Shown here one piece after another: positions 1 to 64,000 of a DNA stretch of 64,000 nucleotides. The stretch's first letter is position 1, and each line of letters begins with the position of its first letter. The notes below the pieces were generated by a model. That model saw nothing but the letters and a program-made list of their open reading frames with translations, did not search any database and had not been told where the DNA came from. The translations under genes and the position numbers were made by a program. Source of the stretch: Parcubacteria group bacterium LiPW_41 (GTDB lineage: Bacteria > Patescibacteriota > Minisyncoccia > UBA6257 > GWB1-50-10); the NCBI GenBank assembly GCA_007375535.1, contig VMEM01000001.1, positions 39,462 to 103,461 of the forward strand. Direction: 5' to 3'.

Positions 1-48
1 ATAAGCCATCCTCAGAAACAAGTTTGCCATTTAAAAAATGAATCTGCT

Positions 49-747
49 TCATATTTGCTTATATTTTGAATCAAAGTCCCTTTTACACTTCATTAATCCC
101 CAACTAATAGTTGAATCAAATATCTCGTAAAAGACGTCAATATCCATTTCTCTACTAAAAATATTTGGTGGTAGACTTGGAGTTCCGAGAACGCGCATAT
201 TCCTTTCAACATCTTCTTTTTTTAAATTGTTAACAAAAGCATTATCGCCAATTCCTTGTAATATTAATATATTTCTTGATATACGAAGAAAATATTTTTC
301 AATATATGCGCGCTTGTCTTGCGATGAAAGTGTATTCAGAAAAAAATTTTGCCTGACTATTTGCAATCTTTCAATTGATCGAATTAACATGCTCTGCTCA
401 TACTCAAATCTTGTTACTTCGGAAAATTTCTCTTTAAAGATGTTGATTCCAATAATGCATAACCCATCAGCCAAATATTCAAGCTTAAACTCTCTCGTAA
501 AATACGAAAGATTATTTTCTACCTCGTCTTGTGTATATAAATTAATATCAAGTTTTTTGTGTTTCGTAGCAAGTAATCTAAACAATTCTCTGATATTTTT
601 ATCGATTTTTTCTACAATAACCACCGCATCAAAATCATTCACACTCTCTTTGTTCAAAATAGAACCATAGAGCAAAAAACATTTTATGTTTTTAGCACAA
701 GAAAGACCAGACACCTCTTTCTTTAATTTTTTAGCGACTTCAATCAT
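49..747 (-). CDS. Pol-beta superfamily nucleotidyltransferase, N-terminal NTase domain plus a C-terminal helical domain of unclear affinity
   Basis: Motif GS-x10-DFD (LYGSILNKESVNDFDAVVIV) fits the minimal NTase fold. The start lies 22 bp after the stop of the upstream helicase on the same strand. Confidence 0.6.
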   Translation of the reverse strand: MIEVAKKLKKEVSGLSCAKNIKCFLLYGSILNKESVNDFDAVVIVEKIDKNIRELFRLLATKHKKLDINLYTQDEVENNLSYFTREFKLEYLADGLCIIGINIFKEKFSEVTRFEYEQSMLIRSIERLQIVRQNFFLNTLSSQDKRAYIEKYFLRISRNILILQGIGDNAFVNNLKKEDVERNMRVLGTPSLPPNIFSREMDIDVFYEIFDSTISWGLMKCKRDFDSKYKQI

Positions 748-768
748 TATTGTATCTATATTGACACA

Positions 769-2544
769 TCAAGATAATTCTGGGAATCCCTCTTTTCCAA
801 AAACATAAAGCTTTGAAATTGCGCGCGTAAGTGCAATATATAACCCATCCTTTTTTATTTTCTTTAACTCTTTAACACGTTCCTCGTTTTCACAAATGTG
901 AGCACAGTCAAACATGCTTCTATTAACTCCAATAATACATACCACATCAAATTCCAATCCTTGCGATTGAACAAATGAAAGAATATGGATTCGCCCATCC
1001 TCACCAAATTTTTGCAACAATACATTCAATAATTTTTCATCGGTATAAAGTACCCCAAGCGTCTGCTCTCCCAAATTTTTTATCACACCTTCAAGACGTT
1101 GTATTTGTTCATCTTCCGATCCAAAGAATTCTTCTACCGACTCCCCTATTTCAACATAATCAGGAATATCCATGGAAAAACCAAGATCTTTTATATAATT
1201 TAAAATACTTCCAGTATTTCGATATGTTTTACCAAGTATAAAATTCGCCTCTTCGGGAATAACCTCTTGTATCTCATTCCACGAACGGATAGTGCCGATG
1301 CGAACCTGTTGTGAATAATCCCCAATATACACCATCGCGCTTGTTTTAACGCTTAAAAAACTTTTTAAGATTTTTAATTGCTCAGGAAGATAGTTTTGAA
1401 ACTCATCAACAACAATGAGGGAATACAAGACTTTTAATATTCTTTCTCTATCGTTAATTGAACACTTATTCAGATATGAACCCAACAAAATAGTTAGATC
1501 AAAACGATCAAGAAACCGGGCTCTCTTTTGTTCTAAAAACAGACCATACATTTTTTTTGAAAGATTTTTTTTATAAATTTCTGTAAGTAAGAGAAATGGA
1601 TTTTTTTTATAAACACCGTATTCCCCAAGCCTAAGCACCGAAAGCTTTTCGTATTCAAAGAGATCTTTTTCCTTTTCATTTTTTCCAAATCGATCGATAT
1701 ATTTATATTCCTTTATTTTCAATATATTAAATGCCCAACTAGAAAATGTAGTAATGAGGACATTCCGAATTCCAAGTTCCGGCAAAAGACTTGAGAAATA
1801 TTTCTTTGTGCCAACATCTTGAATAAAAATGACAATTGAATTTCCAGGAAACATTGGCGCAGTATTTGGAGCAAGTGCAAGATACGCAACGCGATGAAAA
1901 GCGAGCGTAGTTTTTCCGGAACCTGCCGGACCAGAGATAAGCGTAGAACACTTGTAATTCGCACGTATAATCGCATCTTGTCGCTTTTCCATTTTTTCTA
2001 CAATCTCAACAAGCGAAAAACTGCTTTTTCTTTTTGTAATTTTTTCCTGATAAATAAGTTGTTTCGGGGTTTCGATAGTTTCACGGGAAAAATATAAAAC
2101 ACGCCCATCAACGATAGTATAGTGCTCAACCGAAAGCATTGATGCCTTTATCATCTCCCCGCTTGGCAATGTATAACTTACATTTCCTGGTGGTTCAAAT
2201 CGAATTGATGCTATTGGAGAAACCCAAGAACTAATACCCTCCTCGATAAAATGAAATTTCGCAAAATAACAAATAAATGGTGCTCCATCATCTATTGTTA
2301 ACTCACATCGAGCAAAATAAAATGACCTATTTAATTCATTCAACTCATCAATACGCTCCCTTCGTTGTTGTCGAATATTAAACTGGACAAGTTGATCACC
2401 AGAACGAAGTTTAAGAATCTCACTGTCTTTCTGGGTTCGGGACTCTACCTTGCTCTTTTCTTCTTGAATTCGCCCACGAATATACTCAACGTGCTCACAA
2501 AGGCGCTTCATTAAAACTTCTTTTTGATCGCTCATAGCTTCCAC
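769..2544 (-). CDS. UvrD/REP superfamily-1 helicase with a ~190-aa N-terminal extension, similar in layout to HelD / DNA helicase IV
   Basis: Walker A GPAGSGKTT, DExx-like VVDEFQNY, and a C-terminal UvrD_C-like motif LYIALTRAISKLYV. No 2B insertion. The N-terminal part appears coiled-coil rich. Confidence 0.65.
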   Translation of the reverse strand: MEAMSDQKEVLMKRLCEHVEYIRGRIQEEKSKVESRTQKDSEILKLRSGDQLVQFNIRQQRRERIDELNELNRSFYFARCELTIDDGAPFICYFAKFHFIEEGISSWVSPIASIRFEPPGNVSYTLPSGEMIKASMLSVEHYTIVDGRVLYFSRETIETPKQLIYQEKITKRKSSFSLVEIVEKMEKRQDAIIRANYKCSTLISGPAGSGKTTLAFHRVAYLALAPNTAPMFPGNSIVIFIQDVGTKKYFSSLLPELGIRNVLITTFSSWAFNILKIKEYKYIDRFGKNEKEKDLFEYEKLSVLRLGEYGVYKKNPFLLLTEIYKKNLSKKMYGLFLEQKRARFLDRFDLTILLGSYLNKCSINDRERILKVLYSLIVVDEFQNYLPEQLKILKSFLSVKTSAMVYIGDYSQQVRIGTIRSWNEIQEVIPEEANFILGKTYRNTGSILNYIKDLGFSMDIPDYVEIGESVEEFFGSEDEQIQRLEGVIKNLGEQTLGVLYTDEKLLNVLLQKFGEDGRIHILSFVQSQGLEFDVVCIIGVNRSMFDCAHICENEERVKELKKIKKDGLYIALTRAISKLYVFGKEGFPELS

Positions 2545-2580
2545 AATTTCAAAATAGTAGCATATATTTTAACATTAAAA

Positions 2581-2610
2581 AACCACCTTTTATTAGGTGG
2601 TTTTTTTTAG
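2581..2610. terminator. Bidirectional intrinsic terminator hairpin (ACCACCT/AGGTGGT) flanked by A and T runs
   Basis: Perfect 7-bp stem with AT flanks, lying between the stop of the 2607-3071 gene and the helicase start. Confidence 0.6.
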
Positions 2611-3071
2611 TACTGAATTGCCTCTAACTCAGTCGCTTCTATTGTTTTTGCGTCTCTGATGTTTGACTTACTTTTCACCGTCACCATCATTCCTGCCTTT
2701 ATTGCATTCACGTCCAACGTCTCTTGTTTCATATTTCCCTTAGAATCAATCGAAGCGGGATACAATGCAGTAATTTTTGTTTCTCCACTAACAAACACTT
2801 CTCGATCTATCTTTTTTGCTGGCGTTCCGTCGGCATGTGGAAGATAGTCACTAAAATCTGCTGTTTCAATAATAAGTCTTGCACCCACCGCCTCTTTTAC
2901 CAACCCCGATACTGCAAAAATTTCTTTTGGTGGTTCTGGAAATACTAAACTTATTACATCACGTAAATTTTTTGTTCCTTTGGTGTTGCCCCAATAATAC
3001 CCCCCTACCGCGCCAACAACCAATCCAATGACGAGTGCAAGAATGATTAAGATGAGAATTTTTTTCTCCAT
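2607..3071 (-). CDS. Hypothetical membrane-anchored protein with an N-terminal TM helix
   Basis: The ORF runs 2607-3113. The likely start is MEKKILILIIL at 3071, followed by a hydrophobic helix. Confidence 0.45.
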   Translation of the reverse strand: MEKKILILIILALVIGLVVGAVGGYYWGNTKGTKNLRDVISLVFPEPPKEIFAVSGLVKEAVGARLIIETADFSDYLPHADGTPAKKIDREVFVSGETKITALYPASIDSKGNMKQETLDVNAIKAGMMVTVKSKSNIRDAKTIEATELEAIQY

Positions 3072-3085
3072 ATGTAAATTATAGC

Positions 3086-3385
3086 AAACGGAGAGAGCGA
3101 AATGAATATGCAAAGTATATTCATTTCCGAACGAAGTGAAGATAAAAGCGAAGCTTTATAGCAAATGGAATGAGGAAATGGACACTATGTGTACATTTCC
3201 GAATGAAATGCAGTTACAAGCAAAGCTTTATAGCAAACGGAGAGAGCGAAATGAATATGCAAAGTATATTCATTTCCGAACGAGTGCAGCTGCACGAAGT
3301 GCTATAGCAAGTGAAGAGAGGAAAATGAATACGAAGAAATTTATTTTCCGAACGAACGTAGCTGCACGAAGTGCTATACACTATT
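3086..3385. repeat. Tandem array of four ~74-bp units, each carrying a GGAAATG...CATTTCC hairpin
   Basis: Units start at about 3086, 3164, 3236 and 3310 and each begins TATAGCAAA. Units 1 and 3 are identical over 56 nt and include GAAATGAATAT-gcaaagt-ATATTCATTTC. Confidence 0.7.
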
Positions 3386-3389
3386 AAAT

Positions 3390-4622
3390 TTATACAATTT
3401 CAAAAAAACGGTGTTTACCAATACGGAGAATATCCCCTTTTTTTGTCGCTATCATTTCCTTCTCATCCTTCTTTTGCTCATCATTTATTTTTATTGCTCC
3501 TTGAATAATGAGACGTCGTGCCTCACCCCTACTCTCAACTCCCGCCTCAATAAGTAAATCAATAAGTGGAAGTGTCTTTGTGATTTTTAATTTTGGCGCA
3601 TCTTCTGGGCGCTCTTTCTTTGAAAACACTCGAACAAACTCTTCACGCGCCTCAGTTGCTGCTTTTGTTGAGTGATACAATTTCACCAATTCTTCTGCAA
3701 CATACAATTTTATATCCCGAGGATTTATTCCTTTCTTTAGTGCAATTTTTATTTCCTCAACATTTTTTTGTGGAATGAGTGTTGCAAGCTCCGCAATTGG
3801 AACAATAAGTTCGTCAGGTGCTGCCATCATCTTTCCAAACATCGCAGTTGGAACATCATCAAGATTGATAAGCGTCCCTTCGGTTTTACTCATTTTCTTT
3901 CCTGTTGCAGGATCTTCGAGTAAACGATTAGTGATAACAAATTTTTCTTTATTTCGATATATTCGCTGTACGTCACGTCCTACAAGCATATTAAATGTTT
4001 GATCAGTGCCACCAATTTCCAAATCAACATCCATTGCATATGAATCGTATCCTTGCATTAATGGATAAAAAAATTCATGCAAATGAATTGGCTTCCCTGC
4101 TTGCAAACGCTCCTGAAACATACTCCGTTCAATCATTTGTTGAACGGTGAAATGAGAAGAAAATTCTATAACCTCTTCAAATGTTAATTTTGATAACCAC
4201 TTTGCATTGAATTTTACCTGTGCTGCATTTTGACCAGAAAACCGCAACACTTTTGATGCTTGAGTTTTAAATGTTTTTAAATTTTCTTTTACTTGCGCAC
4301 TAGTGAGTGAAACGCGTGCAGCGAGCTTGTCAGTTGGATCTCCGATTCTTCCAGTAAAATCACCAAAAAGTACAAACACCTCATGTCCTAAATCCTGAAA
4401 CCTGCGGAGCATAATTAAATTCTCTGCATGTCCTAAATGTAAATGTGGACTCGTTGGGTCAATTCCTAAATACAAACGAATCTTTTTTCCTGAAAATAAC
4501 ACTTTCTCGAGTGCTCCCCTTGTTGGATATATTGAGTCAACTGAACGGGTAAGCAATTCTTCAATTGCTGACTTATCCGTTGATACTTTTACAACGCCTT
4601 TCATATCTACCCATACTATCAC
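3390..4622 (-). CDS. tyrS: Tyrosyl-tRNA synthetase
   Basis: HIGH-type motif HLGH, KMSKT motif (KKMSKTEGT), and a C-terminal S4-like domain. Confidence 0.9.
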   Translation of the reverse strand: MIVWVDMKGVVKVSTDKSAIEELLTRSVDSIYPTRGALEKVLFSGKKIRLYLGIDPTSPHLHLGHAENLIMLRRFQDLGHEVFVLFGDFTGRIGDPTDKLAARVSLTSAQVKENLKTFKTQASKVLRFSGQNAAQVKFNAKWLSKLTFEEVIEFSSHFTVQQMIERSMFQERLQAGKPIHLHEFFYPLMQGYDSYAMDVDLEIGGTDQTFNMLVGRDVQRIYRNKEKFVITNRLLEDPATGKKMSKTEGTLINLDDVPTAMFGKMMAAPDELIVPIAELATLIPQKNVEEIKIALKKGINPRDIKLYVAEELVKLYHSTKAATEAREEFVRVFSKKERPEDAPKLKITKTLPLIDLLIEAGVESRGEARRLIIQGAIKINDEQKKDEKEMIATKKGDILRIGKHRFFEIV

Positions 4623-4635
4623 GCTTTTTTGATTA

Positions 4636-4668
4636 AAAAAATCCCGCTTACTGCGAGATTTTTTAATC
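4636..4668 (-). terminator. Hairpin plus U-run downstream of clpP
   Basis: AATCCCGC ttact GCGAGATT followed by a T-run. Confidence 0.4.
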
Positions 4669-4695
4669 CTAAACTCTAGTTACTAAATCCTATTT

Positions 4696-5280
4696 CTATT
4701 TTTTTGTTTTTATAATCTCATCCACAATCCCATACCGCTTTGCCTCGTCAGCGCTCAACCAGAAATCACGGTCAGCATCTTCCTCAATTTTTTCATATTT
4801 CTGTCCCGTGTGTTTTGCGAGAATCTGATTGATTCGCTCCTTGATACGCAAGATATGCTTTGCAGAAATTTCAATGTCTGATGCCTGCCCCTCTACTCCA
4901 CTCATTGGCTGATGAATCATTATTTCAGAATTTGGTAATGCAAATCGTTTTCCTTTTGCTCCCGCCGCAAGAAGCACAGACCCCATTGATGCCGCAATCC
5001 CCACACAAATAGTTGAAACAGGTGATTTCACGTGTTGCATCGTGTCATAAATCGCAAGCCCCGCATGCACTGATCCCCCAGGAGTATTGAGATAAAACTG
5101 AATTTCTTTTTTTGGATCTTCATGATCAAGAAAAAGGAACTGTGCAATAACACTGTTTGCTACCGTGTCATCAATCGGCCCACCTAAGAAGACAATGCGC
5201 TCTTTTAAAAGACGAGAGTAAATATCATAGGCGCGCTCGCCATAATTTGATTTTTCAATAACTGTCGGAATTAAGTTCAT
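4696..5280 (-). CDS. clpP: ATP-dependent Clp protease proteolytic subunit
   Basis: Full-length similarity to ClpP, including [18 protein letters not shown] and IMIHQP. Confidence 0.9.
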
Positions 5281-5296
5281 ATGAGCACTATATAAA

Positions 5297-5332
5297 AAAA
5301 CAGCCCAATATTCAAATTGGGCTGTTTTTTAC
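5297..5332 (-). terminator. Intrinsic terminator (CAGCCCAAT/ATTGGGCTG)
   Basis: Perfect 9-bp stem plus a T-run after the 5329-5940 gene. Confidence 0.6.
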
Positions 5333-5940
5333 TCAATTATCATTGTGCCAATCTCTCCCGCGTCCTCATGTCCTGGAAGATCACATCGAAACACAAATTC
5401 CCCCTTTCGGACCGCATAAAACTGAATTCCTCTTGATTCGTTAGGGCCCAAACTGATATTAACCGGGGAAAACAACTGGTCTTTAAATGCAAAGGAATGT
5501 GACTTTTTCCCACTATTTTCAAGTACAAACACCACCTGTTCCCCCTCTTTCACTGAAAATATTTTTGGAGAAAAACCTTTTTCATTAACCGTCATTTTTA
5601 CTACTCCATTTGGCAACTCTCCTTTTGGTAATGGAACCGAAGCTTGTGGTTGAGGAATATTTGTTGGATATGTTTGTATAGGCTCTCCATCTGAGGTTGG
5701 AGGAACATATGAATTTACTTCTTCCGAATTGTTTCCACTAATAAGGGCCTTAATTGGTGCAAAAAATGACAAATCAAACAAACTCTTTTTTTCCGTTGTT
5801 TGAGTTGATGAAAAATCTTTATTCTTTATTTTTGTAAGTTTGTCTTTGGGTACTACCGCAATAATGCTAAAAAACACAACACCAATAACAATGAGTCCGA
5901 CAAAAAGCAAAGTAATAATAAAACGAACTACATTTTGCAT
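5329..5940 (-). CDS. Hypothetical membrane-anchored protein, possibly with a cupredoxin-like C-terminal domain
   Basis: N-terminal TM helix. The C-terminal C-x4-H-x9-M spacing (FRCDLPGHEDAGEIGTM) is weakly type-1-copper-like. Confidence 0.4.
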   Translation of the reverse strand: MQNVVRFIITLLFVGLIVIGVVFFSIIAVVPKDKLTKIKNKDFSSTQTTEKKSLFDLSFFAPIKALISGNNSEEVNSYVPPTSDGEPIQTYPTNIPQPQASVPLPKGELPNGVVKMTVNEKGFSPKIFSVKEGEQVVFVLENSGKKSHSFAFKDQLFSPVNISLGPNESRGIQFYAVRKGEFVFRCDLPGHEDAGEIGTMIIE

Positions 5941-5997
5941 ACTATGTTTATTCTAACAAAATACACAATAACAAACTAATTTAATCTATTATTGTGT

Positions 5998-6267
5998 GCG
6001 CTCGGATACCCTTCGAGTCCTAAAATACAAATACAAAAAATCGCTCTTCGAGCGATATTTTGTATTTGTGCCCTCGTGAGGACTTTCCTCACCCGTCGCT
6101 TTCGCTCCTCCTTTGGAATCCTGGGTTCCTCGCTTCCGCTCATCCTCGACAAGCTCGGATTCGCTTTTCGCATTCGCGCGCTCGGATACCCTTCGAGTCC
6201 TAAAAATACAAATACAAAAAATCGCTCTTCGAGCGATATTTTGTATTTGTGCCCTCGTGAGGACTCG
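5998..6267 (-). repeat. tRNA-Arg trailer element, containing two 87-bp near-identical direct repeats
   Basis: The direct repeats are at 5998-6084 and 6178-6267. Each carries the last 17 nt of tRNA-Arg, a hairpin ACAAATACAAAA…TTTTGTATTTGT and an antisense T-arm (AGGACTCGAAGG). The 93-bp GC-rich spacer contains GAGCGAAAGCGACGG. Confidence 0.8.
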
Positions 6268-6321
6268 AACCTCAATTACGAGATCCGCAATCTCGCGTCC
6301 TATCCATTGAACGACGAGGGC
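6250..6321 (-). tRNA. tRNA-Arg, anticodon GCG as read
   Basis: Hand-folded cloverleaf with acceptor GCCCTCG/CGAGGGC, T-loop GGTTCGAGTCC and anticodon loop TTGCGGA. No encoded CCA. Confidence 0.75.
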
Positions 6322-6342
6322 GTAACATACACTTGTATGTTG

Positions 6343-6413
6343 TGCGGGCAAGGAGAATCGAACTCCTGTCTCAACCTTGGCAAGGTCGTGTTCTACCACT
6401 AAACCATGCCCGC
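6343..6413 (-). tRNA. tRNA-Gly(GCC)
   Basis: Cloverleaf with acceptor GCGGGCA/TGCCCGC, anticodon loop TTGCCAA and T-loop TTCGATT. Confidence 0.8.
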
Positions 6414-6458
6414 AAAACTATTTCTATTTAACACTAGAATACAAAAAAAATCCAGTTT

Positions 6459-6620
6459 TTATTGGGTAGGAGGTGGGCCGTACGGACCACGAACCGATGG
6501 TGGCCCAACTGGCCCCTTAAATGTCGTTTTTGGCTCCTCTGTTTTTTTAAAAACTGATGAAAAAATAAATAAAAGTATTATGCAAATACAAACAATAATC
6601 AAAAAAATAATTTTCTTCAT
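6459..6620 (-). CDS. Small secreted peptide with a signal peptide and a Gly/Pro-rich collagen-like tail (speculative)
   Basis: MKKIIFLIIVCICIILLFIFSSVF followed by KGPVGPPSVRGPYGPPPTQ. The competing plus-strand ORF overlaps tRNA-Gly. Confidence 0.3.
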   Translation of the reverse strand: MKKIIFLIIVCICIILLFIFSSVFKKTEEPKTTFKGPVGPPSVRGPYGPPPTQ

Positions 6621-6624
6621 ACAC

Positions 6625-7107
6625 TTAAAAACCAATAAAGTCTGCGAGAATACTCCCTGCAGTTTCTTCGTGTTCAATTTCAGGAAGATATTCCGCAAGA
6701 TATGGGCGAACTGACTTTAGTGTTATAACATCGATAGGGATATGAATATGTGGTTTTGTGTTTCCTCTCTGATGAATCACCAATTCATGGAGTTGGTTCA
6801 TACGCTCTCGAACAGAAAATGCAATAAGTTTTTCATATGGATATATTTTCTTTCCGATCCAAAGTCCTTGTTTATCCAAACGAAATTCATAAATAATAGG
6901 ACGTCGACGAGAAAAAGAAAAAAGTAAACCAGTTGCAGTAAGAATAAAAACAGCAAATAAAAAGTTTTTTTGCCACAAAGAAACAACAAAGAAGACGATT
7001 GCGACGAGACTGATGATAACATACCATCCAATTTCCTTTTCGCGATGTTCGTGTTCAGCGGCGCGCCACAACAATTCTTTTCGTTCTACTTTTTGTACTG
7101 GCTCCAT
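6625..7107 (-). CDS. Hypothetical membrane protein with 2 TM helices
   Basis: 160-aa ORF with two hydrophobic helices. No recognisable motif. Confidence 0.5.
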   Translation of the reverse strand: MEPVQKVERKELLWRAAEHEHREKEIGWYVIISLVAIVFFVVSLWQKNFLFAVFILTATGLLFSFSRRRPIIYEFRLDKQGLWIGKKIYPYEKLIAFSVRERMNQLHELVIHQRGNTKPHIHIPIDVITLKSVRPYLAEYLPEIEHEETAGSILADFIGF

Positions 7108-7124
7108 AATATATTTATTATAGT

Positions 7125-7156
7125 ATAAACCGCACAGTAATGTGCGGTTTATTTTG
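7125..7156. terminator. Hairpin AAACCGCACA/TGTGCGGTTT in the tRNA-Cys trailer
   Basis: Perfect 10-bp stem with a GTAA loop. Confidence 0.5.
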
Positions 7157-7228
<72 letters not shown>

Positions 7229-7242
7229 ATTATTATACTTTT

Positions 7243-7551
7243 TTATTTCGAATCTTCAGACTTCTCTGGTTCTACAATTTCAAATTTCAAATATGGCATC
7301 GGCTTTATATTGAGCTTTTTTAGGAGTTTAAACCTAATATCACTCGCCGCTCTTGAAACTATTTTATATACCTCCAAACTCTTTTCATACGGAATGATAC
7401 CAAGCTTTACATTCGCATGCAATAAATCCTTTTCAACTTCAGTCTCCATTATTGTTACTAAGGCTCCCTCAAAATTAAAATCACGAGAAAACATTTTTCC
7501 CAATTCTTCCGTGATTAATGACGATAGTTTTAGATCTCTAAATGGCCGCAT
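7243..7551 (-). CDS. rbfA: Ribosome-binding factor A
   Basis: RbfA-like sequence lying downstream of infB, as in the conserved gene order. Confidence 0.8.
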   Translation of the reverse strand: MRPFRDLKLSSLITEELGKMFSRDFNFEGALVTIMETEVEKDLLHANVKLGIIPYEKSLEVYKIVSRAASDIRFKLLKKLNIKPMPYLKFEIVEPEKSEDSK

Positions 7552-7568
7552 ATTTTGAATTAAATAAA

Positions 7569-9038
7569 TTAGTCTAGAAACACTAGATGATTTCCAATTC
7601 GTATATCTGATTCACACTCTACAAGCATTCCCACCTCCATGTCCTTCTCTGCTTCTGCAACATCCTTTTTATTTGATTGAAGATTGAGAATTCTTCCCTC
7701 TCCCGTTTTTCTCGTTCCATGCCACACTTCAAATGATTCATTTCTCAATATTGGACCACACAACACTTTTCCACCAATCACTCGCTCTTTTCCTTTTGGT
7801 TGTCCAAACACTCCAAGAATTTCAAGTGTTCTCTTTTCTTTTTCAATTGCGGTTTTTGCATATTCAGTAAGTGCATCAACAAGTTCATAAATAATATCTG
7901 AAGTAATAATATTTATTTTTTTTGTCTCACGCATGTTTTGAGCTGCTTTATCAATTTTTGTGTGAAACCCAATGATAGTTGCTTTCATCCCCTCTGCATC
8001 CTTTGTATCATTTTCAGTAATTGAACCAACAGAAGCTTTTATAATAATAATCGGAAGTGTAGTAACAAGTGATTCAATAGTATCTTTTAATACCTCAAGC
8101 GATCCAAGCTCATCTGCTTTCAAGAACAACGGAACCCTTTTTGATACATCATCTTCTGCAATCAAACTTTTTGTCACCTCGTGCTGTTCTCGTTCAAATT
8201 GTTCTAATGATGTACGGAGTACTTTCTCGTCTCTATGTGCACAAAATACCTCACCCACTTTTGGAGAATTTTCAAATCCAAATACAATTGCCGGTGCACT
8301 TGGAATTATTTCTTTTGCAGTTTTTCCTAAATAGTTTTCAAGTATTTTTACTTTTCCAATTGCAGTATGGGTTGCAATCATAGCTCCTTGCTCAAGTGAT
8401 CCATTTTTTACAATTACACTCGTCATCACACCACGTTTCGCATCCGATTTTACCGAAATGACAACGCCTGACGAAACATGATCTCCCGTACAATGGATAT
8501 CTTCAAGTTCTGATGCAAGAAGTAAAAGATCAAGTAGATCGGAAACACCCTCCCCTGTTTTTGCAGAAATTGCATGCCATGAAACATCCCCTCCTCGTCC
8601 CTCAAGATACACCCCTAATTGCATTAAATCATTAATTGCTTTATCAATATCTGCACCAGGTTTATCTATTTTGTTTATAGCAACAACAAATGGAACTTTT
8701 TCAGCAAGAATATATTTCAATGCATCTTTTGTTTGTGGTTTTACGCCATCATCTGCTGCTACAACTAAAATTGCTAAATCAGCAACACGTGCTCCACGAG
8801 CGCGCATCTTTGAAAATGCTTCATGTCCTGGTGTATCAATAAAAGTTATTTTTTGTCCCGCGTGTTCAATTTCGTATGCACCGATTGATTGAGTAATTCC
8901 TCCCGCCTCACGAAGTGCAACATTGGTACTTCGAATATAATCAAGTAATGTTGTTTTTCCATGATCAACATGACCCATAATAACCGCTATTGGCGGTCTT
9001 CGTTCTGGATTTTTTTGTTCTACTTTTTTGGGGGTCAT
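7569..9038 (-). CDS. infB: Translation initiation factor IF-2, short form without the long N-terminal region
   Basis: G-domain motif GHVDHGKTTLLD and a full IF-2 C-terminal domain architecture. Confidence 0.9.
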   Translation of the reverse strand: MTPKKVEQKNPERRPPIAVIMGHVDHGKTTLLDYIRSTNVALREAGGITQSIGAYEIEHAGQKITFIDTPGHEAFSKMRARGARVADLAILVVAADDGVKPQTKDALKYILAEKVPFVVAINKIDKPGADIDKAINDLMQLGVYLEGRGGDVSWHAISAKTGEGVSDLLDLLLLASELEDIHCTGDHVSSGVVISVKSDAKRGVMTSVIVKNGSLEQGAMIATHTAIGKVKILENYLGKTAKEIIPSAPAIVFGFENSPKVGEVFCAHRDEKVLRTSLEQFEREQHEVTKSLIAEDDVSKRVPLFLKADELGSLEVLKDTIESLVTTLPIIIIKASVGSITENDTKDAEGMKATIIGFHTKIDKAAQNMRETKKINIITSDIIYELVDALTEYAKTAIEKEKRTLEILGVFGQPKGKERVIGGKVLCGPILRNESFEVWHGTRKTGEGRILNLQSNKKDVAEAEKDMEVGMLVECESDIRIGNHLVFLD

Positions 9039-9059
9039 AATAATGGGAAAATACCTTCG

Positions 9060-9286
9060 AAAGTTGCTTCGCTTTGAAATAATTAAAAAATGTACATTTT
9101 TTAATATGTAGTCCCAAGGGGAATCCTTTCAACTAATCACTCGCCGTCGCTCGTGATTGTTTCAAGCCTGGGCTCACGGTGTATTCTACTGAATACACAT
9201 CGCTCCGCCCTTCGTTTCCCCACACGAAACAAGAAATTGTTTCGTTTTGGGATAATTAAAAAAATCTAAAAATTTTTTTAATCAGT
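9060..9286 (-). repeat. tRNA-Glu trailer element
   Basis: The distal end carries TAGTCCCAAGGGGAATC (9109-9125), a copy of the tRNA-Glu 3' end, with similar A/T hairpin flanks. The core contains GGGGAAACG, the hairpins GTGTATTC/GAATACAC and CGAAACAA/TTGTTTCG, and GAGCGACGGCGAG. Confidence 0.75.
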
Positions 9287-9356
9287 AGTCCCAAGGGGAA
9301 TCGAACCCCTATTTCCGCCGTGAAAGGGCGATGTCCTAACCGTTAGACGATGGGAC
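9287..9356 (-). tRNA. tRNA-Glu(UUC)
   Basis: Anticodon loop CTTTCAC and T-loop GGTTCGATTCC. Resembles canonical bacterial tRNA-Glu. Confidence 0.8.
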
Positions 9357-9367
9357 CAAACTGGGTG

Positions 9368-9454
9368 CGGAGGCGGAAGGATTCGAACCTTCGGAGGAGT
9401 TCCCCCCTCGACTTCTTAGCAGGAAGCCGCTTTCGACCGCTCAGCCACGCCTCC
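9368..9454 (-). tRNA. tRNA-Ser(GCU), type II
   Basis: Anticodon loop CTGCTAA, a long variable arm, discriminator G and acceptor GGAGGCG. Confidence 0.8.
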
Positions 9455-9571
9455 ACCCACATAACAGAGTGTACGATAAATATTCAATTTATTCAAGAAA
9501 CTAATACTTGGTAAACACATAATACTATCACGCTTTACGCGTCATCCTAATATAAGATATAATTTTTATAT

Positions 9572-10075
9572 ATGTCGAAGAGAAAGTGGACTCAAAAACA
9601 ACTCGAAGAAGCAATTAATTCTTCAACAAGCAATCGACAGGTTTTAAAAAAGTTGGGATTAAAGGAGGCGGGAGGAAATTATAGCCAAATAAAAAAATAC
9701 TCAAAAGAATTTAAAATCGATACTAGCCATTTCAAAGGTCAAGCGTGGAACAAAGGAAAGAAGGGACTAGGGAAGCCAAGAATCCCTTTATCAGAAATTT
9801 TGGTAGAAAATAGTAATTTCCAAAGTTTTAAATTAAAAAAAAGGTTATTTGCAGAAAAATTAAAATCTGAGTATTGTGAACACTGTGGGTGGGCAAAAAA
9901 ATCAAAAGATGGTAGGATTCCTCTTGAGCTCGATCATATAAATGGAAGAAGAAACGACAACAGAATAGAGAACCTTCGTATTCTTTGTCCAAATTGCCAC
10001 TCATTACAACCAACACATAGAGGTAAAAACATAAAGACTGCCCAGATGGCGGAACGGTATACGCGCAACACTTAA
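9572..10075 (+). CDS. HNH homing-endonuclease-like protein
   Basis: HNH motif CEHCGW…LELDHINGRRNDNRIENLRILCPNCHSL. The last 36 nt of the ORF overlap tRNA-Leu. Confidence 0.75.
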   Translation: MSKRKWTQKQLEEAINSSTSNRQVLKKLGLKEAGGNYSQIKKYSKEFKIDTSHFKGQAWNKGKKGLGKPRIPLSEILVENSNFQSFKLKKRLFAEKLKSEYCEHCGWAKKSKDGRIPLELDHINGRRNDNRIENLRILCPNCHSLQPTHRGKNIKTAQMAERYTRNT

Positions 10076-10122
10076 AATGTTGTGACCCAACGGTCTTGTG
10101 GGTTCGAATCCCACTCTGGGCA
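10040..10122 (+). tRNA. tRNA-Leu(UAA), type II
   Basis: Acceptor GCCCAGA/TCTGGGC, anticodon loop CTTAAAA and a long variable arm. Confidence 0.8.
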
Positions 10123-10350
10123 CAAATTCTACAACACCCTTCATGGGTGTTGTAGAATTTATTCATCAAGGGATTCGAAGGATATTCGAGCGCCCGAATG
10201 GGAAGAGTGAGTAAAATGAACGAAAGCGAGAAACCAAGGCTTCGGAGGAGGCACGAGAGTGCCGGAGGAGAAGAAATCCAACGTCGACCTACCAGTGAAT
10301 AAACCAAACACAAAACAATACCGCCAGTCCTTGGACTGGCGGTATTTTTA
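10123..10350 (+). repeat. tRNA-Leu trailer: terminator hairpin, a divergent GC-rich structured element, and a second terminator
   Basis: Hairpin TTCTACAACACCC/GGGTGTTGTAGAA, then the antisense T-arm AAGGGATTCGAAGG, GAACGAAAGCGAG, the hairpin GGCAC-GAGA-GTGCC, then ACCGCCAGTCC/GGACTGGCGGT with a T-run. Confidence 0.6.
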
Positions 10351-11001
10351 TTTTGCTTCTTTTTTTTCTTTCTTAAACAACTGATATGAATAAACAAAAA
10401 GTCCTATAATTCCGAAAATGAGTGGAATAAGAAACACAAGAAATGAGACAGTGGGAAATACAACACCAAGACATGCAACAACCCCTATAATTTTAAATAC
10501 TTTCCCTCCGAGTTTATGCGTTTTATCCCAAACCATTTCACTTGAAAGTGTCCATGGATTTCGAATACCCATAGTCCAATTCTGTTTTACCCGTTCAATA
10601 AGGAATCCCAATCCAATAAACAAGAAGCCAAAGAGAAACGGAAACACACGAGCGGGATCAATCCACGCTACAAGATTTGTTCCGATGATAAATAGTTGAA
10701 GGAGAAAAAAGAATGAACAGAGAAGAACAAGAAACGCATCATATATTCCCCTCATCTTTTCAATCACCTCTTTTTTTGGATCAAAATGGGGTACTGCAAC
10801 AAGAATTATGAGTAATACAAGTAAGATAATTGGAACAAATAAAATACCCCACAACTTCGACATGTATCCATTTACTTCCCCCATCGCCCCCCAGTGCGAC
10901 GCAATCTCGTCGGGAAGTACTGGGTAAAAATAAACCCCAACAAGTAGCGAGAGAACAATAATACCTAATGAAATTGCTACACCTTTAGTAAAAATCTTCA
11001 T
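10348..11001 (-). CDS. SdpI/YhfL-family membrane protein
   Basis: DUF1648-like YPVLPDEIASHW and the SdpI motif GIRNPWTLSSEMVWDKTH. Multi-TM. Confidence 0.7.
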   Translation of the reverse strand: MKIFTKGVAISLGIIVLSLLVGVYFYPVLPDEIASHWGAMGEVNGYMSKLWGILFVPIILLVLLIILVAVPHFDPKKEVIEKMRGIYDAFLVLLCSFFFLLQLFIIGTNLVAWIDPARVFPFLFGFLFIGLGFLIERVKQNWTMGIRNPWTLSSEMVWDKTHKLGGKVFKIIGVVACLGVVFPTVSFLVFLIPLIFGIIGLFVYSYQLFKKEKKEAK

Positions 11002-11063
11002 AATTTCTATTATAGTACCACCTACTACACAAAAATTAAATTGTCTGATATTCTAATCCAGTT

Positions 11064-11151
11064 GGAAGGTTGGCAGAGTGGTCGAATGCGCCGCACTTGA
11101 AATGCGGTATGCCGAAAGGCATCGGAGGTTCGAATCCTCCACCTTCCGCCA
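11064..11151 (+). tRNA. tRNA-Ser(UGA), type II, with encoded CCA
   Basis: Acceptor GGAAGGT/ACCTTCC, anticodon loop CTTGAAA, a long variable arm, and an encoded 3' GCCA. Confidence 0.8.
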
Positions 11152-11155
11152 ACAT

Positions 11156-11190
11156 AAAAAGTACACCACTTGGTGTACTTTTTATGTTTT
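11156..11190. terminator. Hairpin AGTACACCA/TGGTGTACT with A/T flanks
   Basis: Perfect 9-bp stem. Confidence 0.6.
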
Positions 11191-11372
11191 TGATGTGTGG
11201 ATTCGAACCGCAGGCTCCCTATTTTCTTAGTGAGCGAAGCGAGCTTAGAAAATAGCAGTGTCGCACATTGTGCGACCCGCAGTCATTATTTGAGAACGTA
11301 GGTCTCGAGTTCAGCAGAACGAGAGGAGAATCACTAACTTGTAAGCTCATTCATGCGATATATAATTGCTAG
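11186..11372 (+). repeat. Degenerate trailer-element copy after tRNA-Ser(UGA)
   Basis: Begins with the antisense T-arm GTGGATTCGAACC. Contains GTGAGCGAAGCGAGC, the hairpin GTCGCAC att GTGCGAC, and GGTCTCGAG. Confidence 0.45.
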
Positions 11373-11921
11373 GTGCAATACATAACATTTTTCTTTCTCA
11401 TTATCACACTCCTAGTTATTACTGGAGTCATTTATTCACTTTGGCGACTCTTGTTTAAAAAGAATCATGCTCCATTCATCCCAATCCCACATGACGCAAT
11501 TCCGTCACTTGTGGAACATGCTGACATAAATAAAGGAGATGTTGTGTATGATCTTGGGTGTGGAGATGCACGAATACTAAAAATATTAGCGAAAAAATAT
11601 TCTGATGCTCAATTCATAGGAATTGAAAAGGCATTATTCCCCTATATAATTGCAAAAATTTCTTCACTTCGATTTCCAAATATAACAATACGACGAAAAA
11701 ATTTCTTTAAGATACCAATTGCAAATGCAACAGTAGTGATAACCTATTTATTTCCAAGCGTTATGGATCTTTTGCTTCCAAAATTTGAAAAAGAACTTCA
11801 CAACACAAAACTCCTCTCATTTGATTTTCCCTTCTCAAAAAAAGAATATGAAACAATGTATGTAATAAAGGAGCGACAAGGGAAACTTGGATCAAAGATA
11901 TTTATATACCGATTTGAATAA
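11373..11921 (+). CDS. Class I SAM-dependent methyltransferase with an N-terminal TM anchor
   Basis: Motif I VVYDLGCGDARIL. Confidence 0.65.
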   Translation: MQYITFFFLIITLLVITGVIYSLWRLLFKKNHAPFIPIPHDAIPSLVEHADINKGDVVYDLGCGDARILKILAKKYSDAQFIGIEKALFPYIIAKISSLRFPNITIRRKNFFKIPIANATVVITYLFPSVMDLLLPKFEKELHNTKLLSFDFPFSKKEYETMYVIKERQGKLGSKIFIYRFE

Positions 11922-12070
11922 AAAATTGTTTTAGCGTATCATTTCACCATATAATATGAATAAGAAAAATAAACTTGCAAAAAAGAAACATTCGAAGAAA
12001 GCAGGAAAAAAGATAAATTTGCGCGCTCGATAAAACTTTATAAAAAACACCCCACAATTGTGGGATGTTT

Positions 12071-12676
12071 TTATTTATACAACTCACAGATCGCATCAAT
12101 CTGTTTATGCAAATATTCTCCGCGCCACTTATCCTTTTTAGGTAATCGTTTTGTGAGCAATGAAACAAGTGGTAATAAATGATTGCGCGTCTCCTCAATC
12201 TGAGTTTTTTGTTTTTCTCTTGTGCAGTTTTTCAATGTTCGAAGATTATGTAATCGATCACACAACTTCACTAAAATTGTTTTGTTGTCTCCATATATTG
12301 AAAGTCGCTTGAAATAACCTTCTTTTGGTTTCTTTGTAAGAAGTTTCAATCCAATAACTACTTCCTTTCCAAAATTTAACTCAATTCGATACGGAGAAAG
12401 GATGTGTGAATCCTCTAGCACGTCGTGTAACAATGCCATAATAATTGTCTGCGCATCATTCACCTTCAATTCTTCTATTAAAATATGAGCAACTGATTTT
12501 GGATGTTCAAAATATCGGGTCCCGTCGTCTCTCTCTTGGCCACGATGTCCATATTTTGAAAGAATATACGCAGTCTCAATTGCCTCAAGTTCTTTTGGAG
12601 ACATTATTGGCTCCAACTTTGCCATAAACTCCACACGACCAAGATCAATGTATCCATCAGTGTTTGGCTGCTTCAT
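12071..12676 (-). CDS. HD-domain hydrolase of the RelA/SpoT type, similar to the small alarmone hydrolases
   Basis: HD motif LLHDVLED and the downstream DRLHNLRTL. Confidence 0.65.
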   Translation of the reverse strand: MKQPNTDGYIDLGRVEFMAKLEPIMSPKELEAIETAYILSKYGHRGQERDDGTRYFEHPKSVAHILIEELKVNDAQTIIMALLHDVLEDSHILSPYRIELNFGKEVVIGLKLLTKKPKEGYFKRLSIYGDNKTILVKLCDRLHNLRTLKNCTREKQKTQIEETRNHLLPLVSLLTKRLPKKDKWRGEYLHKQIDAICELYK

Positions 12677-12700
12677 TGTTATTAGTATAATTGAGAACTA

Positions 12701-13885
12701 TTAATCAATCACCTCCCTTCTTAGCCGTTCAGGAATTCTAACGAGAATCTCATAAGGGATCGTTCCACACAAACCCGCTATAGAAGTGACAGAGTTTTTA
12801 TTTGATAACTCCTTACTTATCACACAGACCTCGTCTTCCTCTTTTATATTGAAAACTGAAGACACATCAACACTCACCATATTCATACTCACCCTCCCAA
12901 TAATTGAGCAAACGATATTTTGAATATAAATTGTACCAGAGTTAGAAAGTCGACGATCAATACCCTCAAAATATCCAACAGGAATTATTGCGATTTTCAT
13001 TTCTTGATTGGCGGAAAATGTTGCATTATATCCGACAAAATCACCTCGTTTTATTGTTTTAATTCCTACAACCACCGAAAACATCTCAAGCGCAGGAATG
13101 AGGTTTAATTTCCTTTCAGGAACCGGATCAAACCCATATAAACCAATCCCAAGACGAACAACATTTGCATCAAATTGCTTTATATATTGAGTTCCCGCTG
13201 TCGCGCTGATATGGAAATAGCGAATAGCATTAAACTTCGAACGAAATATTGGAACAACGGTGTTCCAAATAGTCTTTTGTCTCTCTACATGTAAGGAATT
13301 TTCAACATCAGCATCAGCAAGATGAGAACAGACTCCATCGATATTGATGTTTTTATTTGATTGAATAAGAGAAATGACATAATCAATATCTTCATATCGA
13401 ATTCCTTGCCGATTCATGCCGGTATCACACTTAATATGAAATATTTGTGGTTGTTTTAATGTTTCAGCAATTTCTCGTACTTGATGTGGAGTAGAAAGTG
13501 TAAAAATAATATTTTTATCGGTATTTTTTATAATATTTGATAAAAATGAATATCCTATCACTAGTATTGGTGTTTTAATATTTTCATTGCGAAGCATAAG
13601 TGCCTCATAGTATGAATCAACGACAAAAAATGGGACGCTTTTTTCGTCAAGAATTTTTGCAACAGGAATTAATCCATGTCCATACGCATTACTTTTTAAC
13701 ACTGGAGCAATCTTTATATCAGATTGTATATTTGAAAACACCTCATAATTATGAAGTAACGCTGATCGAGAAATCTTAATACGCACCAACGGCTCATAAT
13801 CAGTTAATGATTTTCTAAATTTACGAATAAAGTTTCGAAGAAAAACGAGCATATTATTATATATTATTTTCGCTCTCAAACTCAT
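12701..13885 (-). CDS. alr: Alanine racemase
   Basis: PLP-lysine motif VLKSNAYGHG. Confidence 0.85.
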   Translation of the reverse strand: MSLRAKIIYNNMLVFLRNFIRKFRKSLTDYEPLVRIKISRSALLHNYEVFSNIQSDIKIAPVLKSNAYGHGLIPVAKILDEKSVPFFVVDSYYEALMLRNENIKTPILVIGYSFLSNIIKNTDKNIIFTLSTPHQVREIAETLKQPQIFHIKCDTGMNRQGIRYEDIDYVISLIQSNKNINIDGVCSHLADADVENSLHVERQKTIWNTVVPIFRSKFNAIRYFHISATAGTQYIKQFDANVVRLGIGLYGFDPVPERKLNLIPALEMFSVVVGIKTIKRGDFVGYNATFSANQEMKIAIIPVGYFEGIDRRLSNSGTIYIQNIVCSIIGRVSMNMVSVDVSSVFNIKEEDEVCVISKELSNKNSVTSIAGLCGTIPYEILVRIPERLRREVID

Positions 13886-14660
13886 GATATTCTAAATCAA
13901 ACTGGAAATTATTTTTAAAGTATTCTTTTGTCTCCTCAATGGTTGTAAATCCCAACTCATTTTTTCCACTAAACAAATCAAAATAGGCATCTCTATATTT
14001 TTGCAACTTAAACGGGATTTTTTTTGGATCTACATCCCCGCACCGATTCATCTCAATCCATCCATTTTTCGAATATATTCTTTCTCTATTTTTTCCACTA
14101 ACACTCTCATTTATTTGGTTTTCACTTAAAAATATCTGAAGATCTCCCTCACTCGGCAAAACTCCTTTATTAAAAAGAATAGGAAGATTTTCTTGCTTTT
14201 CTTTATCAAGCTCAAACGCATCAAGAAAATCTGGATGCGAGTGCGCATAAAAAAATCCATTATTCTTTTTACCAACACCATGAGTACGCGCCCCAACAGA
14301 AAAAAAGAAAACAGAGTCGCCAACTTTTTCAACTGCTAATTCATATTGATTTTTTTTCCTAACAAACTCTTCAAAAATAGTATTCACCAATAAATTTTCT
14401 TTTGTCTCGACAAAAAAACCAACTTGGTCTTTTGTATAATTTGGAACATTTGGTAGTAAGGCCCAAATATCTTCTACATTTTTCTCCCTAAGTGGGCCTT
14501 CAATACTTGAAACGGGAAGTTTTTGTTTCCACAAATCAAACTCATTTTTTTCTTCTTCTGAATATTTTCCTAATCCAGATTTTTCCATGAGTTTCTTTAC
14601 TTGAACTTCTTTTTCAATATTAGGAGGAAACATTGGAAACTGATCAAACTTTTGTTTCAT
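13857..14660 (-). CDS. Hypothetical protein
   Basis: 267-aa ORF whose stop overlaps the alr start. No recognisable motif. Confidence 0.45.
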   Translation of the reverse strand: MKQKFDQFPMFPPNIEKEVQVKKLMEKSGLGKYSEEEKNEFDLWKQKLPVSSIEGPLREKNVEDIWALLPNVPNYTKDQVGFFVETKENLLVNTIFEEFVRKKNQYELAVEKVGDSVFFFSVGARTHGVGKKNNGFFYAHSHPDFLDAFELDKEKQENLPILFNKGVLPSEGDLQIFLSENQINESVSGKNRERIYSKNGWIEMNRCGDVDPKKIPFKLQKYRDAYFDLFSGKNELGFTTIEETKEYFKNNFQFDLEYHEFESENNI

Positions 14661-14782
14661 TATTCAATAATAGAAGAACCTGTGAATTTAGCCAACGAAA
14701 TAGGTTGTGGTGTTCTATCAGGTGTAAAACCCTAAAAAAGTAAAATGACCTACTGGGATTGCACAGATGCTCATTGTTTTTG

Positions 14783-14853
14783 TGGACCTACGGGGAGTCG
14801 AACCCCGACTTAGCGCATGCCATGCGCTTATTCTACCATTGAATTATAGGCCC
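14783..14853 (-). tRNA. tRNA-Ala(GGC)
   Basis: G3:U70 in the acceptor (GGGCCTA/TAGGTCC), anticodon loop ATGGCAT and T-loop GGTTCGACTCC. Confidence 0.8.
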
Positions 14854-15530
14854 ATATTTTTTCTTAATATTTCAAAGATAACTAAAAATTCATTAAAAAT
14901 ATTAGCAGAAAAATAATCTATTCGACACACGCCTTTATAATTCATTTTTCGTGATTTTTTATTAATAGAACGAGGATCAACTCGCGCTTTATAAAAACAA
15001 GATAAAGGAATATTAGTCAGCTTCGACCAAAAAATTTCCAACTTTTCGATGTTTTGATCATCCCTACACTGTAGGGTACACCTAAACTTACTCTCGTCAA
15101 CCTCATAACAACTCCTTAAAAGATTTAGAAATAATTTAATAATTAATGGATCAGAGTTGCCAATGGTAATACTCCCCTTTTTTGTTTTAGATCCCTCAGC
15201 TAAATAAAGCATAGCAAGAGTAATTTTTTTTGTTTTTTTGTCGTTTAATTCACCAATAACCCACTTATTTTCATTTAATAAATTTTCTAGGTATTTTTTT
15301 CTTTTCTCTTTTTTTACTTCCAGTGCTTTCTGTCTCGCCACCTTCAAATCTTTTACTCGTTTTGTTTCTAATTTTTGTTTTTGAAGATTTGAAAGTTCTA
15401 TACCTTTTAACCAAAATGAAATCGTACTTTTTGGAATGTTGGAACCAAGTGCTCTATTAATTTGCAGAAATGAATAACCCTTTTTTCTCAGGGCTATCAC
15501 ACGTTCTCTCATATTTTTTTGGGTGCTCAC
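14844..15530 (-). CDS. LAGLIDADG-family homing-endonuclease-like protein with an N-terminal HTH
   Basis: Single LAGLIDADG motif LAMLYLAEGSK. Its stop overlaps the 5' end of tRNA-Ala by 10 nt. Confidence 0.7.
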   Translation of the reverse strand: MSTQKNMRERVIALRKKGYSFLQINRALGSNIPKSTISFWLKGIELSNLQKQKLETKRVKDLKVARQKALEVKKEKRKKYLENLLNENKWVIGELNDKKTKKITLAMLYLAEGSKTKKGSITIGNSDPLIIKLFLNLLRSCYEVDESKFRCTLQCRDDQNIEKLEIFWSKLTNIPLSCFYKARVDPRSINKKSRKMNYKGVCRIDYFSANIFNEFLVIFEILRKNMGL

Positions 15531-15569
15531 TATTCAATTGTACCACAGAAGTCATCCATGTCCAAAAAT

Positions 15570-15755
15570 TTTGTGGGCGATAAGGAATCGAACGTCGTCT
15601 CATCAGAATGAGACTCCCACGAACCCAGCGGTTCGTGCGCTCCGCCACTGGGAAACTCCCGTTTCCCCGACCCCTTTCCCAGTTCGAGTCCTGTATATCA
15701 CAAGATATAAAAACAACGCATTTGCTTTAGAAATAGTGCATTGTTTTTATCTATG
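15570..15755 (-). repeat. tRNA-Val(GAC) trailer element
   Basis: In tRNA orientation: a terminator hairpin, the antisense T-arm ATACAGGACTCGAAC, GGGAAAGGGGTCGGGGAAACGGGAGTTTCCC, the hairpins CACGAACC/GGTTCGTG and GTCTCAT/ATGAGAC, and a sense end GTTCGATTCCTTATCGCCCAC. Confidence 0.75.
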
Positions 15756-15829
15756 TGGGCGATACAGGACTCGAACCTGTGACCTTTACAATGTCAATGT
15801 AACGCTCTAACCAGCTGAGCTAATCGCCC
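15756..15829 (-). tRNA. tRNA-Val(GAC)
   Basis: Acceptor GGGCGAT, anticodon loop TTGACAT and T-loop GGTTCGAGTCC. Confidence 0.8.
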
Positions 15830-15834
15830 TTATA

Positions 15835-16155
15835 TTATTTTTCCTTCTTTTCTTTTTTCAATTCTTTCACCGCTTCAGTAAGTGAAACATCAGGATGTTT
15901 TGCAACCGCCTCAAGCATATCTGCAAGCTTCACATATCCGTCATTGAGTGGAAGCTCTTTAGCCTTCATAAACCAATGCTTCTTTTTTCCTCCATCGGCT
16001 TTTTCCAGCTCCAACGCAATCATATCTGGCGTCTCATCATTCTTTAATTTCCTCCCGAGATCTGCCTCTGTTTTTTCAAAGCGTTTATATACTTCTTTTT
16101 TATCCTCCTTCTTCAATTTGTCCATGCCAAAGCTGAAGTGATCAAACATAATCAC
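15835..16155 (-). CDS. Hypothetical small charged protein
   Basis: 106-aa ORF, Lys/Glu-rich. Confidence 0.4.
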   Translation of the reverse strand: MIMFDHFSFGMDKLKKEDKKEVYKRFEKTEADLGRKLKNDETPDMIALELEKADGGKKKHWFMKAKELPLNDGYVKLADMLEAVAKHPDVSLTEAVKELKKEKKEK

Positions 16156-16224
16156 ATAATACCTGAGACATAAAAAAATACAAATCTTTACTCTAATCTA
16201 AGATTAATCTATAAATAGACAGAA

Positions 16225-16296
16225 GCCCTTGTAGTTCAACGGATAGAACAGTGCCGTCCTAAGGCGAAGATGGGAGTTCGATTCTCTCCAAGGGCA
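16225..16296 (+). tRNA. tRNA-Arg(CCU)
   Basis: Acceptor GCCCTTG/CAAGGGC, anticodon loop GTCCTAA and T-loop GTTCGATTC. Confidence 0.75.
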
Positions 16297-16300
16297 CATA

Positions 16301-16387
16301 GGAGGGGTGGCTGAGTGGTCGAAGGCACACGACTCGAAATCGTGCAGGGGTGAAAGCCCCTCGAGAGTTCAAATCTCTCCCCCTCCG
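16301..16387 (+). tRNA. tRNA-Ser(CGA), type II
   Basis: Acceptor GGAGGGG/CCCCTCC, anticodon loop CTCGAAA, a long variable arm and discriminator G. Confidence 0.8.
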
Positions 16388-16590
16388 CTAATATCAAAAC
16401 AATACACTTCATGTGTATTGTTTTATATTCGGAGAGATTTAAACGGGAAAGGGGTCGGGAAAACGGAAGTTTTCCCGTGGTGGAAGTACTGAAACCGCAA
16501 GGTGTCAGAAAATTTCGTCTGCGAAATTTTGTTCAATTCCCTCCCCCTCCACAAACAAAAAACACCATACAAAGTGGTGTTTTTAATTTT
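16388..16590 (+). repeat. tRNA-Ser(CGA) trailer element
   Basis: A terminator hairpin, the antisense T-arm GGAGAGATTTAAAC, GGGAAAGGGGTCGGGAAAACGGAAGTTTTCCCG, TGGTGGAAG, the hairpin CTGAAACC-GCAA-GGTGTCAG, a pseudo-anticodon arm ATTTCG-TCTG-CGAAAT, the sense end GTTCAATTCCCTCCCCCTCCAC, and a second terminator. Confidence 0.8.
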
Positions 16591-17257
16591 TTTCATTTTT
16601 CACAATATTTCCATCAAACAGTGTTATTACTCGATCAGTATACTGCACATATTCTGGTTCGTGGGTAACCATAATTATTGTTTGCCCATCTGCGTGCAAT
16701 TCTTTAAATGTTTTCAAAATAGAAATAGACGTGTCATTATCAAGATTTGCTGTTGGTTCGTCAGCAAATAATATTTTCGGATTGTGTCCCATTGCACGAG
16801 CAATAGAAACACGTTGTTGTTCTCCTCCGGAAAGCTGATTGGGAAGATTATTAAACTTTTCTTTTAGTTCAACGCGCTCTAACACTCTTGCTGATATTTT
16901 TCTTGCGTCAATTTTATTTATTCCTTGTTCCAAAAGTGGAATCATTACATTTTCAATCGCATTCAATTCTGGAATAAGTGCATAATCTTGAAACACATAT
17001 CCAAGTTGAAATAGTCGTAATATGGTCCGCTCCCTATCAGTTAATATGTCTGTGTTCTTCCCTCCAATCTCAATGGTTCCTGACGTTGGTCGATCAAGAA
17101 GACTCAACTGATACATAAGAGTACTTTTTCCAGAACCCGAACGCCCAATGATTGAAATAAATTCTCCGTCGTCAACATCAAAATCAACTCCTTTTAAAAC
17201 GGTGAGCTCTGAGTTTCCACTTTTGAATTTTTTTATGATTTTTCTTGCTTGTATCAT
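16583..17257 (-). CDS. ABC transporter ATP-binding protein of the FtsE/LolD/MacB type
   Basis: Walker A GRSGSGKST and ABC signature LSGGEQQR. Confidence 0.85.
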   Translation of the reverse strand: MIQARKIIKKFKSGNSELTVLKGVDFDVDDGEFISIIGRSGSGKSTLMYQLSLLDRPTSGTIEIGGKNTDILTDRERTILRLFQLGYVFQDYALIPELNAIENVMIPLLEQGINKIDARKISARVLERVELKEKFNNLPNQLSGGEQQRVSIARAMGHNPKILFADEPTANLDNDTSISILKTFKELHADGQTIIMVTHEPEYVQYTDRVITLFDGNIVKNEKN

Positions 17258-17259
17258 AG

Positions 17260-18540
17260 TTATCGATTTAATATCGCATCAAGTGTGTTTTGTCTGGTTA
17301 TAATTTTTACTGGAATATATCCCGCAACAAGTGTTGCTAAAAACAACACTGCGATTCTTATAATTGTCCCACTCGCAGTAGCTACCAATATCCCATCACT
17401 AAACGGGAAGTTTATTGGGTTCGCATCAAAATACGGTTTTAAAAACCCAAACACTAATACCAATCCTATGAGAGTTCCTGCAATCGCATAAAAAAATGCT
17501 TGAAAGATATACGCCCATTCGATAGTAGCTGGACGAATTCCTATTCCTTTCAATATCCCAATAAACTTCCTTCTTGTAACCGCATTAATAAAAATGACGA
17601 TAAAAATTGTTATTGCAGCAACAACCAACCCAATAGAGCTAATCGCAGTGCCAAGCATAGAAAATGTATTTCTTAAGTCTTGAATAAATTTTGGTTCTGC
17701 TTCGTTTCCTGCTTTTATTACTGCATATTCATCAAAATTATTTGCAAGAAGTGCTTGCTTTATAACAGACGGAGAAAATCCCTGTTTCGCCTTTATAGAA
17801 ATCTCACCCAAGTTATAATCATCTCTGCCTGCAAGTCCACGAAATTGTGAATCGACAAAAAATATACGTCGATCAATTTCATCCACTTTACTCTTCGTAA
17901 TCCCCTTAACCCAAACTTCGCGCACATTTCCATTTATTGTTATACGAATTTTGTCTCCAATATTCACATCAGCAAGCGCAGGAAATGTTGTAGAATCAAA
18001 ATCTAAATATTTTTTTAGAAGCATTCCACCAACAATTACCTGATCATAATCACTTCGATTTAAGTATTCGCCTTCAATAATTAGTTTCGACAATTCAGTA
18101 ACCTTATCCTCATCAACTGGATCTATTCCAGCAAACAGAGTACTTACCTCATTTCCCTTGTCGTTTGCATTCTTTTTTGCCTTTTTATAATCAGCTTCAA
18201 CGGTTCCCGAACCTAAATATCGCCCAGAAACTGCTTCAACACCAGGAATATTTCGAATGGTGTTCATTATAATTGCGCTTCGTTCAATGTTATTTTTTTC
18301 TTTAAGTGGGGTTATAAAAACATCACCAATATAATGCTTATACACTGCTTGTGTTGCGCCCTCAATAAGCCCAACAAGAATACCACTCACCACCACAAGA
18401 TTGAGAAAAGTAAGCACCATAACACACACCACAAGAACATTCGTCCAAATACTTGCACGTTTTATCTGTCGTACCGCTAGAAAAAATCCAACTCGAGCAG
18501 CAGAACCAAGACTCTCTTTGTGTCGTTTTTTCCGAAACAT
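17260..18540 (-). CDS. ABC transporter permease, FtsX/MacB-like, with a large extracytoplasmic domain
   Basis: FtsX-like C-terminal TM bundle lying upstream of the ATPase. The ORF extends to 18618; the likely start is MFRKKRH at 18540. Confidence 0.7.
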   Translation of the reverse strand: MFRKKRHKESLGSAARVGFFLAVRQIKRASIWTNVLVVCVMVLTFLNLVVVSGILVGLIEGATQAVYKHYIGDVFITPLKEKNNIERSAIIMNTIRNIPGVEAVSGRYLGSGTVEADYKKAKKNANDKGNEVSTLFAGIDPVDEDKVTELSKLIIEGEYLNRSDYDQVIVGGMLLKKYLDFDSTTFPALADVNIGDKIRITINGNVREVWVKGITKSKVDEIDRRIFFVDSQFRGLAGRDDYNLGEISIKAKQGFSPSVIKQALLANNFDEYAVIKAGNEAEPKFIQDLRNTFSMLGTAISSIGLVVAAITIFIVIFINAVTRRKFIGILKGIGIRPATIEWAYIFQAFFYAIAGTLIGLVLVFGFLKPYFDANPINFPFSDGILVATASGTIIRIAVLFLATLVAGYIPVKIITRQNTLDAILNR

Positions 18541-18580
18541 ATCTTGTTCCAGTATATCTGAGAGAACGAATTTTGAAAAA

Positions 18581-19258
18581 CTATATTTCGTCTGGACAGT
18601 CAGAAAACACCCCATCAACTCCCAAACTCTTCATTTTTTGAGCATCCTCTTTTGTATCAACAGTATATACATATACCTTTAGACCTATCCTATGTGCTCG
18701 ATCAATGAACCTTTTTTTTGCGTGTTTTATATTTGGATTAATAGAATGTGCATTTATTTTTTTTGCAAAATGGATAGAACCAAATATATTTGCATAAATA
18801 AGATAACCAACGGGAGTTTTTGTATCAATTCTTCTGAATGCACGAAGCTCTCTCCTTGAAAACGAGGAAACAACAAAATCACTATGCCTCCATCCCATTC
18901 CATAATACATTTGAAGCATTGTGGCGACAGCCCATCCAGTTCCTCTACCCTTCAATTCAATATTAAGTCGTGTTTCGCGATTGATAAGTTCAATAACATC
19001 TTGAAGTTTTGGAATGTGTTCTCCCATTCCGTCATCCAATTTCCTTAGTTCATCAAATGTCTTGTTGTGTATCTTCCCTTTTCCATTTGTCGTTCTGTCT
19101 ACTGTGTTGTCGTGCATCACCACTAATTCGCCAGTCTTACATAAATGAGCATCACACTCAATCATTGAAACATTCATCCGAAGCGCTCGGCGGAACGATC
19201 TCAATGTGTTTTCTGGTTCTTTTTTTGAAGCACCTCTATGAGCAATCTTTAAAAACAT
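18581..19258 (-). CDS. Glycerophosphodiester phosphodiesterase
   Basis: GDPD motifs HRG…ENT and ECDAHLCKTGELVVMHD. Confidence 0.8.
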   Translation of the reverse strand: MFLKIAHRGASKKEPENTLRSFRRALRMNVSMIECDAHLCKTGELVVMHDNTVDRTTNGKGKIHNKTFDELRKLDDGMGEHIPKLQDVIELINRETRLNIELKGRGTGWAVATMLQMYYGMGWRHSDFVVSSFSRRELRAFRRIDTKTPVGYLIYANIFGSIHFAKKINAHSINPNIKHAKKRFIDRAHRIGLKVYVYTVDTKEDAQKMKSLGVDGVFSDCPDEI

Positions 19259-19339
19259 ATCTTTTCTCTATTTATTATACATTCATATCCAAACCATCGG
19301 AATGAATTTAGTTTCTATGTCTGATACAATGAATAAAAG

Positions 19340-20386
19340 ATGTGGAATGAACATAATACCATCACTCGGACAATAAAGAAGGTTATGCCTTCAGTGGTTT
19401 CGATTACTTTAAAAAAACCAAAAGATTTGGTGATCGAACAGTTAAAAGAAGAACAAAAAGCGATTCACGAAAAATCACACATTGAAATTCCTGAAGATAA
19501 AATAGATGCACAGGGATTAGTAGATGTTGGAGGAGGAAGTGGTTTTATTATTGACGGATCGGGAATAATTCTCACGAATCGACACGTCATAGAAGAAAAA
19601 GAAGTATTGTATTTTGTCACCACACACGACAACCATACCTATGAAGCAGAACTTCTTGCAAAAGATCCAGTAGATGATATTGCAATCCTTCGAATCCAAC
19701 CAACGAGAAAATTACGCGCAGTAAAACTTGGAGATTCAGCAAAAGTGGAACTTGGGCAAACAGCAATTGCATTTGGAAATGCACTCGGTCTCTTTAAGGA
19801 CACTGTATCAATGGGGATTATCTCTGGTCTTTCTCGTGCAGTTTCTGCGCGAGAAAATGAAAATTCAGCAGTCCAAGAAATGCGCGGACTCATACAAACC
19901 GATGCCGCAATAAATCCAGGAAATTCTGGAGGACCACTTGTAAATATATATGGGAGAGTTGTGGGAATTAACGCCGCAGTAGTTGCAAGCGCAGAGAGTA
20001 TAAGTTTTGCAATTCCTATTAATACCGCAAAAAGAGATATAAAAGATTTGAAAAAATACGGAAAAATAAGACGTCCTCTTTTTGGTGTTCGTTATCTCGT
20101 TTTAAATCAAACACTAAAAGAAAAACTAAAAACGCCAGTGGACTACGGAGCATTAATAACAAAAGAACACACAATCGACGTAGCGGTCGCATCAGGAAGT
20201 CCAGCAGACAAAGCGGGAATAAAAGAAAATGATATACTTCTTCGTTGGAATGGAATCCCTATAACCGAAACGAGAAGTATTCAAGACTTTCTCGAATCCC
20301 ACGGAGTTGGAGATGAGGTAACGCTTGCAGTCCTTCGAAATGGAATAGAAATCGAGCGACGAGTAACTCTCGAAGAAAGAAAATAA
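19340..20386 (+). CDS. HtrA/DegP-family serine protease with a C-terminal PDZ domain
   Basis: Catalytic motif GNSGGPL and a PDZ-like C-terminus. Confidence 0.8.
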   Translation: MWNEHNTITRTIKKVMPSVVSITLKKPKDLVIEQLKEEQKAIHEKSHIEIPEDKIDAQGLVDVGGGSGFIIDGSGIILTNRHVIEEKEVLYFVTTHDNHTYEAELLAKDPVDDIAILRIQPTRKLRAVKLGDSAKVELGQTAIAFGNALGLFKDTVSMGIISGLSRAVSARENENSAVQEMRGLIQTDAAINPGNSGGPLVNIYGRVVGINAAVVASAESISFAIPINTAKRDIKDLKKYGKIRRPLFGVRYLVLNQTLKEKLKTPVDYGALITKEHTIDVAVASGSPADKAGIKENDILLRWNGIPITETRSIQDFLESHGVGDEVTLAVLRNGIEIERRVTLEERK

Positions 20387-20387
20387 A

Positions 20388-20420
20388 AAATACCCCACAC
20401 TTGTTGGGGTGTTTTTTATT
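20388..20420 (+). terminator. Intrinsic terminator ACCCCA/TGGGGT plus a T-run
   Basis: Hairpin followed by TTTTTTATTTT. Confidence 0.55.
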
Positions 20421-20423
20421 TTC

Positions 20424-21341
20424 TTAATATATATATTCATCCACAACCAAACCTTGTTTATCATAAAGGATCAAGCGGTCATGTTTTGGATCAAATTGCA
20501 TTCCTCCATTTAACCATGTTCTCCATTCTTTTGAGAAAAAATCAGGCTTCTCTCTATTGGTGTCATAACAATTTCCAAATGTATACTGATCAGCAATTCT
20601 ACGACACTCAACATCATTAGGCCCAGTATATCTATTTAAATCATTCGCGGAAGGAAGTTTACACGAAGGAAGTGATCGAAGAAAATCCTGACACGCACCG
20701 GTGAAGGTAATTATTCTTTTATCCTGTGCAATTGATGGACACTCTTCAGGAAGCGAAGGAGAAAAAGAAATCTGTTGATTCAAAAAACCCATACACTTAT
20801 TTAATCTAAAGTTTTTTCCGTTTGCACTCTTCCAAGAATACATTCGAATATATTCTCCAGGTTTAAGAATAATATCGCTTTCCCTGTTCACACCATATGG
20901 ACTAAAATCAGAAATTGCTCGAGGAATTTCAACAGATCCTCCAAGATTTGCTCGAATAATCCATTCAGTAACTAACACTGGAGATTTTAAATTGTCTGTC
21001 GAAATTGTAATTTCGGAATTAGTATCTCCAAAATAATCCGGTGGATTTACCCCAGAAATGCGGACTTGTTTATAAAATGGAGAAAGTTGTGATTCAACAA
21101 ATCCAAGCGGTGGCTCAACTTTTGGTTTTTGTGGCTCCTCTGGTTTTTCTGGTTGATTATTATTTCCTCCAGTTGGACCTACTGAAACGGGTTTCTGCCC
21201 AACATCAGTTCCAGTCATATCGAGATATCCAGGTTGAAAAAACGAAGCAATCGTTCCTGGCTTTGATTTTCCAGAAAAAATTTGAGACGCACCAAAAAGA
21301 ATGAGACCAAGAACAAAGAGAATAATTAAAATATTCTTCAT
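20424..21341 (-). CDS. Hypothetical secreted protein
   Basis: N-terminal signal/TM segment and a Pro-rich linker. Confidence 0.5.
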   Translation of the reverse strand: MKNILIILFVLGLILFGASQIFSGKSKPGTIASFFQPGYLDMTGTDVGQKPVSVGPTGGNNNQPEKPEEPQKPKVEPPLGFVESQLSPFYKQVRISGVNPPDYFGDTNSEITISTDNLKSPVLVTEWIIRANLGGSVEIPRAISDFSPYGVNRESDIILKPGEYIRMYSWKSANGKNFRLNKCMGFLNQQISFSPSLPEECPSIAQDKRIITFTGACQDFLRSLPSCKLPSANDLNRYTGPNDVECRRIADQYTFGNCYDTNREKPDFFSKEWRTWLNGGMQFDPKHDRLILYDKQGLVVDEYIY

Positions 21342-21345
21342 ATAG

Positions 21346-23790
21346 TTATATTACAAGATTTATAAGCCGGTTGGGAACAAAGATAATTTTTTTGATTTCA
21401 ATGCCGTTTATCATCTTTTTTATTCCGTCTTGGCTCATTGCAATCTTTTTTGCATCATTTTCAGAAATTCCACGTGGAACCTCAATGGTCGCGCGCACTT
21501 TCCCATTTATTTGAACAACTAACACAAAGTTTTCTTCAACTATTTTCTTTGGATCATACACTGGCCATTCAGAAATATGAATTGATTTTTTATTTCCAAG
21601 CCCAAACCATAACTCCTCCGTCATATGCGGAGCAAATGGAGCGAGTAACTGTAGAAACATTTGAAATTCAGCTACGGAAACCTCTTTATTTTCTATTTCA
21701 TTTAAACAAATCATTAGTGCGCTGATCGCGGTGTTATATTGAAGTGATTCAATGTCTTCGGTCACCTTTTTTATTGCTTTATGTATTGCGCGCTCACACG
21801 TTGGCTTTTTATTCTTATGCTCTATTACTGTTTGTCCCAATCTCCACACACGCTCAATAAATCGTGCAACCCCAACAATTCCCGCATCGCGAAAATCTCC
21901 ACCTTGCTCAAACGGAGCCAAAAACATCAAATTAGTTCGAAGCGTGTCCGCGCCAAATCGTTTTATATATTCATCGGGATTTACTACGTTTCCTTTTGAC
22001 TTTGACATCTTTGCGCCTTCTTTAATAAGAAGACCATGTGCACGAAATCGAGTAAACGGCTCTTCAAAATCAATAAGCCCAGCATCCTTAAACACCATTG
22101 TGATAAATCGTGAATATAACAAATGAAGAACAGAATGTTCTGCCCCACCAATGTACATATGCACTGGAAGCCATTTCTTTGTTATTTCATTATTCCAAGC
22201 ACTTTTCCTGTCTTGCACACTTGGATACCTTAAGAAATACCATGCAGAATCAAGAAATGTATCTGATACATCGGTTTCTCTTCGTGCCCCTCCACCGCAC
22301 ACAGGACACCCCACTTTATAAAACGATTTCACTGATGCAAGTGGCGATTCATCTTTTCCTTTTGGTCGAAACTCCTTCACCATCGGAAGTAGCACAGGAA
22401 GATTTTTTTCTTTTTCTGCATACCACCCAGGCATTTCCTTTTGTTCTCCCTTCCCCACACGTGCACACGCCTCGCAATACATCATTGGAATTGGAGGGCT
22501 CCAATATCGTTGACGAGAAACAATCCAATCTCTTAAACGAAACTGCGTAGTAAACGTTCCTCCAACATAATTAGTGATTTTCTTTTTTGCGTCCTCAACA
22601 CTCAATCCATTTAAAGGACCTGAATTTATTAACTCACCATCTCCAATATATGCTTCAGTAAGTGGTTCAACTGTTTTCCCATCTGAAATAACAACTACAA
22701 TTGGAAGTTTAAATTTCTTTGCAAAATCAAAATCGCGTTCATCATGAGCCGGAACAGCCATAATTGCTCCTGTTCCATACCCAGAAAGAACATAATCAGC
22801 AGCAAAAATAGGAATTTCTTTTTTATTTGCAGGATTGATTGCTTTAATTCCCTTCAATTCAATTCCTGTCTTCTCTTTGTTTTCAACGCGCTCTTCCTCG
22901 CTTTTCTCTTTAGAAATTTTTACATATTTCTCCACTTCGCTATAATTTGAGATTTGAGATTTAAGTTTTGAAATTATTTCGTGTTCCGGAGCTACCACCA
23001 TATATGTCGCTCCAAATAATGTGTCCGGTCGAGTAGTAAACACCTTCAATACATGCTCTGAATTTGCAATTTTAAAATTAATTTCTGCTCCTTCAGATTT
23101 TCCAATCCAATTTCGCTGTGCAATTTTTACACGCTCTGACCAATCAATATGATCAAGATTTTTTAATAATCGATCTGCATAGCGCGTAATACGAAATGAC
23201 CACTGTTCTAACTCCTTTTTAATTACCACGCTTGAGCACCGTTCACATGCACCACCAACCACCTGTTCATCAGCAAGCACTGTTTTGCATGACGGGCACC
23301 AATTTACTGCCTGTTTCTTCCTGTATGCAAGTCCACGCTTCCACATTGCGATAAATACCCACTGTGTCCAACGATAATATTCTGGATCATATGTTTCCAA
23401 ATGTTCATTCCATGCAAATCCATTTCCAATCATCTCCAACTGCTTATAGAACCGTTTTTCAGAAACTTTCGATTGTTTTAATGGATGTGTTCCCACTTTA
23501 ATTGCATAGTTTTCAGAATGGATTCCGAAACCATCGAGTCCAATCGGTTCAAATACATCATACCCACCCATCCGCTTAAACCTCCCATATATATCACTCC
23601 CAACAAACGCATACATGTTTCCAACATGAAGCCCCTCTGCTGATGGATACGGAAACATCATAAGGTTATAAAATGGCTTCCTTTTTGCGGTTTTTGTTGA
23701 TTTTAGTGACGGTTCATAAATCCCCGTCTTTTTCCATTCGGTCTGCCATCGCTTCTCAATTTTTGAAAACTCGTATTTCTTCATAAACAA
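21346..23790 (-). CDS. leuS: Leucyl-tRNA synthetase
   Basis: Class I motifs HVGN and KMSKSKGN. Full-length, 814 aa. Confidence 0.9.
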   Translation of the reverse strand: MFMKKYEFSKIEKRWQTEWKKTGIYEPSLKSTKTAKRKPFYNLMMFPYPSAEGLHVGNMYAFVGSDIYGRFKRMGGYDVFEPIGLDGFGIHSENYAIKVGTHPLKQSKVSEKRFYKQLEMIGNGFAWNEHLETYDPEYYRWTQWVFIAMWKRGLAYRKKQAVNWCPSCKTVLADEQVVGGACERCSSVVIKKELEQWSFRITRYADRLLKNLDHIDWSERVKIAQRNWIGKSEGAEINFKIANSEHVLKVFTTRPDTLFGATYMVVAPEHEIISKLKSQISNYSEVEKYVKISKEKSEEERVENKEKTGIELKGIKAINPANKKEIPIFAADYVLSGYGTGAIMAVPAHDERDFDFAKKFKLPIVVVISDGKTVEPLTEAYIGDGELINSGPLNGLSVEDAKKKITNYVGGTFTTQFRLRDWIVSRQRYWSPPIPMMYCEACARVGKGEQKEMPGWYAEKEKNLPVLLPMVKEFRPKGKDESPLASVKSFYKVGCPVCGGGARRETDVSDTFLDSAWYFLRYPSVQDRKSAWNNEITKKWLPVHMYIGGAEHSVLHLLYSRFITMVFKDAGLIDFEEPFTRFRAHGLLIKEGAKMSKSKGNVVNPDEYIKRFGADTLRTNLMFLAPFEQGGDFRDAGIVGVARFIERVWRLGQTVIEHKNKKPTCERAIHKAIKKVTEDIESLQYNTAISALMICLNEIENKEVSVAEFQMFLQLLAPFAPHMTEELWFGLGNKKSIHISEWPVYDPKKIVEENFVLVVQINGKVRATIEVPRGISENDAKKIAMSQDGIKKMINGIEIKKIIFVPNRLINLVI

Positions 23791-23815
23791 TTAATTCAAT
23801 TGTAATGCCAAATCA

Positions 23816-23852
23816 AAGAAAATAAAAACCCCGCCTTATCGGGCGGGGTAGT
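23816..23852 (-). terminator. Intrinsic terminator CCCCGCC/GGCGGGG
   Basis: GC hairpin plus a T-run on the minus strand, after the HAD hydrolase gene. Confidence 0.6.
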
Positions 23853-23862
23853 TTGGAAATAA

Positions 23863-24537
23863 TTAGAAAACAATATGTATAACTGTTGGGAAAATATCAA
23901 CTTCAAATTCTGCTGCATTTTTTAGTTCGTGTTTCTTTTTGAGTCCTGAGGTAACACCAAATGTTTTAACCCCAGCACCAACCCCACATTGGATATCAAC
24001 AATCTCATCACCAATATAGGCAATTTGATTTTTTTGAATTCCATAATTTTCCTCAATAAACTGCAAAAGACAGTTGAGAGAACGGGGGTCGGGCTTCCGA
24101 AATCCCGATCTTGGGATATCTATACCACCATCAGTGCCCACAACATCTTCAAAAAAATGAATCACATTAAATTGTTTCAAAACATTTCGTGCGCTTCGTT
24201 TTTTTCGAGAAGTAAAAACAAAATTAATAATCCCATTATCTATATTCCTTTGAAGAAGTTCTGGAACTCCTTTCACTAGAGGAATTGGGTCAATTTTATC
24301 TGCCTCAACCCATTGTCTATGAATTTCTCTTGCAAATTTTTTTGTGATTTCAAATCCTGTTGCAATGAGTTCAATGGGAGGAAGTCCCCACTCTTTTTTT
24401 AGCCGTCTCTTTACCTTTGGATTTAAATTTATTCCATTTTTTTCTGCTAAACCGCATAAACGAATGAATCCCTCCTTACCCGAATTTAAAAGAGTTCCAT
24501 CTAAGTCATAGATGGCCGCTCGTGTGTTCGTTTTCAT
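23863..24537 (-). CDS. HAD-superfamily hydrolase
   Basis: Motif I DLDGTLL and a motif III-like GDEIVD. Confidence 0.7.
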   Translation of the reverse strand: MKTNTRAAIYDLDGTLLNSGKEGFIRLCGLAEKNGINLNPKVKRRLKKEWGLPPIELIATGFEITKKFAREIHRQWVEADKIDPIPLVKGVPELLQRNIDNGIINFVFTSRKKRSARNVLKQFNVIHFFEDVVGTDGGIDIPRSGFRKPDPRSLNCLLQFIEENYGIQKNQIAYIGDEIVDIQCGVGAGVKTFGVTSGLKKKHELKNAAEFEVDIFPTVIHIVF

Positions 24538-24559
24538 TAAAACCTCCTTTTTTTATTGT

Positions 24560-24962
24560 TTATGTGCTTGACTCTACCCTACTGTGTATTTGAGAATTGT
24601 GCAACTATTGATGAATTTTACTTATTATGTATAATCAGCATAGATTCTTTTAAATACTGACGTGACTGTCGTAATTGTAGAACGATAAAATCCTTGTTTG
24701 ATAATACAGTCACACGACAGACCTATCGGTCTGGTTTATGGGCGTGATTCCCCAATGAAGGATCATACAACGCCCACACTATTATGTAGGAATAGTTTGC
24801 TCTTGCCTGCATTGTATTAAGCAATATTCGCATTGACATGGATATGCATTGCGCCATATCCACATTGCGTGCGCCGAGACCTTACCAGAAGGGTATACAA
24901 AAGAAACCCGCGGCAGATGCCGTGAAGGAATTCCCGCACCCCCTCGCTTTATGCGAGGGATT
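24560..24962 (+). ncRNA. Candidate structured ncRNA of unknown class, ending in an intrinsic terminator
   Basis: Nested stems CGTGACTGT…ACAGTCACACG, CAGACC/GGTCTG, GGGCGT…ACGCCC and ATGGATATG/CATATCCA. The terminator CCCTCGC-tttat-GCGAGGG plus T6 is at 24936-24962. No credible ORF. Confidence 0.3.
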
Positions 24963-24964
24963 TT

Positions 24965-25807
24965 TTATATACCAAAAACTTCTTTTGCATTTTTTAGAAC
25001 CTGAGAAGCAACACCTTCTTGTGAAACACCTTTAATTTCTGCGATTTTTTTCTCAACTTCAAGAACATATATTGGCTCATTCCTTTTTCCACGATATGGA
25101 ACTGGCGCAACGTACGGCGCGTCAGTTTCGCAAAATATTTTTTCTATCGGAATCATCTTTATTACTTCTTCATAATCAGTTCCTCCTTTACGCATTGGGT
25201 ATGTTATTGCACCACCAAATGTAAAATAGAAACCGAGATTTAGTAATTCTCTTGCTCCATCTGTTGTACCGCAAAAGAAATGAATAACCCCAGGCCTACT
25301 ATTAAGTAAATGTTTCTTTGATTGCAATATCTGAATTAGGTCACCATACGCATCCCTACAATGGATCATCAATGGTTTCTTTAATTTATGAGCAAGACTA
25401 ATGTGTCGAATAAAAACCTCTTTTTGCACTATTTTATCTTCTTCATTTTTCAAATGAAAATAATCCAACCCACACTCCCCAATTCCCACAACTTTTTTGT
25501 TTGCTGCGATTCTTTCAAACTCTTCTACATCAAAGGTTTCTGATTCCTCCACACCCTCATTTTCATCATGAAACGAGTCTCCAGTGTGTATTGGATGAAG
25601 TCCTACGCACGCCCACATACAATCAGAATTTTTTTCAGCAAGAACAACCGCATCTTTTGAAGTCTTTAAACTACTCCCAATCTGGATCATCCCAATCCCC
25701 TCACTTCTTGCCCGCTCAATAACCACATCTCTATCCGCATCATATGCAGGAAAATGAGTGTGGGTGTGTGCGTCTAAGTGTTTAAAACTAAATTCGCTTG
25801 CATTCAT
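24965..25807 (-). CDS. TatD-family metal-dependent hydrolase / DNase
   Basis: Motifs HTHTH…, and HCRDA. Confidence 0.8.
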   Translation of the reverse strand: MNASEFSFKHLDAHTHTHFPAYDADRDVVIERARSEGIGMIQIGSSLKTSKDAVVLAEKNSDCMWACVGLHPIHTGDSFHDENEGVEESETFDVEEFERIAANKKVVGIGECGLDYFHLKNEEDKIVQKEVFIRHISLAHKLKKPLMIHCRDAYGDLIQILQSKKHLLNSRPGVIHFFCGTTDGARELLNLGFYFTFGGAITYPMRKGGTDYEEVIKMIPIEKIFCETDAPYVAPVPYRGKRNEPIYVLEVEKKIAEIKGVSQEGVASQVLKNAKEVFGI

Positions 25808-25821
25808 AAATATTCAACGGT

Positions 25822-26445
25822 ATGATGCCAGCATACATTAAAAACAAAATACGGAGAAGTAGCATGAAGAAAAAATTGTATATCGGAATCGTGGCAGAAA
25901 TCGGCGCCGGAAAAGACGCCGTTGCAAAATATCTTGAGGTTTTCTATCAAGCAAGGGTCCTTAGAAGCTCGGACCTTTTGGGGGAAATTTTAAGGATGCT
26001 CAAACTAGATTCCAAAAAACGAAAAAATCTCCAAAAACTCCCGATTGCAATCAGGAATACTTTTGGAGCACACACGATAAGTAAAGCAATGGTGCATTGG
26101 ATGAGAGAACAAAAAAACGCAAACATCGTTATTTGGAATGGTATCCGCTATCCGTCAGACGTAGAAGAATTTAAAAAGCTTCCAAACTCAGTACTTATAG
26201 GAATTTCTGCAGATCTTCTCAAAAGATTCAAATGGATAAAAAAACGGAAGGAGAAGTCAGGGGAAGAAAAAATAACATATGCAAAATTCCTTGAAGAAGC
26301 GGGACAAGACACAGAAAAAAATGTTGCAAAAATAATTGAAAAAAATGCAACCTATGTCATTCAAAACAACAAAACAATAACATCTCTTTATAAAAAGATT
26401 GCAAAAATAATTGAAGAAGAACAAGCGCGATTAAACATGAACTAA
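25822..26445 (+). CDS. P-loop nucleotide kinase-like protein (dNMP kinase / dephospho-CoA kinase-like)
   Basis: P-loop IGIVAEIGAGKDAVA. Confidence 0.4.
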   Translation: MMPAYIKNKIRRSSMKKKLYIGIVAEIGAGKDAVAKYLEVFYQARVLRSSDLLGEILRMLKLDSKKRKNLQKLPIAIRNTFGAHTISKAMVHWMREQKNANIVIWNGIRYPSDVEEFKKLPNSVLIGISADLLKRFKWIKKRKEKSGEEKITYAKFLEEAGQDTEKNVAKIIEKNATYVIQNNKTITSLYKKIAKIIEEEQARLNMN

Positions 26446-26446
26446 T

Positions 26447-26477
26447 TAAAACCCCTCACTAGGAGGGGTTCTTTTTA
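26447..26477. terminator. Bidirectional terminator ACCCCTC/GAGGGGT
   Basis: GC stem between two convergent genes. Confidence 0.55.
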
Positions 26478-27929
26478 TCCAATTCGTGGAAACAATGGTG
26501 ATATTGGGTCGGATGGATTTTTGAGAATAATGCGAATCTTTTCTGCGGTTTCAGGAAGAAATGGGCGAAGCATCAATTCAATATCCCACAATTCATTTAC
26601 TAATTCAGAAAGTATCTCCTTTGCTTTTGCTTCATCGGTTTTTATTAACTTAAATGGTTCCGTCTCTTGAATCTTTTTGTCACACATGGAAATTTTGTTC
26701 CAAATCTCCTCTGCTGCCTTCTTTATTTCATATCTATCAAGCAATTCACGATAACTAACAAAGACTTCATCGTGAATGGAAACATTTTTTTGTATACTCA
26801 ATCCCGCATTTTGTGCCATCTTCATCGTTCTACTTACCAAATTTCCAAGACCATTTGAAAGTCCACTTGTATAATTCTCTGCACATTTTTCATCGGTAAA
26901 ATCTCCATCTTCAAACGTATTCATCTCTTTTGTTAGCCAAAATCGCAATCCATCTGTTCCAAATTTTTCAATTACTTCATAAGGATCAATAACATTTCCA
27001 AGAGATTTTGCCATCTTCTGTCCCGCGCTCACAATAAATCCATGAATAATAATTTGCTTTGAAGTTGGAACACCAGCGGACATCAACATCGCCTGCCACA
27101 TCGCTGATTGCTGTCTCAAATTATCTTTTCCAGCAATCTGAATAGCATTTAACAAATCTTTTGTCCCCCAATACCTATCAAACTGTTCCTTGTCCTCGGG
27201 CCATCCAAGTGTAGAAATATAATTTATAAGCGCATCAAACCACACATACATCACCTGATCCTCGTCATTAGGGACCGAGACACCCCATGGCATTTTTGAT
27301 TTAAGTCTCGAAATACTAAAATCAGAAAGTCCATTTTTCACAAAACTTTTTATTTCATTAAATCGAAAATCTGGAACAACAAAATCTGGATGTTTTTCAT
27401 AGAATTCGAGAAGCGCCTTTTCATAATTTGAAAATTTGAAAAAATAATTTTCCTCTTCACGATCCTCAAGCGTGAGATTTGGATGATCAGGACACACACC
27501 GTCTTGTAACTCGGAATCAGTTTTTTCAAGCTCACACCCAACGCAATATTTTACTTTGTATGTTTTTTTGTAAATATCCCCTTTCTCCTTACAAACGTTC
27601 CAAAAATATTGTGCCGCTTTTTTATGATGTGCGTCAGTTGTTCGGATAAAATGTATGTCTTTAGAAATATTTAATTTATCAAGAATCACCTTAAATTTTT
27701 CTGCATACTCATCTGCGTATGCTTGTGGGTCCATTCTCGCTTCTTTTGCTTTTGTATATATCTTTTGTCCATGCTCATCAGTGCCAGTATTAAAAAATAC
27801 CTCTTTTCCTAAAAGTTTTTGATATCGAGCTATGACATCTGCCTGTACAAATTCAAGTGCGTGCCCCATATGTGGCTTTGCATTCACATACGGCAATGTT
27901 GTTGTTATGTAAAAATATTTCTTTTCCAT
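26475..27929 (-). CDS. metG: Methionyl-tRNA synthetase, short form
   Basis: [11 protein letters not shown] (HIGH motif), KMAKSLGN and a zinc knuckle CVGC…CPDH. Confidence 0.85.
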
Positions 27930-27974
27930 ATATTTAAAATGCTCCGAAACATTCGGAGCACTAGTTTAATACTA

Positions 27975-28988
27975 TTAGTTCTCCAAAGATTTTCGTTTCT
28001 CTCCCACGTAGGTTACCACCTCTTCTGTTAATACTGCAATAGGAACTGCTAAAAGAACCCCAACAAACCCCGCAATCTGTCCACCAGCAAGTATCGAAAG
28101 AATTACCATAAGTGGGTGGACGCGCATCGCCTTTCCCATAACAAGTGGAATAAAAATGTGATTCTCTAATTGTTGTAATATCATAAAAAATACCAACGCA
28201 TATATTCCAAGAGAAAACGATTCAGAAACTGCAATAAGGAATGCAGCAGCACCAACAATGACCGGACCAATCATAGGAACAAGTTCAAAAATTGCTGCAA
28301 GAATTCCAATTACGAATGCATATGGAACCCCAAGCAACCACATCCCCCCTCCCGCTACAATACCCATAACCAAACAAAGAAGTAGTTGAGCAGAAAACCA
28401 TTTCCTAATTCTCTTTTTGAAATTATTAAACAGCGAAAGAGCTCCTTTTTCTTGTGCGTCAGGAACTAACGCTTTAATGACGCGCTCTAAAACTGCTGGA
28501 TCATAAGTTAAATAAAAAGAGGAAACAATTGTTGCAACAACAAGAAATCCTTGAAAAAACACCGAACTTACTGCGGAACCAATAGATGCCCCAGACAAAC
28601 CAATTGCTCCAAGCGCCTCTTGCCAATGTTGACTTATCGATTCAAATGGAAGCGATGGAATTTGAATCCCAAACAATGAATAAGAAACAGAACTAAAATA
28701 CGAAACAAAATTCTGAAATTCGCTTAATAAAATTGGAACAACAAAATATGCGGCAGTCGTAAGAATTATTATTCCAAATACAAACACTACAAAAGTTCCA
28801 AGAATTCGAGGAATCTTTCCTTTCTCAAGAAACGAAACAAAAGGATCAAGTCCGAGAGAAATAACCGCAGAGACAAGAAATACCGCGACCGCTGACCGAG
28901 CAATAATAAGAAAATAAATGATGGCAATAAATGCAGCAATTCGCCACATCGTCCCCCATCCTATTTCAAGTTTTCGTGTGTCTATCAT
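27975..28988 (-). CDS. AI-2E (PerM/YhhT) family transporter
   Basis: About 8 TM helices with family-typical topology. Confidence 0.6.
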   Translation of the reverse strand: MIDTRKLEIGWGTMWRIAAFIAIIYFLIIARSAVAVFLVSAVISLGLDPFVSFLEKGKIPRILGTFVVFVFGIIILTTAAYFVVPILLSEFQNFVSYFSSVSYSLFGIQIPSLPFESISQHWQEALGAIGLSGASIGSAVSSVFFQGFLVVATIVSSFYLTYDPAVLERVIKALVPDAQEKGALSLFNNFKKRIRKWFSAQLLLCLVMGIVAGGGMWLLGVPYAFVIGILAAIFELVPMIGPVIVGAAAFLIAVSESFSLGIYALVFFMILQQLENHIFIPLVMGKAMRVHPLMVILSILAGGQIAGFVGVLLAVPIAVLTEEVVTYVGEKRKSLEN

Positions 28989-30259
28989 TACACTTTTAGT
29001 ATATCACCAAAGGTTACATCCTTATAAGGACCAACCAAAGCTAAATTAAGTGTTTTATTCATGAAAAGTTCTTTTGCTAATGCCTGCACATCGCTCGCCT
29101 TCACTGCACGTATTTTCCTTGCAAGCGCCTCTGGTGTCTGTATTCCCGATTTCATAAGTGCCTGCATTCCATAATACATACAAAGCTGATCAGACGTCTC
29201 GATAGAAAGATAAAAATTTCCGATAAGATGTTCCTTCGCTCGATCGAGTTCTTCCTTGGTCACTAATTCTTTTTTAAGGCGACCGAATTCTTCAAGTGAA
29301 GCAGAAATAACTGCTCTGAGCTTTTCATGATTCACCCCAGCAGACATTGCAATATATCCATGATCAGTAAATAAATTTGCAAATGCTTGTATATAATATG
29401 CTGCACCAAGTTCTTCGCGTACTCGAGTAAATAATCGGGAGGCCATACCTCCACCTAAAATGTCTGCGAGTACTTGAAGTGTAAATCTTCGTTTGTCATA
29501 CATATCAAATGCCCGAAATCCTAGCATAAGATATGTCTGATCTGAATTATTAAAAGAAATAAGTTCTCTTGGTTTTCCTTGAAGTTCAGTTACAGGTTTT
29601 TTGTCAGCCTTTTTCCCTTTCTTCATCTCACCAAAAATTGCTTCAACTTTTTTATCAATGTTTTTGAAGTTTGCACCACCCGCAACAATAATAGTAGTTG
29701 CGCTTGGTACATAGTGTTGCGATCGATAAGAAATAAAATCTTCCCGTGTTATTTTTTGGATTATCTCTTTTTTACCAGCAATAGATCTTCCCGCTGGTTG
29801 ATCTCCATATAAAACCTCCATAAATACATTCGGAACTTTTCGCGGAGCAATATCCTCATACATATTTATTTCTTCAATAATCACCCCTTTCTCGCGCTCA
29901 AGTTCTTCAGAGTCAATAACTGGATTGAGATATAAGTCAGTAATAATATCTAAAGCATCACCAAATGATTCATTTTTTACTTTTGCATAATATCCAGTAT
30001 ATTCTTCTGCGGTAAACGCATTATAGTCTGCACCAAGTTGCTCAAGTTCACGCGCAATAGTAATTGGCTTTGGTCGCTTCGTTGTTCCTTTAAAACACAT
30101 ATGCTCCAAAAAATGAGAAATTCCATTTAAATTTTTCTCTTCATATTTTGATCCAGCTTCAACAAGCACCGCAACTGTTGTTGCCATATTTCCTTTTTGA
30201 GGAACAACTACTAAACGAATTCCATTTGAAAGTTTTTTCTGAATTACTTCGTGTGTCAT
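28988..30259 (-). CDS. M16-family zinc peptidase (insulinase-like)
   Basis: Inverted zinc motif HFLEHMCF (HxxEH). Confidence 0.8.
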   Translation of the reverse strand: MTHEVIQKKLSNGIRLVVVPQKGNMATTVAVLVEAGSKYEEKNLNGISHFLEHMCFKGTTKRPKPITIARELEQLGADYNAFTAEEYTGYYAKVKNESFGDALDIITDLYLNPVIDSEELEREKGVIIEEINMYEDIAPRKVPNVFMEVLYGDQPAGRSIAGKKEIIQKITREDFISYRSQHYVPSATTIIVAGGANFKNIDKKVEAIFGEMKKGKKADKKPVTELQGKPRELISFNNSDQTYLMLGFRAFDMYDKRRFTLQVLADILGGGMASRLFTRVREELGAAYYIQAFANLFTDHGYIAMSAGVNHEKLRAVISASLEEFGRLKKELVTKEELDRAKEHLIGNFYLSIETSDQLCMYYGMQALMKSGIQTPEALARKIRAVKASDVQALAKELFMNKTLNLALVGPYKDVTFGDILKV

Positions 30260-30329
30260 GAAGATAGTATATAAGGGTTAATGACTAGGGTCTAGTTTTT
30301 TTGAAAAACTTGCACTTTTCTTAGATATA

Positions 30330-30719
30330 TTGCATAGTTTATATATCATTCACAATTTAAAGAGGTGGCAAATGGAAACGAAAATTTCACTTAGCAAACT
30401 CGCCGCCATGCTTTACGGAGAAGAAGAATTAAAACAATCTGGTCTTACCGAAGCAGGGATCATTGAAAAAATAGGCGAAACATATAAAAACACTAGTGAT
30501 CCCGCAGAAAAAAAAGAAGCAGAGCGGATCCTTGTTGGGCTACTTGAAGATAAACGAATTACCAACAAAACAGAAATTCTTTTTTACCTTATGGTATGCG
30601 AACCTATTGAAGGCCATAAACAAATCATCAAAGACTATCTCCGACGACACAATAAAATTGCACAAACAATTCAAGACCTCATCATCGAGAGAGATGAATT
30701 GCCATGGCTCACACGATAA
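30330..30719 (+). CDS. Hypothetical protein
   Basis: 129-aa ORF. The likely start is METKISL at 30373. Confidence 0.4.
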   Translation: MHSLYIIHNLKRWQMETKISLSKLAAMLYGEEELKQSGLTEAGIIEKIGETYKNTSDPAEKKEAERILVGLLEDKRITNKTEILFYLMVCEPIEGHKQIIKDYLRRHNKIAQTIQDLIIERDELPWLTR

Positions 30720-30749
30720 AAATCCCCCGCTTTGCGGGGGTAATTATTT
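30719..30749. terminator. Terminator CCCCCGC/GCGGGGG
   Basis: GC hairpin with A/T flanks. Confidence 0.55.
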
Positions 30750-30978
30750 ATCCAACTGTTATATGAGGATTTCCGCCACACTTACTACACCTTGGTACAA
30801 ATACACCACCACCTCCATACTCAATATCAGCTCCACAACAACCGCTTTTTTCCATTATTACCCCACCCCGAAATTTCCTTGGATTACTTTTGATGTGGTC
30901 TGATAAAATTTGCCCCATTCTGGACCGCTCTCCTTTTTTCTTTAGTCCTCTTTTACTCTTTGAAATCTTTTTAGACAT
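30748..30978 (-). CDS. Small basic Cys-rich protein, possibly a zinc ribbon
   Basis: 76 aa with CC…C-x2-C at the C-terminus. Confidence 0.35.
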   Translation of the reverse strand: MSKKISKSKRGLKKKGERSRMGQILSDHIKSNPRKFRGGVIMEKSGCCGADIEYGGGGVFVPRCSKCGGNPHITVG

Positions 30979-31096
30979 ACCAACCTCACTATGTTAATGA
31001 TGTACTACTTATAATGTCTAAACACAAAAAAACAAGATTATTGAAATATTATTTGTTATAGATATAGTATTAGAAGAACATAAAAAAGAGGCGTTT

Positions 31097-31279
31097 ATGG
31101 AAAAGAAAAGAAGCAAAGAAGAAATTTTAAAATCTGCGAGAGAGCGTATAAAAAACGGAGAATTTCTGAAAGCACTAAAAGAAGAGACAAAGGGCGTAAA
31201 ATTATTTATAAAGTTTCTACACAACAAACGGACCCATGCTCGCCAAACAAAGCGCAGAGATATACCAATAGGAAACTAA
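31097..31279 (+). CDS. Small basic hypothetical protein
   Basis: 60-aa ORF followed by the terminator at 31281-31312. Confidence 0.3.
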   Translation: MEKKRSKEEILKSARERIKNGEFLKALKEETKGVKLFIKFLHNKRTHARQTKRRDIPIGN

Positions 31280-31318
31280 AAAAACCCCACTGATAGTGGG
31301 GTTTTTATTAACAATTAT

Positions 31319-32659
31319 TTACTGCAACTTATTTTTAATAAAATCGTGAATCTCCGAAATTTTTATTCGTTCTTGAGTCATTGCATCTCTATCACGAACA
31401 GTTACAGTGTCGTTTTCTAATGTTTCAAAATCCACTGTGAAACAAAATGGAGTTCCCGCCTCGTCCTGTGCACGGTATCGCTTTCCAATATTCCCACGTT
31501 CATCCCACGCAATCATCCACTCTTTTCGCAACTCATTGTAAATACCTCGAGCTTTTTCTACTAATTCTGGTTTGTTCGCAAGTAATGGAAATACTGCTGC
31601 CTTCATTGGAGCAAGTTTTGGATGAAGTTTTAAAACAATTCTCGTATCTCCTTCTTTCACTTCTTCCTCTCTATACGCATCCATTAAGAAGAAAAGAGTT
31701 GCACGGTCAACACCGCCTGAAGTCTCAATTACCATTGGCGTGTACCGCTCTTTCGCTTCTTCATCAAAATATGTCATGTCCTGCTTTGAATACTGTTCAT
31801 GACGAGACAAATCCCATGTTCCCCGATGATGAATTCCTTCCATCTCCCACCATTCATCACGCGCTTTATATTCAATATCAAATGCAGCCTTTGCATAATG
31901 CGCTAATTTCACATGCCCTTTAAATTGCAAATTTTCTTCGCGCATACCAAGTGACAAGTACCACTTTCTGCGCTCCTCCTTCCAATATTCAAACCACTTC
32001 ATTGATTCTTCATCATTTGGTTTTACATAAAACTGTAATTCCATTTGTTCGAATTCACGTGAACGAAAAGTAAAGTCACCAGGAGTGATTTCATTTCGGA
32101 ATGCCTTTCCAATTTGAGCAATACCAAAAGGAAGTTTCACTCGTGATGATGAAAGTACGTTTTTAAAATTCACATGCACACCTTGTGTAATTTCTCCACG
32201 TAAATATGTTTTTAATTTTTCCCCTTCGATAACCCCAAGATATGTTTCCACAAGCGTACTAAACCGCTTTGGCTCGGTTAATTCTCCACCACAATCAGGA
32301 CATTTGTATTCCGCAATATTAAAATTATTTGAGTTTAAAATTTCTTCAGGAATAATTTTGTCAGCACGAAATCGATGATGACATTTTTTACATTCAGAAA
32401 GTGGATCAGCAAACGACTCAGTATGTCCAGATGCCTCCCACACCTTTGGGTTCATAACAATTGCAGCATCAACTCCAACCACATCGTTGCGTATCTGCAC
32501 CATAGTCTTCCAATATTCATTTTTGAGATTTCGTTTTAGCTCAACGCCAAGTGGCCCGTAATCCCAAGTTCCTGCAAGCCCTCCATAGATTTCAGATCCT
32601 TGATAGATAAACCCTCTTCGCTTTGCGAGTGATGAAATTTTCTCGAAAATATCCATGGG
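31319..32659 (-). CDS. glyQS: Glycyl-tRNA synthetase, alpha2 type
   Basis: Class II GlyRS N-terminus MPMDIFEKISSLAKRRGF…WDYGPLG. The ORF extends to 32734. Confidence 0.85.
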   Translation of the reverse strand, partial: PMDIFEKISSLAKRRGFIYQGSEIYGGLAGTWDYGPLGVELKRNLKNEYWKTMVQIRNDVVGVDAAIVMNPKVWEASGHTESFADPLSECKKCHHRFRADKIIPEEILNSNNFNIAEYKCPDCGGELTEPKRFSTLVETYLGVIEGEKLKTYLRGEITQGVHVNFKNVLSSSRVKLPFGIAQIGKAFRNEITPGDFTFRSREFEQMELQFYVKPNDEESMKWFEYWKEERRKWYLSLGMREENLQFKGHVKLAHYAKAAFDIEYKARDEWWEMEGIHHRGTWDLSRHEQYSKQDMTYFDEEAKERYTPMVIETSGGVDRATLFFLMDAYREEEVKEGDTRIVLKLHPKLAPMKAAVFPLLANKPELVEKARGIYNELRKEWMIAWDERGNIGKRYRAQDEAGTPFCFTVDFETLENDTVTVRDRDAMTQERIKISEIHDFIKNKLQ

Positions 32660-32726
32660 CATAGTATAAAGTATAAATTCGTAAGTATAAAGTATAAAAA
32701 GACCCCCTATAATATGGGGGGTCAAA

Positions 32727-33083
32727 CTAATCATTTACCGTAATATCAATACCATTCATCCAATGTCCAGAAGAAACATCGATTTTCTCTATTGGATAAG
32801 CGTGGTACTTTCCGTCTTCAGAACGGCGAACTATCATTGTGAGAGTTCCTTCAGATTCTGGAAAAACTTCATAGCTTGGATTAATTTTGTACGTCTTCTT
32901 TCCAAACTCTTCAACACAACTCATTGCCCACGGAACGGTATATCCTGCGGTACTCATTCCCATATCAACTATTTTTGTTGGATACAAAACTTTTTTACTA
33001 TCTTCAAATGGATCTTTGCTTGTCGCATTAAAATAAATACCATATGAAATGATAGCAATAAATACAAAAATGAATAAATACAA
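32727..33083 (-). CDS. Hypothetical membrane-anchored protein
   Basis: N-terminal TM helix. Confidence 0.45.
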   Translation of the reverse strand: MYLFIFVFIAIISYGIYFNATSKDPFEDSKKVLYPTKIVDMGMSTAGYTVPWAMSCVEEFGKKTYKINPSYEVFPESEGTLTMIVRRSEDGKYHAYPIEKIDVSSGHWMNGIDITVND

Positions 33084-33259
33084 AGAAAATCAATATAATT
33101 TTGCCGCGTTCATTATTGTTCCTTTTTAATTGTTAATGCTTATATTATACACCCAAATTATAAAAAAGTCAATATTGCACAGAGGGACCAGTATTTCAGA
33201 AAAACCCTTTTAAAATGAGGGTTTTTCGCAAATCTATACATAATACCCACTACTTCATA

Positions 33260-35050
33260 CTATTGAACCACTTTTCCTCCTCCTGCCCCAACGGTAGAAT
33301 CGTCAGGAAGTGAGGTTGAGAGAGCAACATCACGAGCTAATAACTCCATATTGGTAAACTCATCAATTCCTTTCGCAATTGTTTCTTTCATAATCGGCAT
33401 AAATTGTTTCACTTGATCTTGTCTCGGAGTTGCGCGAACCTGAAATGTCGCTTCTAACATATCACTAATTACCCCGCGCCCCGATGGAATTCGTGGAATC
33501 TTCCACTTCATTGATCCCGAAACAGGATCAAATTCTGGTTTTGTTTCAATATTTGATTTTGAAGTTCCAGAAAACTGAACGCCACCTTCCAGTTCTCCAA
33601 CAATTTCAACATCTTTTATATCAGTCGCACCAGTCTCAAGTATCCAATGAATTGTGTACTCCGTTGGTTGTCCCGCTTTAGGAGGAAATGGACCGGTGTT
33701 TGCAATTCCAGAATCAGGATCTCGATATCGAAGTTCTGAGGCAACCCAAAGTGATCCGCCAATCTTTGTCTCTTTATTCGCAGACACTGAAGTTTTAAGC
33801 GTATTCATATATGGAGGAACCGAAGATGATTCTAATTTTGCCTGAGCAACTACAGAAAAATTTTTATCGCTCGCTTTTTTTATTGGAAATATATCTTTTA
33901 ATTTTATCGTTGCAGAAAGTTCTCCGCTTGCTCCAGCGCTTAAATATGCAAACGTTGGCACGTTTTTTGTACTCCACTCAATACTTCTTTCACGTTTATT
34001 AATAACCCCATCACCAGAAAGAGTTGCAGTATCGGCCATTACACCAGAAAAGGAAAGAGAAATAATAGTGTCTTTTAAAGCGATACCTGTCCGATTTTCA
34101 TACTGAATTGAATAGGTAAGTGTGTCTCCAAGTTTTGCAATATAATCTTGCACACCATTTACTGAGACGTTTAATGTTACTGGAGATGGTTGTGGTTCTT
34201 TTGAAGATTTTGATGAGGCAATTACATAATCTCTATCACCTAAAGAAACAACAAGAGATGCGGGGATGGTAAGTGGAGATGAATCATCTCCCTCATATGT
34301 CCCAGTTATCTCAATACTCCCTACTTCTCCTTTTTTTATTTTCGAAATTTTCCATCGATTATTTAATGAATCAGGATCTTGAGACGCATTATCAAAATGG
34401 AATGTATTTGGATATTCCACAGCAAGCCAAACATCATTTACATCAACTGGAGAAGAGTTTGAATATTGCAACTCAAGCGAAAACGGCGAACCGCGGACAA
34501 TCGAGTCTGGAAGTGCTACCGCAACACTTAACGGCTCACTATTTGTTTCAATTGAATATTTCGTTCCTGTTGGCTCAAATCGACTACCGCCCGCTCCCAC
34601 ATATGAAATTTTTGTTTCGATATCTCTCTTACTTCCCTTTTCATTTGTTGAAATAAGTGAAAAAGTTTTTTTTACAGACGTCCCACCTTGGATTATTCCA
34701 ATTGGTTCAGCAATAAGAGATCCCCCAGTGTTTACCTCTCGTATTCCATCGGGAAGTACAAGTGAAAGTTTTGACTCTGAAATCGCAATGTCTTGATCGT
34801 TTGAGACAACCGCAGTGACCGTAAATGGAATCCCCCGCATAATAGTCTTTTCTACCTGTAGTTCGACTCCAACAAAATTTGATTCCTTAAAAAGAAGAGA
34901 CCAAATAAGAAATCCACCACCAATAATTACTACACAAAAACAGGTTATAAAAAATATAAGTATCCACTTTATTATTGGGTGTTCCTCGCGATCTCTATCT
35001 TTCTGCTTTGTCGACTCGGCAAGTTCTTTTTCTAATTGCTCAAGTGCCAT
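33260..35050 (-). CDS. Large membrane-anchored extracytoplasmic beta-rich protein
   Basis: N-terminal TM helix and a repetitive Thr/Ser/Val-rich region. Confidence 0.55.
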   Translation of the reverse strand: MALEQLEKELAESTKQKDRDREEHPIIKWILIFFITCFCVVIIGGGFLIWSLLFKESNFVGVELQVEKTIMRGIPFTVTAVVSNDQDIAISESKLSLVLPDGIREVNTGGSLIAEPIGIIQGGTSVKKTFSLISTNEKGSKRDIETKISYVGAGGSRFEPTGTKYSIETNSEPLSVAVALPDSIVRGSPFSLELQYSNSSPVDVNDVWLAVEYPNTFHFDNASQDPDSLNNRWKISKIKKGEVGSIEITGTYEGDDSSPLTIPASLVVSLGDRDYVIASSKSSKEPQPSPVTLNVSVNGVQDYIAKLGDTLTYSIQYENRTGIALKDTIISLSFSGVMADTATLSGDGVINKRERSIEWSTKNVPTFAYLSAGASGELSATIKLKDIFPIKKASDKNFSVVAQAKLESSSVPPYMNTLKTSVSANKETKIGGSLWVASELRYRDPDSGIANTGPFPPKAGQPTEYTIHWILETGATDIKDVEIVGELEGGVQFSGTSKSNIETKPEFDPVSGSMKWKIPRIPSGRGVISDMLEATFQVRATPRQDQVKQFMPIMKETIAKGIDEFTNMELLARDVALSTSLPDDSTVGAGGGKVVQ

Positions 35051-35100
35051 ATATATCGATTATAACCCAAAGACAAGAATTCAAACATTTGGATAGAAAA

Positions 35101-35634
35101 CTACAATACAATAATATGTGACTCTGGTGTTTTTTCTCCACACTCAAAACATATAAATGAATGATTTTTTACATTAAATCCCACAACAAATGGTGCTGAA
35201 CATACATCACACTGCGCGTGATGTATGTCGTATCCCAATTGTGCAAGAGTCTCTTTTGGTGAAATGTTTCCTGTGTGCGCCATCTCTTCTAGCAGGCCCC
35301 ATAATCCATCATCGCGAACTTCTCGTGGTGTCAAAATATAAATCAAAGAAAGTGCACGCATTCCTGCACTCCACAAATTTGAATTTTTTCTTACAAGAGA
35401 GCAATGTGTGTGAGTTAATACATCAGTTACAGTGAAACCACTTCGCTTTGCAAGCCGAACAGTAACTTTCTGTAGCGGTTCAAGATGTGGAGCAAACTTC
35501 GAAAGTGGCTTTCTTCCACTTACCACGCGCGCCTCAATGCGTCCAAATTCCTCCGTAAACAAATGTGCGGTTTTATCAAAATCACGCGACGGAGTCACGC
35601 GAAGTGTGTATGCATTTGTCACAAAATCTTTCAT
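35101..35634 (-). CDS. recO: DNA repair protein RecO, short form
   Basis: OB-fold N-terminus and C-terminal zinc motif CDVC…CFEC. Confidence 0.6.
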   Translation of the reverse strand: MKDFVTNAYTLRVTPSRDFDKTAHLFTEEFGRIEARVVSGRKPLSKFAPHLEPLQKVTVRLAKRSGFTVTDVLTHTHCSLVRKNSNLWSAGMRALSLIYILTPREVRDDGLWGLLEEMAHTGNISPKETLAQLGYDIHHAQCDVCSAPFVVGFNVKNHSFICFECGEKTPESHIIVL

Positions 35635-35670
35635 TGCGTATTAATAATGGTAGTATAAATCAAGAAGTAT

Positions 35671-36414
35671 ATGAATGCATCTATTGTAATAAAAGCAAAA
35701 AACGAGGCTGACAAATTAGAAAAACTTTTTCGCATTCTCAAAAATCAAACGTATAATAATTTTGAAATTATTGTTATTGATAACGAATCAATTGATGACA
35801 CAAAAGAAATATGTAAACAATTTGATGCACAATTTGTAACAATATTAAATAAAGATTTTTCATATCCAAACGCGGCAAACCTTGGCGCGTCAATCGCAAA
35901 AGGAAAATTTATTGTTTTTCTCTCGGCCCACTCGTTTCCTCCAACAAAAACATGGCTTGCTGATGGATTAAAACATTTTGATGATAAAAGTGTAGCGGGT
36001 GTATATGGTCCAACATTTTTTTATAAAGACTCACCTTTTATCGAAAAATATATATGGTCTAAAAATTGGTTACAATGGAAGCTTCGTTTTTTCATTAAAT
36101 CCAAAAAAATTCGAAAGGGAGGAATGGGGGTTCTCGGAATGACAAATGCAATTATTAGAAAAGATTTGTGGAATGTACATCATTTTAATGAGGCATATGG
36201 AGCAGGAGGAGAAGATGGAGAATGGGCACAATATTTTTTTGACAAAGGATATGAGGTAGTATGGGATCCAAAATTTGCCGTCCGACATGCACACTATATA
36301 AAAACATGGAAACTAATGAAAAAACAATTTGAAGAATGGGGAAAAATGGGATCGCCCCAACCATTCAAAACTACCAACTTTGATTTTAGAGGAGATAAAG
36401 AAAAATTTTTATAA
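35671..36414 (+). CDS. Family 2 glycosyltransferase
   Basis: GT2 motif IVIDNESIDDT. Confidence 0.75.
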   Translation: MNASIVIKAKNEADKLEKLFRILKNQTYNNFEIIVIDNESIDDTKEICKQFDAQFVTILNKDFSYPNAANLGASIAKGKFIVFLSAHSFPPTKTWLADGLKHFDDKSVAGVYGPTFFYKDSPFIEKYIWSKNWLQWKLRFFIKSKKIRKGGMGVLGMTNAIIRKDLWNVHHFNEAYGAGGEDGEWAQYFFDKGYEVVWDPKFAVRHAHYIKTWKLMKKQFEEWGKMGSPQPFKTTNFDFRGDKEKFL

Positions 36415-37974
36415 CTATTTTTTTTGCGCAACACCTTTTGGTGTCACCCAAAATCCGAGTTTGAATTTTCCTCCTAACATCATGCGCGTTTGAGATTCAA
36501 GTGCGGGGATTGCGCTGAAAAAAATAAAAGTAACAGGAATCAAAAACCACTGAGCAAGATAATATATTACCTCATACCATTTATGTTTTTGGTTGTCCCG
36601 TGGAGGAAGAAGTCTAACGCTCAAAAACGCAGACGTTATAATTCCAAAAGTACTTAAGTTAATAATAAATCCAGTTATTTTTGGAAGATTATACGAAGTT
36701 ACCGTCTGATGAAATACTGCGCCGCCAAGCACATTAGGAAGGAAACCAAATAAAAATATAATAAACGAACTTGTTGCCCACGAATGAAATCCATCCAACA
36801 ACGTAAACGTCCAAAATATTTTTTTACGGAGCGACATTGTTTTGCTCTTCCAAAAATTTTTTAATACGTATGGAATATTTTCAATCCCCCATGCCCATCG
36901 TCGCTGCTGTTTGTAGAGATTTTTCATCGCTTGAAAAATTGTCTCTCCCTCAACAAGATCCATGTATACAGGATATAAAAGAGGAACCACTCGCCAATCA
37001 CCTTTATAGTGCTCAAAGCACTGGAAAAAGATGCGAGAATCTTCTGAAACAATATCAGTATGCCAAAACCCAATTTCTTGAAGCGCCTTTAATGGCATAC
37101 TATGTGAAGAAAAAGTTACCAGCTGTTCAGGACGTGCTTGCTGCATGAGCTGCCAAAACGTTGAACTGAATCCAATAAGTCGTGCAAATATTGGAACTTT
37201 ATGGATATTACTTGTAAAAACAGGAATTGGCTGATAACTCGATCGATCTGGATGTGGAGCAACACAGTATGAGTGTGTAAGTATTCCCAAATATTCCTTC
37301 CCAGGTCTAGTATCAATATCGAATACCGAAACAAGAAAATGTTCTATTGGAATTCCAGATGGCAACACAAGCTCAGAAATTGCTTTTCGAACTGCAAACG
37401 TTTCGTTTGATCCCTTTCCTGGAAGCTCACCGGGAATTCCTGCTGGATGTTCAACAACTGCAAATCCACCAAATTTTTCTTTAAACTCTTCGCGAACTCT
37501 TTCTGCTCCATCTTTCATTCCCCCGCGCTCTTCTGGAGCAAGTAAAATAAATATTTTCTCTGTTGGATAATTTATTTCAGTAAATGAAACAATTGTTTCA
37601 CGAATAACGTCATATGACTCTTTATATATCGGAAGAACAATTAAGTGCCGAATGTGTTCCCAAGAACACTTTTCTTCATTTAATTTTTCCACCCAATTCG
37701 TCGCAATATTTTTTTTCATCCGAGAAAACGAATATCGAAGATGAAAAAATAAATACACCGTTTTTAAGAACCAAAAAAGATCGTAAAGTACTATAAAAAT
37801 CGCTACTGCAAACGGCACCTTCCATGAAAGAAAAAGGAGCCCCAAGAGGGTTCCCCACGAAAGAATACCAATTAACATCTCTAAAAACCGATTCATAGAT
37901 ACAATAAATCCCCCAAGAGGAGACAACCCACAAGATACAATAAATATTCTTTTTTGTCTAATAAAAATCCCCAT
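36415..37974 (-). CDS. Integral-membrane processive GT2 glycosyltransferase (cellulose-synthase-like)
   Basis: DxD-like FDIDTRP and QxxRW motif YKQQRRWAWG, with multiple TM helices. Confidence 0.65.
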   Translation of the reverse strand: MGIFIRQKRIFIVSCGLSPLGGFIVSMNRFLEMLIGILSWGTLLGLLFLSWKVPFAVAIFIVLYDLFWFLKTVYLFFHLRYSFSRMKKNIATNWVEKLNEEKCSWEHIRHLIVLPIYKESYDVIRETIVSFTEINYPTEKIFILLAPEERGGMKDGAERVREEFKEKFGGFAVVEHPAGIPGELPGKGSNETFAVRKAISELVLPSGIPIEHFLVSVFDIDTRPGKEYLGILTHSYCVAPHPDRSSYQPIPVFTSNIHKVPIFARLIGFSSTFWQLMQQARPEQLVTFSSHSMPLKALQEIGFWHTDIVSEDSRIFFQCFEHYKGDWRVVPLLYPVYMDLVEGETIFQAMKNLYKQQRRWAWGIENIPYVLKNFWKSKTMSLRKKIFWTFTLLDGFHSWATSSFIIFLFGFLPNVLGGAVFHQTVTSYNLPKITGFIINLSTFGIITSAFLSVRLLPPRDNQKHKWYEVIYYLAQWFLIPVTFIFFSAIPALESQTRMMLGGKFKLGFWVTPKGVAQKK

Positions 37975-38267
37975 TACTTTGGGGATTTATTTTTTCCAAT
38001 AACAATGGTTATTCCTTCGTCGGGCAGTTTTATAATCAAGAGTCCACTAATAAAACTTACCAAAAGGATAAAAACAATTACTAAAACAACCCACTGTGGA
38101 ACCATTAGAGAATTATTTGAAGTCAGAGAAGTCGTGCAGCTCATTCCCATAGAATAAACAATGAAACCAACCACGAGAGCAATAGGGATAACAACCATCC
38201 AAAATCCTATTCTTTCATTCTTTGAATCAAACATGGGCATATCACACCTCTTAAAATGTTCTACCAA
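37974..38267 (-). CDS. Small membrane protein
   Basis: 97 aa with 2-3 TM helices. Confidence 0.4.
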   Translation of the reverse strand: MVEHFKRCDMPMFDSKNERIGFWMVVIPIALVVGFIVYSMGMSCTTSLTSNNSLMVPQWVVLVIVFILLVSFISGLLIIKLPDEGITIVIGKNKSPK

Positions 38268-38339
38268 GATTAAACACCCAAATTACTTATCTGTAAATAA
38301 AAAAATTACAGTGGACAATTTACTTATTAAATCAATATA

Positions 38340-39392
38340 ATGCAAATGATGCGAATACTGGCAATCGAGACATCATGTGATGAGACCGCATTTTCACTTG
38401 TTGAAGCAAGTGGTGGACTTTTGCGTCCAACATTTTCTGTTTTAGAAAACCTCGTGACATCTCAAATCGCCATTCATCGCCCCTTCGGCGGAGTTGTTCC
38501 CAACTTGGCGAAACGAGAACATTTAGTTAACCTTCCAATTCTTTTTGAACAGATAAAAGAAAAAATTGGGAAAAAGAAAATCGATATTGTTGCAGTAACC
38601 GTTGGTCCAGGACTCGAACCAGCGTTATGGACTGGGGTTGGTTTTGCAAAAGAAATTCATAAAAAATATTTTCCAAAATCAAAACTAATTGGAGTAAATC
38701 ACATGGAGGGACACCTTTACAGTTTTTTGCTTTCGCAAAAAACTGAAAAATCAAATTTCAAATTTCAAATTTCAAAACTAAAAGAGTTATTTCCCGCAAT
38801 TGCACTTGTGGTAAGTGGTGGACACACAATAATTATTCGAATGGATTCACTCACAAAAAGAAAGAAACTTGGAGAAACACGAGACGATGCAGTCGGAGAA
38901 GCATTTGATAAGGTTGCCCGACTTTTAAATCTCCCTTACCCGGGAGGTCCAGAAATCGAACGGTGTGCAAAAGAAGGAAATCCTCACGCAATAGAATTTC
39001 CTCGTCCAATGATGCACGATAAAAATTATGAATTTAGTTTCTCAGGACTCAAAACCTCAGCACTCTATTATATGAGAGATCACAAAACTGCAAATATTAA
39101 TGATGTGGCAGCAAGTTTTCAAGAAGCAGCTATTGATGTACTAAGACACAAAGCAACACGAGCTATAAAAGAATTTAATGCACACTCACTACTTCTTTCT
39201 GGTGGCGTTGCAGCAAGCAAAGCACTCCGCACAGCACTCGAAGAACGATGTAAAGAATTGAACATAAGATTCTTTGCTCCATCAATTCAATACAACACCG
39301 ACAATGCAACCATGATTGCAGTCGCGGCATATATAAATTTTCTAGAAAAGAAAAACAGGGCCCTACGAGCAAATGGAAATATGGCGCTATAA
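38340..39392 (+). CDS. tsaD: tRNA N6-adenosine threonylcarbamoyltransferase
   Basis: N-terminus MRILAIETSCDETAFSLVE and Kae1/TsaD fold motifs. Confidence 0.85.
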   Translation: MQMMRILAIETSCDETAFSLVEASGGLLRPTFSVLENLVTSQIAIHRPFGGVVPNLAKREHLVNLPILFEQIKEKIGKKKIDIVAVTVGPGLEPALWTGVGFAKEIHKKYFPKSKLIGVNHMEGHLYSFLLSQKTEKSNFKFQISKLKELFPAIALVVSGGHTIIIRMDSLTKRKKLGETRDDAVGEAFDKVARLLNLPYPGGPEIERCAKEGNPHAIEFPRPMMHDKNYEFSFSGLKTSALYYMRDHKTANINDVAASFQEAAIDVLRHKATRAIKEFNAHSLLLSGGVAASKALRTALEERCKELNIRFFAPSIQYNTDNATMIAVAAYINFLEKKNRALRANGNMAL

Positions 39393-39403
39393 AAAAATCC
39401 CCA

Positions 39404-40138
39404 TTATATCTGGGGATTTTCAACTATTTCTTTTAATCTTTCAAAATGATTTCTTGAGACATCAAGTAAAAAACGAAACTGTTTTCCATATTCTGGACCA
39501 ACTGACGTTGTAATAAGCGCCAAAAAGAAACTTTGCATCTCTTCATTGGTTATTTTTACATCAACAACGCGTTTTTCTGTGCTGATGGTCCTTGAAATTA
39601 ATTCAAGTGATTTTCCGACACTCTCAATTCCAACACCAAAAGACAAAAGCCACAATAAAATTTCTTTGCCTTTTTTCCCGATCCTTTGAGGAACAATACA
39701 AAGAGGATGAACCGGATCAAGATATCGCGCAATACCATTGAAGCTACCACGAATAATTTCAAACCTATTAACGTCATCCTTAAAAAATTCAAGAAGACTA
39801 ATTTTTTCAGATGTAGCCGCTTCAGCGATCGCCTTATCAAAAAAATCTTCGAGAATCTCAATGAATTCCTTTTCGCAAGCAAGAAGTCTTTTTTCTGCTC
39901 TTTCTTTTGTTTGAGCTTGTTCAACTGTCTGAACATAAGGCCCCAAGGAATTTAGAATTGACTCATCAATTTTAATTTCTTTGAGAACCTCTTCCTTTGT
40001 TCTTGTTGGCGGCTTCCATTTCTCTTCTTCCTTTTTTGGAGAGGAAAAGAAATCAAAAATTCTCTTAACTAAACTCATTTTTTCCTCTTCTGTTATTAAT
40101 GTTAAAAACATTATATAATCTTTATTATAATGTGTCAA
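39404..40138 (-). CDS. Hypothetical protein
   Basis: 244-aa ORF with no motif. Confidence 0.45.
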   Translation of the reverse strand: MTHYNKDYIMFLTLITEEEKMSLVKRIFDFFSSPKKEEEKWKPPTRTKEEVLKEIKIDESILNSLGPYVQTVEQAQTKERAEKRLLACEKEFIEILEDFFDKAIAEAATSEKISLLEFFKDDVNRFEIIRGSFNGIARYLDPVHPLCIVPQRIGKKGKEILLWLLSFGVGIESVGKSLELISRTISTEKRVVDVKITNEEMQSFFLALITTSVGPEYGKQFRFLLDVSRNHFERLKEIVENPQI

Positions 40139-40185
40139 TATTCACAAAAATAGTAAATATGGTATACTTTTATTGTTAGGTTGAT

Positions 40186-41454
40186 GTGACCGTCCCCGAA
40201 AGGACGGACCATTTTTTAAAAAGGCCTAACAAAAAACAACTAAATATGATGAACCTAAAAGAGTTAGGTGCGGCGGTTGAACAGATAGCGAAAGAAAAAG
40301 GGCTACAACCAGAACGCGTGCTTCTCGCAATTGAAACTGCAATTGCAGCAGCATATAAAAAAGAATATCGAAAGAGAACCGAAGTAGTTCGGGCTCAGTT
40401 TGATATGAAGACGGGCGATATTAAATTTGTACAAGTAAAAACGGTAGTTGATCCAAACGAAGTAAGAATTGTTGAAGAAGTTCCAGAAGAAGAGAAAGAA
40501 GAAAAGAAACACGAATTCCGAGGACCACGACGAGAAGAAGAGCAGGTTGAAGAAGAAGGACTTCTCCCACGATATAACCCAGACAGACATATTTTTCTTG
40601 AAGAGGCAAAAATGATTAAGCCAGATGCAGTTGTTGGTGAAGAACTTGAGTTCCCTCTTGAATCACATTCCGATTTTGGACGTATTGCAGCACAAACTGC
40701 AAAGCAGGTTGTTTTACAAGGACTAAGAGACGCAGAACGCGCATCAGTACACGAGGAATATGCAGACAAACAAGGAGAAATCGTAAGCGGTATTATTCAA
40801 CGTTTTGACCGAGGAAATGTATTTGTAGATCTCGGACGAGCAATTGGCGCAATGTTCCGAAGTGAAAGTATCCCTGGAGAACACTATCGCGCAGGAGAAC
40901 GTATGCGTTTTTATGTGCTCGCAGTACAAGACGATCCACGTCACCCAGGTATTATGCTTTCTCGATCACATCCAAAATTTGTTCAAAAATTATTTGAACT
41001 CGAAGTTCCTGAAATTGCCGACGGAACAGTAGAAATAAAAGGTGTAGCACGAGAAGCGGGGAGCAGAACGAAAATAGCAGTGTACTCAAAAGAAGAGGGA
41101 GTCGATCCAGTCGGATCAGCAGTAGGACAACGAGGGACACGTGTTATGGCAGTCACCAACGAACTTGGAAATGAGAAAATTGATATTATTGAGTGGTCAG
41201 AAAAACCAGAAGAATTTCTTGCACACGCAATTTCACCAGCAAAAGCAACTCGCGTAGAAGTAAATGAATATCACGAAGCAAAAATTCTTGTTGCTGATGA
41301 CCAGCTTTCACTCGCAATCGGAAAGGGAGGACAAAACGTTCGCCTTGCAGTCCGACTTACTGGATGGAAAATAGACATTCGCGCAGAATCAAATCCTGAA
41401 GCAGTGCAAGAACACGGCACCGCTGACACAGAAGAAGAAAAAGTAGAGGAGTAA
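40186..41454 (+). CDS. nusA: Transcription termination/antitermination factor NusA
   Basis: S1 domain and two KH domains (IGKGGQNVRLA). The likely start is MMNLKEL near 40246. Confidence 0.85.
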   Translation: MTVPERTDHFLKRPNKKQLNMMNLKELGAAVEQIAKEKGLQPERVLLAIETAIAAAYKKEYRKRTEVVRAQFDMKTGDIKFVQVKTVVDPNEVRIVEEVPEEEKEEKKHEFRGPRREEEQVEEEGLLPRYNPDRHIFLEEAKMIKPDAVVGEELEFPLESHSDFGRIAAQTAKQVVLQGLRDAERASVHEEYADKQGEIVSGIIQRFDRGNVFVDLGRAIGAMFRSESIPGEHYRAGERMRFYVLAVQDDPRHPGIMLSRSHPKFVQKLFELEVPEIADGTVEIKGVAREAGSRTKIAVYSKEEGVDPVGSAVGQRGTRVMAVTNELGNEKIDIIEWSEKPEEFLAHAISPAKATRVEVNEYHEAKILVADDQLSLAIGKGGQNVRLAVRLTGWKIDIRAESNPEAVQEHGTADTEEEKVEE

Positions 41455-41492
41455 AAATAAAAATCCCCGCAAAAAACGGGGATTTTTTTAAT
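41455..41492. terminator. Bidirectional terminator CCCCGC/GCGGGG hairpin
   Basis: aaaaatccccgcaaaaaacggggattttttt. Confidence 0.6.
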
Positions 41493-41802
41493 CAACGTGA
41501 GTCGGAATATATACAAACGCATCAATATCACTTTCGAGTCGAACTCTTTTTCTATCGTATCGCCCACCCTCATACTGATCAAGAAGCGTTAATTCTTCAG
41601 GATAGACATCATACACAACACCCTCAACCGACAACTCACTACACTCTTCTATTCCAGGATATGTGTCTCCGCCATCAACAACTGCTTCGTCTTTATATTG
41701 ATATCCAGCCAACTTATCTGGTGTAGCAATCGCCATACGCCCGATAACAGATTTTAATAATTCCGGATCAACAAGTGTTCCATATACAAACAAGTGTTCC
41801 AT
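41488..41802 (-). CDS. Gamma-glutamyl cyclotransferase-like (AIG2/GGCT family) protein
   Basis: N-terminal YGTL motif (LFVYGTL). Confidence 0.6.
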   Translation of the reverse strand: MEHLFVYGTLVDPELLKSVIGRMAIATPDKLAGYQYKDEAVVDGGDTYPGIEECSELSVEGVVYDVYPEELTLLDQYEGGRYDRKRVRLESDIDAFVYIPTHVD

Positions 41803-41837
41803 ATAAATAGTATATCGTATTTTGTTATAAGTATAAA

Positions 41838-41873
41838 AATCCCGCCCCTCTCAGAGGGGCGGGGTATATTTTA
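41838..41873 (-). terminator. Terminator CCCGCCCCTC/GAGGGGCGGG
   Basis: 10-bp GC stem plus a T-run on the minus strand after the Hsp20 gene. Confidence 0.65.
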
Positions 41874-42344
41874 GTCTGCTTTAACCTTTACCTTTTTTCC
41901 TTTCTGTCGATTGAGTCGAGGCATTCGAACAGTAAGAACTCCATTTTTTACTATTGCAGTTGATTTCTCTGGATCAACCTCAACAGGTAAAATTACTGAA
42001 CGAGAAAATCTTCCCCAAAAACATTCCTGATAAAAATAGTCTTTGTCTTCAATTTTTTGTGACTTCTCTCGGGAACCCTTCACCGTTACCGATTCTGGAG
42101 TTATATGAATATCCAAATCATCAGGAGAAACTCCCGCAACCGTAGATTGGACCACAATATCATCTCCATCTTGATAGACGTCTACAGTAAGTTGTCCCTC
42201 TATCTCATCGCTTTGCTCATCCATCGCTGGTGCTTTTGGATCACTCTCAACGACAATTTTTGCTGGCGAAGACTTTACTTTTGCAAGTTCAACAAAAATA
42301 TCTTCTGGTTCGTGTTGTGTTTCTTTTTCTTCAAAATACTCCAT
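41871..42344 (-). CDS. Hsp20/alpha-crystallin small heat-shock protein
   Basis: Alpha-crystallin domain …GVLTVRMP. Confidence 0.8.
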   Translation of the reverse strand: MEYFEEKETQHEPEDIFVELAKVKSSPAKIVVESDPKAPAMDEQSDEIEGQLTVDVYQDGDDIVVQSTVAGVSPDDLDIHITPESVTVKGSREKSQKIEDKDYFYQECFWGRFSRSVILPVEVDPEKSTAIVKNGVLTVRMPRLNRQKGKKVKVKAD

Positions 42345-42372
42345 ATAAAGGTATTATATCACACAAAAATTT

Positions 42373-43056
42373 CTATTTCAGTTTTTCAAAATCTCGAAAT
42401 ACAAAAAATGAAACTGCAATCAAGAACAAAGTTGGAATAAGAAAATTGATTTCCTGAAACTGGTACACTAATAAATTAAAAATCGCATGAACAAATGTTC
42501 CTATTACTAATCCCAAAAAAACAAACTTTTTTACATTTCCCCTTACTAATCCCTTAGCCCAAAAATATCCAATAATTGCCGAGGCTAGTGTGTGTAGTAA
42601 TGTTGCACCAATAAATCTTAAAATAAGCGCGGCCCCAACTGCGGTAAATGCGAAAATGAATTTATATTGAAACATTACCGACGCAATCACAAAAAAATTT
42701 TCAATTGTAGCGAACCCAAGCCCGGCAACAACCATATAAATCATTGCATCAACTGGCTCTTCAAATTCTGGCGCTTTGTGAATTGCAAAATATGCACCAA
42801 AAAATTTAAATAACTCTTCAATTGTTGCGAGTATTATCGCCATCAAGAAAAAACTTGAAATTTGAGAAGAAAAAAGTGTTTCCGAAATTGTTTGAAAAAA
42901 CAGTACCGGAATACTCATGAGGGCACCAAATATAAATGTTTTTAAAATGAGTCTTGGTGGTGCGGGTTTTTTATCTTCATGCAGAAAGAAAAGAAGCCAT
43001 ACAATCGTAGGAAAAAGTGCCAACAACATATATCCAATAACCGTAGAAATTACCAT
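42373..43056 (-). CDS. PrsW-family intramembrane metalloprotease
   Basis: Motifs EELFK, FATIEN and H-x7-G (LHTLASAIIG). Confidence 0.65.
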   Translation of the reverse strand: MVISTVIGYMLLALFPTIVWLLFFLHEDKKPAPPRLILKTFIFGALMSIPVLFFQTISETLFSSQISSFFLMAIILATIEELFKFFGAYFAIHKAPEFEEPVDAMIYMVVAGLGFATIENFFVIASVMFQYKFIFAFTAVGAALILRFIGATLLHTLASAIIGYFWAKGLVRGNVKKFVFLGLVIGTFVHAIFNLLVYQFQEINFLIPTLFLIAVSFFVFRDFEKLK

Positions 43057-45158
43057 TGATGAATAATAAGAGGTGTCTTATCTTTTATCCCCTCTTTCCA
43101 TAATACCTCAGTAATAAAAGGAATAAATGGATGAAGCATAATGAGTGATTCTCTTAATGCATACATTAAAATTTCTTGAGTCCCCTCTTTCTGTCCTTCG
43201 TTCTGCATCTGTGTTTTTGCAACCTCTATATACTCATCACAAAACGAATGCCAGAAAAATTCATAAATGTCATGAAGTGCTTTTGAAAACTCAAACGTTT
43301 CAATGTCTTGTGTAACACCTTGTTTTAATTGCTTTATTCCTTCAAGAATTTTTTTGTCAGCCTCAGTGTTTCCTTCTGGAACGTTTTTCTCATCCCCCTC
43401 CTTTTTGTTTGCTAGAACAAACTTTGTTGCATTCCAAATTTTGTTTAAAAATTTCTTCCCTCCAATGACAGCTGTTTCGTCCCATCGAATATCTTGTCCG
43501 GTCGCCTGCCACACTACCGCAAATCGAGTTACGTCTGCACCATACTGTTCTATATATTGAAGTGGATCAATTCCAGTCCCCAAACTCTTTGACATTCGCT
43601 TTCCATCTTTTGTCATAATAGTCCCATGAATCAACACGTCTTTAAATGGAATTGCATTTTTAAATTCAATCCCTGAATAGATCATTCGAGCAACCCAAAG
43701 ATTTAAAATATCGCGAGCAGTGATGAGAGTGTTTCCTGGATAATAATTTTTCTTATCTTCTTCTTTTATTCCAGCAAATGGCCAAAGCGCAGAAGAAAAC
43801 CAGGTATCTAAGACATCTGGAGCCTGCTCCATTTCACATGAGTGACAAAATGAACACTCACTCGGTTTTTCTTTTGTAACAACAAATTTTTCTTTCTTTT
43901 CGTCGTTCGCGCAAAACCATACAGGAAGTCTGTGTCCCCACCAGATCTGACGAGAGACTGTCCAATCTCGGATATTTGAAAGCCAATCGAAATATGGTTT
44001 TTCGAATCGCTCCGGATGAATCTTTACATCTCCAGATTTAACTGCGCTAATTGCAGAATCGGCAAGCTCCCTCATCTTCAAAAACCATTGCGCTGATGGA
44101 ATCGGTTCAATAACTGAATTGCAACGATAACATACCGCAACATTATGTTTGTATGGTTCGGTCTTTACTAACATTCCCCCTTCTTCAAGTTTTTTCACAA
44201 CCTCTTCCCGTGCTTCATTTGCTTTTTTCCCTTCATAAACCCCCGCATCTTTTGTCATTCTCCCGCGCCCGTCAATAACTTGAATCATAGGAAGCTTGTG
44301 TCGCTCACCAATTTCAAAATCAACACTGTCATGAGCTGGAGTAACTTTTACCATCCCTGTTCCAAATTCTTTATCAATCATTTCATCTCCAACAATTGGA
44401 ATCTCTCGATTCATCAGTGGAAGCATCACCTTCTTTCCGATTAAGTGTTTATATCGCTCATCACTTGGATTTACCGCAATTGCAGTATCTCCCAACATTG
44501 TTTCAGGACGTGTTGTCGCGACAATGACGTCATCACTATATTTGATGTGCCATAATTTTGTTTCCTCTTCTTTATACTCAAGTTCAAGTTCAGACAAACT
44601 AGTTCCGCATCGAGTGCACCAATTTACTGTTCGAAATCCACGATACAAAAGTCCTTTTTCAAAATAGTGAATGAATGCGTCCTGAACGTCACGAGCATAT
44701 TCAGGGTCCATTGTAAATCGTGTACGAGACCAATCAGCAGAACATCCAAGTTTCTGAAGCTGAGACAAAATAATTCCCCCATATTCTTTTTTCCACTCCC
44801 ACACTCTTTCAATAAATTTTTCCCGACCTAATTCAAATCGATTAATCCCCTCTTTTTTTAATTGTTTTTCAACCACATATTGTGTCGCAATTCCTGCATG
44901 GTCAGTTCCTGGAAGCCACAATGTTTTGTATCCACGCATTCGATGATAGCGAATAACGAGATCTTGAAATGTATTATCAAGCGTATGCCCCATATGAAGA
45001 GAACCCGTCACGTTCGGCAATGGCATATATACGATATAATTTTCTTTTCGGTTTCCAGGGAGATTATCAGGATTAAAATATCCCGACTTCATCCACTCTT
45101 CATATATATATGATTCGTATAATTTTGGGTCGCACGCTCCCTCAATCTTCATTTCCAT
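43050..45158 (-). CDS. valS: Valyl-tRNA synthetase, C-terminally short
   Basis: PNVTGSLHMGH, GTDHAGIATQ and KMSKSLGTG. Confidence 0.85.
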   Translation of the reverse strand: MEMKIEGACDPKLYESYIYEEWMKSGYFNPDNLPGNRKENYIVYMPLPNVTGSLHMGHTLDNTFQDLVIRYHRMRGYKTLWLPGTDHAGIATQYVVEKQLKKEGINRFELGREKFIERVWEWKKEYGGIILSQLQKLGCSADWSRTRFTMDPEYARDVQDAFIHYFEKGLLYRGFRTVNWCTRCGTSLSELELEYKEEETKLWHIKYSDDVIVATTRPETMLGDTAIAVNPSDERYKHLIGKKVMLPLMNREIPIVGDEMIDKEFGTGMVKVTPAHDSVDFEIGERHKLPMIQVIDGRGRMTKDAGVYEGKKANEAREEVVKKLEEGGMLVKTEPYKHNVAVCYRCNSVIEPIPSAQWFLKMRELADSAISAVKSGDVKIHPERFEKPYFDWLSNIRDWTVSRQIWWGHRLPVWFCANDEKKEKFVVTKEKPSECSFCHSCEMEQAPDVLDTWFSSALWPFAGIKEEDKKNYYPGNTLITARDILNLWVARMIYSGIEFKNAIPFKDVLIHGTIMTKDGKRMSKSLGTGIDPLQYIEQYGADVTRFAVVWQATGQDIRWDETAVIGGKKFLNKIWNATKFVLANKKEGDEKNVPEGNTEADKKILEGIKQLKQGVTQDIETFEFSKALHDIYEFFWHSFCDEYIEVAKTQMQNEGQKEGTQEILMYALRESLIMLHPFIPFITEVLWKEGIKDKTPLIIHQW

Positions 45159-45206
45159 AATAATCCAATTCTATATCGATTTTTTCTATTAATAAAGAGG
45201 AGACTT

Positions 45207-45677
45207 TTGACAGAACACACCAAGACGCAGTATGGTGTACACAACATTAAAAAGGATAGTGAAATGAATCGAAAAAGAATGAAGAGAATGGAAAATTTTC
45301 TGGCATATTTTATTGCAGTAATTCATTTTGGAATTAAATATGAGTGCAAGTGCTATTGGTATAAAGACCTCAGAAACCCAAAAAATAATCGTCGGTTGGA
45401 CGGAACCTACGACCCAAAAGAAAATGGAAGGTCAAAAATCTTGATTGATGACCATGTAATAAAAAAACCACTGCGAGCAGCAAAAACTCTTTTTCATGAA
45501 GGCATACACCACGCATTCTTATTGCGAGGAAAAATCTCTGATGAAGACATGACGCTGCAATTTGAAGAGATGTGTTGGAGTTTAATGTCTCAAAAACAAA
45601 AACATTTTTTTATTAAATTACTTCCCAAAAAGTATCACCCAATTTCAAGAAAATATTCAAAAAGACCCCGCGCATAG
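45207..45677 (+). CDS. HExxH-motif putative zinc hydrolase / peptidase
   Basis: LFHEGIHHAF. Confidence 0.4.
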   Translation: MTEHTKTQYGVHNIKKDSEMNRKRMKRMENFLAYFIAVIHFGIKYECKCYWYKDLRNPKNNRRLDGTYDPKENGRSKILIDDHVIKKPLRAAKTLFHEGIHHAFLLRGKISDEDMTLQFEEMCWSLMSQKQKHFFIKLLPKKYHPISRKYSKRPRA

Positions 45678-45721
45678 CGGGATTATTTTTTAATAGGAAA
45701 ATAAAAAAAATTTAGCAATTC

Positions 45722-46123
45722 TTAAGAAATTATTTGTTTGTAGTGATTTATTTGGTATGTATCCCCTATTTTTCTTAACGCGACACAATCAATGCGCCAT
45801 CCAATTTTTTCATTAACTAATTTTGGAAAATGATTTGCATACCACTCCCCCGCTCGCATACATTTTTTTATCTTTGTGGAAGTCATTTGATCTTCAGGTT
45901 TTAAATAATTTCCAGTAACCGTTTTAACCTCAATAAATACAAGTGTGCCATCTATGTCTCGCGCAACAATATCAATTTCGTCATTCCATGGAAGCCTCAC
46001 ATTAGTATCTAAAATTTTCCACTTTTCTTGTTTCAAAAAATTTTGTGCAAAATATTCTCCATCATTTCCCACTTTTTTTCTTGTGGTCTCCATATATATA
46101 GTATACACCACGACACTTGACAA
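45722..46123 (-). CDS. YraN/UPF0102-family endonuclease-like protein
   Basis: GNDGEYFAQNFL…DEIDIVARDIDGTLVFIEVKT. Confidence 0.65.
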   Translation of the reverse strand: MSSVVVYTIYMETTRKKVGNDGEYFAQNFLKQEKWKILDTNVRLPWNDEIDIVARDIDGTLVFIEVKTVTGNYLKPEDQMTSTKIKKCMRAGEWYANHFPKLVNEKIGWRIDCVALRKIGDTYQINHYKQIIS

Positions 46124-46180
46124 AACAGTAATAATATATTTATATTAATCTATTCTTTCACAAATCTAAAAAGGAGTTTT

Positions 46181-47038
46181 ATGATGCGTTCATATTTCGG
46201 AGTCACAGGATTTATGTCGCAATCAGAAATGGTTGCACTTAATGAATTGCTTTCGCGAAAGATCGGCGAAACGACTATTCGAGAAAAAATTAAATCACTT
46301 AACAAAAAAGTAATGATTGGAGTTCTTGTTAACAAAAACACTCTGATGGGATTCCTCCCCTCAAATCCGTCTCGATATCCACTTATTGAAGATGCGAAAT
46401 CGATTTTTATTTCAGATGATCTTTTCCTTAATGCGGTCCACTATAATTCAGATGATTGGCGCATGCTTTCTCAACAGTTGTGCAAAATTGCAGAAACGTT
46501 TGAAAATCTTAACGCAATTCAATTGAACCTTGCATGGCCGGATTCTGAGCACATTATTCGCTTCCGAGACCAGTTTCCAAATATTGAGATTATACTCCAG
46601 GTCGGAAGCAGTGCGTTCTATGAAGTCGGTAATTCACCGCGCTCACTCTATGCTCGCCTCGAAGAATACTCGAAATGCATTAATCATGTCTTATTTGACA
46701 TGAGTGGTGGCGGAGGAAAGCTCATTGATGTTAATAATGAACTTATCAAAATTGTTGTTGACCTGCACGCAAAGTTTCCACAAATGTCGATCGGAATTGC
46801 TGGTGGTTTATGCTCAAGTGCGCTTCTTGGCGAGCAATACCAAACCAAGGAACCAGATGGTACCACAAAATCACAAGTTGGAGATGGGATAAATCGACTA
46901 ACTGAGTGTCTCTCGTCTTCAGAGTCTGACTTAAGTAGGCTGTCGTTAGATGCCGAAGCAAAATTAAGAATCGATGATGCGCTCTATCTGCCCGAAGTTA
47001 TTAAATATTTAATTGCATCAATCGCTACATTCTCCTAA
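46181..47038 (+). CDS. TIM-barrel protein similar to phosphoribosylanthranilate isomerase (TrpF-like), uncertain
   Basis: VLFDMSGGGGKLID (compare TrpF DSxSGGxGxxFDW) and IGIAGGL (compare LAGGL). GC content is noticeably above the window average. Confidence 0.35.
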   Translation: MMRSYFGVTGFMSQSEMVALNELLSRKIGETTIREKIKSLNKKVMIGVLVNKNTLMGFLPSNPSRYPLIEDAKSIFISDDLFLNAVHYNSDDWRMLSQQLCKIAETFENLNAIQLNLAWPDSEHIIRFRDQFPNIEIILQVGSSAFYEVGNSPRSLYARLEEYSKCINHVLFDMSGGGGKLIDVNNELIKIVVDLHAKFPQMSIGIAGGLCSSALLGEQYQTKEPDGTTKSQVGDGINRLTECLSSSESDLSRLSLDAEAKLRIDDALYLPEVIKYLIASIATFS

Positions 47039-47041
47039 ATT

Positions 47042-47077
47042 TCAAAGCCCGCCAAACATTGGCGGGATTTTTTATTC
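47042..47077 (+). terminator. Intrinsic terminator CCCGCCAA/TTGGCGGG plus T6
   Basis: After the TrpF-like gene. Confidence 0.6.
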
Positions 47078-47078
47078 A

Positions 47079-47310
47079 AAAATGTTTCACGTGAAACATT
47101 TTTGAATGTTTGTTGATAAACATTTTTTTAACGATGTAGGCCTAGCTTGACTATCAGATTGTCAAAAAATGAAGCAGGTTTTCCTGGTTTTTCGGGTTTT
47201 TCCATTTTTTTAATAAAACCAACTAAACACACCCTGAAAATGTTTCACGTGAAACAATATTGTGCGACATATCAAAATTATGTAGGCCTGGCTTGACTAT
47301 CAGCTTTTGA
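47079..47310. repeat. Two ~78-bp units, each with a TGTTTCACGTGAAACA palindrome and a 24-bp direct repeat ATGTAGGCCTRGCTTGACTATCAG
   Basis: Perfect 26-bp palindrome AAAAATGTTTCACGTGAAACATTTTT at 47079-47105; a second copy of GTTTCACGTGAAAC at 47240-47258; the direct repeats are at 47133-47156 and 47281-47304. Confidence 0.7.
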
Positions 47311-47386
47311 AACGATGGAATATAAATGTTTATTTATATTTCCAAAATGAGAAAGCTAACAAGTAAGGCGCCATCAGCTTTTGAGT

Positions 47387-48115
47387 TTATTCAACCTCCT
47401 TAATTTCTATCTTATCATGACCAATAGAAATATATGTCGAAGGAATATCAGTCCAACAACCAGAATTATAATAGTGAATTCCTCTTAACTGCTTTTCCAT
47501 CGCCTTGTGAGTATGTCCACAAAATACAATATCGGCCCTCTTTAAAAGTCCATATAAGACAGCTCCACGCGCAACCTTTTCTGACACCCGAAGCCATGAC
47601 TTACTTGCTCGCTTTAAGAAGCGACTGATAAATTGTCGTTCGGTGTCCAGCTTCTGTATTCCAAGATATAACCAAGAGGCGATAGTACTAACAATTGGAT
47701 TTTGTGTCATAAACCTATCAAATTGATGACCGTGAATAACAAGACATCTCTTCTTGTTCCACTCAAATATATATTCGTTACGAACCGTGACTCCAATTAA
47801 ACGCGAAAGAATCTGTGCAGCACCATCGTGGTTTCCCGCAATCCAAATAACTTCAACCCCATACTTTGGGTCAGACAACTGTCTTACTTTTGACAGCAAC
47901 TCCCAGTGATCGTGCTGAAGTCGTGTAAAATCAAGATCATCAAAAATATCACCATTTAATATCAGGGTTTTATATTCTTCGGTATTAAGCAGTTCAAGAA
48001 GCTTGTTTGCTCGACTCACGCTTGAACCAAGATGTATATCAGAAACAATAAGTGTGTGCATAGTTTGGGAATTGCGTAAATCCCGCAGTTCATCTTTAAT
48101 ATAACAAGATGGCAC
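47387..48115 (-). CDS. Calcineurin-like metallophosphoesterase
   Basis: DIHLG, GDIFD and GNHD motifs. Confidence 0.75.
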   Translation of the reverse strand: MPSCYIKDELRDLRNSQTMHTLIVSDIHLGSSVSRANKLLELLNTEEYKTLILNGDIFDDLDFTRLQHDHWELLSKVRQLSDPKYGVEVIWIAGNHDGAAQILSRLIGVTVRNEYIFEWNKKRCLVIHGHQFDRFMTQNPIVSTIASWLYLGIQKLDTERQFISRFLKRASKSWLRVSEKVARGAVLYGLLKRADIVFCGHTHKAMEKQLRGIHYYNSGCWTDIPSTYISIGHDKIEIKEVE

Positions 48116-50268
48116 AAAAGAAACAAAAAAAGAAAAGTAAATCAGAAGTCACAAAATCAGTCTCCCAATCAAAGAAGCAAAAAGAAATTTCGCGTGGACC
48201 AAAAATAGATCTACATCCTGATGTCCGACGATATGTTCTTGTTATTGTTTTTTTTGGTGTTGCACTTATTTTACTTTTAGCATCAGCAAATCAAGCTGGC
48301 CCAGTCGGAGAATTTATTTATCAAATATTTTTTAAATTATTCGGATGGGGATACTTTCTTCTCCCATTTGTTTCAATCATTCTTGGTGTTGCATTTCTTT
48401 CTCCTGATGACAAACAGTTTTTCGGATTACCACTTATTGGAGGAATTGGATTTGTTCTTTCGTGTTTGGGATTTATGGATTTGGTTGCAAGTCAGAGCGG
48501 GGGATGGGTTGGAAATTTTATTGGAATGCTTGAGCAACCATTTGGAATTGTTGCAGCAATAATTATTACGCTTTTAGGAATTGTTATTTCGTTTCTTGTC
48601 ACACTCAATCGACCACTTCACACATTTTCATGGTTTAACAAAAATGAAGATGATGATGAGATCGATGAAACCCCTATTATCGCACCGCTTGAAATAAAAA
48701 CACCAATTGGTGCTCCAATTGAAGAACCAATAAAAGATGAGATTAAAAAACCTGAGCGAGCAGAAAAACGAAAACAAGAAGAGGACGCAATTCGTGAAGC
48801 CGAAGGTATTGGATTTGAGGTTCCAAAAGCATCTGCACAAAAAGTAATAAAAAATTATACACCACCACCACTTGATCTTCTTTCTTCGAACGTTGAAAAA
48901 CCAACAATAGGGGATTTGCGCGCAAATGCAAATATTATAAAGCGAACACTCGAAAGTTTTGGTATTCCAGTTGAGATGGGAGAAATCAATGTTGGGCCAA
49001 CTGTTACGCGATACACACTAAAACCAGCAGAGGGCGTAAAGATTGCAAAAATCACTACACTCAACCAAGATCTTGCACTTGCGCTCGCCGCACATCCAAT
49101 TCGTATTGAAGCTCCAATTCCTGGAATGTCACTAGTGGGAATTGAAGTCCCAAATAAATCCGCGGCAATTGTTCGATTGGGAAGTTTGTTGTTATATCCA
49201 GACTTTCAAAAATCAGATGGACTATCTTTTGCATTAGGAAGAAATGTAAATGGAGATCCAATGTTTCCAAGTATTGCAAAAATGCCACACATGCTTGTTG
49301 CTGGTGCAACTGGATCTGGAAAATCAATTGCAATTCATTCGATACTTATTTCGTTGCTTTATAGAAATTCTCCTGACATGTTGAAGTTGATTCTCATCGA
49401 TCCAAAACGTGTTGAGCTTTCTATATATAACAACCTTCCACATCTTATTGCTCCCGTAGTCACCGAAAACAAAAAAGCGATCGGCGCATTGCGCTGGGTA
49501 ATTCAAGAAATGGATCGAAGATATCAAACACTTCTCGAAGCAGGATCACGCGATATAAAAAGTTATAACAAGAGCGCTGCCGAACCAATGTATTACATTC
49601 TTGTTGTAATTGATGAACTTGCCGATCTTATGCAAACATATGGACGAGAAGTTGAAGGGTCAATCATTCGTCTCGCACAGATGGCGCGTGCAACCGGAAT
49701 TCATATGGTTGTATCAACTCAGCGTCCTTCTGTTGAAGTTATCACCGGACTTATTAAAGCAAACATCACAACACGCGTTGCACTTCAAGTTGCAAGTCAG
49801 ATTGATTCACGCACAATACTTGATACTGCGGGCGCAGAAAAACTTTTAGGTCGTGGAGATCTCTTATATCAATCTTCTGATTCTCAAAAACCAAAACGCT
49901 TACAAGGTGCATTTATTAGTGAGGAAGAAATTAAAAAGGTTATTCGTTTCATTATTGAAAATAACGATGTATCAGTAACTGGCGCATCAATTGAAAACGC
50001 AGCAGAGCCAGAAGCAACTCATATATTTGAAAGCTTTGGATCAAATGACGAAAGTGGAGATGAACTTCTTGAAGAGGCAATTGAGGTGGTTCGATCCGCA
50101 GGAAAAGCCTCTGCATCACTTCTACAAAGACGTCTAAAGGTTGGGTATGCCCGTGCCGCTCGACTACTCGACATTATGGAGGAACGAGGAATTATCGGAC
50201 CAGGAGATGGAGCAAAACCAAGAGAGATACTCATTGATACAGACCAACCTCCAACCGAATCATTTTAA
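48109..50268 (+). CDS. ftsK: DNA translocase FtsK/SpoIIIE
   Basis: N-terminal TM helices, Walker A GATGSGKS and a gamma winged-helix domain (LLQRRLKVGYARAARLLD). Confidence 0.9.
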   Translation: MAQKKQKKKSKSEVTKSVSQSKKQKEISRGPKIDLHPDVRRYVLVIVFFGVALILLLASANQAGPVGEFIYQIFFKLFGWGYFLLPFVSIILGVAFLSPDDKQFFGLPLIGGIGFVLSCLGFMDLVASQSGGWVGNFIGMLEQPFGIVAAIIITLLGIVISFLVTLNRPLHTFSWFNKNEDDDEIDETPIIAPLEIKTPIGAPIEEPIKDEIKKPERAEKRKQEEDAIREAEGIGFEVPKASAQKVIKNYTPPPLDLLSSNVEKPTIGDLRANANIIKRTLESFGIPVEMGEINVGPTVTRYTLKPAEGVKIAKITTLNQDLALALAAHPIRIEAPIPGMSLVGIEVPNKSAAIVRLGSLLLYPDFQKSDGLSFALGRNVNGDPMFPSIAKMPHMLVAGATGSGKSIAIHSILISLLYRNSPDMLKLILIDPKRVELSIYNNLPHLIAPVVTENKKAIGALRWVIQEMDRRYQTLLEAGSRDIKSYNKSAAEPMYYILVVIDELADLMQTYGREVEGSIIRLAQMARATGIHMVVSTQRPSVEVITGLIKANITTRVALQVASQIDSRTILDTAGAEKLLGRGDLLYQSSDSQKPKRLQGAFISEEEIKKVIRFIIENNDVSVTGASIENAAEPEATHIFESFGSNDESGDELLEEAIEVVRSAGKASASLLQRRLKVGYARAARLLDIMEERGIIGPGDGAKPREILIDTDQPPTESF

Positions 50269-50369
50269 TTGTTTTAATCATGAGTCCCGCCAGTCCACGG
50301 ATTGGCGGGATTAAGCTATCCAAAAAGACAAATGAGTGATATAAAGAGAGAGCAAAATATATAAAAAAT

Positions 50370-51071
50370 ATGGAAGAAATTACTACAAAATCCATATCGG
50401 CACTTCTCACTGATGCAATGCGGATAAAAAATATGTCAGTGGAAAAACTTTCGCAAGTAACAGGAATCTCAGACAGATTTCTCGGACTACTTTTAGAAGA
50501 ACGTTTTAACAAACTTCCATCAACACCATATGTACGTGGCTATGTGCTAAAGATTGGAGAGGTTCTTTCTATTGATGGAAATGAGCTCTGGGAAATAATA
50601 AAATCACACCACACACAAACCGTTGCAAAATCAGGAGAAAAAGACATACTTCCAAAAAACAGATTTAAGGTTGAAGCATTAAATATAAAAATAATTATTG
50701 GGGGAGTCATTGGAATTATCTTTTTCATATTTTTATTATTCAGAATCCCTGCACTACTTGGAAAACCAAAATTCGAACTCTATGACATTCAAGATGGAAT
50801 GAAGGTGACAACGTCAACGCTGTCAATTCGTGGTACAATAAATCCGTCGGATGAATTATTTATCAACGACGAACAAATCGTCGCCAATGAAAAAGGAGAT
50901 TTTGAAAAAACAATTGAATTAACTCCAGACTTCAACACACTTCATTTCACGGTAAAAGGACTTCTCGGAAAAGAACTACAAGAAACAAAACAAATTTTCT
51001 ACGAGGCTCCAAAAGTTGAAGCAAAGAAAAAAGTAAATGAATCATCAACCGAACCAATAAATATCGAATAA
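50370..51071 (+). CDS. HTH-domain membrane protein, RodZ-like
   Basis: N-terminal XRE-type HTH, a central TM helix and an extracytoplasmic C-terminus. Confidence 0.5.
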
Positions 51072-51075
51072 AATT

Positions 51076-52107
51076 ATGCCAGCAAAAAAACAAAAAGAAG
51101 AGGGAACAAAAGATTTAGAGTCGTTAATGGAGGCTCTCCAATCACGTTTTGGAGAAGGATCTATAATGACACTCGGCGAAGCAGGAGGATTAAAAAAAGT
51201 TGAAGCAATTTCTACGGGATCATTTTCACTTGATCTTGCACTTGGAGTTGGTGGCTTTCCAAAAGGAAGAGTAATCGAAATATTTGGTCCAGAAAGTTCT
51301 GGAAAGACAACACTTGCGCTTCACGTAGTTGCAGAGGCACAAAAGGCAGGAGGAAAAACTGCATATATCGACGCAGAACACGCACTCGATCCAGTATATG
51401 CATCAAAGATTGGAGTAAAAATAAAAGAACTTCTCATATCACAACCAGATAATGGAGAAGAAGCACTAAATATTTTGGAGAGTTTGGTGCGCTCAAACAT
51501 TATTGATGTGGTTGTTGTCGATTCGGTTGCGGCACTCACCCCACGAGCAGAGATTGAAGGAGAGATGGGGGATTCGCACATGGGACTTCAAGCACGTTTA
51601 ATGTCTCAAGCGCTCCGCAAACTTACCGCAATTGCAGCGAAATCAAACACAATTGTTATATTCATAAATCAAACTCGAATGAAGATTGGGTTGGTATTTG
51701 GAAACCCAGAGACAACCCCTGGAGGAATGGCATTAAAATTCTACGCATCGGTTCGTATTGATATTCGAAGAATTGCACAGGTGAAGAAAGGGGATGCGGT
51801 TGTAGGAAATCGAACAAAAGCAAAGGTAGTAAAAAATAAAGTTGCACCACCATTTCGAGTTGCAGAATTCGATATTATGTATGGCGAGGGAATTTCATAC
51901 GAAGCAGACGTTCTAACGACAGCAGTAAAATATGATGTCGTAAAAAAGAATGGTGCAAGTTATAGTTTTGAAAATGAAAAACTTGGAGTGGGATTTGATA
52001 ATATCCGAGAGAAACTAAAGGCTGACAAAAAATTACTTAAAGCAATCGAAAAAAGAACAACAGAAGTTGCAGAAAAAAAAGGAGTAGTAGTAGAAACAGA
52101 AGAATAA
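51076..52107 (+). CDS. recA: Recombinase RecA
   Basis: [12 protein letters not shown] plus full-length RecA similarity. Confidence 0.95.
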
Positions 52108-52140
52108 ATAAAAAAGTCCCCGCTATTCGCGGGGGTTTTG
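52108..52140 (+). terminator. Terminator CCCCGC/GCGGGGG plus a T-run
   Basis: After recA. Confidence 0.6.
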
Positions 52141-52168
52141 CTAAAATAATGATTAATCTTTTTATTTC

Positions 52169-52495
52169 CTATAATTTGTATTTTGGTTTGTGTTGAATAA
52201 AAATTCCAAAAATAAACTCGAAAGAATCTCGTGTAAATTGTTGTTTTTCTATCTTCCAACTAACAACCTCAAGTTTTGGATTGCATTCCTCAAAATTTTT
52301 TATAATCCAGAGAATCGTCAAAGCTTTATTACCTGGATTATCTTTCAAACCCAATTTGATATAGGTATTATTTCCAACCGTCGTCGCGTTAGCAACACGC
52401 TGTTTCACAAAATCACTTTGTGCTTTTGAATCTTTTGGAAAAATTACCAAAAAGAAAGTAACCAACAACACGATAAACAAACCAATCTTTTTCAC
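52169..52495 (-). CDS. Hypothetical secreted protein
   Basis: Signal-peptide-like N-terminus. Confidence 0.4.
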   Translation of the reverse strand: MKKIGLFIVLLVTFFLVIFPKDSKAQSDFVKQRVANATTVGNNTYIKLGLKDNPGNKALTILWIIKNFEECNPKLEVVSWKIEKQQFTRDSFEFIFGIFIQHKPKYKL

Positions 52496-52540
52496 TTCTA
52501 CTCCTTATTTAGTTAATTAAAGAATAAATAATTTATAGAA

Positions 52541-53359
52541 CTAAATGACATTTTCGTCAACATTATTACATTTATAAAAGTTTTCAAATAATTTTGCCAC
52601 AAGTATTGGTCCGGTTCCCCCTGGGGTCGGCGTATAGAAAAAATTATCCGTTGTTGGTTTGAGTAGATCTCCACATAATTTCCCGTCGATAAACGAACAT
52701 CCAAAATCAATAACGAGCACACCGTTTTTTATCATTCCCTCATTCACAATATTTGGAACACCAGTTCCGAGTATAACTACGTCAGCATCTTTTATCTTTG
52801 ATAAATCATCTCCTTTGTCGAGAATTACCAATTGTTTTCCTTGCAATCGTAAATAATCAGAAATTGGCTTTCCCACTAAAAAACCGTTTCCCACAACCAC
52901 AAATGTTTCATGTGAAACATTTCCAAGAACCTGGTAGTGCGATAAAACCTCACAAAACGTGGATACTGACGGCGGAAGAATCCTCTGATCAGTTAAGAAC
53001 TGCCCATATGCAGACTCCGACAATACATCTAGATCCTTCTCTTTTGGCATAGAGTTTACTATTCGCCTTCTATCCAAATGAGAGGGAAGTGGAAGCTGAA
53101 CAATCAAGCCACCACACGTTTTTCCATGTCCAATTATTCCAATTTTTTTTCTTAATTCATCAACTTCTATCGATTCAGCAAATTGATAGGCTCGAAAATC
53201 AATATTAAGAACTTCTGCTATTTTCCTTTTCTGCTCCACAAATTTCTTTGATGCAGCATTCTCTCCAACAATAATAACCCCAAGGAATCTCTTTGGTGTT
53301 GGATGCTTTACTAATCTATCAATAATTTCTTTTGCAATTTTTCTTCCGTCTATAATCAC
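52541..53359 (-). CDS. folD: Bifunctional methylene-THF dehydrogenase / methenyl-THF cyclohydrolase
   Basis: N-terminus IIDGRKIA, and the motifs VVILGTG and PGGTGP. Confidence 0.8.
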   Translation of the reverse strand: MIIDGRKIAKEIIDRLVKHPTPKRFLGVIIVGENAASKKFVEQKRKIAEVLNIDFRAYQFAESIEVDELRKKIGIIGHGKTCGGLIVQLPLPSHLDRRRIVNSMPKEKDLDVLSESAYGQFLTDQRILPPSVSTFCEVLSHYQVLGNVSHETFVVVGNGFLVGKPISDYLRLQGKQLVILDKGDDLSKIKDADVVILGTGVPNIVNEGMIKNGVLVIDFGCSFIDGKLCGDLLKPTTDNFFYTPTPGGTGPILVAKLFENFYKCNNVDENVI

Positions 53360-53404
53360 CCGGTTATAGTATCGTTTAATAAAAAACTCCGCAAATGCGG
53401 AGTG

Positions 53405-53776
53405 TTAAACACATAAATTAATCCCACAAATCTTTGCAGATTTTTCAATTTTTTCTCTCTCAAGCGCAACACCCAAACCGGTAATCGCGTATGCTTGTCG
53501 AATTCTACCCTCATTCAAACCAAGATTTAAATAGCGTAAGTGCTTCTCTTGAGTGTTCTTTTTATTTTCAATATAGAGAGAAAATAATCTAAAGACTTTT
53601 TTTATGTCCTGATCAAAAGTTTCACTATTTGTTTCTTTATCAAGATATTTATAGATAATTTTATCCAACTTTTTTTTGTGGTGTGCCTTCCGCGCTTCTT
53701 TAAAATCAAAAAGAACAACAAACCAACACAAAAAAACAAACACCGACGAAATGATGTTAGTTAAACTAAATCTCAT
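53405..53776 (-). CDS. Hypothetical membrane-anchored protein
   Basis: N-terminal TM helix. Confidence 0.4.
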   Translation of the reverse strand: MRFSLTNIISSVFVFLCWFVVLFDFKEARKAHHKKKLDKIIYKYLDKETNSETFDQDIKKVFRLFSLYIENKKNTQEKHLRYLNLGLNEGRIRQAYAITGLGVALEREKIEKSAKICGINLCV

Positions 53777-53968
53777 ACAAACCTCATATTTATTAATATT
53801 AATGTATGAAAATATTATACCGCTATTTTATTGTGTTTGCAAGTCCTATACAAAAAGGAGGGGGACATACGTCATTATGAGTCCCAATATAAGAAGTGAA
53901 ACGAAAACAATAACCACTACTCTGTGCTTTTTTGCGTTAAACATATTTTCTTAATTATAAAATATTTT

Positions 53969-54541
53969 TTAAAACAGTTGTGCTGGTGGGGGAGTTGGCT
54001 CTACAAAATCATTAAACTCAAGTCTTGTCATTTGCGGTTTAAATTTTTCTGGAATCCAAAGATATTTTTGATCTTTCATTTGATCATATACCATCTTTGT
54101 TACTCGAACATCTTGAGTACAATAATCTTTTAGTTTTTGCATTTCTCCATTTCGATAAAAATCGATTGCATCAAGCCCGTGCGCGCTCTTTCCTACCCCA
54201 ACATTTGCTTCTGCGAGCACTCCCAATCCGATACGTCGTCCAAGACGCTTCTCAATCTCCTCAAGAATATCAACGTGTTGAATTGCTGCAATATTAAACG
54301 AGTAATATTTTTCAAGGACCGGAATATCAAACTTCTTACTATAAAACCCAATCAACATATATGCATTTTGAAAATACTTTCCCGCCTTATCAAACTCTGT
54401 CTCATCAAAACAATAATATGCATCCTCATTATAGGAGTAGAGCCCAATGACAGACGTTTCAAGTTTCTTTATATTTTCTTGACCACCAACATCGGCAAAT
54501 GTGTTTTTTGTCTCAATATCAAATACAATTTTATCTCTCAT
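53969..54541 (-). CDS. RNase H-like 3'-5' exonuclease (PolB-exonuclease-related / YprB-like)
   Basis: Exo I-like VFDIETKNT and YCTQDVRVTKMVY. Confidence 0.5.
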   Translation of the reverse strand: MRDKIVFDIETKNTFADVGGQENIKKLETSVIGLYSYNEDAYYCFDETEFDKAGKYFQNAYMLIGFYSKKFDIPVLEKYYSFNIAAIQHVDILEEIEKRLGRRIGLGVLAEANVGVGKSAHGLDAIDFYRNGEMQKLKDYCTQDVRVTKMVYDQMKDQKYLWIPEKFKPQMTRLEFNDFVEPTPPPAQLF

Positions 54542-54567
54542 TTTGGTTATAAGTCCCCATTATACAG

Positions 54568-55062
54568 TTAGGTATACATGTCGGCAACATGTGAGGCGGC
54601 AAAGCTTTCTGGTTTTGTTTTAACCTCATAATTCGACGCCCGAATCATTCCGACAATCTCTTGAATTAAAACGTTCGTTGGACCGTTTACTCCAACATCT
54701 GCATGAATTTCAAATGTCCATTTTGGTATTGGAAATGTATGTTCTGTTTTTTCAATCTCCTTCAAAAGTGTTTCTGCGATTTCAAGTGACAACAAAACTT
54801 CTCGGATAATTCTATCTCGTAATGTATAAAATTTTCCCAACTCAGTTCTTCTCCAAAAATATCTTCCGCCATTACCCACACGGTGCACAACGATCGCTGT
54901 CACAAAATCCGCCATTTTATTGTGAAACCCCATTGAATCAGTTCCAATAATTATCTTATATTCTTTTCTAGTGTCCTCACGCATATATCTCAAAATCTCT
55001 CGTACTACTGACGAGATATCAAATTCAACACCTATTGAACTTCGAAATAATAATGGCGACAT
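54568..55062 (-). CDS. DUF458/YkuK-like RNase H-fold protein
   Basis: IIIGTDS and HADVG motifs. The family assignment is tentative. Confidence 0.4.
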   Translation of the reverse strand: MSPLLFRSSIGVEFDISSVVREILRYMREDTRKEYKIIIGTDSMGFHNKMADFVTAIVVHRVGNGGRYFWRRTELGKFYTLRDRIIREVLLSLEIAETLLKEIEKTEHTFPIPKWTFEIHADVGVNGPTNVLIQEIVGMIRASNYEVKTKPESFAASHVADMYT

Positions 55063-55109
55063 AGTTCCAACCTAACCCTGAAGGCATAATATGTCAATTT
55101 TTCATTCAT

Positions 55110-55165
55110 AAATACATATTCCACACAGACTTAGGGATTTAGTCTGCGTGGAATATGTATTTACT
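55110..55165. promoter_or_regulatory. Near-perfect 22-bp inverted repeat in a divergent intergenic region, a candidate operator
   Basis: AATACATATTCCACACAGACTA…TAGTCTGCGTGGAATATGTATT matches at 21 of 22 positions. Confidence 0.45.
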
Positions 55166-55249
55166 CATTTTTACGGTAGATAGAAAAAAATCTTGAGTTT
55201 TCTTTGACTCTAGTGTACAACCAATACAGAACATAAAAATGGAGGAAAA

Positions 55250-55609
55250 GTGAATTTTTTTGATAATGACGAAAACGAGGTGATATTAAAGACGGGAGAT
55301 TTTGTTGCTTTTTATTTCAAACCTGACGAATATCTTGCGGCAGCAATTCAAACCGCAGAGAAAAAGATGTTGAATTTTTTTGAAAATTCAAAAAAACAGG
55401 AATATTTCTTTTTTAATCTACCAATTTCACTTGAAGAAGGTAAAAGGGTAATTGAAAAGAGAATCGGATTTACACTTGATTCACTCGAAGGCGAGGAGAA
55501 AAAACACAAAGAAAACAATCTTGCGCAATTTGCTTATATATTCATCCCCGCAAAGAATAAAGGAAAAAATATTATCACCACCGTATTCAAAATTGGAAAC
55601 CCCGTATAA
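55250..55609 (+). CDS. Hypothetical protein
   Basis: 119-aa ORF followed by a terminator. Confidence 0.45.
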   Translation: MNFFDNDENEVILKTGDFVAFYFKPDEYLAAAIQTAEKKMLNFFENSKKQEYFFFNLPISLEEGKRVIEKRIGFTLDSLEGEEKKHKENNLAQFAYIFIPAKNKGKNIITTVFKIGNPV

Positions 55610-55628
55610 TTCGGGGTTTTTTCTTGAG
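55596..55628 (+). terminator. Terminator AAACCCCG/CGGGGTTT plus a T-run
   Basis: After the 55250-55609 gene. Confidence 0.6.
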
Positions 55629-55670
55629 TTTTTTTAGATATCTGATATGCTTGTTGTAGAAGTTTTGGAA

Positions 55671-55743
55671 GGGCCAGTAGCTTAGTGGCTAAAGCACCGA
55701 GCTTATACCTCGGCGACCGAAGGTTCGAGTCCTTCCTGGCCCA
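55671..55743 (+). tRNA. tRNA-Ile, anticodon UAU as read
   Basis: Acceptor GGGCCAG/CTGGCCC and anticodon stem-loop CCGAG-CTTATAC-CTCGG. Confidence 0.7.
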
Positions 55744-55769
55744 CAGAACGGGCATTACAAACAAAATAT

Positions 55770-55841
55770 GGGCGTTTAGCTTAGTGGTAGAGCGTCTCGT
55801 TTACACCGAGAAGGTCGGGGGTTCAATCCCCTCAACGCCCA
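55770..55841 (+). tRNA. tRNA-Val(UAC)
   Basis: Acceptor GGGCGTT/AACGCCC and anticodon loop TTTACAC. Confidence 0.8.
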
Positions 55842-56058
55842 CACAATAAAACATCATATTTCTCAATATGATGTTTTTGTATGAGGGGATTGAACAAGAA
55901 GGGGTGTTGGGGAAACGTTTGTTTCCCCATGGAGGAAGTATTGAAACCGAGTGGTTTCAAAGCGCAGTCTCGCCCGCAAGACGAGCAGTGAAATTTCCCC
56001 TCAACGCCCACACAAAAACAAAAACATCCTTTTCTAGGATGTTTTTGTTTTCTATTTT
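55842..56058 (+). repeat. tRNA-Val(UAC) trailer element
   Basis: Terminator AAAACATCATAT/ATATGATGTTTT, the perfect antisense T-arm GAGGGGATTGAAC, GGGGAAACGTTTGTTTCCCC, TGGAGGAAG, the hairpin TTGAAACC-GAGT-GGTTTCAA, GTCTCG…CGAG, a 20-nt copy of the tRNA 3' end TCCCCTCAACGCCCACACAA (56004-56023), and a second similar terminator. Confidence 0.8.
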
Positions 56059-57914
56059 GCAGTTACTGAATCAGCAGATACCCCCAAATCTTTAAGTAGT
56101 TTATAAAACTCTTCTTGTTCGAGTGTTTCTTTTTCAATAAGTGCCGCTGCAACCCCATCAAGTGCCTTGCGGTATGTGGTCATTATTTTCTTTGCAGTTT
56201 GAAGTCCTTTCTGAATATATTCATTGATCTCTCCATCAATCGTCGTCCCAACCGTTTCAGAATAATCTTTATCATTTCCAAATCCACGTCCCAAGAACGT
56301 CATCTCTTGTCCCTTTCCGTATGCACGTGGACCAAGCTTCTCACTCATTCCATACTTCGTTACCAATAACTCAGCCATATCAGTTGCTTGTTGAATATCA
56401 CTCGATGAACCAGTAGTAATATCTTTAAATACTGCTTGTTCTGCCGCATATCCTCCCAACGAAACTGCAATATCTCCAACAAAATCTGATTTTGTTCTTA
56501 ATCGTTTTTCTTCCATTGGAAGTTTTAATGTGTATCCTCCCGCCATTCCGCGACTTACCACTGAAACCTTGTGCACTGGATCCGAATTTTTAATAATTGC
56601 AGCGACAATTGCATGACCAGCTTCGTGATATGCAGTTACCTGTTTTTCATGATCATTAATAATTCGATTCTTTCGAGCTGGACCAAGTAACACTTTTTCT
56701 ATTGAGTCTAATAAATCTTCTTGTTCAATAAACTTACGATTGTTTCGTGCCGCAAGAATTGCTGCCTCATTCATCAAGTTTGCTAACTCAGCCCCTGCAA
56801 ATCCTGGAGTTCTGAGCGCCACCATATGGAGATCTGCCTTTTTTGAAAGTGGTTTCCCTTTTGCATGAATATTTAAAATTTCTTCTCTATCTTTTATATC
56901 AGGCATATCAAGCATCACACGTCTATCAAAACGTCCTGGACGGAGAAGTGCTTGATCAAGTACATCTGGTCTATTTGTTGCCGCAACAACAATCACGCTT
57001 GTATCTCTTTCAAATCCATCCATCTCTACAAGAATCTGGTTGAGTGTTTGTTCACGTTCGTCGTGTCCACCACCCATCCCTGTTCCACGCTCGCGACCCA
57101 CCGCATCAATTTCATCAATAAAAATAATTGCTGGCGCAGATTTTTTTGCAACTTGAAACAAGTCACGAACACGAGACGCTCCAACACCAACAAACATTTC
57201 AACAAACTCGGATGCGGAAATGTGAAAAAATGGAACATCAGATTCTCCCGCAACTGCACGAGCAAGCATTGTCTTTCCTGTTCCGGGAGAACCCATAAGC
57301 AACACACCGCGAGGAATTTTTGCTCCCATTGCATGAAACTTTTTTGGATTCTTCAAAAACTCAACAACTTCCCATAGTTCTTCTTTTGCTTCCTTAAGAC
57401 CGGCAACATCTTTAAAGAGAATCCTATCTTTTAGAGGGGAGAATAAACGAATATTTACTCTACCAAATGAAAACGCTTGGTTTGCTCCTCCTTTTGCTTG
57501 ACGAAGCATCCACCACAAGATGAGCCCCATAATAACAAGAGGAATAAGTGTTGGAAGAAGGACCCCCATCCAATATTTTGACCCTCCCTGATCTTCAATT
57601 TTTATTTCAATTTTTCCTAATGTGCTTGAAGTTATTCCATAACTTGAAAGCGTTTCCAATAATCCAACTCCTTGTTCTTTTTTTGATTCAGTTTTTGTTC
57701 CATCGTTTAGCTCTAAAGAGAGATTGCTTTCTTGTACAACGATTGCTTTTACTTCATTGTTCGATATTTTTTTTGCAACATCGCTGATGCTTATTTCTTT
57801 TGGTCCGTTTGATTGTGTGTCGATAATCGCACCAAATAGAAGTGCTGTAATTATGAGAAAAATGACCGCATAAATAATATTTTTTCCAAGTGATTTCATA
57901 ATGATAATACGCAA
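56052..57914 (-). CDS. ftsH: ATP-dependent zinc metalloprotease FtsH
   Basis: AAA Walker A GSPGTGKT, the SRH, and M41 motif HEAGHAIV. Confidence 0.95.
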
Positions 57915-57968
57915 TTTACTATACCTGAAAATACAAAAAAAGAAACTCCGCCAAAAAGGCGGAGAGAA

Positions 57969-58568
57969 TTAATTTGTTTTATTTTTTACACCAAGACAAT
58001 ATAGAGGGGTTGGCGATCCATACACTCCATGATCATGAATTGAAAGATACGTTTTTTTATCTTTACAGAAAGTTGCCATAGGAGAAATTATTCCTTCTTT
58101 CTTATCTGGTTTAGCAAAAGAACCTTTTGCAACAACTTCAATATCGTTACCTTGAAAACATTTTTCAAAAACAAGGTGAAGTAATTCACACCCTGTTCCA
58201 TGTCGGTATCCTAAAGATTCCATTTCTCTTTTCATTTTAGACTCTCTCGAATTAAGTCCTTCAGAGAGAAGAAATAAACGAACTTGATACTTTTTAAGTC
58301 CATCACTTTTATGAGGAAAATATCCTATTTCTTCCTGATCTAATGAATGATAGACAAACTTCGAATCTTTTGCTCTTCCAACAAGTTCTTCAAATGTTCC
58401 TTGTTGAGAATTTACAAGCGCATTGATCCACGCCTCTTGTTCCATCGTCTCCCAAAATTTATCTCGTTGCCACGGTTCATACGCAATGAGTGTTGGTATA
58501 ACAATCGAACTCACAAAACTTGATACCTGTTTCGCTTTTTCTTTTTTCGATCGATCAGCCATAAACAT
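57969..58568 (-). CDS. Hypothetical protein, possibly a Cys/His/Asp triad enzyme
   Basis: No clear family. The candidate triad rests on HGTGCELLH and SIHDHG and is weak. Confidence 0.35.
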   Translation of the reverse strand: MFMADRSKKEKAKQVSSFVSSIVIPTLIAYEPWQRDKFWETMEQEAWINALVNSQQGTFEELVGRAKDSKFVYHSLDQEEIGYFPHKSDGLKKYQVRLFLLSEGLNSRESKMKREMESLGYRHGTGCELLHLVFEKCFQGNDIEVVAKGSFAKPDKKEGIISPMATFCKDKKTYLSIHDHGVYGSPTPLYCLGVKNKTN

Positions 58569-58625
58569 TCTCCAATTATTTTTAATGAATATATTTGTTG
58601 TATCGCATTATAACAATAAACACAA

Positions 58626-58662
58626 GAAAAACCCCGCTAGTCCATGGACTAGCGGGGATAAT
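58626..58662 (-). terminator. Terminator CCCCGCTAGTCC/GGACTAGCGGGG
   Basis: 12-bp stem after rpsA. Confidence 0.65.
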
Positions 58663-58670
58663 TTGAATAA

Positions 58671-59762
58671 TTATTCTTTTACTAATTTCAAATTAATTCT
58701 TTTTTCTTCTGTTTTTATACTATCAATAACAAATGTGTACTCCTTCTGAAGTGAAAGCTCTTTTTTCATCTCGTCTGCCCCTCCAAAATCAGTAACGTGT
58801 ACATATCCCTGTGTTTCCGAATCAATATTTACTACCGCACCAAATGCATTAAACAAATATACCGTACCACGAATAGTTGCCCCTTCTTTATATCGCTCTA
58901 CGCTTGTAGTCCATGGATCTTCCTTTAACACTTTTAGAGAAAGAGAAATTTTACCATCTTTAATTTCTGTAATCTTTGCCTTGATAACTTCATCAATTTT
59001 TACAATCTCTTTTGGATTTTCAACAACTCGATAATCAAGTTCTGAAACATGAATTAATCCTTCAACTGCTGGATTATCAACAAATTTTACAAAAACTCCA
59101 AAATCAGCAACACCAGAAACAATAACCTCAACGATTTGTCCCACTGAATAATTTTTTACTAACTCACGTGAAGAAACTTCTACCGCTTCTTTTTCTGAAA
59201 CAATGAGTTTTCCATTTCGTTGGTTTGCATCAATTACTTTTACAGTAATTTCTTCTCCGACGAGCTTCTGAAGTGCTGAAGCAATATCAGTTCTATCTCC
59301 AACACCAATTTTTGGATAATGATCCTGAGATAATTGAGATACTGGAAGAAATGCGCCAACTCCACGAACACTCACAATAAGTCCACCTTTGTTATAACCG
59401 GTTGGCTTTACTACAAACGACTCGTCTTTTCCTTTTAACTCATCAATTTCAAGCCATGCTTTTTGACGTCCTGCTTCAGTAAGTGAAAGTTCAACGTATC
59501 CTTCTTCATTATCAATTTCAACAACTTTTCCATTGATCACCCCACCACATTCAACAGATTTCACGAGATCGCGTGCATTTTGCAATTCACCACGATATAC
59601 AACACCAGTTCCGTTCTTTCCAAGATCAACAAGAAGACGGTTTGAACTCTTTTCTATTATTTTTCCCTCAACAAGGTCTCCAACCTTCAAAGGGGAGAAT
59701 AGCTGTGGCGCTGTTTTTACTAATTGCGCAAGCATCAGCATTCCATTCTTTACTATATTCAT
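58671..59762 (-). CDS. rpsA: 30S ribosomal protein S1, with four S1 repeats
   Basis: Repeated S1/OB modules. Confidence 0.8.
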   Translation of the reverse strand: MNIVKNGMLMLAQLVKTAPQLFSPLKVGDLVEGKIIEKSSNRLLVDLGKNGTGVVYRGELQNARDLVKSVECGGVINGKVVEIDNEEGYVELSLTEAGRQKAWLEIDELKGKDESFVVKPTGYNKGGLIVSVRGVGAFLPVSQLSQDHYPKIGVGDRTDIASALQKLVGEEITVKVIDANQRNGKLIVSEKEAVEVSSRELVKNYSVGQIVEVIVSGVADFGVFVKFVDNPAVEGLIHVSELDYRVVENPKEIVKIDEVIKAKITEIKDGKISLSLKVLKEDPWTTSVERYKEGATIRGTVYLFNAFGAVVNIDSETQGYVHVTDFGGADEMKKELSLQKEYTFVIDSIKTEEKRINLKLVKE

Positions 59763-59857
59763 ACCGCATTAGAATACGTGTTTTAGTAAAAAAAAGCAAT
59801 ATTCCAAAATAGAATAAACAACAAAAAAGATTAGAGACTATTCAAAAAATCATTTTT

Positions 59858-60457
59858 TTGACCTATACTACTATGGATATGGTTATTACGCATCAAGGAG
59901 GAAACTATTTTAAGATCCAGTCTGGAGACTATACAGTGCTTATTGATCCTGAAAATCAGAGATCTTTTAAGGGGGCGCAAGTGGTAATTAATACCGTAAA
60001 ACCGACGTTCGCAGAACCACAAGAAGGCGAAGGATCTCCGGTTTGGATTGAGCACCAAGGAGAATATGAAATTGGGGGAGTGCGAATTCATGGATATTCA
60101 TGTGGATGGAACGAAAAAGCAAAATGTGAGAGTACTGCATATCATATCTTTTTTGACGATATTACTATCGCGGTGTTGGGACATCTTTATAAAGAACTTG
60201 ATCCAAAAACCGCTGGAGTGTTAACCGATGCAGATATTGCAATTGTTCCAGCAGCAGGATCGCCATTTCTTGAAATCACAAAAGTTGCAAAACTTATCAG
60301 ACAACTCGAGCCAGGAATTGTTATTCCATCGCTTACCGAAAAACCACAACCACTTCTTAAAGAACTAAATAGAGAAGCAAAAGCGGAAGAAAAACTTACT
60401 ATAAAGAAAAAAGAAATAGAACCAAAGGCCATAAAGGTTGTTTGGCTACAATCGTAA
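59858..60457 (+). CDS. MBL-fold / UPF0173-like metal-dependent hydrolase (tentative)
   Basis: Sequence resembles a metallo-beta-lactamase fold. Confidence 0.35.
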   Translation: MTYTTMDMVITHQGGNYFKIQSGDYTVLIDPENQRSFKGAQVVINTVKPTFAEPQEGEGSPVWIEHQGEYEIGGVRIHGYSCGWNEKAKCESTAYHIFFDDITIAVLGHLYKELDPKTAGVLTDADIAIVPAAGSPFLEITKVAKLIRQLEPGIVIPSLTEKPQPLLKELNREAKAEEKLTIKKKEIEPKAIKVVWLQS

Positions 60458-60884
60458 TAGAAAAACTATGAAACAGGTGGTCACAAGTCATATCGAAAAA
60501 ATTCGCCACTCTGATGAACACACAAAGCGTTGGTGGGTGATAGGAGCAACAACAATTGTTATGTGTGCTGTTATTGTTTTGTGGGTTATGTATCTTACTG
60601 CGACACTTCCGAAAACAAGCGAACAAAAAACATCAACTGAAGTTGTACAAATAGAAACAGAAAAAACTTCTTTTTTAGGGACATTAATTGAAGGAGTAAA
60701 AATCACTTCAAATAATTTATGGAATTCGTTTCGTTCAATAGGAACAGGATTTTCAAAAGGAGTAGAAAATGCAATGCAATACACATCAAAAAAGAAAGAA
60801 ATAATAATACAAAAAGCACCATCAGAAACGCCTTTCATACCAAATAATCCAGAACCATTAGAACCAATACAACTACCACAATAA
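60438..60884 (+). CDS. Hypothetical membrane protein
   Basis: Single TM helix. Confidence 0.4.
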   Translation: MFGYNRNRKTMKQVVTSHIEKIRHSDEHTKRWWVIGATTIVMCAVIVLWVMYLTATLPKTSEQKTSTEVVQIETEKTSFLGTLIEGVKITSNNLWNSFRSIGTGFSKGVENAMQYTSKKKEIIIQKAPSETPFIPNNPEPLEPIQLPQ

Positions 60885-60887
60885 TCT

Positions 60888-63362
60888 ATGAAAAAAGAAG
60901 AAAAGAAAATTGAAATAATAGAAGAGTCAATTCAACCACAAGAAATCACAGAAGAAATGCAGAAGTCGTATTTGAGTTACGCGATGTCTGTTATTGTTTC
61001 TCGTGCTCTTCCTGACGTGCGTGATGGACTCAAGCCTGTACAACGAAGAATATTGTGGGGAATGTGGGATATGGGACTCACCCATACGGTAAAATTTAAA
61101 AAATCTGCAAACGTCGTTGGAGAGGTTATGGGAAAATATCATCCACATGGAGATCAAGCAATTTATGACTCAATGGCTCGCATGGCACAAGACTTTTCTC
61201 TTCGTTATACACTCGTTGATGGACAAGGAAACTGGGGATCGATAGATGGAGATGCGCCTGCTGCAATGCGTTATACCGAAGCACGACTTACGAAAATCTC
61301 TGCAGAGCTTCTTACTGATATCGAAAAGGGAACTGTTGATTGGAATCAAAATTATGATAACTCTCGCGTTGAGCCTGCGTTTCTTCCAGCAAAACTTCCA
61401 CATCTTCTATTAAATGGAACGGTTGGTATTGCGGTTGGTATGGCGACATCAATCCCACCTCATAATTTACACGAGATAATCAATGCAACAATGCATCTCG
61501 CGAAGCACCCCGATTCTTCAACAAAAGATCTAATGCAGTTTGTTCCGGGTCCTGATTTTCCAACTGGTGGTGTAATCTTTGATAAAAAAGCGCTCGAAGA
61601 AGCATATGCAACAGGACGTGGATCAGTGACTATTCGCGCAGTAGCAGAGGTTGAGGAACGAAAAAATGGAAGCTTCCAAATTGTTATCACAGAAATTCCT
61701 TATCAGGTAAACAAATCTGATCTCATCACAAAGATGGCAGAACTCGCGCAAGAAAAACGCATTGAAGGAATTAGAGATCTTCGCGACGAGTCAGATAGAG
61801 ACGGACTCCGTATTGTTGTTGAAATTAAGAACGACGCAACACCACAAAAAGTATTAAATCAATTATTCCAATATACTGAGTTGCAAAAGAATTTCTATTT
61901 CAATATGTTGGCACTTGAAAATGGAATTTCACCTCGTATCTTCTCATTAAAGGATATTCTTTCTGCATATCTTGATCACCGAAAAATTATTGTAAGAAGG
62001 AGAACGGAGTTTGACCTCAAAAAAGCAGAAGATCGCGCACACATTCTTGAGGGACTCGCCACCGCACTCGATGTAATCGATAAAATTATCGAGACGATCA
62101 AAAAATCAAAAGACAAAGATGAGGCGCGCACAAATTTGATGAAGAAATTCAAACTTTCTGAACTTCAAGCAAATGCAATTCTTGAAATGCGCCTACAATC
62201 GCTTGCTGCTCTCGAAAGAATTAAGATTGAGGAGGAATTAAAAGAAAAGAAAAAATTCATTGCAGAATGTAAGGCGATTTTGAAATCTGAAGAACGAATT
62301 CTTGGAATTATTACTGATGAATTGAGTGGTCTCAAAACCACCTATCCAAGCGAAAGGAAAACAAAACTTGTTTCTTCTGGAATAAAAGAATTTAAAGAAG
62401 AGGATTTAATTCAAAACGAAGAGGTTATTGTGACCCTAAGCCAAGATGGATATATAAAGCGAATGCCCCCAACGGTATTCAAGGCACAACGAAGGGGTGG
62501 AAAGGGACTTATTGGGTTTGAATTAAAAGAAGAAGATCAAATCCATAAAATTATCACCGCAAACACACACGATAATATACTTTTCTTCACCGATAAGGGA
62601 CGCGTATTTCAAACAAAGGTATACGAGATTCCTATTGCCTCTCGCACCTCAAAAGGAAAGTCGGTACACAATTTCCTCACACTTCCACCAAATGAAAAAA
62701 TCTGCTCAGTGGTGAATTACGAAGGAATTGAAGGTGGAAAGCGAGGGGAAGGAAGTGGATTCCTTGTTATGGCAACACGCGATGGCATTATAAAGAAAAC
62801 AGACTTTAAAGATTTTTCTAGCGTACGAAGAACAGGAATTATTGCTATTACACTAAAGGATGACGACGTTCTTCAGTGGGCTGACCGATCTTCTGGAGAG
62901 GACGAAATAATTCTCGTAACAGCAAATGGGCAATCAATTCGATTTAAAGAAAAAGATGTGCGCGCAATGGGAAGAACCGCATCAGGAATCAAAGCAATAA
63001 ACTTAAAAAATAAAGATGTTGTTGCAGGATTTTCTATAATCGGAAAGGGAACTAAATCGGATACACAATTCCTAGTTATTATGGGAAATGGATATGCGAA
63101 ACAGACACCAATAAAAGAATATAAGGTACAAAAAAGAGGTGGAAGTGGAATTCGAACCGCAAAAACAACAGATAAAACAGGAAAAGTAGTTGCAGCACAC
63201 GTGATTGATCCTGAAGCAGAAGAAGTCATTGTTTTTTCTTCAAAAGGACAAGTAATTCGAACAAAACTCTCTGATATACGCGTTGCAGGACGAGCTACAC
63301 AAGGAGTACGAATGATGAATCTTGATAAAGGAGATTCGATTATGGGAATTGTAGCTTTATAA
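60888..63362 (+). CDS. gyrA: DNA gyrase subunit A
   Basis: Active-site region AMRYTEARL, the YHPHGD motif, and GyrA-box QRRGGKG. Confidence 0.9.
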
Positions 63363-63367
63363 GATAA

Positions 63368-63408
63368 GAGAATAAAAAACACCCCACTAACTATTTAGTG
63401 GGGTGTTG
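63368..63408 (+). terminator. Terminator CACCCCACTA/TAGTGGGGTG
   Basis: After gyrA. Confidence 0.6.
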
Positions 63409-63423
63409 CGTTATAATTAATTC

Positions 63424-64000
63424 AATGAATAAATCTCGGTCACTTATCATTGGTGCGGTCGCAATTGGAATATCACTTTTTATACTTATTCTCATTGGAA
63501 TACTCCCAGGGCTTAATAGTAATGAACCAAAAAATAATCCAATTTCTATCTCAGTTTGGGGAATAGAAAATGATAAAAACTTCTTTTCTCAATCTGCAGA
63601 CATATTAAAGACCGAATATCCAAACTTCTCAATACAATATAGAAACTTCCCAGACGAAGAAACATATATTTATGCGCTCAATGAAGCATTTTCAATCGGG
63701 AATGCACCAGACATCATCATGGTTTCAAATGCTGATGTCCCAAAAATGAAAACAAAAATTGCCCAAATACCAGAACAATACATCACACAACTTCAACTCC
63801 AACAAGCATTCCCAGAAACAGTGTGGAGATATGATTTTGCGGATAAAAACGGAGTCTATGCACTTCCATTCACAATCGACACGCTCGTTCTTTATTACAA
63901 TCGAGATATTTTGGGAAATGCTGGGATTGTTTATCCACCAGAAACATGGGAGTCACTCGAAGAAATGGTTCCAAAACTCACAAAAAAGAACGCCACAGGA
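63424..64000 (+). CDS. ABC transporter substrate-binding protein (family 1, sugar-type), 5' partial within the window
   Basis: Start MNKSRSLIIGAVAIG followed by a TM/signal segment. The ORF runs off the window end. Confidence 0.55.

Follow-up and report, generated by a model that had tools for sequence, protein, structure and literature searches.

A small non-coding block behind a tRNA-Leu gene of a Parcubacteria bacterium is probably a copy of an apparently undescribed insertion element

Integrases that target tRNA genes typically duplicate the 3′ end of the tRNA from the T-loop onward. The small elements described here, found in CPR bacteria (Patescibacteria), resemble those of the tyrosine integrases (P4-type and SSV-type att sites), in that insertion occurs from the T-loop onward and restores an intact tRNA, a partial 3′ copy ends up displaced downstream, and one site is used repeatedly or in tandem. 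Unlike the P4- and SSV-type elements, the CPR elements are ~110-190 bp in size, have no integrase, contain an extra inverted copy of the target as well as a structured core, occur also at the 3′ ends of protein genes, and duplicate a segment of variable length. With MITEs and REP/BIME sequences they share small size, a non-coding and hairpin-rich character, multiple copies, polymorphism between relatives, and sometimes a nested or tandem arrangement. In contrast to these sequences, the "ends" of the CPR elements are copies of the target rather than fixed terminal inverted repeats, the duplication ranges from 6 to 25 nt, and the orientation relative to the host gene is strict; to our knowledge, there is no parent insertion sequence. 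A MITE was rejected as a description, since the arms differ with each host tRNA and the duplications are not of a fixed length.

RNA-based systems offer further parallels. Like the bridge (seek) RNAs of IS110/IS1111 and the omega-RNAs of TnpB/IscB, the CPR elements would form a structured RNA of ~100-180 nt (predicted, in the present case) with target-matching flanks, and, as in the bridge RNAs, segments of the element match both DNA strands. They differ in that no recombinase or nuclease gene adjoins them, no Rfam family matches, the two arms pair with each other, and one arm misfits its target in a recent insertion. An IS110 bridge RNA or a TnpB/IscB omega-RNA was rejected, because no cognate gene was found beside the cores or in the window (the whole 64,000-nt stretch of DNA that was analyzed, from Parcubacteria group bacterium LiPW_41). 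The Mauriceville and Varkud retroplasmids of Neurospora have a tRNA-like 3′ end and switch template onto tRNA 3′ ends; these plasmids, and tRNA-related retroelements, integrate beside tRNA genes via hybrid cDNA and homologous recombination. These features are those of the RNA/cDNA route favored below, whereas the retroplasmids are autonomous and encode their own reverse transcriptase, and the CPR elements, which are tiny and reside in the chromosome, are not known to have one. Bacterial group II introns of class C are likewise selfish elements that reside at transcript 3′ ends by terminator hairpins and leave the gene unharmed; they are RNA-based, and their choice of target involves base pairing. 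The CPR elements are 5-20 times smaller, have no group II domains and no Rfam match, leave the target duplicated, and come with a hairpin of their own.

The tRNA-Leu(UAA) locus of the window is composed of the following features, the arm beginning less than ~50 nt from the gene end and on the same strand:

10040-10123, + strand: host gene tRNA-Leu(UAA), no encoded CCA (ARAGORN; Rfam tRNA, 61.5 bits)
10121-10126, + strand: left direct-repeat copy CACAAA, the last three tRNA nucleotides plus three trailer nucleotides (alignment with the empty site of relative L135)
10124-10160, + strand: element-borne 16-bp hairpin (dG -24.5 kcal/mol, z -9.3)
10127-10314, + strand: inserted block of 188 bp (missing in L135; other cores in L137 and L005/L006)
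10169-10182, + strand: 5′ arm ("anti-T") AGGGATTCGAAGGA, reverse complement of the tRNA at 10170-10179
10180-10273, + strand: type-B core, with homologues in the Arg, Ser(CGA), and Ser copies (blastn, alignment)
10218-10230, + strand: GAACGAAAGCGAG, inside the type-B core
10232-10239, + strand: AACCAAGG, inside the type-B core
10250-10263, + strand: GNRA hairpin GGCAC-GAGA-GTGCC, inside the type-B core
10274-10308, + strand: degenerate 3′ arm AAATCCAACGTCGACCTAC, then an A-rich tail, where the tRNA 3′-end copy AATCCCACTCTGGGCAC is expected
10309-10314, + strand: right direct-repeat copy CACAAA (alignment with the L135 empty site)
10317-10346, bidirectional: native 13-bp terminator (terminator scan and folding)
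10348-11001, - strand: convergent SdpI-family gene, which shares the terminator at 10317-10346 with the tRNA-Leu unit

Comparison with relatives revealed that the block is polymorphic. In L135, whose neighboring SdpI protein is 95% identical, the sequence reads tRNA-Leu...GGGCACAAA|ATAATACCGCC, with the tRNA abutting the terminator and no block in between; the window has 188 bp more at this site, bracketed by CACAAA, and its terminator at 10317-10346 is orthologous to the single terminator of the L135 empty site. A different core is found behind tRNA-Leu in L137 (SdpI 87% identical), where the tRNA end is perfectly duplicated over 22-25 nt, and a third core, of type A, in L005/L006 (60%). The site is empty in L001, L003, and L004, and L138/L139 are identical to the window. 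The absence of the block from a 95% relative, and the presence of other cores in the 87% and 60% relatives, therefore indicate an insertion or deletion rather than a fixed gene. As the Leu copy has no perfect 3′ arm and its sole clean repeat is 6 nt long, loss by microhomology deletion in L135 is conceivable, and would be a possible alternative to insertion in the window.

The original prediction described a GC-rich segment between two terminators, and such a segment does exist as the discrete 188-bp block: the GC content is 0.44-0.52 over 10150-10349, compared to 0.27-0.31 in the flanks and a window mean of 0.37. The strong terminator at its end was likewise found, in the form of the 13-bp bidirectional hairpin. 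The first terminator, which had been assigned to tRNA-Leu itself, was found by comparison with L135 to lie in the inserted DNA, as all of the 10124-10160 hairpin except its first 3 nt (trailer AAA) falls within the missing block. Owing to a short T-run, this hairpin narrowly misses the criteria of the terminator scan; it now acts as a terminator-like structure directly 3′ of tRNA-Leu, replacing the native terminator, which is displaced 190 bp downstream of the tRNA.

Reverse complementation of the T-loop/T-stem sequence TTCGAATCCC of tRNA-Leu (10103-10112) gives exactly the 5′ arm sequence GGGATTCGAA (10170-10179). The antisense T-arm-like sequence noticed earlier is real and corresponds to a defining arm of the element. 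All 10 positions match and the sequences diverge beyond them; ~7 of the 10 bases are generic for T-loops, so that the specificity of the Leu 5′ arm appears weak, with mostly generic T-loop complement and ~3 specific bases. The 3′ arm AAATCCAACGTCGACCTAC shows ~11 matches, with indels, to the tRNA end AATCCCACTCTGGGCAC, leaving CACAAA as the only clean repeat, and has either decayed or been carried over from another target. Folding against shuffled sequences placed the GNRA hairpin with its GAGA loop where it had been predicted (dG -13.5, z -4.2). The description of the segment as structured holds for sub-hairpins; it does not hold for the Leu core of 132 nt as a whole, whose global fold is no better than that of shuffles (z -0.8). 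No protein appears to be encoded, in line with the earlier remark that no ORF fits: the ORFs are mechanical, the longest (9828-10397, - strand) matches nothing in Pfam, and a conserved ORF would not be compatible with the observed indels and replacement of cores.

The segment had also been called a divergent family member, and its family was found within the window. The whole length of the Leu segment can be aligned with the tRNA-Arg(GCG) element (6080-6200; 122 nt, 67% identity, blastn E 3.6e-10), as well as with three more copies, taken from relatives and metagenomes, with 67-71% identity across the other copies. In this alignment, GAACGAAAGCGAG of the Leu core, which is present as predicted, lines up with GAGCGGAAGCGAG of the Arg copy (6129-6141) and not with GAGCGAAAGCGAC, the counterpart originally proposed; the latter aligns with the Leu GNRA hairpin. 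The motif GARCGAAAGCGAS occurs three times in the window, compared to an expected 0.08. Compensatory changes are seen in the five-sequence type-B alignment, e.g., CGC-GAAT-GCG to CCC-GAAT-GGG. The type-B sample consists of these five alignable copies and a truncated remnant in L005/L006, and with five such copies the predicted core structure is weakly supported. Type B, common to the Leu and tRNA-Arg(GCG) copies, is a rarer core type. At the tRNA-Arg(GCG) locus, the element is followed by a second copy of the terminator (6025-6069) and then by another unit, which is truncated (5999-6022), giving a tandem period of 181 nt. Elements of this architecture were found at seven of the nine tRNA-unit ends in the window, including:

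6070-6200, - strand: type-B element behind tRNA-Arg(GCG) (6249-6321), the closest paralogue, with 5′ arm, core, and perfect tRNA 3′-end copy (6070-6086)
9108-9221, - strand: type-C element behind tRNA-Glu(UUC), 3′ arm GATTCCCCTTGGGACTAC (9108-9125), missing from the orthologous sites of L001 and L003
11199-11335, + strand: type-D element behind tRNA-Ser(UGA), 5′ arm GGATTCGAACC (11199-11209), degenerate 3′ arm, 3′ limit approximate
15573-15696, - strand: type-A element behind tRNA-Val(GAC) (CM R1, 78.8 bits), missing in L001
16431-16552, + strand: type-A element behind tRNA-Ser(CGA) (CM R1, 81.5 bits)
55883-56011, + strand: type-A element behind tRNA-Val(UAC) (CM R1, 67.4 bits), with a perfect 13-nt 5′ arm and a perfect 15-16-nt 3′ arm

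The tRNA-Ser(CGA) site carries a type-B core in L001 and no recognizable element of this architecture in L003. The covariance model CM R1 was built from the commonest core, type A (P1 / GUGGNGGAAG / P2). A scan of the window with filters off returned 15615-15678, 16447-16511, and 55898-55963 only, with no match in 10127-10314; types B, C, and D were all missed. A single superfamily with type A was rejected on this ground, and only the architecture and a few short motifs are claimed as common; types A-E may be non-homologous to each other.

At least four core types share a common layout, in which the tRNA is followed by a hairpin, an arm complementary to the T-loop/T-stem, a core of 80-110 nt, a copy of the tRNA 3′ end, and a terminator. 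The site of insertion is the last ~15-25 bp of the gene or lies just 3′ of the gene. A complementary arm was detected behind 75 of the 218 tRNAs in the fetched loci, compared with 3 when shuffled queries were used. In the 5′ arm, tRNA positions 53-64 are each matched by 73-100% of copies; the match has a sharp boundary at G53 and reaches to ~66. The 3′ copy matches positions 60-74 in 87-100% of copies and is followed by a few trailer bases; the two arms thus match opposite strands of adjacent, overlapping target segments (53-66 and 60-74). The arms vary with the host tRNA and, unlike in the Leu copy, perfect 3′ copies occur in other family members. Because a copy of the gene's 3′ end stands on either side of the inserted unit, the gene is spared rather than inactivated. 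Direct copying of the T-stem 5′ strand and T-loop was rejected as the source of the 5′ arm, as non-palindromic T-loops (TTCAAT, TTCAAAT) are reverse-complemented in the arm.

Type-A cores were found in at least 120 stretches, nearly all from Patescibacteria and spanning many CPR classes; 78 of 131 matches lie behind tRNAs, which represent 33 anticodons. The same layout is seen at the ends of the protein genes rpsI and lepA, and complementary 5′ arms also occur at non-tRNA targets (12 of 13 nt in L024; 19-20 nt in L013). In 75 cases the core points in the same direction as the upstream tRNA, versus 1-2 in the opposite direction, a bias that rules out the flip/flop of core orientation expected from a rolling-hairpin model. 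The helices are 99.3% paired and include five covarying pairs, G-U pairs outnumber A-C pairs, and of the GCGAAGC/GCGAAAGC motifs, 31 are in sense and one is in antisense. Core sequences are near-invariant across CPR classes, with highly conserved purine-rich joining regions. Tandem units were found at the window Arg locus and in L003 and L117, and decayed copies and nested insertions are also present in the family.

Searches for known families and for associated machinery gave negative results. Rfam 15 yielded only tRNAs at the gathering score in the whole window and, at E<=10, nothing inside 10160-10300, the sub-threshold matches all falling on the terminator; the earlier rejection of SRP RNA was borne out, and known ribozymes, HEARO, and group II introns were likewise rejected for lack of an Rfam match. 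The type-A copies and six further loci returned only tRNAs and no other family. No reverse transcriptase, integrase, or transposase was found among the ~50 ORFs of the window, which are of a housekeeping nature; RecA is encoded there. When the ORFs lying up to 2.5 kb from 128 cores were clustered all against all, the only recurrent families were spurious ORFs over the element and housekeeping genes, and a neighboring mobilizing gene was rejected on this basis. The type-A pattern was absent from the 2.9 million viral contigs of IMG/VR, which argues against a viral vector. An integrase-mediated integrative element was rejected as well, because the insert is only 188 bp, contains no ORF with a family match, and is not accompanied by an integrase in the window.

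We consider it probable that the block at 10127-10314 is a copy of a small, selfish, non-coding, non-autonomous CPR/Patescibacteria insertion element that rebuilds the 3′ end of its target. The family is apparently undescribed, a full-text literature search having found no description of one like it. This reading is built on established observations, namely the architecture, the relationship by homology with the Arg copy, the polymorphism between filled and empty sites, the recurrence of one core behind different tRNAs with changed arms, the bias in strand, and the covariation of the helices. From these we infer that the core is a recognition module for machinery encoded elsewhere. That the active form is a sense-strand RNA is a tentative proposal, to which we give somewhat less than an even chance. 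The element would be co-transcribed with the tRNA, its RNA would be copied by a trans-acting reverse transcriptase primed from the nicked 3′ end of the target, and host recombination, including RecA, would fix the copy. With target-primed copying, the 3′ arm would come from the target and the 5′ arm from the donor. Evidence on arm origin comes from the recent Leu-site insertion of L137, in which the 3′ arm is perfect for Leu and the 5′ arm fits a T-stem CCTCC instead, and from the type-B copy at tRNA-Ser(CGA) of L001, which retains GGGTGAGG, the complement of the Arg T-stem. The RNA/cDNA route alone does not explain the perfectly complementary 5′ arms at non-tRNA targets (L024, L013). On a bolder reading, which we regard as doubtful, the elements would be non-coding payloads of an undescribed, CPR-wide nucleic-acid-guided insertion system, in which a conserved ~70-nt core would recruit a trans enzyme, the two arms would read both strands of the target 3′ end, and the gene would be rebuilt on insertion. 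Under RNA- or ssDNA-guided programmable insertion, which we judge unlikely, the arms would serve as guides in the manner of IS110 bridge RNAs or TIGR-Tas dual spacers; the sense strand of the target would be paired with the 5′ arm and its antisense strand with the 3′ arm, and a recombinase or nuclease encoded in trans would insert the element at sites matched by both arms. The matching of opposite strands by the arms, the combination of one core with arms for many targets, protein genes included, and the strong conservation of the purine-rich joining regions are all consistent with guidance, and dual-guide systems do occur in CPR bacteria (PMC12045711). The example, TIGR-Tas, uses dual spacers and is hosted by CPR bacteria, but was rejected as a description of the family because it is a different system (PMC12045711). 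Guidance is difficult to reconcile with the lack of an associated protein at the at least 120 loci or in the window, with the mismatch between the L137 5′ arm and its target T-stem and the degenerate Leu 3′ arm, and with frequent retargeting, which would demand simultaneous rewriting of both arms.

The sense-specific structure, the covariation, and the GNRA-type loops might also be expected of a structured small RNA or 3′ trailer, made in one transcript with the tRNA, that benefits the host by pairing with the T-arm or mimicking an acceptor/T minihelix, with possible roles in tRNA processing, in quality control, or as a decoy for tRNA-targeting toxins or integrases. The strong conservation of the core across CPR classes fits such an RNA, as do old insertions that keep complementarity to the real tRNA; the arm of the Val(GAC) element tracks a T-stem change between the window and L005. 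We nevertheless find a host function quite improbable: the arm fails to track the tRNA in L003, elements come and go between 95% relatives, core types are swapped at one site, the same architecture recurs at protein-gene ends, copies are found decayed, tandem, and nested, and the strong hairpin that often lies between tRNA and element should limit read-through. In most tRNA-linked copies, the core is flanked by a T-loop complement and a pseudo-T-loop (GTGAGAT or GTGAAAT), L108 contains a single perfect long palindrome from the T-loop through the terminator, and duplication lengths vary between 6 and 25 nt. These features might suggest that no dedicated machinery is involved and that the elements spread and gain their arms by replication template switching and quasi-palindrome correction, with the palindromic, near-universal T-loop (TTCGAA) as microhomology on either side of the core; this would leave unexplained both the near-invariant cores across CPR classes and the insertions at protein-gene ends lacking T-loop homology, and we hold it to be very improbable. 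Finally, the duplication of the tRNA 3′ end from the T-loop onward and the extra partial tRNA 3′ fragments found close by in L021 and L096 recall attL/attR scars, left by integrase-mediated integration and excision of larger elements at tRNA genes. Scars of this kind hardly account for the uniform small size, the conserved structured cores, the inverted arm, and the identical cores at many tRNAs, no integrase was found in the window or beside the cores, and this origin is in our view extremely improbable.

CPR/Patescibacteria genomes are tiny, yet most tRNA transcription units in the window precede a selfish-looking structured element. If the present description holds, these elements would form a class of mobile DNA that is abundant and apparently unreported; they would single out tRNA 3′ ends as hot spots of insertion, would confuse the annotation of tRNAs, terminators, and non-coding RNAs in CPR genomes, and would provide natural filled and empty alleles usable for strain typing. 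It would also pose the puzzle of how a gene-less element of 120 nt gains arms that fit every new target and yet does the gene no damage. Should the arms be guides, the family would represent a new programmable, gene-sparing insertion system, naturally retargetable to tRNAs and protein genes.

The HNH ORF of the window (9572-10075) has only the HNH domain in common with IscB, scoring 25 bits where the cut-off is 175. The helix-turn-helix (HTH) ORF at 14844-15530 has no relative in Pfam, NCBIfam, or PDB; it adjoins four cores, and a LAGLIDADG-like motif can be recognized by eye. It resembles a free-standing homing endonuclease and is probably an independent selfish gene.

The GC-rich non-coding block behind tRNA-Leu(UAA) (the Leu segment; 188 bp, 10127-10314) lies in a window with a GC content of 37% and 13 tRNA genes. 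The site comprises the following features:

9572-10075 (+), HNH endonuclease ORF, overlapping the first 36 nt of tRNA-Leu
10040-10123, tRNA-Leu(UAA)
10124-10160, 16-bp hairpin directly 3′ of tRNA-Leu (dG -24.5 kcal/mol, z -9.3)
10170-10179, GGGATTCGAA, exact reverse complement of the tRNA-Leu T-loop/T-stem sequence TTCGAATCCC at 10103-10112
10317-10346, 13-bp bidirectional terminator, common to the tRNA-Leu side and the convergent SdpI-family gene
10348-11001, SdpI-family gene, convergent

About 100 nt of the segment have a GC content of 44-52% and include both GAACGAAAGCGAG and the GGCAC-GAGA-GTGCC hairpin, whose z-score is -4.2. The features on which a structured segment had been predicted are present, but the 132-nt core as a whole folds no better than shuffled sequence (z -0.8). 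The antisense T-arm-like sequence noticed earlier proved to be an exact 10-nt complement. An absence of fitting ORFs had also been claimed, and the overlapping ORFs are indeed mechanical, the longest having no Pfam match. The Rfam scan proposed with the original prediction gave no match to the Leu segment at gathering thresholds and none at E<=10. In blastn, the segment was found to be homologous to the copy behind tRNA-Arg(GCG) (67% identity over 122 nt, E 3.6e-10), which bears out its description as a divergent family member.

The same layout was found in the window behind tRNA-Arg(GCG), Glu(UUC), Ser(UGA), Val(GAC), Ser(CGA), and Val(UAC). Behind the tRNA come, in order, a hairpin or terminator; a 5′ arm, the reverse complement of the tRNA's own T-loop and T-stem 3′ strand; 80-110 nt of GC-rich core; a 3′ arm, which directly repeats the T-stem 3′ strand, acceptor 3′ strand, and discriminator; and a terminator. 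Such an element stands behind seven of the nine tRNA-unit 3′ ends, and none was found behind the Cys and Ala units. The tRNA-Arg locus carries a partial tandem repeat of the unit with a 181-nt period.

Comparison loci were found through homologues of the neighbouring SdpI-family protein in Candidatus Paceibacterota/Parcubacteria, on contigs syntenic with the window.

Occupancy of tRNA sites in the window and in comparison loci (L numbers; percentages give SdpI identity; letters A to E denote core types)
L138 and L139 (100%): Leu site with the same block as the window
L135 (95%): Leu site empty; tRNA-Leu...GGGCACAAA directly joins the same terminator
L137 (87%): Leu site with a type-E core, a new hairpin, and a perfect 22-25-nt duplication, GAATCCCACTCTGGGCACAAAA
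L005 and L006 (60%): Leu site with a type-A core, its arms fitting their own tRNA-Leu
L001 (86%), L003 (83%), and L004 (59%): Leu site empty
Glu site: filled in the window and L005/L006; empty in L001, L003, and L004
Val(GAC) site: filled in the window; empty in L001
Cys site: empty in the window; two tandem units in L003
Ala site: filled only in L005/L006 among the compared loci
Ser(CGA) site: type A in the window; type B in L001

The type-E core at the L137 Leu site is the one found behind tRNA-Arg(GCG) in L001/L003. Relative to L135, the window has 188 bp more (10127-10314), between CACAAA at 10121-10126 and at 10309-10314. This comparison indicates that the Leu segment is an insertion, that the first hairpin is part of the insert, and that the second terminator is native. 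The conclusion drawn is that 10127-10314 represents a non-autonomous insertion element of candidate-phyla-radiation (CPR) bacteria that spares the genes it targets; this copy has a type-B core. It brings its own hairpin, its 5′ arm is weakly specific, and its 3′ arm is degenerate. One of two explanations would account for the degeneracy: either the copy is old, and L135 lost its own by deletion between the CACAAA repeats, or insertion was off-register and carried along the 3′ arm of the previous host.

Type-A cores run from GAARGGGGUC through P1 (GGGRAAAC / GUUUYCCC), GUGGNGGAAG, and P2 (NNNNAACC-tetraloop-GGUUNNNN) to a variable tail, whose end is often GAGCGAAGCG. In a 34-sequence seed, 99.3% of cells were paired, with five covarying pairs, and the structure outscored 500 of 500 shuffles and every slid register. 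G-U pairs outnumber A-C pairs in the helices, and the mini-hairpin motifs GCGAAGC and GCGAAAGC were counted 31 times on the sense strand and once on the antisense strand. The pairing, the G-U excess, and the motif polarity argue that the sense strand is the folded strand, as RNA or as single-stranded DNA of that polarity. The type-A covariance model detected exactly three copies in the window and gave no match in the Leu, Arg, Glu, and Ser(UGA) elements; thus, the architecture is common to at least four core types between which no homology could be demonstrated. Types A to D were counted, with E in relatives. Type B, to which the Leu segment belongs, is rare: five copies can be aligned (two in the window, one in L001, and distinct ones in L129 and L130 from a metagenome-wide scan), a truncated remnant lies behind tRNA-Ser(UGA) in L005/L006, and few compensatory changes lie behind the predicted structure.

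A hairpin module of ~45 nt, CTCCCTGTTTG..CAAGAGCGAAGCGATTG..CAAACAGCAG, forms the main core of type-D elements, is nested in a type-A core (L003 Val(GAC), 2641-2965), and stands alone in L100 (~7650-7710, minus strand), so that the cores look like mosaics of smaller hairpin modules. One type-A subfamily (L014, L026, L055, L079, L107, L114, L121) has an additional GCAGYGAGCG..CGAGCGYT hairpin, and at its flanks stand imperfect but conserved palindromes (..ATTCATCCCCGCAG..CTGCGGGGATGAAT..) rather than tRNA ends; its L014 copy lies between dnaA and rpmH, and no Rfam family adjoins the subfamily. Short GC-rich palindromes, CCGTCCTAGGCGGA, CAGCCTTGGGCTG, and GCCTGCCGGTAGGCAGG, occur within other elements (L001 14030-14075, 14180-14210, and 7195-7225), one of them in the duplicated 3′ end of tRNA-Arg, and point to a further, very small family of hairpin repeats.

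In one-genome-per-species contigs, the type-A core pattern was found in at least 120 stretches. The matches listed are nearly all from Patescibacteria, of many classes, and the few from other bins are about as numerous as expected by chance. Among 131 core matches listed, 78 lie at most 400 nt downstream of a same-strand tRNA (33 different anticodons). Orientation hardly varies: 75 cores run the same way as an upstream tRNA, and only 1-2 run the opposite way. The bracket of gene end, inverted copy, core, and direct copy also occurs at the rpsI and lepA 3′ ends and at other non-tRNA sites. In the fetched loci, a complementary arm (at least 10/12) was found within 170 nt downstream of 75 of 218 tRNAs, against three in a shuffled control, a fraction that is biased because these loci were selected for type-A cores. 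In a position profile, agreement of the 5′ arm with the tRNA covers positions 53-64 (73-100% of copies); it is sharply bounded at G53 and fades toward 72. For the 3′ copy, agreement covers positions 60-74 (87-100%). The T-loop part of the 3′ copy shows a recurrent change, usually from TC to GA, that creates tandem G.A pairs facing the 5′ arm. Flanks past the duplicated tRNA end are mostly unrelated, so the duplication normally spans ~13-25 nt; they match (at least 23/30) in about five cases, at least some of which are tandem units, as in L117.

The same core occurs with differing arms at different host tRNAs: type A with Val, Ser, and Leu tRNAs, type B with Arg, Leu, and Ser, type C with Glu, Cys, and Ala, and type E with Arg and Leu. 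The L137 insertion, which is demonstrably young, has a 3′ arm that copies tRNA-Leu perfectly, trailer included, and a 5′ arm, GGAGGATTCGAAC, suited to a T-stem CCTCC, not the Leu CCCAC. The type-B copy at Ser(CGA) in L001 keeps GGGTGAGG, the complement of the Arg T-stem, and the 5′ arms of the Gln(CUG) elements in L090 and L096 suit a T-stem other than that of the present host. These observations agree with a mode of insertion that would generate the 3′ arm from the target and take over the 5′ arm from the donor. Perfect 5′ arms of 19-20 nt occur in L100 and L108, the latter an unbroken palindrome from T-loop through terminator, and such arms also at protein genes in L013 (19-20 nt) and L024 (12/13). 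These arms would reflect either a second, perfecting process, for example fold-back copying or quasi-palindrome correction, or an origin of the copies by homing into the same gene. The Arg locus of the window, the Arg and Cys loci of L003, and L117 have tandem units, which could stem from template jumping or from unequal exchange between direct repeats.

Pfam searches of ~50 window ORFs returned housekeeping genes, RecA, RecO, and FtsK among them, and no reverse transcriptase, integrase, or transposase. No recurrent protein family was found within 2.5 kb of cores in other genomes, and the type-A pattern had no match in IMG/VR. The elements are therefore non-autonomous, if mobile at all. The route tentatively favoured is spread via a sense-RNA/cDNA intermediate, in which copying would be primed from the 3′ end of the target and the new copy fixed by host recombination. 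Ranked behind it, and unlikely, is a guide-type recombinase system; bridge RNAs and dual-guide RNAs likewise have segments matching both target strands, but here no recombinase is adjacent, and TIGR-Tas, a CPR dual-guide system, is different. Improbable to a greater degree is a small RNA of benefit to the host, followed by passive template switching via T-loop microhomology. Integrase scars are very hard to credit: tRNA-targeting integrative elements share the landing site and the restoration of the tRNA, whereas the present elements have no integrase. MITEs are alike in size and gene-lessness, but have fixed terminal repeats and a fixed target-site duplication, which these elements lack. Full-text literature searches found no description of the family. 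The elements are rated as a kind of non-autonomous element targeting tRNA 3′ ends; that they are something categorically new is the less likely reading, but one with a real chance.

Only two window genes look selfish, the HNH ORF and an HTH ORF (14844-15530, minus strand, 228 aa) inserted between the Val(GAC) element and tRNA-Ala. The former occurs in L135, L137, L138, and L139 as it does in the window, and is missing from L001 and L003-L006; tRNA-Leu(UAA) is clearly different in L001, L003, and L005/L006, and that of L004 is nearer the window's. The HNH gene and tRNA-Leu may be a replaced cassette. The HTH ORF has an N-terminal HTH and, by eye, a LAGLIDADG-like motif (LAMLYLAEGSK); it is absent from the same site in L001, L003, and L005, its homologues adjoin tRNAs in L040, L084, and L101, and no relative was found in Pfam, NCBIfam, or PDB. 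A GIY-YIG endonuclease ORF lies within the D-arm of tRNA-Ser(CGA) (L001 6925-7240; L003 1852-2167), where a 13-nt duplication, GGAGGGGTGGCTG, keeps the tRNA intact, a protein-coding counterpart of the elements' gene-sparing insertion style.

Two other repeats were observed in the window. A tandem array of four ~72-75-nt units (3079-3390) adjoins an ORF without a Pfam match (2607-3113, minus strand). Each unit has a conserved TATAGCAAAYGGAR.GAG box, a hairpin, and a CCGAAYGAA box, and the hairpin stems vary in sequence between units with pairing kept. The array is reminiscent of the stem-loop guide arrays reported from CPR bacteria (PMC12045711). The palindrome AAAATGTTTCACGTGAAACATTTT occurs three times (47079-47104, 47237-47262, and 52900-52925), two copies being followed ~30 nt further on by a 38-nt repeat (ATGTAGGCCTAGCTTGACTATCAG...), and may be an operator-like site.

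Follow-up and report, generated by a model that had tools for sequence, protein, structure and literature searches.

Duplications of 16-20 nt that run from the T-loop to the 3' end are reportedly the classic footprint of integrase insertion into tRNA genes. The Patescibacteria (CPR) element that follows tRNA-Val(GAC) in the present DNA (the window, that is, the whole stretch of 64,000 nucleotides that was analysed) shares with integrase-mediated tRNA-gene elements the T-loop target, the direct repeat of the 3' end, the functional tRNA and the possibility of tandem integration. However, it measures about 120 nt, has no integrase and carries an extra, inverted copy of its target, and its core, which covaries as an RNA would, is used at dozens of unrelated targets, including the termini of protein genes. 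Other features recall the omega-RNAs (TnpB) of IS200/IS605 elements and the PATEs, namely a structured scaffold, a 3' extension identical to the flanking DNA, abundant protein-less copies and hairpin-rich ends; omega-RNA guides arise as a scaffold followed by flanking DNA (PMC13565253). In contrast, IS200/IS605 elements generate neither a target duplication nor an inverted target copy (PMC13565253), and they need a TAM together with TnpA/TnpB, whereas the CPR element preserves the target beside the insertion.

As in R2 non-LTR retrotransposons and group I/II introns, very conserved sites in essential genes are occupied, the ends of the predicted RNA pair with or carry the target (IGS/EBS, co-transcribed flanks), a precise junction is combined with a variable one, and template jumps form a further likeness. 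Unlike these systems, the CPR element has no ORF, is about 120 nt long, shows no intron core in Rfam searches and duplicates the end of a gene without interrupting it, and splicing is not required. The group I intron family RF00028 matches no core of the type found at Val(GAC) (type A), and the host tRNA is uninterrupted; the sole RF00028 hit, in L081, comes from a distinct intron located in the anticodon loop. Introns of this group and position are also the subject of the sole paper found on insertions in Patescibacteria tRNAs, and group II introns are reported there to be absent from Patescibacteria (PMC13011429).

MITEs are likewise small, multicopy and non-autonomous with flanking inverted and direct repeats, but in the CPR element the repeats are derived from the target, the duplication is long, variable and directional, and the interior is conserved as RNA structure. 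Free-standing homing endonuclease genes, which also occur next to tRNAs in the genomes compared here, resemble it in their conserved gene-terminus sites, short gene-end duplications and patchy distribution, but they carry a protein gene and have no conserved RNA core. Compared with retron ncRNA, there is no reverse transcriptase near the CPR copies, and the arms are target-derived instead of being element-encoded a1/a2 repeats. Compared with the IS110 bridge/seek RNA, there is no DEDD recombinase, and the segments that match the target lie at the ends and are complementary to each other instead of forming internal loops. No description of the element was found in the full-text literature, and the class, which is centred on an RNA and copies the end of the adjoining gene, appears to be undescribed.

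The reading towards which we lean is that the Val(GAC) element is one insertion of a non-autonomous Patescibacteria mobile family of about 110-150 nt, which encodes a structured RNA and possesses ends copied from its target, with an RNA-mediated route favoured. Confidence that a mobile family encoding a structured RNA is present is moderate to high, and confidence in any particular insertion mechanism is low. On the strand of the core, the order of parts is the same throughout: the gene end left intact (copy 1), a spacer of 5-190 nt, the inverted copy, the core and the direct copy (copy 2). At this locus, copy 1 is the target itself, the segment of tRNA-Val(GAC) from the T-loop to the 3' end. 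All of the pieces given for the element in the preliminary description were found at 15572-15748 on the minus strand (Table 1), in a window that contains 13 tRNAs and ordinary housekeeping genes.

Table 1. Parts of the Val(GAC) element, its host gene and the two sister copies in the window; helices (P) and joining regions (J) are those of the predicted RNA.
Feature	Position	Strand	Basis
tRNA-Val(GAC), host gene	15755..15829	-	ARAGORN; Rfam tRNA 73.5 bits
A/T-rich 12-bp hairpin followed by a T run, AAAAACAATGCA...TGCGTTGTTTTT, terminator-like	15709..15748	-	sequence
P1 5' strand ("antisense T-arm"), ATACAGGACTCGAAC	15682..15696	-	exact reverse complement of tRNA
J1, purine-rich conserved joining region, (U)GGGAAAGGGGUC	15669..15681	-	(near-)invariant columns, 111 cores
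P2 hairpin, GGGGAAAC-GGGA-GUUUCCC, GNRA loop	15650..15668	-	covariation; loop statistics
J2, conserved joining region, AGUGGCGGAGCG; family consensus GUGGYGGAAnUA	15638..15649	-	111-core alignment
P3 hairpin, CACGAACC-GCUG-GGUUCGUG	15618..15637	-	4/8 pairs compensatory family-wide; RNAalifold
P4 hairpin, GUCUCAU-UCUG-AUGAGAC	15597..15614	-	sequence; variants in relatives
P1 3' strand, GUUCGAUUCCUUAU, T-loop-like start of copy 2, pairs with 15682-15696	15580..15593	-	
Exact direct repeat of tRNA 3' end, ATCGCCCACA	15572..15581	-	empty versus occupied alignment
Type-A sister copy after tRNA-Ser(CGA)	16430..16552	+	R1 84.9 bits
Type-A sister copy after tRNA-Val(TAC)	55883..56006	+	R1 74.1 bits

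The terminator-like hairpin belongs to the inserted segment and is missing from the empty site of the relative L010; a terminator scan missed it because its loop is 16 nt. The antisense T-arm covers the T-loop, the 3' strand of the T-stem and 2 nt more of tRNA-Val(GAC), being the exact reverse complement of GTTCGAGTCCTGTAT in the tRNA. The three hairpins of the core are present as GGGGAAAC-GGGA-GTTTCCC, CACGAACC-GCTG-GGTTCGTG and GTCTCAT-TCTG-ATGAGAC, of which the last two had been read earlier; the TCTG loop does recur in the Ser(CGA) copy, as AAAATTTCG-TCTG-CGAAATTTT. The length and sequence of P4 differ across the family, with a G-U wobble in L012 and a UCCG loop in L006. After the three hairpins of the Val(GAC) copy come GTTCGATTCCTTAT and then CGCCCACA, the final 10 nt of which are the repeat of the tRNA 3' end. 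The 3' end of the element as a whole is GTTCGATTCCTTATCGCCCACA, and its identity with the tRNA is limited to ATCGCCCACA, in agreement with the earlier remark that only the last ~10 nt match; this segment would form the single-stranded 3' tail of the predicted RNA and runs on into the original downstream flank. A promoter-like site was sought directly upstream of the copy, and none was found there.

The RNA predicted from these parts reads 5'-P1a / J1 GGGAAAGGGGUC / P2 (GNRA loop) / J2 GUGGYGGAA / P3 / P4 / GAC(G) / P1b-tail-3'. In the family structure, the Val(GAC) copy has a folding energy of -44.1 kcal/mol, and P1 is predicted with compensatory changes by RNAalifold. In the minimum-free-energy fold of this copy (-50.2 vs -44.1 kcal/mol), J1, not the antisense arm, closes the junction. 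The complementarity of P1 could be a by-product of the way in which the arms are generated and not a selected RNA helix. A permutation test of P1 strength discriminates weakly because T-loops are common to tRNAs.

Within the window, the layout recurs 3' of the last tRNA in most tRNA units, consisting of a terminator-like hairpin, the tRNA's own antisense T-loop/T-stem, a structured core of ~100 nt and the last 10-20 nt of the tRNA in the sense orientation. A covariance model built from 111 related cores (R1) finds exactly three copies, after tRNA-Val(GAC) (76.5 bits), tRNA-Ser(CGA) and tRNA-Val(TAC), with E values of 1e-21 to 1e-25. These are the type-A copies; those at Glu(TTC), Arg(GCG), Leu(TAA) and Ser(TGA) have other cores, and some copies, e.g. 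at Ser(TGA) and Leu(TAA), are decayed. The Val(TAC) copy carries a 20-nt exact repeat of the tRNA end. The 15-mer GGGAAAGGGGTCGGG, described beforehand as common to the Val(GAC) and Ser(CGA) copies, is exact and occurs in the 64 kb only at 15666-15680 (-) and 16445-16459 (+), and the bit scores of R1 show that the likeness of the two copies spans the whole element and not the 15-mer alone. The proposed three-copy grouping by GGGGAAACG stands as regards the kinship of Val(GAC) and Ser, but the Glu(TTC) copy has another core type; there, GGGGAAACG is the antisense T-loop, and the group therefore mixes two types. Furthermore, the Ser(CGA) element differs at 2 nt from that of a 96%-identical strain, the ends of which match the tRNA exactly at both positions, so the copy in the window has begun to decay there. 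Between the two strains, this copy has diverged by ~1%, compared with ~4% in its flanks.

Syntenic loci were taken from five relatives (IF-2 identity 65-91%), among which L006 was found by an IF-2 synteny scan of genome contigs. The nearest relative of the window in the genome collection is a Candidatus Paceibacterota MAG. One ORF in the window has 100% identity to protein LiPW41_58 of "Parcubacteria group bacterium LiPW_41". The Val(GAC) site is occupied by a type-A element in the window, L006 and L012 and by another core type in L015, and it is empty in L010, in which tRNA-Val(GAC) is followed after 8 nt by tRNA-Ala; the search for an empty site suggested in the preliminary description thus succeeded. 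An element follows tRNA-Glu in the window but not in L006. Conversely, tRNA-Cys is empty in the window and followed by two tandem units in L006, where the 3' half of the Cys core is ~97% identical to the Glu element of the window and both ends are Cys-specific. In the case of tRNA-Leu(TAA) in L012, a type-A core ~90% identical to the Ser(CGA) copy is provided with Leu-specific arms, and tRNA-Ser(CGA) in L010 has a type-B core. The T-stem of tRNA-Val in L012 is changed (ACTGG/CCAGT) and the antisense arm matches it with ACTGG; in the window, both read ACAGG. Tandem or truncated units are common (Arg(GCG) in the window, Arg and Cys in L006, and L066), and tandem arrays are expected if insertion regenerates the target. 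The two duplicated terminator hairpins in L014 are exact reverse complements of each other, a pattern that we interpret as the mark left by intrastrand template switching. Alleles with and without the element, its presence at different loci and multiple copies are thus all found, and the earlier impression of a repeated, mobile-looking unit beside tRNAs is borne out by these alleles and by further copies.

A pattern derived from the type-A cores and scanned over metagenomes returned at least 120 loci, ~110 of them genuine, so that at least 100 further copies are known from metagenomes; from among the matches listed, 111 distinct cores were aligned. The common plan of the core is (R)GGRA-AAGGGGUC, P2 with a tetraloop, GUGGYGGAA-nUA, P3 with a tetraloop, GGAG/GCGCAG, a variable P4 and GAC(G). 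In P2 and P3, where covariation is informative at the free positions only because the retrieval pattern fixes other core positions, 98.1% of the cells are paired (111 cores) and 205 are compensatory, against 54.8 +/- 6.6 in column shuffles, none of 500 of which reaches 205. The pairing collapses when the partner columns of P2/P3 are slid as a control. Simultaneously, G-U pairs outnumber A-C pairs in these helices by 12 to 4, and the P2 loop is mostly GNRA (GGGA, GGAA, GGUA or other), and both features therefore support an RNA read in the tRNA sense. Run on 22 full-length copies, RNAalifold arrives at P1, P2 and P3 independently, and 13 of the 22 pairs that it predicts have compensatory changes. 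Compensatory changes, strand-specific G-U pairs and stable tetraloops together point to the constant internal core being a structured RNA.

No family in Rfam 15 matches any copy, either at the gathering threshold over the whole window or at E <=1-5 over 11 kb of the window and 12 metagenome loci; the searches returned only tRNAs, chance miRNA-like matches and the unrelated group I intron in L081. No match was obtained in Rfam 15 to the hammerhead, twister, twister-sister, pistol, hatchet, HDV-like or hairpin ribozymes. A hammerhead ribozyme was considered for the Val(GAC) copy, in which CUGAUGAG (CUGAUGA) and GAAAC occur, and was rejected, as these motifs are unconserved: L006 has CCGAUGAG (CCGAUGA) instead, the Ser copy is without CUGAUGA and GAAAC, and there is no Rfam hit. 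Among 2.9 M viral contigs, no true match to the type-A or type-C pattern was found, apart from one chance match to the type-A pattern, and a phage origin is ruled out by this lack of true matches.

The arms of the element follow the host gene. The 5' strand of P1 is an inverted copy of the target and the 3' strand opens the direct copy that reaches the gene end, and at tRNA sites both track the T-loop variant of the host (ACTCGAAC, ATTCGAAC, AATTGAAC, ATTTGAAC). The sole reason why the arms are alike at tRNA sites is that T-loops are conserved; the arms at trxB (CGCGGCGTATGCCGC/GCGGCATACACCGCG) and rnhA (CCCGGGCCG/CGGCCCGGG) are wholly unlike them. Accordingly, the view of the ends as an inverted repeat followed by a locus-specific tail holds, but AGGAMTCGAAC is not a terminal inverted repeat intrinsic to the element, the arms being copies of the target. 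Among the matches listed, about two-thirds of the copies follow a tRNA, covering at least 17 amino-acid specificities, and about one-third lie at the termini of protein genes. The targets in protein genes include the 5' coding end of lepA-type GTPases (the region coding AHIDHGKST), the N-termini of trxB (GGGPAG...AAIYAAR), rnhA (GNPGPAG) and rplK, the last codons at the 3' end of rpsI (PQ[F/W][S/Q]KR-stop), the C-terminal peptide of ftsZ (DIPTFLRR...) and likewise the C-terminus of a Mur ligase. No shared motif is present 5' of the targets. The target gene may lie on either strand, with the tail in the sense orientation for tRNA, rpsI and ftsZ and antisense for lepA, trxB and rnhA; this variable orientation favours a logic at the DNA level over an antisense regulator.

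For 50 of 110 elements, at least 12 nt of the tail recur exactly in the 420 nt upstream, compared with 0 of 219 permuted controls. With this heuristic, about half of the elements show no clean upstream copy, which may reflect decay, contig ends or, in 4-6 cases, a position directly 5' of a whole tRNA. The antisense arm pairs better with the gene copy in 13 elements and with the downstream copy in 11. The duplications vary from 10 to more than 50 nt and are directional, extending to or past the gene end. Direct repeats stand at both junctions and the host gene is regenerated, with ATCGCCCACA at Val(GAC) and 16-20 nt at Glu, Val(TAC) and Cys. The duplications enter the trailer and the terminator and never show CCA, and their source is therefore DNA or a precursor, not mature tRNA. 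On the same grounds, an origin of the 3' copy from a primer-binding site or a mature tRNA is excluded.

No enzyme is linked to the element. Pfam scans of ~30 ORFs in the window returned housekeeping genes only, and clustering of 809 neighbouring ORFs from the ~110 metagenome loci showed only housekeeping genes to recur; an integrase, transposase, reverse transcriptase, TnpB/IscB/TnpA or DEDD recombinase was found neither in the window scans nor near the ~110 copies. An ORF of 225 aa with HTH and LAGLIDADG-like parts starts ~40 nt after the Val(GAC) element and is absent from L006, L010 and L012. In other CPR genomes, this ORF is invariably adjacent to the 5' end of tRNA-Ala(GGC) or overlaps it, and type-A cores are missing from its surroundings. 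The ORF thus represents a separate, homing-endonuclease-like insertion, and it was rejected as a partner of the element. In L006/L010, a duplication of 14 nt of the tRNA-Ser 5' end accompanies a GIY-YIG insertion.

In the RNA-mediated route that we favour, the RNA would be transcribed in the tRNA sense, and insertion would be aimed at short, highly conserved sequences (X) located 15-70 nt from a gene terminus, such as the T-loop of tRNAs and motifs at protein termini. At its 3' end, the core passes into X at a precise point, and the 5' junction is variable. The core RNA may be joined to X or co-transcribed with it and then copied into DNA, through an intermediate that would be single-stranded, probably RNA, with the core continuous with X. 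A polymerase or reverse transcriptase that has come to the 5' end of the compact core could fold back onto the adjacent X and thereby write the inverted arm, a step that may be likened to classical snap-back synthesis. The first 8-17 nt of X are repeated in inverted form at the 5' edge of the core, and P1 is therefore built from the target on both strands. Meanwhile, the stretch from X to the gene end, and in copy 2 often beyond it, is duplicated, which leaves the gene intact; how far the duplication extends would be set by the distance to a second-strand break or crossover. The enzyme would act in trans and be encoded away from the element. Candidate routes include a ribozyme-type attack by the 3'-OH of the core, reverse transcription of a read-through RNA, and a DNA-only path via single-stranded DNA; as an alternative, a circular copy undergoing a single crossover within X and its flank would give the same product and also arrays. 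It is possible, and put forward only tentatively, that the element is programmable by RNA alone, the four-way-junction RNA itself being the active agent (as a ribozyme, or as a template or guide that a host enzyme requires), with its 3' end joined to a conserved sequence and the target copies written during copying.

An unlikely alternative is a miniature integrative element or att scar mobilised in trans by a tyrosine or serine integrase, in which the duplicated end would be the attL/attR block and the core a set of protein-binding sites. The T-loop-to-3'-end duplications fit the integrase footprint, and a circle with a single crossover in X and its flank gives the order U-X-D1-element-X-D1 as well as arrays. 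However, no integrase is found in the window or near the ~110 copies, one core family serves dozens of unrelated targets in contrast to the fixed att specificity of integrases, the inverted target copy is unexplained, and covariation with G-U pairs and GNRA loops favours RNA over protein-binding DNA.

Improbable to a similar degree is an orphan guide of the omega-RNA type, that is, a scaffold with a flank-derived 3' guide for an unlinked TnpB, IscB or nuclease-dead relative, carried on non-autonomous units like those of IS200/IS605. A conserved structured scaffold does stand directly before 15-45 nt identical to the adjacent DNA, the non-autonomous copies are many, and the target range appears programmable. 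Against this, no TnpB, IscB or TnpA lies beside any copy and no Rfam motif of the IS605 type is matched; P1 ties up the first 8-17 nt of the putative guide, and there is no common TAM-like motif 5' of the targets. The target is, moreover, duplicated and intact, so a nuclease guided by the tail would cut its own locus. A tail-guided nuclease seems unlikely, because the intact target persists beside every insertion.

We give little credence to a cis-acting RNA that benefits the host (in 3'-end processing, termination, insulation, stability or regulation of the adjacent gene), was spread by duplication and is kept by selection. The core is extremely conserved across many lineages, the Ser(CGA) copy has changed less than its flanks (~1% vs ~4%), the elements sit at the ends of highly expressed genes, and some copies lie exactly 5' of a tRNA, from which RNase P could release them. 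However, presence or absence, and even the core type, vary at the same locus among close relatives, decayed, tandem and truncated units exist, and the orientation to the neighbour is inconstant, the tail being sense at tRNA and rpsI and antisense at lepA, trxB and rnhA.

The terminal-inverted-repeat view of the preliminary description corresponds to a MITE that has such repeats of its own (AGGAMTCGAAC), is mobilised by a DNA transposase and bears the tRNA-like tail as target-site duplication, and this reading is very improbable: small, multicopy elements with inverted repeats flanking the core at tRNA sites, direct repeats flanking the insertion and an empty site would suit it, but the arms copy each target, with nothing common between tRNA and protein-gene sites and differences among tRNA, trxB, rnhA, rpsI, lepA and ftsZ sites, the duplication of 10 to more than 50 bp has no fixed length and in every case extends outward to the gene end, the conserved part is internal, covarying and GNRA-looped as expected for a structured RNA, and no transposase gene is found in the window scans or near the ~110 copies.

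If the reading of a mobile family with target-copied ends is correct, bacteria of the CPR, with their tiny genomes and scarcity of classical transposons, are home to an abundant selfish element made up essentially of one folded RNA plus a copy of its landing site. Such an element would harmlessly target the most conserved stretches of essential genes, namely tRNA T-loops, the P-loop coding region of GTPases and the C-termini of FtsZ and S9, which would be a new strategy in the repertoire of mobile DNA/RNA. It would also explain assembly breaks and the odd "tRNA 3' fragments" in CPR genomes. The family would form a large, well-covarying group of RNAs absent from Rfam. The scaffold is compact, and its targeting logic, if RNA-based, could interest biotechnology. 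If the RNA-only reading were true, it would represent a natural form of scarless, gene-preserving insertion, with sites specified by the copying of sequence rather than by a protein.

The window elements with cores other than type A, the core found after tRNA-Val(GAC), tRNA-Ser(CGA), and tRNA-Val(TAC), share the type-A architecture of a structured RNA core between target-derived arms, with unrelated core sequences (types B and D and a type-C-like one). Further matches to the type-C pattern lie in three syntenic loci of relatives (L012, L014, and L015), and a scan of 2.9 million viral contigs gave no match to it.

Features at tRNA genes in the window and in related or metagenome loci
Feature	Locus	Position	Strand	Remark
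Type B element after tRNA-Arg(GCG)	window	6068-6201	-	partial second unit at 5998-6067
Type-C-like element after tRNA-Glu(TTC)	window	9108-9221	-	
HNH-endonuclease ORF, 167 aa	window	9572-10075	+	directly upstream of tRNA-Leu(TAA), overlaps its start at 10040
Type B element after tRNA-Leu(TAA)	window	10170-10300	+	3' tRNA copy decayed
Type D element after tRNA-Ser(TGA)	window	11199-11345	+	3' tRNA copy decayed
tRNA-Ala(GGC)	window	14782-14853		5' end overlapped by HTH/LAGLIDADG-like ORF
HTH/LAGLIDADG-like ORF, 222-228 aa	window	14844-15530	-	N-terminal HTH and LAGLIDADG-like motif (LYLAEGSK...NSDP)
tRNA-Ile (TAT)	window	55671-55744	+	
Small GIY-YIG ORF	L006	1852-2166		between tRNA-Arg(CCT) and tRNA-Ser(CGA)
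Small GIY-YIG ORF	L010	5844-6158		between tRNA-Arg(CCT) and tRNA-Ser(CGA)
Val(GAC) element	L006	2716-2952	+	
Region downstream of tRNA-Arg(GCG)	L014	7755-7960		
Group I intron	L081	42-264	+	in tRNA anticodon loop

In the Val(GAC) element of the syntenic locus L006, an insertion of ~80 nt stands in place of P2, and since its hairpins resemble those of type-D cores, modular exchange between core types is suggested. Downstream of tRNA-Arg(GCG) in L014, terminator hairpins follow both tRNA-end copies, and the one past the second copy, caccctgcttgcagagtg, reads exactly as the reverse complement of the one past the first, cactctgcaagcagggtg; the hairpin underwent inversion in the course of duplication.

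Endonuclease-like genes also occupy tRNA starts. The ORF at tRNA-Ala(GGC) is missing in the syntenic loci L006, L010, and L012, has more than 800 homologues in CPR genomes, and appears to be a homing endonuclease gene of the free-standing, site-specific kind; in L138, L144, and L147, from other CPR genomes, such a gene abuts or overlaps tRNA-Ala(GGC) in every case. The HNH ORF is a second endonuclease-like gene at a tRNA 5' end in the window. In addition, where the GIY-YIG ORF is inserted in L006 and L010, 14-16 nt from the 5' end of tRNA-Ser are duplicated (AGGAGGGGTGGCTG); in the window and in L012, the gap between tRNA-Arg(CCT) and tRNA-Ser(CGA) is 3 nt.

Genomically encoded TAT anticodons for AUA are uncommon among bacteria; the window carries one, in tRNA-Ile. 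In the metagenome locus L081, a type-A element lies downstream of a tRNA that bears a group I intron, which matches RF00028 at 30 bits, short of the gathering score. This intron is consistent with published Patescibacteria tRNA introns and has no relation to the element.

Four related-strain contigs (L002-L005) end at window 16176-16509, inside or beside the tRNA-Arg/Ser and element region, and the repeated elements probably disrupt short-read assembly of these genomes. Meanwhile, six metagenome loci (L030, L045, L046, L053, L057, and L060) carry a complete tRNA gene directly 3' of a type-A core (...GACG|tRNA +1), with neither a duplication nor a clear P1. At such a junction, RNase P cleavage would free the core with a defined 3'-OH.

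Follow-up and report, generated by a model that had tools for sequence, protein, structure and literature searches.

Short guide-bearing elements behind tRNA genes of Patescibacteria: probable insertion elements that duplicate the end of the interrupted gene

Elements behind the tRNA Units of the Window

Most tRNA units of the window (the whole 64-kb stretch of DNA that was analysed) are followed by short elements that are devoid of an open reading frame (ORF) and are probably guide-bearing insertion (homing) elements specific to Patescibacteria, which duplicate the end of the gene they interrupt. This reading follows from sites that are empty or differently filled in relatives, from swapped guides, from tandem copies, and from a cargo gene carried by one of the elements. 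A family of conserved structured elements behind the tRNA units had been proposed in a preliminary description of this DNA, along with three candidate explanations: a trailer RNA involved in tRNA processing or termination, a cis-antisense regulator, and a tRNA-targeting mobile element. The family is real and reaches far outside the window, and the mobile element fits best among the three candidates since empty sites occur, several families are found at one site and one family at several tRNAs, tandem copies are present, and genes other than those for tRNAs are targeted as well.

ARAGORN finds 13 tRNAs in the window, which we grouped as nine units. As had been stated before, in seven of the nine an antisense T-arm, a direct repeat of the 3' end, or both come after the last tRNA and match that tRNA itself; neither feature was found downstream of the Cys-GCA and Ala-GGC units. 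The direct repeats of tRNA 3' ends in the window measure 10-18 nt. We use the element behind tRNA-Ser(CGA) as the exemplar, and every part that had been named for it, in the same order, was found at its position (Table 1). Its guide is complementary to the tRNA segment GTTCAAATCTCTCC, with one mismatch within the stretch. The downstream repeat (X2) differs from the tRNA end (X1) by three substitutions, the discriminator base among them, and is followed by the original flank. The fold of positions 16366-16511 has a z-score of -5.1.

A pattern of 28 positions for the core of this element, which we call type A, has three matches in the window and no more (16457, 15641 on the minus strand, and 55909), compared with 0.01 matches in shuffled sequence. 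The covariance model recovers the same three copies and scores nothing else in the window above 13 bits. These are the copies behind tRNA-Ser(CGA), tRNA-Val(GAC) and tRNA-Val(UAC), so the reported recurrence of the core behind both tRNA-Val genes holds, also against shuffled controls. The copies behind the Glu, Arg(GCG), Leu and Ser(UGA) tRNAs had been taken for divergent versions of the same core; they have the layout in common with it but not the type-A core, and belong to other core families. In the Val(UAC) copy, the first and second terminators (T1 and T2) are related to each other.

Table 1. Coordinates of the elements and their parts in the window.
Feature	Position	Strand	Remarks
tRNA-Ser(CGA)	16301-16388	+	Host of the exemplar element
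X1 of Ser(CGA), target segment	16367-16388	+	tRNA position 53 to 3' end
T1 of Ser(CGA)	16396-16424	+	Hairpin between A and T runs, in the interval between tRNA and guide
Guide of Ser(CGA), CGGAGAGATTTAAAC	16430-16444	+	Antisense to T-loop and 3' T-stem of the tRNA, the start of X1; adjoins the core directly
Type-A core of Ser(CGA)	16445-16530	+	Order J1-HP1-J2-HP2-HP3; R1 covariance model, 89 bits
J1, GGGAAAGGGGTC	16445-16456	+	
J1, also given as GGGAAAGGGGUC	within 16445-16530	+	
HP1, GGGAAAAC-GGAA-GTTTTCCC	16457-16476	+	
J2, GTGGTGGAAG	16477-16486	+	
J2, also given as GUGGUGGAAG		+	Between HP1 and HP2
HP2, CTGAAACC-GCAA-GGTGTCAG	16489-16508	+	
HP3, AAAATTTCG-TCTG-CGAAATTTT	16509-16530	+	Subtype i
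X2 of Ser(CGA), sense direct repeat GTTCAATTCCCTCCCCCTCCAC	16531-16552	+	19/22 identical to tRNA 3' end (positions 53-74)
T2 of Ser(CGA)	16558-16584	+	Second terminator, original one of the unit; orthologous to the sole terminator at the empty site
Type-A copy after tRNA-Val(GAC)	15572-15696	-	Subtype ii; 79 bits
Guide of Val(GAC), ATACAGGACTCGAAC	15696-15682	-	15/15 match to tRNA
X2 of Val(GAC)	15593-15572	-	1-nt deletion
Type-A copy after tRNA-Val(UAC)	55882-56012	+	Subtype iii; 69 bits
Guide of Val(UAC), TGAGGGGATTGAAC	55882-55895	+	14/14 match to tRNA
X2 of Val(UAC)	55996-56012	+	17/17 identical to tRNA end
Type-C element after tRNA-Glu	9108-9262	-	5' hairpin, guide, GGGCGGAGCG plus hairpins, X2
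Guide of Glu, TGGGGAAACGAA	9222-9211	-	
X2 of Glu	9125-9108	-	18/18 identical
Type-B element after tRNA-Arg(GCG)	5998-6201	-	Partial second unit follows, about 1.4 tandem copies
Guide of Arg(GCG), AGGACTCGAA	6201-6192	-	
X2 of Arg(GCG)	6084-6068	-	17/17 identical
Type-B element after tRNA-Leu(UAA)	10170-10295	+	Guide GGGATTCGAA; X2 degenerate
Type-D element after tRNA-Ser(UGA)	11199-11330	+	Guide GGATTCGAACC; X2 no longer recognisable

Core Families and Their Distribution

Using the exact type-A pattern and one genome per GTDB species, we found the type-A core in at least 119 loci of Patescibacteria; the homologues that a genuine element should have elsewhere are therefore at hand. The matches listed come from Saccharibacteria, many lineages of Parcubacteria, Microgenomates, Berkelbacteria and Kazan, a CPR-wide spread for which the taxon labels are those given by the submitters of the metagenome-assembled genomes. 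Since this sample was gathered with a single exact pattern and consists of the loci listed (at least 119), frequencies drawn from it are not unbiased. About half of the type-A copies among the matches listed lie behind a tRNA on the same strand, with 16 amino-acid specificities represented, and HP1 begins 13-90 nt past the tRNA in nearly all of these tRNA-linked copies. Of the 153 tRNAs in the fetched loci, 57 are followed within 170 nt by an antisense match of 9 nt or more to the T-arm, compared with 10 in a mismatched control.

Three further core families were distinguished, and divergent forms of type A are also present among the fetched loci. Type B comprises the Arg-GCG and Leu elements of the window and the element at the Ser-CGA site of the loci L127 and L128, its hosts thus being Arg, Leu and Ser tRNAs. 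Type C is found at tRNA-Glu in the window and in L026, at tRNA-Val(UAC) in L137 and L138, at tRNA-Trp in L088 and at tRNA-Gln in L074. Type D consists of the Ser-UGA copy of the window and the copy at tRNA-Arg in L093, whose cores resemble each other. In every one of these families the guide abuts the core, and X2 follows the core where it is still recognisable.

The type-A core pattern had no match in IMG/VR, and blastn searches against phage and plasmid collections gave no match either. At the gathering threshold, Rfam 15 identified only tRNAs in the whole window, and no ribozyme or intron family was detected when E-values up to 10 were allowed for positions 15500-16650 and up to 0.5 for positions 5800-15900; the families covered include HDV-like/theta, hammerhead, twister, hatchet and pistol ribozymes, introns of group I and of group II, HEARO, and tRNA-like RNAs. 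Searching the literature by topic and for literal sequence strings yielded no description of such an element; the related literature that was found concerns group I introns in anticodon loops. One type-A match lies on a short contig that has been binned as Syntrophaceae.

RNA-like Structure of the Type-A Core

To describe the type-A core we aligned 76 distinct copies (alignment A2). In the hairpins, 96.6% of the cells are paired, compared with 85% in shuffles, and 170 cells are altered on both sides compared with 53, a number that was reached by none of 500 shuffles. The covariation score of 0.339 (shuffles, 0.123) was likewise attained by none of 500, and slid registers gave scores of 0.02-0.10. 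One pair of HP1 switches between A-U (42), G-C (31) and G.U (2), and each of four pairs in HP2 occurs in three to four Watson-Crick types. Mutual information revealed in addition a long-range tertiary Watson-Crick pair between the N of UGGNGGA and nucleotide 4 of the HP2 loop (C-G 43, U-A 15, A-U 4). By the same measure, columns 43/44 of the alignment mirror the HP2 pairs 51-65/50-66, which could reflect base triples or lineage linkage. Covariation, on which the claim of a structured element had been made to depend, is consequently present in two hairpins and one tertiary pair, and these compensatory changes beyond shuffling argue that the type-A core is a structured RNA. The invariance of HP1 and of UGGNGGA is partly by construction, since the loci were collected with the exact pattern; J1 (GGGAARGGGGUC) and the HP2 segments AACCG...GGU are at least 90% conserved, though they lie outside the search pattern.

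The loops of HP1 are mostly GNRA-like on the tRNA-sense strand; the counts of 13 G.U and 8 A.C in the hairpins do not decide by themselves which strand is active. A sense RNA is favoured as the predicted product by the loops of GNRA type, by the terminators and by an orientation shared with the host gene, and it is from such features that we infer the strand and the kind of molecule (RNA or single-stranded DNA). The near-invariance of the type-A core across phyla could also mean that it has a function from which the host benefits.

Guide and Target Duplication

The elements are 110-200 nt in size, have no ORF, and follow one order across loci: u / X1 / hairpin or terminator / guide / core / X2 / original flank. 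X usually extends from tRNA position 53 to the 3' end, which places the insertion at position 52/53, and the guide reads as the reverse complement of the 10-26 nt with which X begins. Pairing between guide and target stops 0-1 nt from the core, and the duplication starts at this very point, G53, in most tRNA copies. Among the matches listed, about 70 of 113 type-A copies have an upstream repeat, 16-89 nt long, of the sequence behind the core (X2), with X1 extending up to the guide in the longest repeats, and in 47 type-A copies 12 nt or more out of the last 24 nt of the tRNA are repeated exactly. Since the duplication makes them indistinguishable, the physical insert may be any cyclic permutation of X-hairpin-guide-core. 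Long-range X1...X2 pairs that enclose kilobases were found beside none of the type-A cores in the fetched loci.

Guides are matched to the upstream host sequence. The mean duplex score of the guide is 10.7 with the upstream host and 7.5 with X2, compared with 5.7 for shuffled guides; in 80 of 101 copies the guide pairs better with the upstream copy than with X2. Against its own tRNA the guide scores 11.5, against non-cognate tRNAs 6.6. Positions 1-11 of the guide:X1 helix are 91-100% Watson-Crick paired, each of them showing all four pair types, and G.U is nearly absent, whereas guide and X2 are paired to 46-82%. The antisense segment had been described as one of two tRNA-derived inverted ends; the elements have no terminal inverted repeats, and the segment is a copy-specific guide that fits the upstream host better than X2. 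Three observations suggest that the guide must recognise an intact target in a homing-like manner and does not just close an RNA stem: it stays matched to the functional copy of the gene as X2 diverges, the guide:target helix ends at the junction, beside the core, and wobble pairs are avoided in this helix. About one fifth of the X2 copies begin with GUGA instead of GUUC, which creates tandem A.G/G.A facing the core-proximal end of the guide, and some X2 starts carry an inserted GAAAG that likewise produces tandem G.A pairs opposite the guide.

Contrary to the earlier idea of a tRNA-targeting element, targeting is not confined to tRNAs. The last codons of rpsI are targeted in five syntenic loci and the UVR domain of uvrB in one, where the differences between X1 and X2 are synonymous; further gene ends are targeted as well. 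Some X2 copies have been retained over long times, such as those of rpsI in L032 and L118, which simple decay does not predict.

Occupied and Empty Sites in Relatives

Comparison with relatives revealed that the same sites can be empty or otherwise filled. At the Ser(CGA) site, which holds a type-A element in the window, L126 (ABC protein 96% identical) is empty and consists of the tRNA, 5 nt, a single terminator and the ABC gene. L127 and L128 (neighbouring protein 94%) possess a type-B element there, with an SDR gene located between X1 and guide and an X2 of 17 nt, and L125 (neighbouring protein 88%) carries a 5-kb island with CD-NTase, EcoRV and methyltransferase genes. Because the sole terminator of L126 is orthologous to T2 of the window, the insert in the window amounts to about 166 nt, X2 and T2 being the original end; T1 is not present at the empty L126 site and is therefore part of the inserted DNA. 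X1 of the Ser(CGA) copy is the same as the tRNA 3' end at the empty site and, judged by this identity, should remain the functional tRNA end. The Val(UAC) site, again type A in the window, is empty in L139 (FtsH 80%) and L136 (neighbouring protein 96%) and is occupied by type C in L137 (93%) and L138 (89%). At the Val(GAC) site, about 900 nt are inserted ahead of tRNA-Ala in the window; L125 and L127 are empty there, with tRNA-Ala within 8-37 nt of tRNA-Val.

Guides are re-addressed: the type-C core at Val(UAC) in L137 and L138 is close to that of the Glu copy of the window, with the guide swapped to fit tRNA-Val. Elements also occur next to one another, with two different cores in tandem in L086, about 1.4 units at Arg-GCG in the window, and other tandem or nested copies elsewhere. 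Related copies have different hairpins between X1 and guide. Very recent jumps should show as near-identical cores behind different tRNAs, and none was found at identities of 93% or more. The presence/absence polymorphism by which mobility was to be recognised thus exists, at the same tRNA sites and between relatives whose neighbouring proteins are 80-96% identical; with the covariation and the homologues it speaks for an element family and against simple decay of tRNAs. Readings of the element as a decayed tRNA duplicate or as an opposite-strand tRNA were rejected, the 5' half of the T-stem and the acceptor pairing being absent.

These comparisons bear on the proposal that the elements are cis-acting trailer RNAs of the host, which would serve 3' processing, back up termination, control the quality of read-through transcripts through pairing with the T-arm or act as a decoy attachment site, and would spread by duplication. 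The elements always lie behind the last tRNA of a unit, co-oriented with it and between two terminators, a read-through transcript can have its T-arm masked by the guide (as the z-score given above would allow), the core is strongly conserved across phyla, and the elements are frequent despite a streamlined genome. Yet the same tRNA is without an element in relatives whose neighbouring proteins are 80-96% identical, or is followed by an unrelated core there, and the example with a neighbouring protein 96% identical makes the processing or termination candidate of the preliminary description unlikely. Elements are also found at the ends of protein genes, partial tandem copies and a cargo gene exist, the Cys and Ala tRNAs have no element, and a duplication of the target would serve no purpose there. 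With sites that are empty in near-identical relatives and with targets in protein genes, we consider a pure host function distinctly unlikely.

Neighbouring Genes and Integrative Elements

Our search for a partner protein concentrated on the surroundings of the copies. No transposase, integrase, reverse transcriptase or nuclease gene is consistently found near them, and Pfam analysis of the neighbours of copies outside tRNA loci detected only housekeeping genes. All-against-all clustering of 1530 neighbouring ORFs within 2.5 kb of 120 copies likewise disclosed no shared family or recombinase besides the rplM-rpsI synteny, which reflects one orthologous insertion. An HTH-LAGLIDADG-like ORF adjoins X2 of the Val-GAC copy and is also present in L062, and an HNH ORF adjoins tRNA-Leu in the window; the latter has a weak, partial match to the IscB model (25 bits, with a cut-off of 175). 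Among the matches listed, only 4 of about 119 loci with an element contain the endonuclease-like ORF, and the type-A model had no match in seven loci fetched around three homologues of this ORF. Its association with the elements is weak.

Either such HTH-LAGLIDADG-like and HNH genes beside tRNAs or an integrase encoded at another place might have left the elements as passengers of a homing endonuclease or as scars of integrase islands, with the repeats as att-type or repair junctions and the core as arm or recognition DNA. Direct repeats of tRNA 3' ends are the classic mark of integrase-mediated insertion, and the Ser(CGA) flank is home to the defence island in L125 and the cargo gene in L127. 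It is nevertheless very unlikely that the elements arose in this way: an integrase was found in none of the loci, the endonuclease-like ORF is as scarce as described above, compensatory changes in hairpins and a tertiary pair are unexpected for arms that bind a protein, and att sites do not possess a copy-specific antisense segment matching each target. Plain att scars of an integrase were rejected for their misfit with the covariation and the copy-specific guides.

With phages, integrative and conjugative elements and islands that target tRNAs, the elements have several traits in common: insertion into the T-arm or the 3' end of the gene, a gene-end copy that keeps the tRNA intact, a direct repeat at the far junction and, as in L127, the possibility of cargo. 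The elements described here differ from them in their size of 110-200 nt, in the repeat of 16-89 nt, in the antisense guide and the covarying core, in their use of protein-gene ends, and in that an integrase was not found; the distal repeat of the tRNA 3' end is present, but a recombinase gene inside the insert is not.

Comparison with Introns and Other Mobile Elements

Group I introns have a P3-P9 catalytic core and a G-binding site, and their guide pairs with the 5' exon. Like introns of groups I and II, the elements have a guide beside a structured core that pairs with the insertion site (EBS-IBS), and they occupy conserved positions in essential genes. Unlike introns, they do not make the host gene dependent on splicing since the gene end is duplicated, the intron models are unmatched, and the core is only about 90 nt long; the pairing lies 3' of the junction, and a G at the 3' junction is not conserved.

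A specific version of the preferred reading, which we list separately because it needs no protein, would be that the core is a small catalytic RNA resembling an intron. In read-through transcripts, its guide would pair first with X1 and afterwards with X2 in a helix resembling P1; a unit of X1, hairpin, guide and core would be excised and would reverse-splice into an intact target to give u-X1-...-core-X2. The guide is positioned like an internal guide sequence, immediately 5' of the conserved core, and the junction falls at the helix end. A copy of the downstream 'exon' stands first in the insert, which is what reverse splicing would give (T1 foreign, T2 original), tertiary covariation of the kind seen in the core is typical of complex folds, a protein partner was not found nearby, and the GUGA or inserted GAAAG at the start of many X2 copies sets tandem G.A pairs against the guide at its core-proximal end. 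Furthermore, Patescibacteria are rich in group I introns (PMC13011429). Still, we consider such a ribozyme rather unlikely: the ribozyme and intron families of Rfam are unmatched even at E = 10, the core is small at about 85-100 nt, four or more different cores occur under one layout, neither junction has a conserved nucleotide (the core ends in U, C or A), and several X2 copies could not yield a working spliced tRNA, such as those of Val-GAC with its 1-nt deletion and of Ser-CGA with its changed discriminator and a T-stem mismatch.

Structured RNAs with a programmable segment for their own target are also known from mobile elements. Omega RNAs of OMEGA systems are encoded beside iscB, isrB or tnpB at the transposon end and have a sense guide taken from flanking DNA; the bridge (or seek) RNA of IS110/IS1111 is adjacent to a DEDD recombinase gene and has two internal loops with split guides for target and donor. 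The elements share with both a structured, re-addressable RNA of a mobile element; they differ in having a single long guide antisense to the upstream flank (one contiguous stretch of 10-26 nt, with no adjacent recombinase) and a long target duplication, and the HEARO model is unmatched. Genes for IscB, IsrB, TnpB or an IS110 recombinase adjoin none of the copies.

The 5' HDV-like ribozyme of R2 is comparable in that it is promoter-less, is co-transcribed with the gene for an abundant structural RNA, and has a P1 formed partly by upstream host sequence. Theta ribozymes, which are HDV-like and located downstream of phage tRNAs (PMC10879173), resemble the elements as RNAs directly 3' of a tRNA. 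The present elements are set apart from both by a guide of 10-26 nt and a duplicated target, and they come without an HDV-like fold, an Rfam match or a reverse transcriptase; attempts to map an HDV-like fold onto the element failed.

REP/BIME, Correia, RUP and other MITE-type repeats are likewise short, ORF-less, structured and multi-copy, lie in 3' flanks and break assemblies. The elements differ from these in having neither terminal inverted repeats nor a short target duplication of fixed length, and in that their antisense segment addresses their own host gene; the inverted repeat exists between the 5' segment of the element and host DNA, and the duplications vary from 16 to 89 nt. A relation to retrons or diversity-generating retroelements is not indicated, no reverse transcriptase being found near the copies, and template and variable repeats of the latter were rejected also because the differences between X1 and X2 are not adenine-specific. 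The GTTC/GAAC target of IS91 was discarded since it is absent from copies outside tRNAs.

By analogy, the elements would work like a blend of tRNA-targeting integrative elements, guide-using mobile RNAs and co-transcribed parasites such as R2. Judged by sequence features that can be checked, the defining traits of none of these systems come together in them as a set, and no prior description was found in the searchable literature.

Proposed Mechanism and Implications

From the patterns of pairing and duplication we infer a guide that directs insertion, RNA as the active form, and the chemistry set out here. Each copy would enter the 3' part of a conserved gene, usually at tRNA position 52/53. 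X1 would be the replacement gene end brought along by the insert and X2 the displaced original that slowly decays, so that the host gene would stay intact because X1 replaces its 3' end. The element would be co-transcribed with the host gene, and its core would fold. The guide may then pair with an intact target, either in an allele that is still free or once more in one that already has an element, and this pairing would set the point of joining at the core-proximal end of the helix; re-insertion into an intact u/X1 site would produce the observed tandem copies. Joining might be carried out by the RNA itself, by a trans-acting protein, or through recombination of a copy that carries X. We rank a trans-acting protein recruited by the core first, a ribozyme acting on read-through transcripts second, and a circular or tandem copy that recombines through X third.

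We tentatively raise the possibility that the elements represent a new class of RNA-guided and possibly protein-free mobile elements, in which a folded RNA of about 100 nt with a 5' guide inserts into conserved ends of genes where the guide:target helix stops, brings a spare gene end, and has its guide rewritten for each target. If this were true, a minimal programmable insertion system would be widespread in Patescibacteria. Provided that the guide directs insertion, mobile DNA or RNA would have a new route to find essential genes and to occupy them safely, and about 150 nt that contain no gene would combine an address of the intron, OMEGA or bridge type with the spare gene end of tRNA phages. 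Types A to D would add conserved folds to the candidates for catalytic or protein-recruiting RNAs, and such a short, re-addressable insertion module would be of interest for genome engineering. Since Saccharibacteria are naturally competent and can be cultivated on their hosts, the model is testable.

Together with the introns in anticodon loops and endonuclease genes in 5' flanks, the elements would make the tRNA genes of minimal genomes hubs of selfish elements. They would also account for Patescibacteria assemblies that break at tRNA loci; in several assemblies, the contigs of the window's species end at an element.

Integration downstream of tRNA-Ser(CGA)

In the species group to which the window belongs, integration has a hot spot in the 3' flank of tRNA-Ser(CGA). 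One of the loci that we fetched from other genomes carries an island there; at others, a single gene lies between X1, the 3' end of the host gene, and a core of type B, one of the core families that share the element layout. Four independent assemblies of the window's own species (L002-L005) end within about 75-345 nt past the ABC gene, inside or at the Ser-CGA element. Short-read assemblies appear to be fragmented by these elements.

Features discussed in the text
Feature	Locus	Position	Strand	Content
5-kb island, tRNA-Ser(CGA) 3' flank	L125	10676-15947		CD-NTase (CBASS-like), EcoRV-type endonuclease, D12 methyltransferase/LexA-like, HTH
Gene between X1 and type-B core, tRNA-Ser(CGA) 3' flank	L127/L128	10700-11850		Short-chain dehydrogenase
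HP1, first hairpin of the type-A core	Window	16457-16476		GGGGAAAC...GUUUCCCC
Guide of the type-C tRNA-Glu copy	Window	9211-9222	-	GGGGAAACGAA
Free-standing HNH endonuclease ORF	Window	9572-10075	+	phrog_10822, E = 3e-46

Type-A elements at protein-gene ends and away from tRNAs

Type-A elements also occupy the ends of protein-coding genes. Among the matches listed, the last codons of rpsI, which encodes ribosomal protein S9, serve as the site in five syntenic genomes (L015, L032, L055, L117, L118). The differences between X1 and its repeat X2 are mostly synonymous in these rpsI elements; two diverged genomes share a conserved X2. In L080 the site is the 3' end of uvrB, whose reading frame continues into the element.

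Two further variants among the matches listed do not adjoin tRNAs. The first, a Saccharibacteria subclass (L008, L033, L037, L049, L050, L070, L077, L102, L103, L108, L116 and others), is a multi-copy unit of 250-300 nt. On the 5' side of its core it includes a target-guide hairpin of its own, CCCCG...CGGGG with complementary flanking arms; on the 3' side the hairpin recurs in a compensated form. Many copies are immediately preceded by TAA or TTAA, and contigs frequently end inside the unit. The second conserved variant (L017, L020, L024, L031, L083, L096 with two copies, L012, L087) is flanked on each side by GGAGG-rich hairpins, tgtctcccttaggagggag ... GACGGGGGAGGGTGGA. Its two copies in L096 flank, in opposite orientation, a gene for a YgjP-like peptidase; apart from this gene, the neighbours of the variant are housekeeping genes.

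Possible relation of type A to type C

HP1, located directly 5' of GUGGCGGA, resembles the helix formed by guide and target in the type-C copy at tRNA-Glu, where the guide lies directly 5' of GGGCGGA and the target reads GAUUCCCC. Judged from this sequence likeness, the ancestor of type A may have been a type-C-like element in which the guide helix turned into an internal hairpin.

At tRNA-Leu(UAA), the 5' end of the tRNA gene is overlapped by the 3' end of the HNH ORF, which is thus the second case of an endonuclease gene packed tightly against a tRNA on its 5' side.
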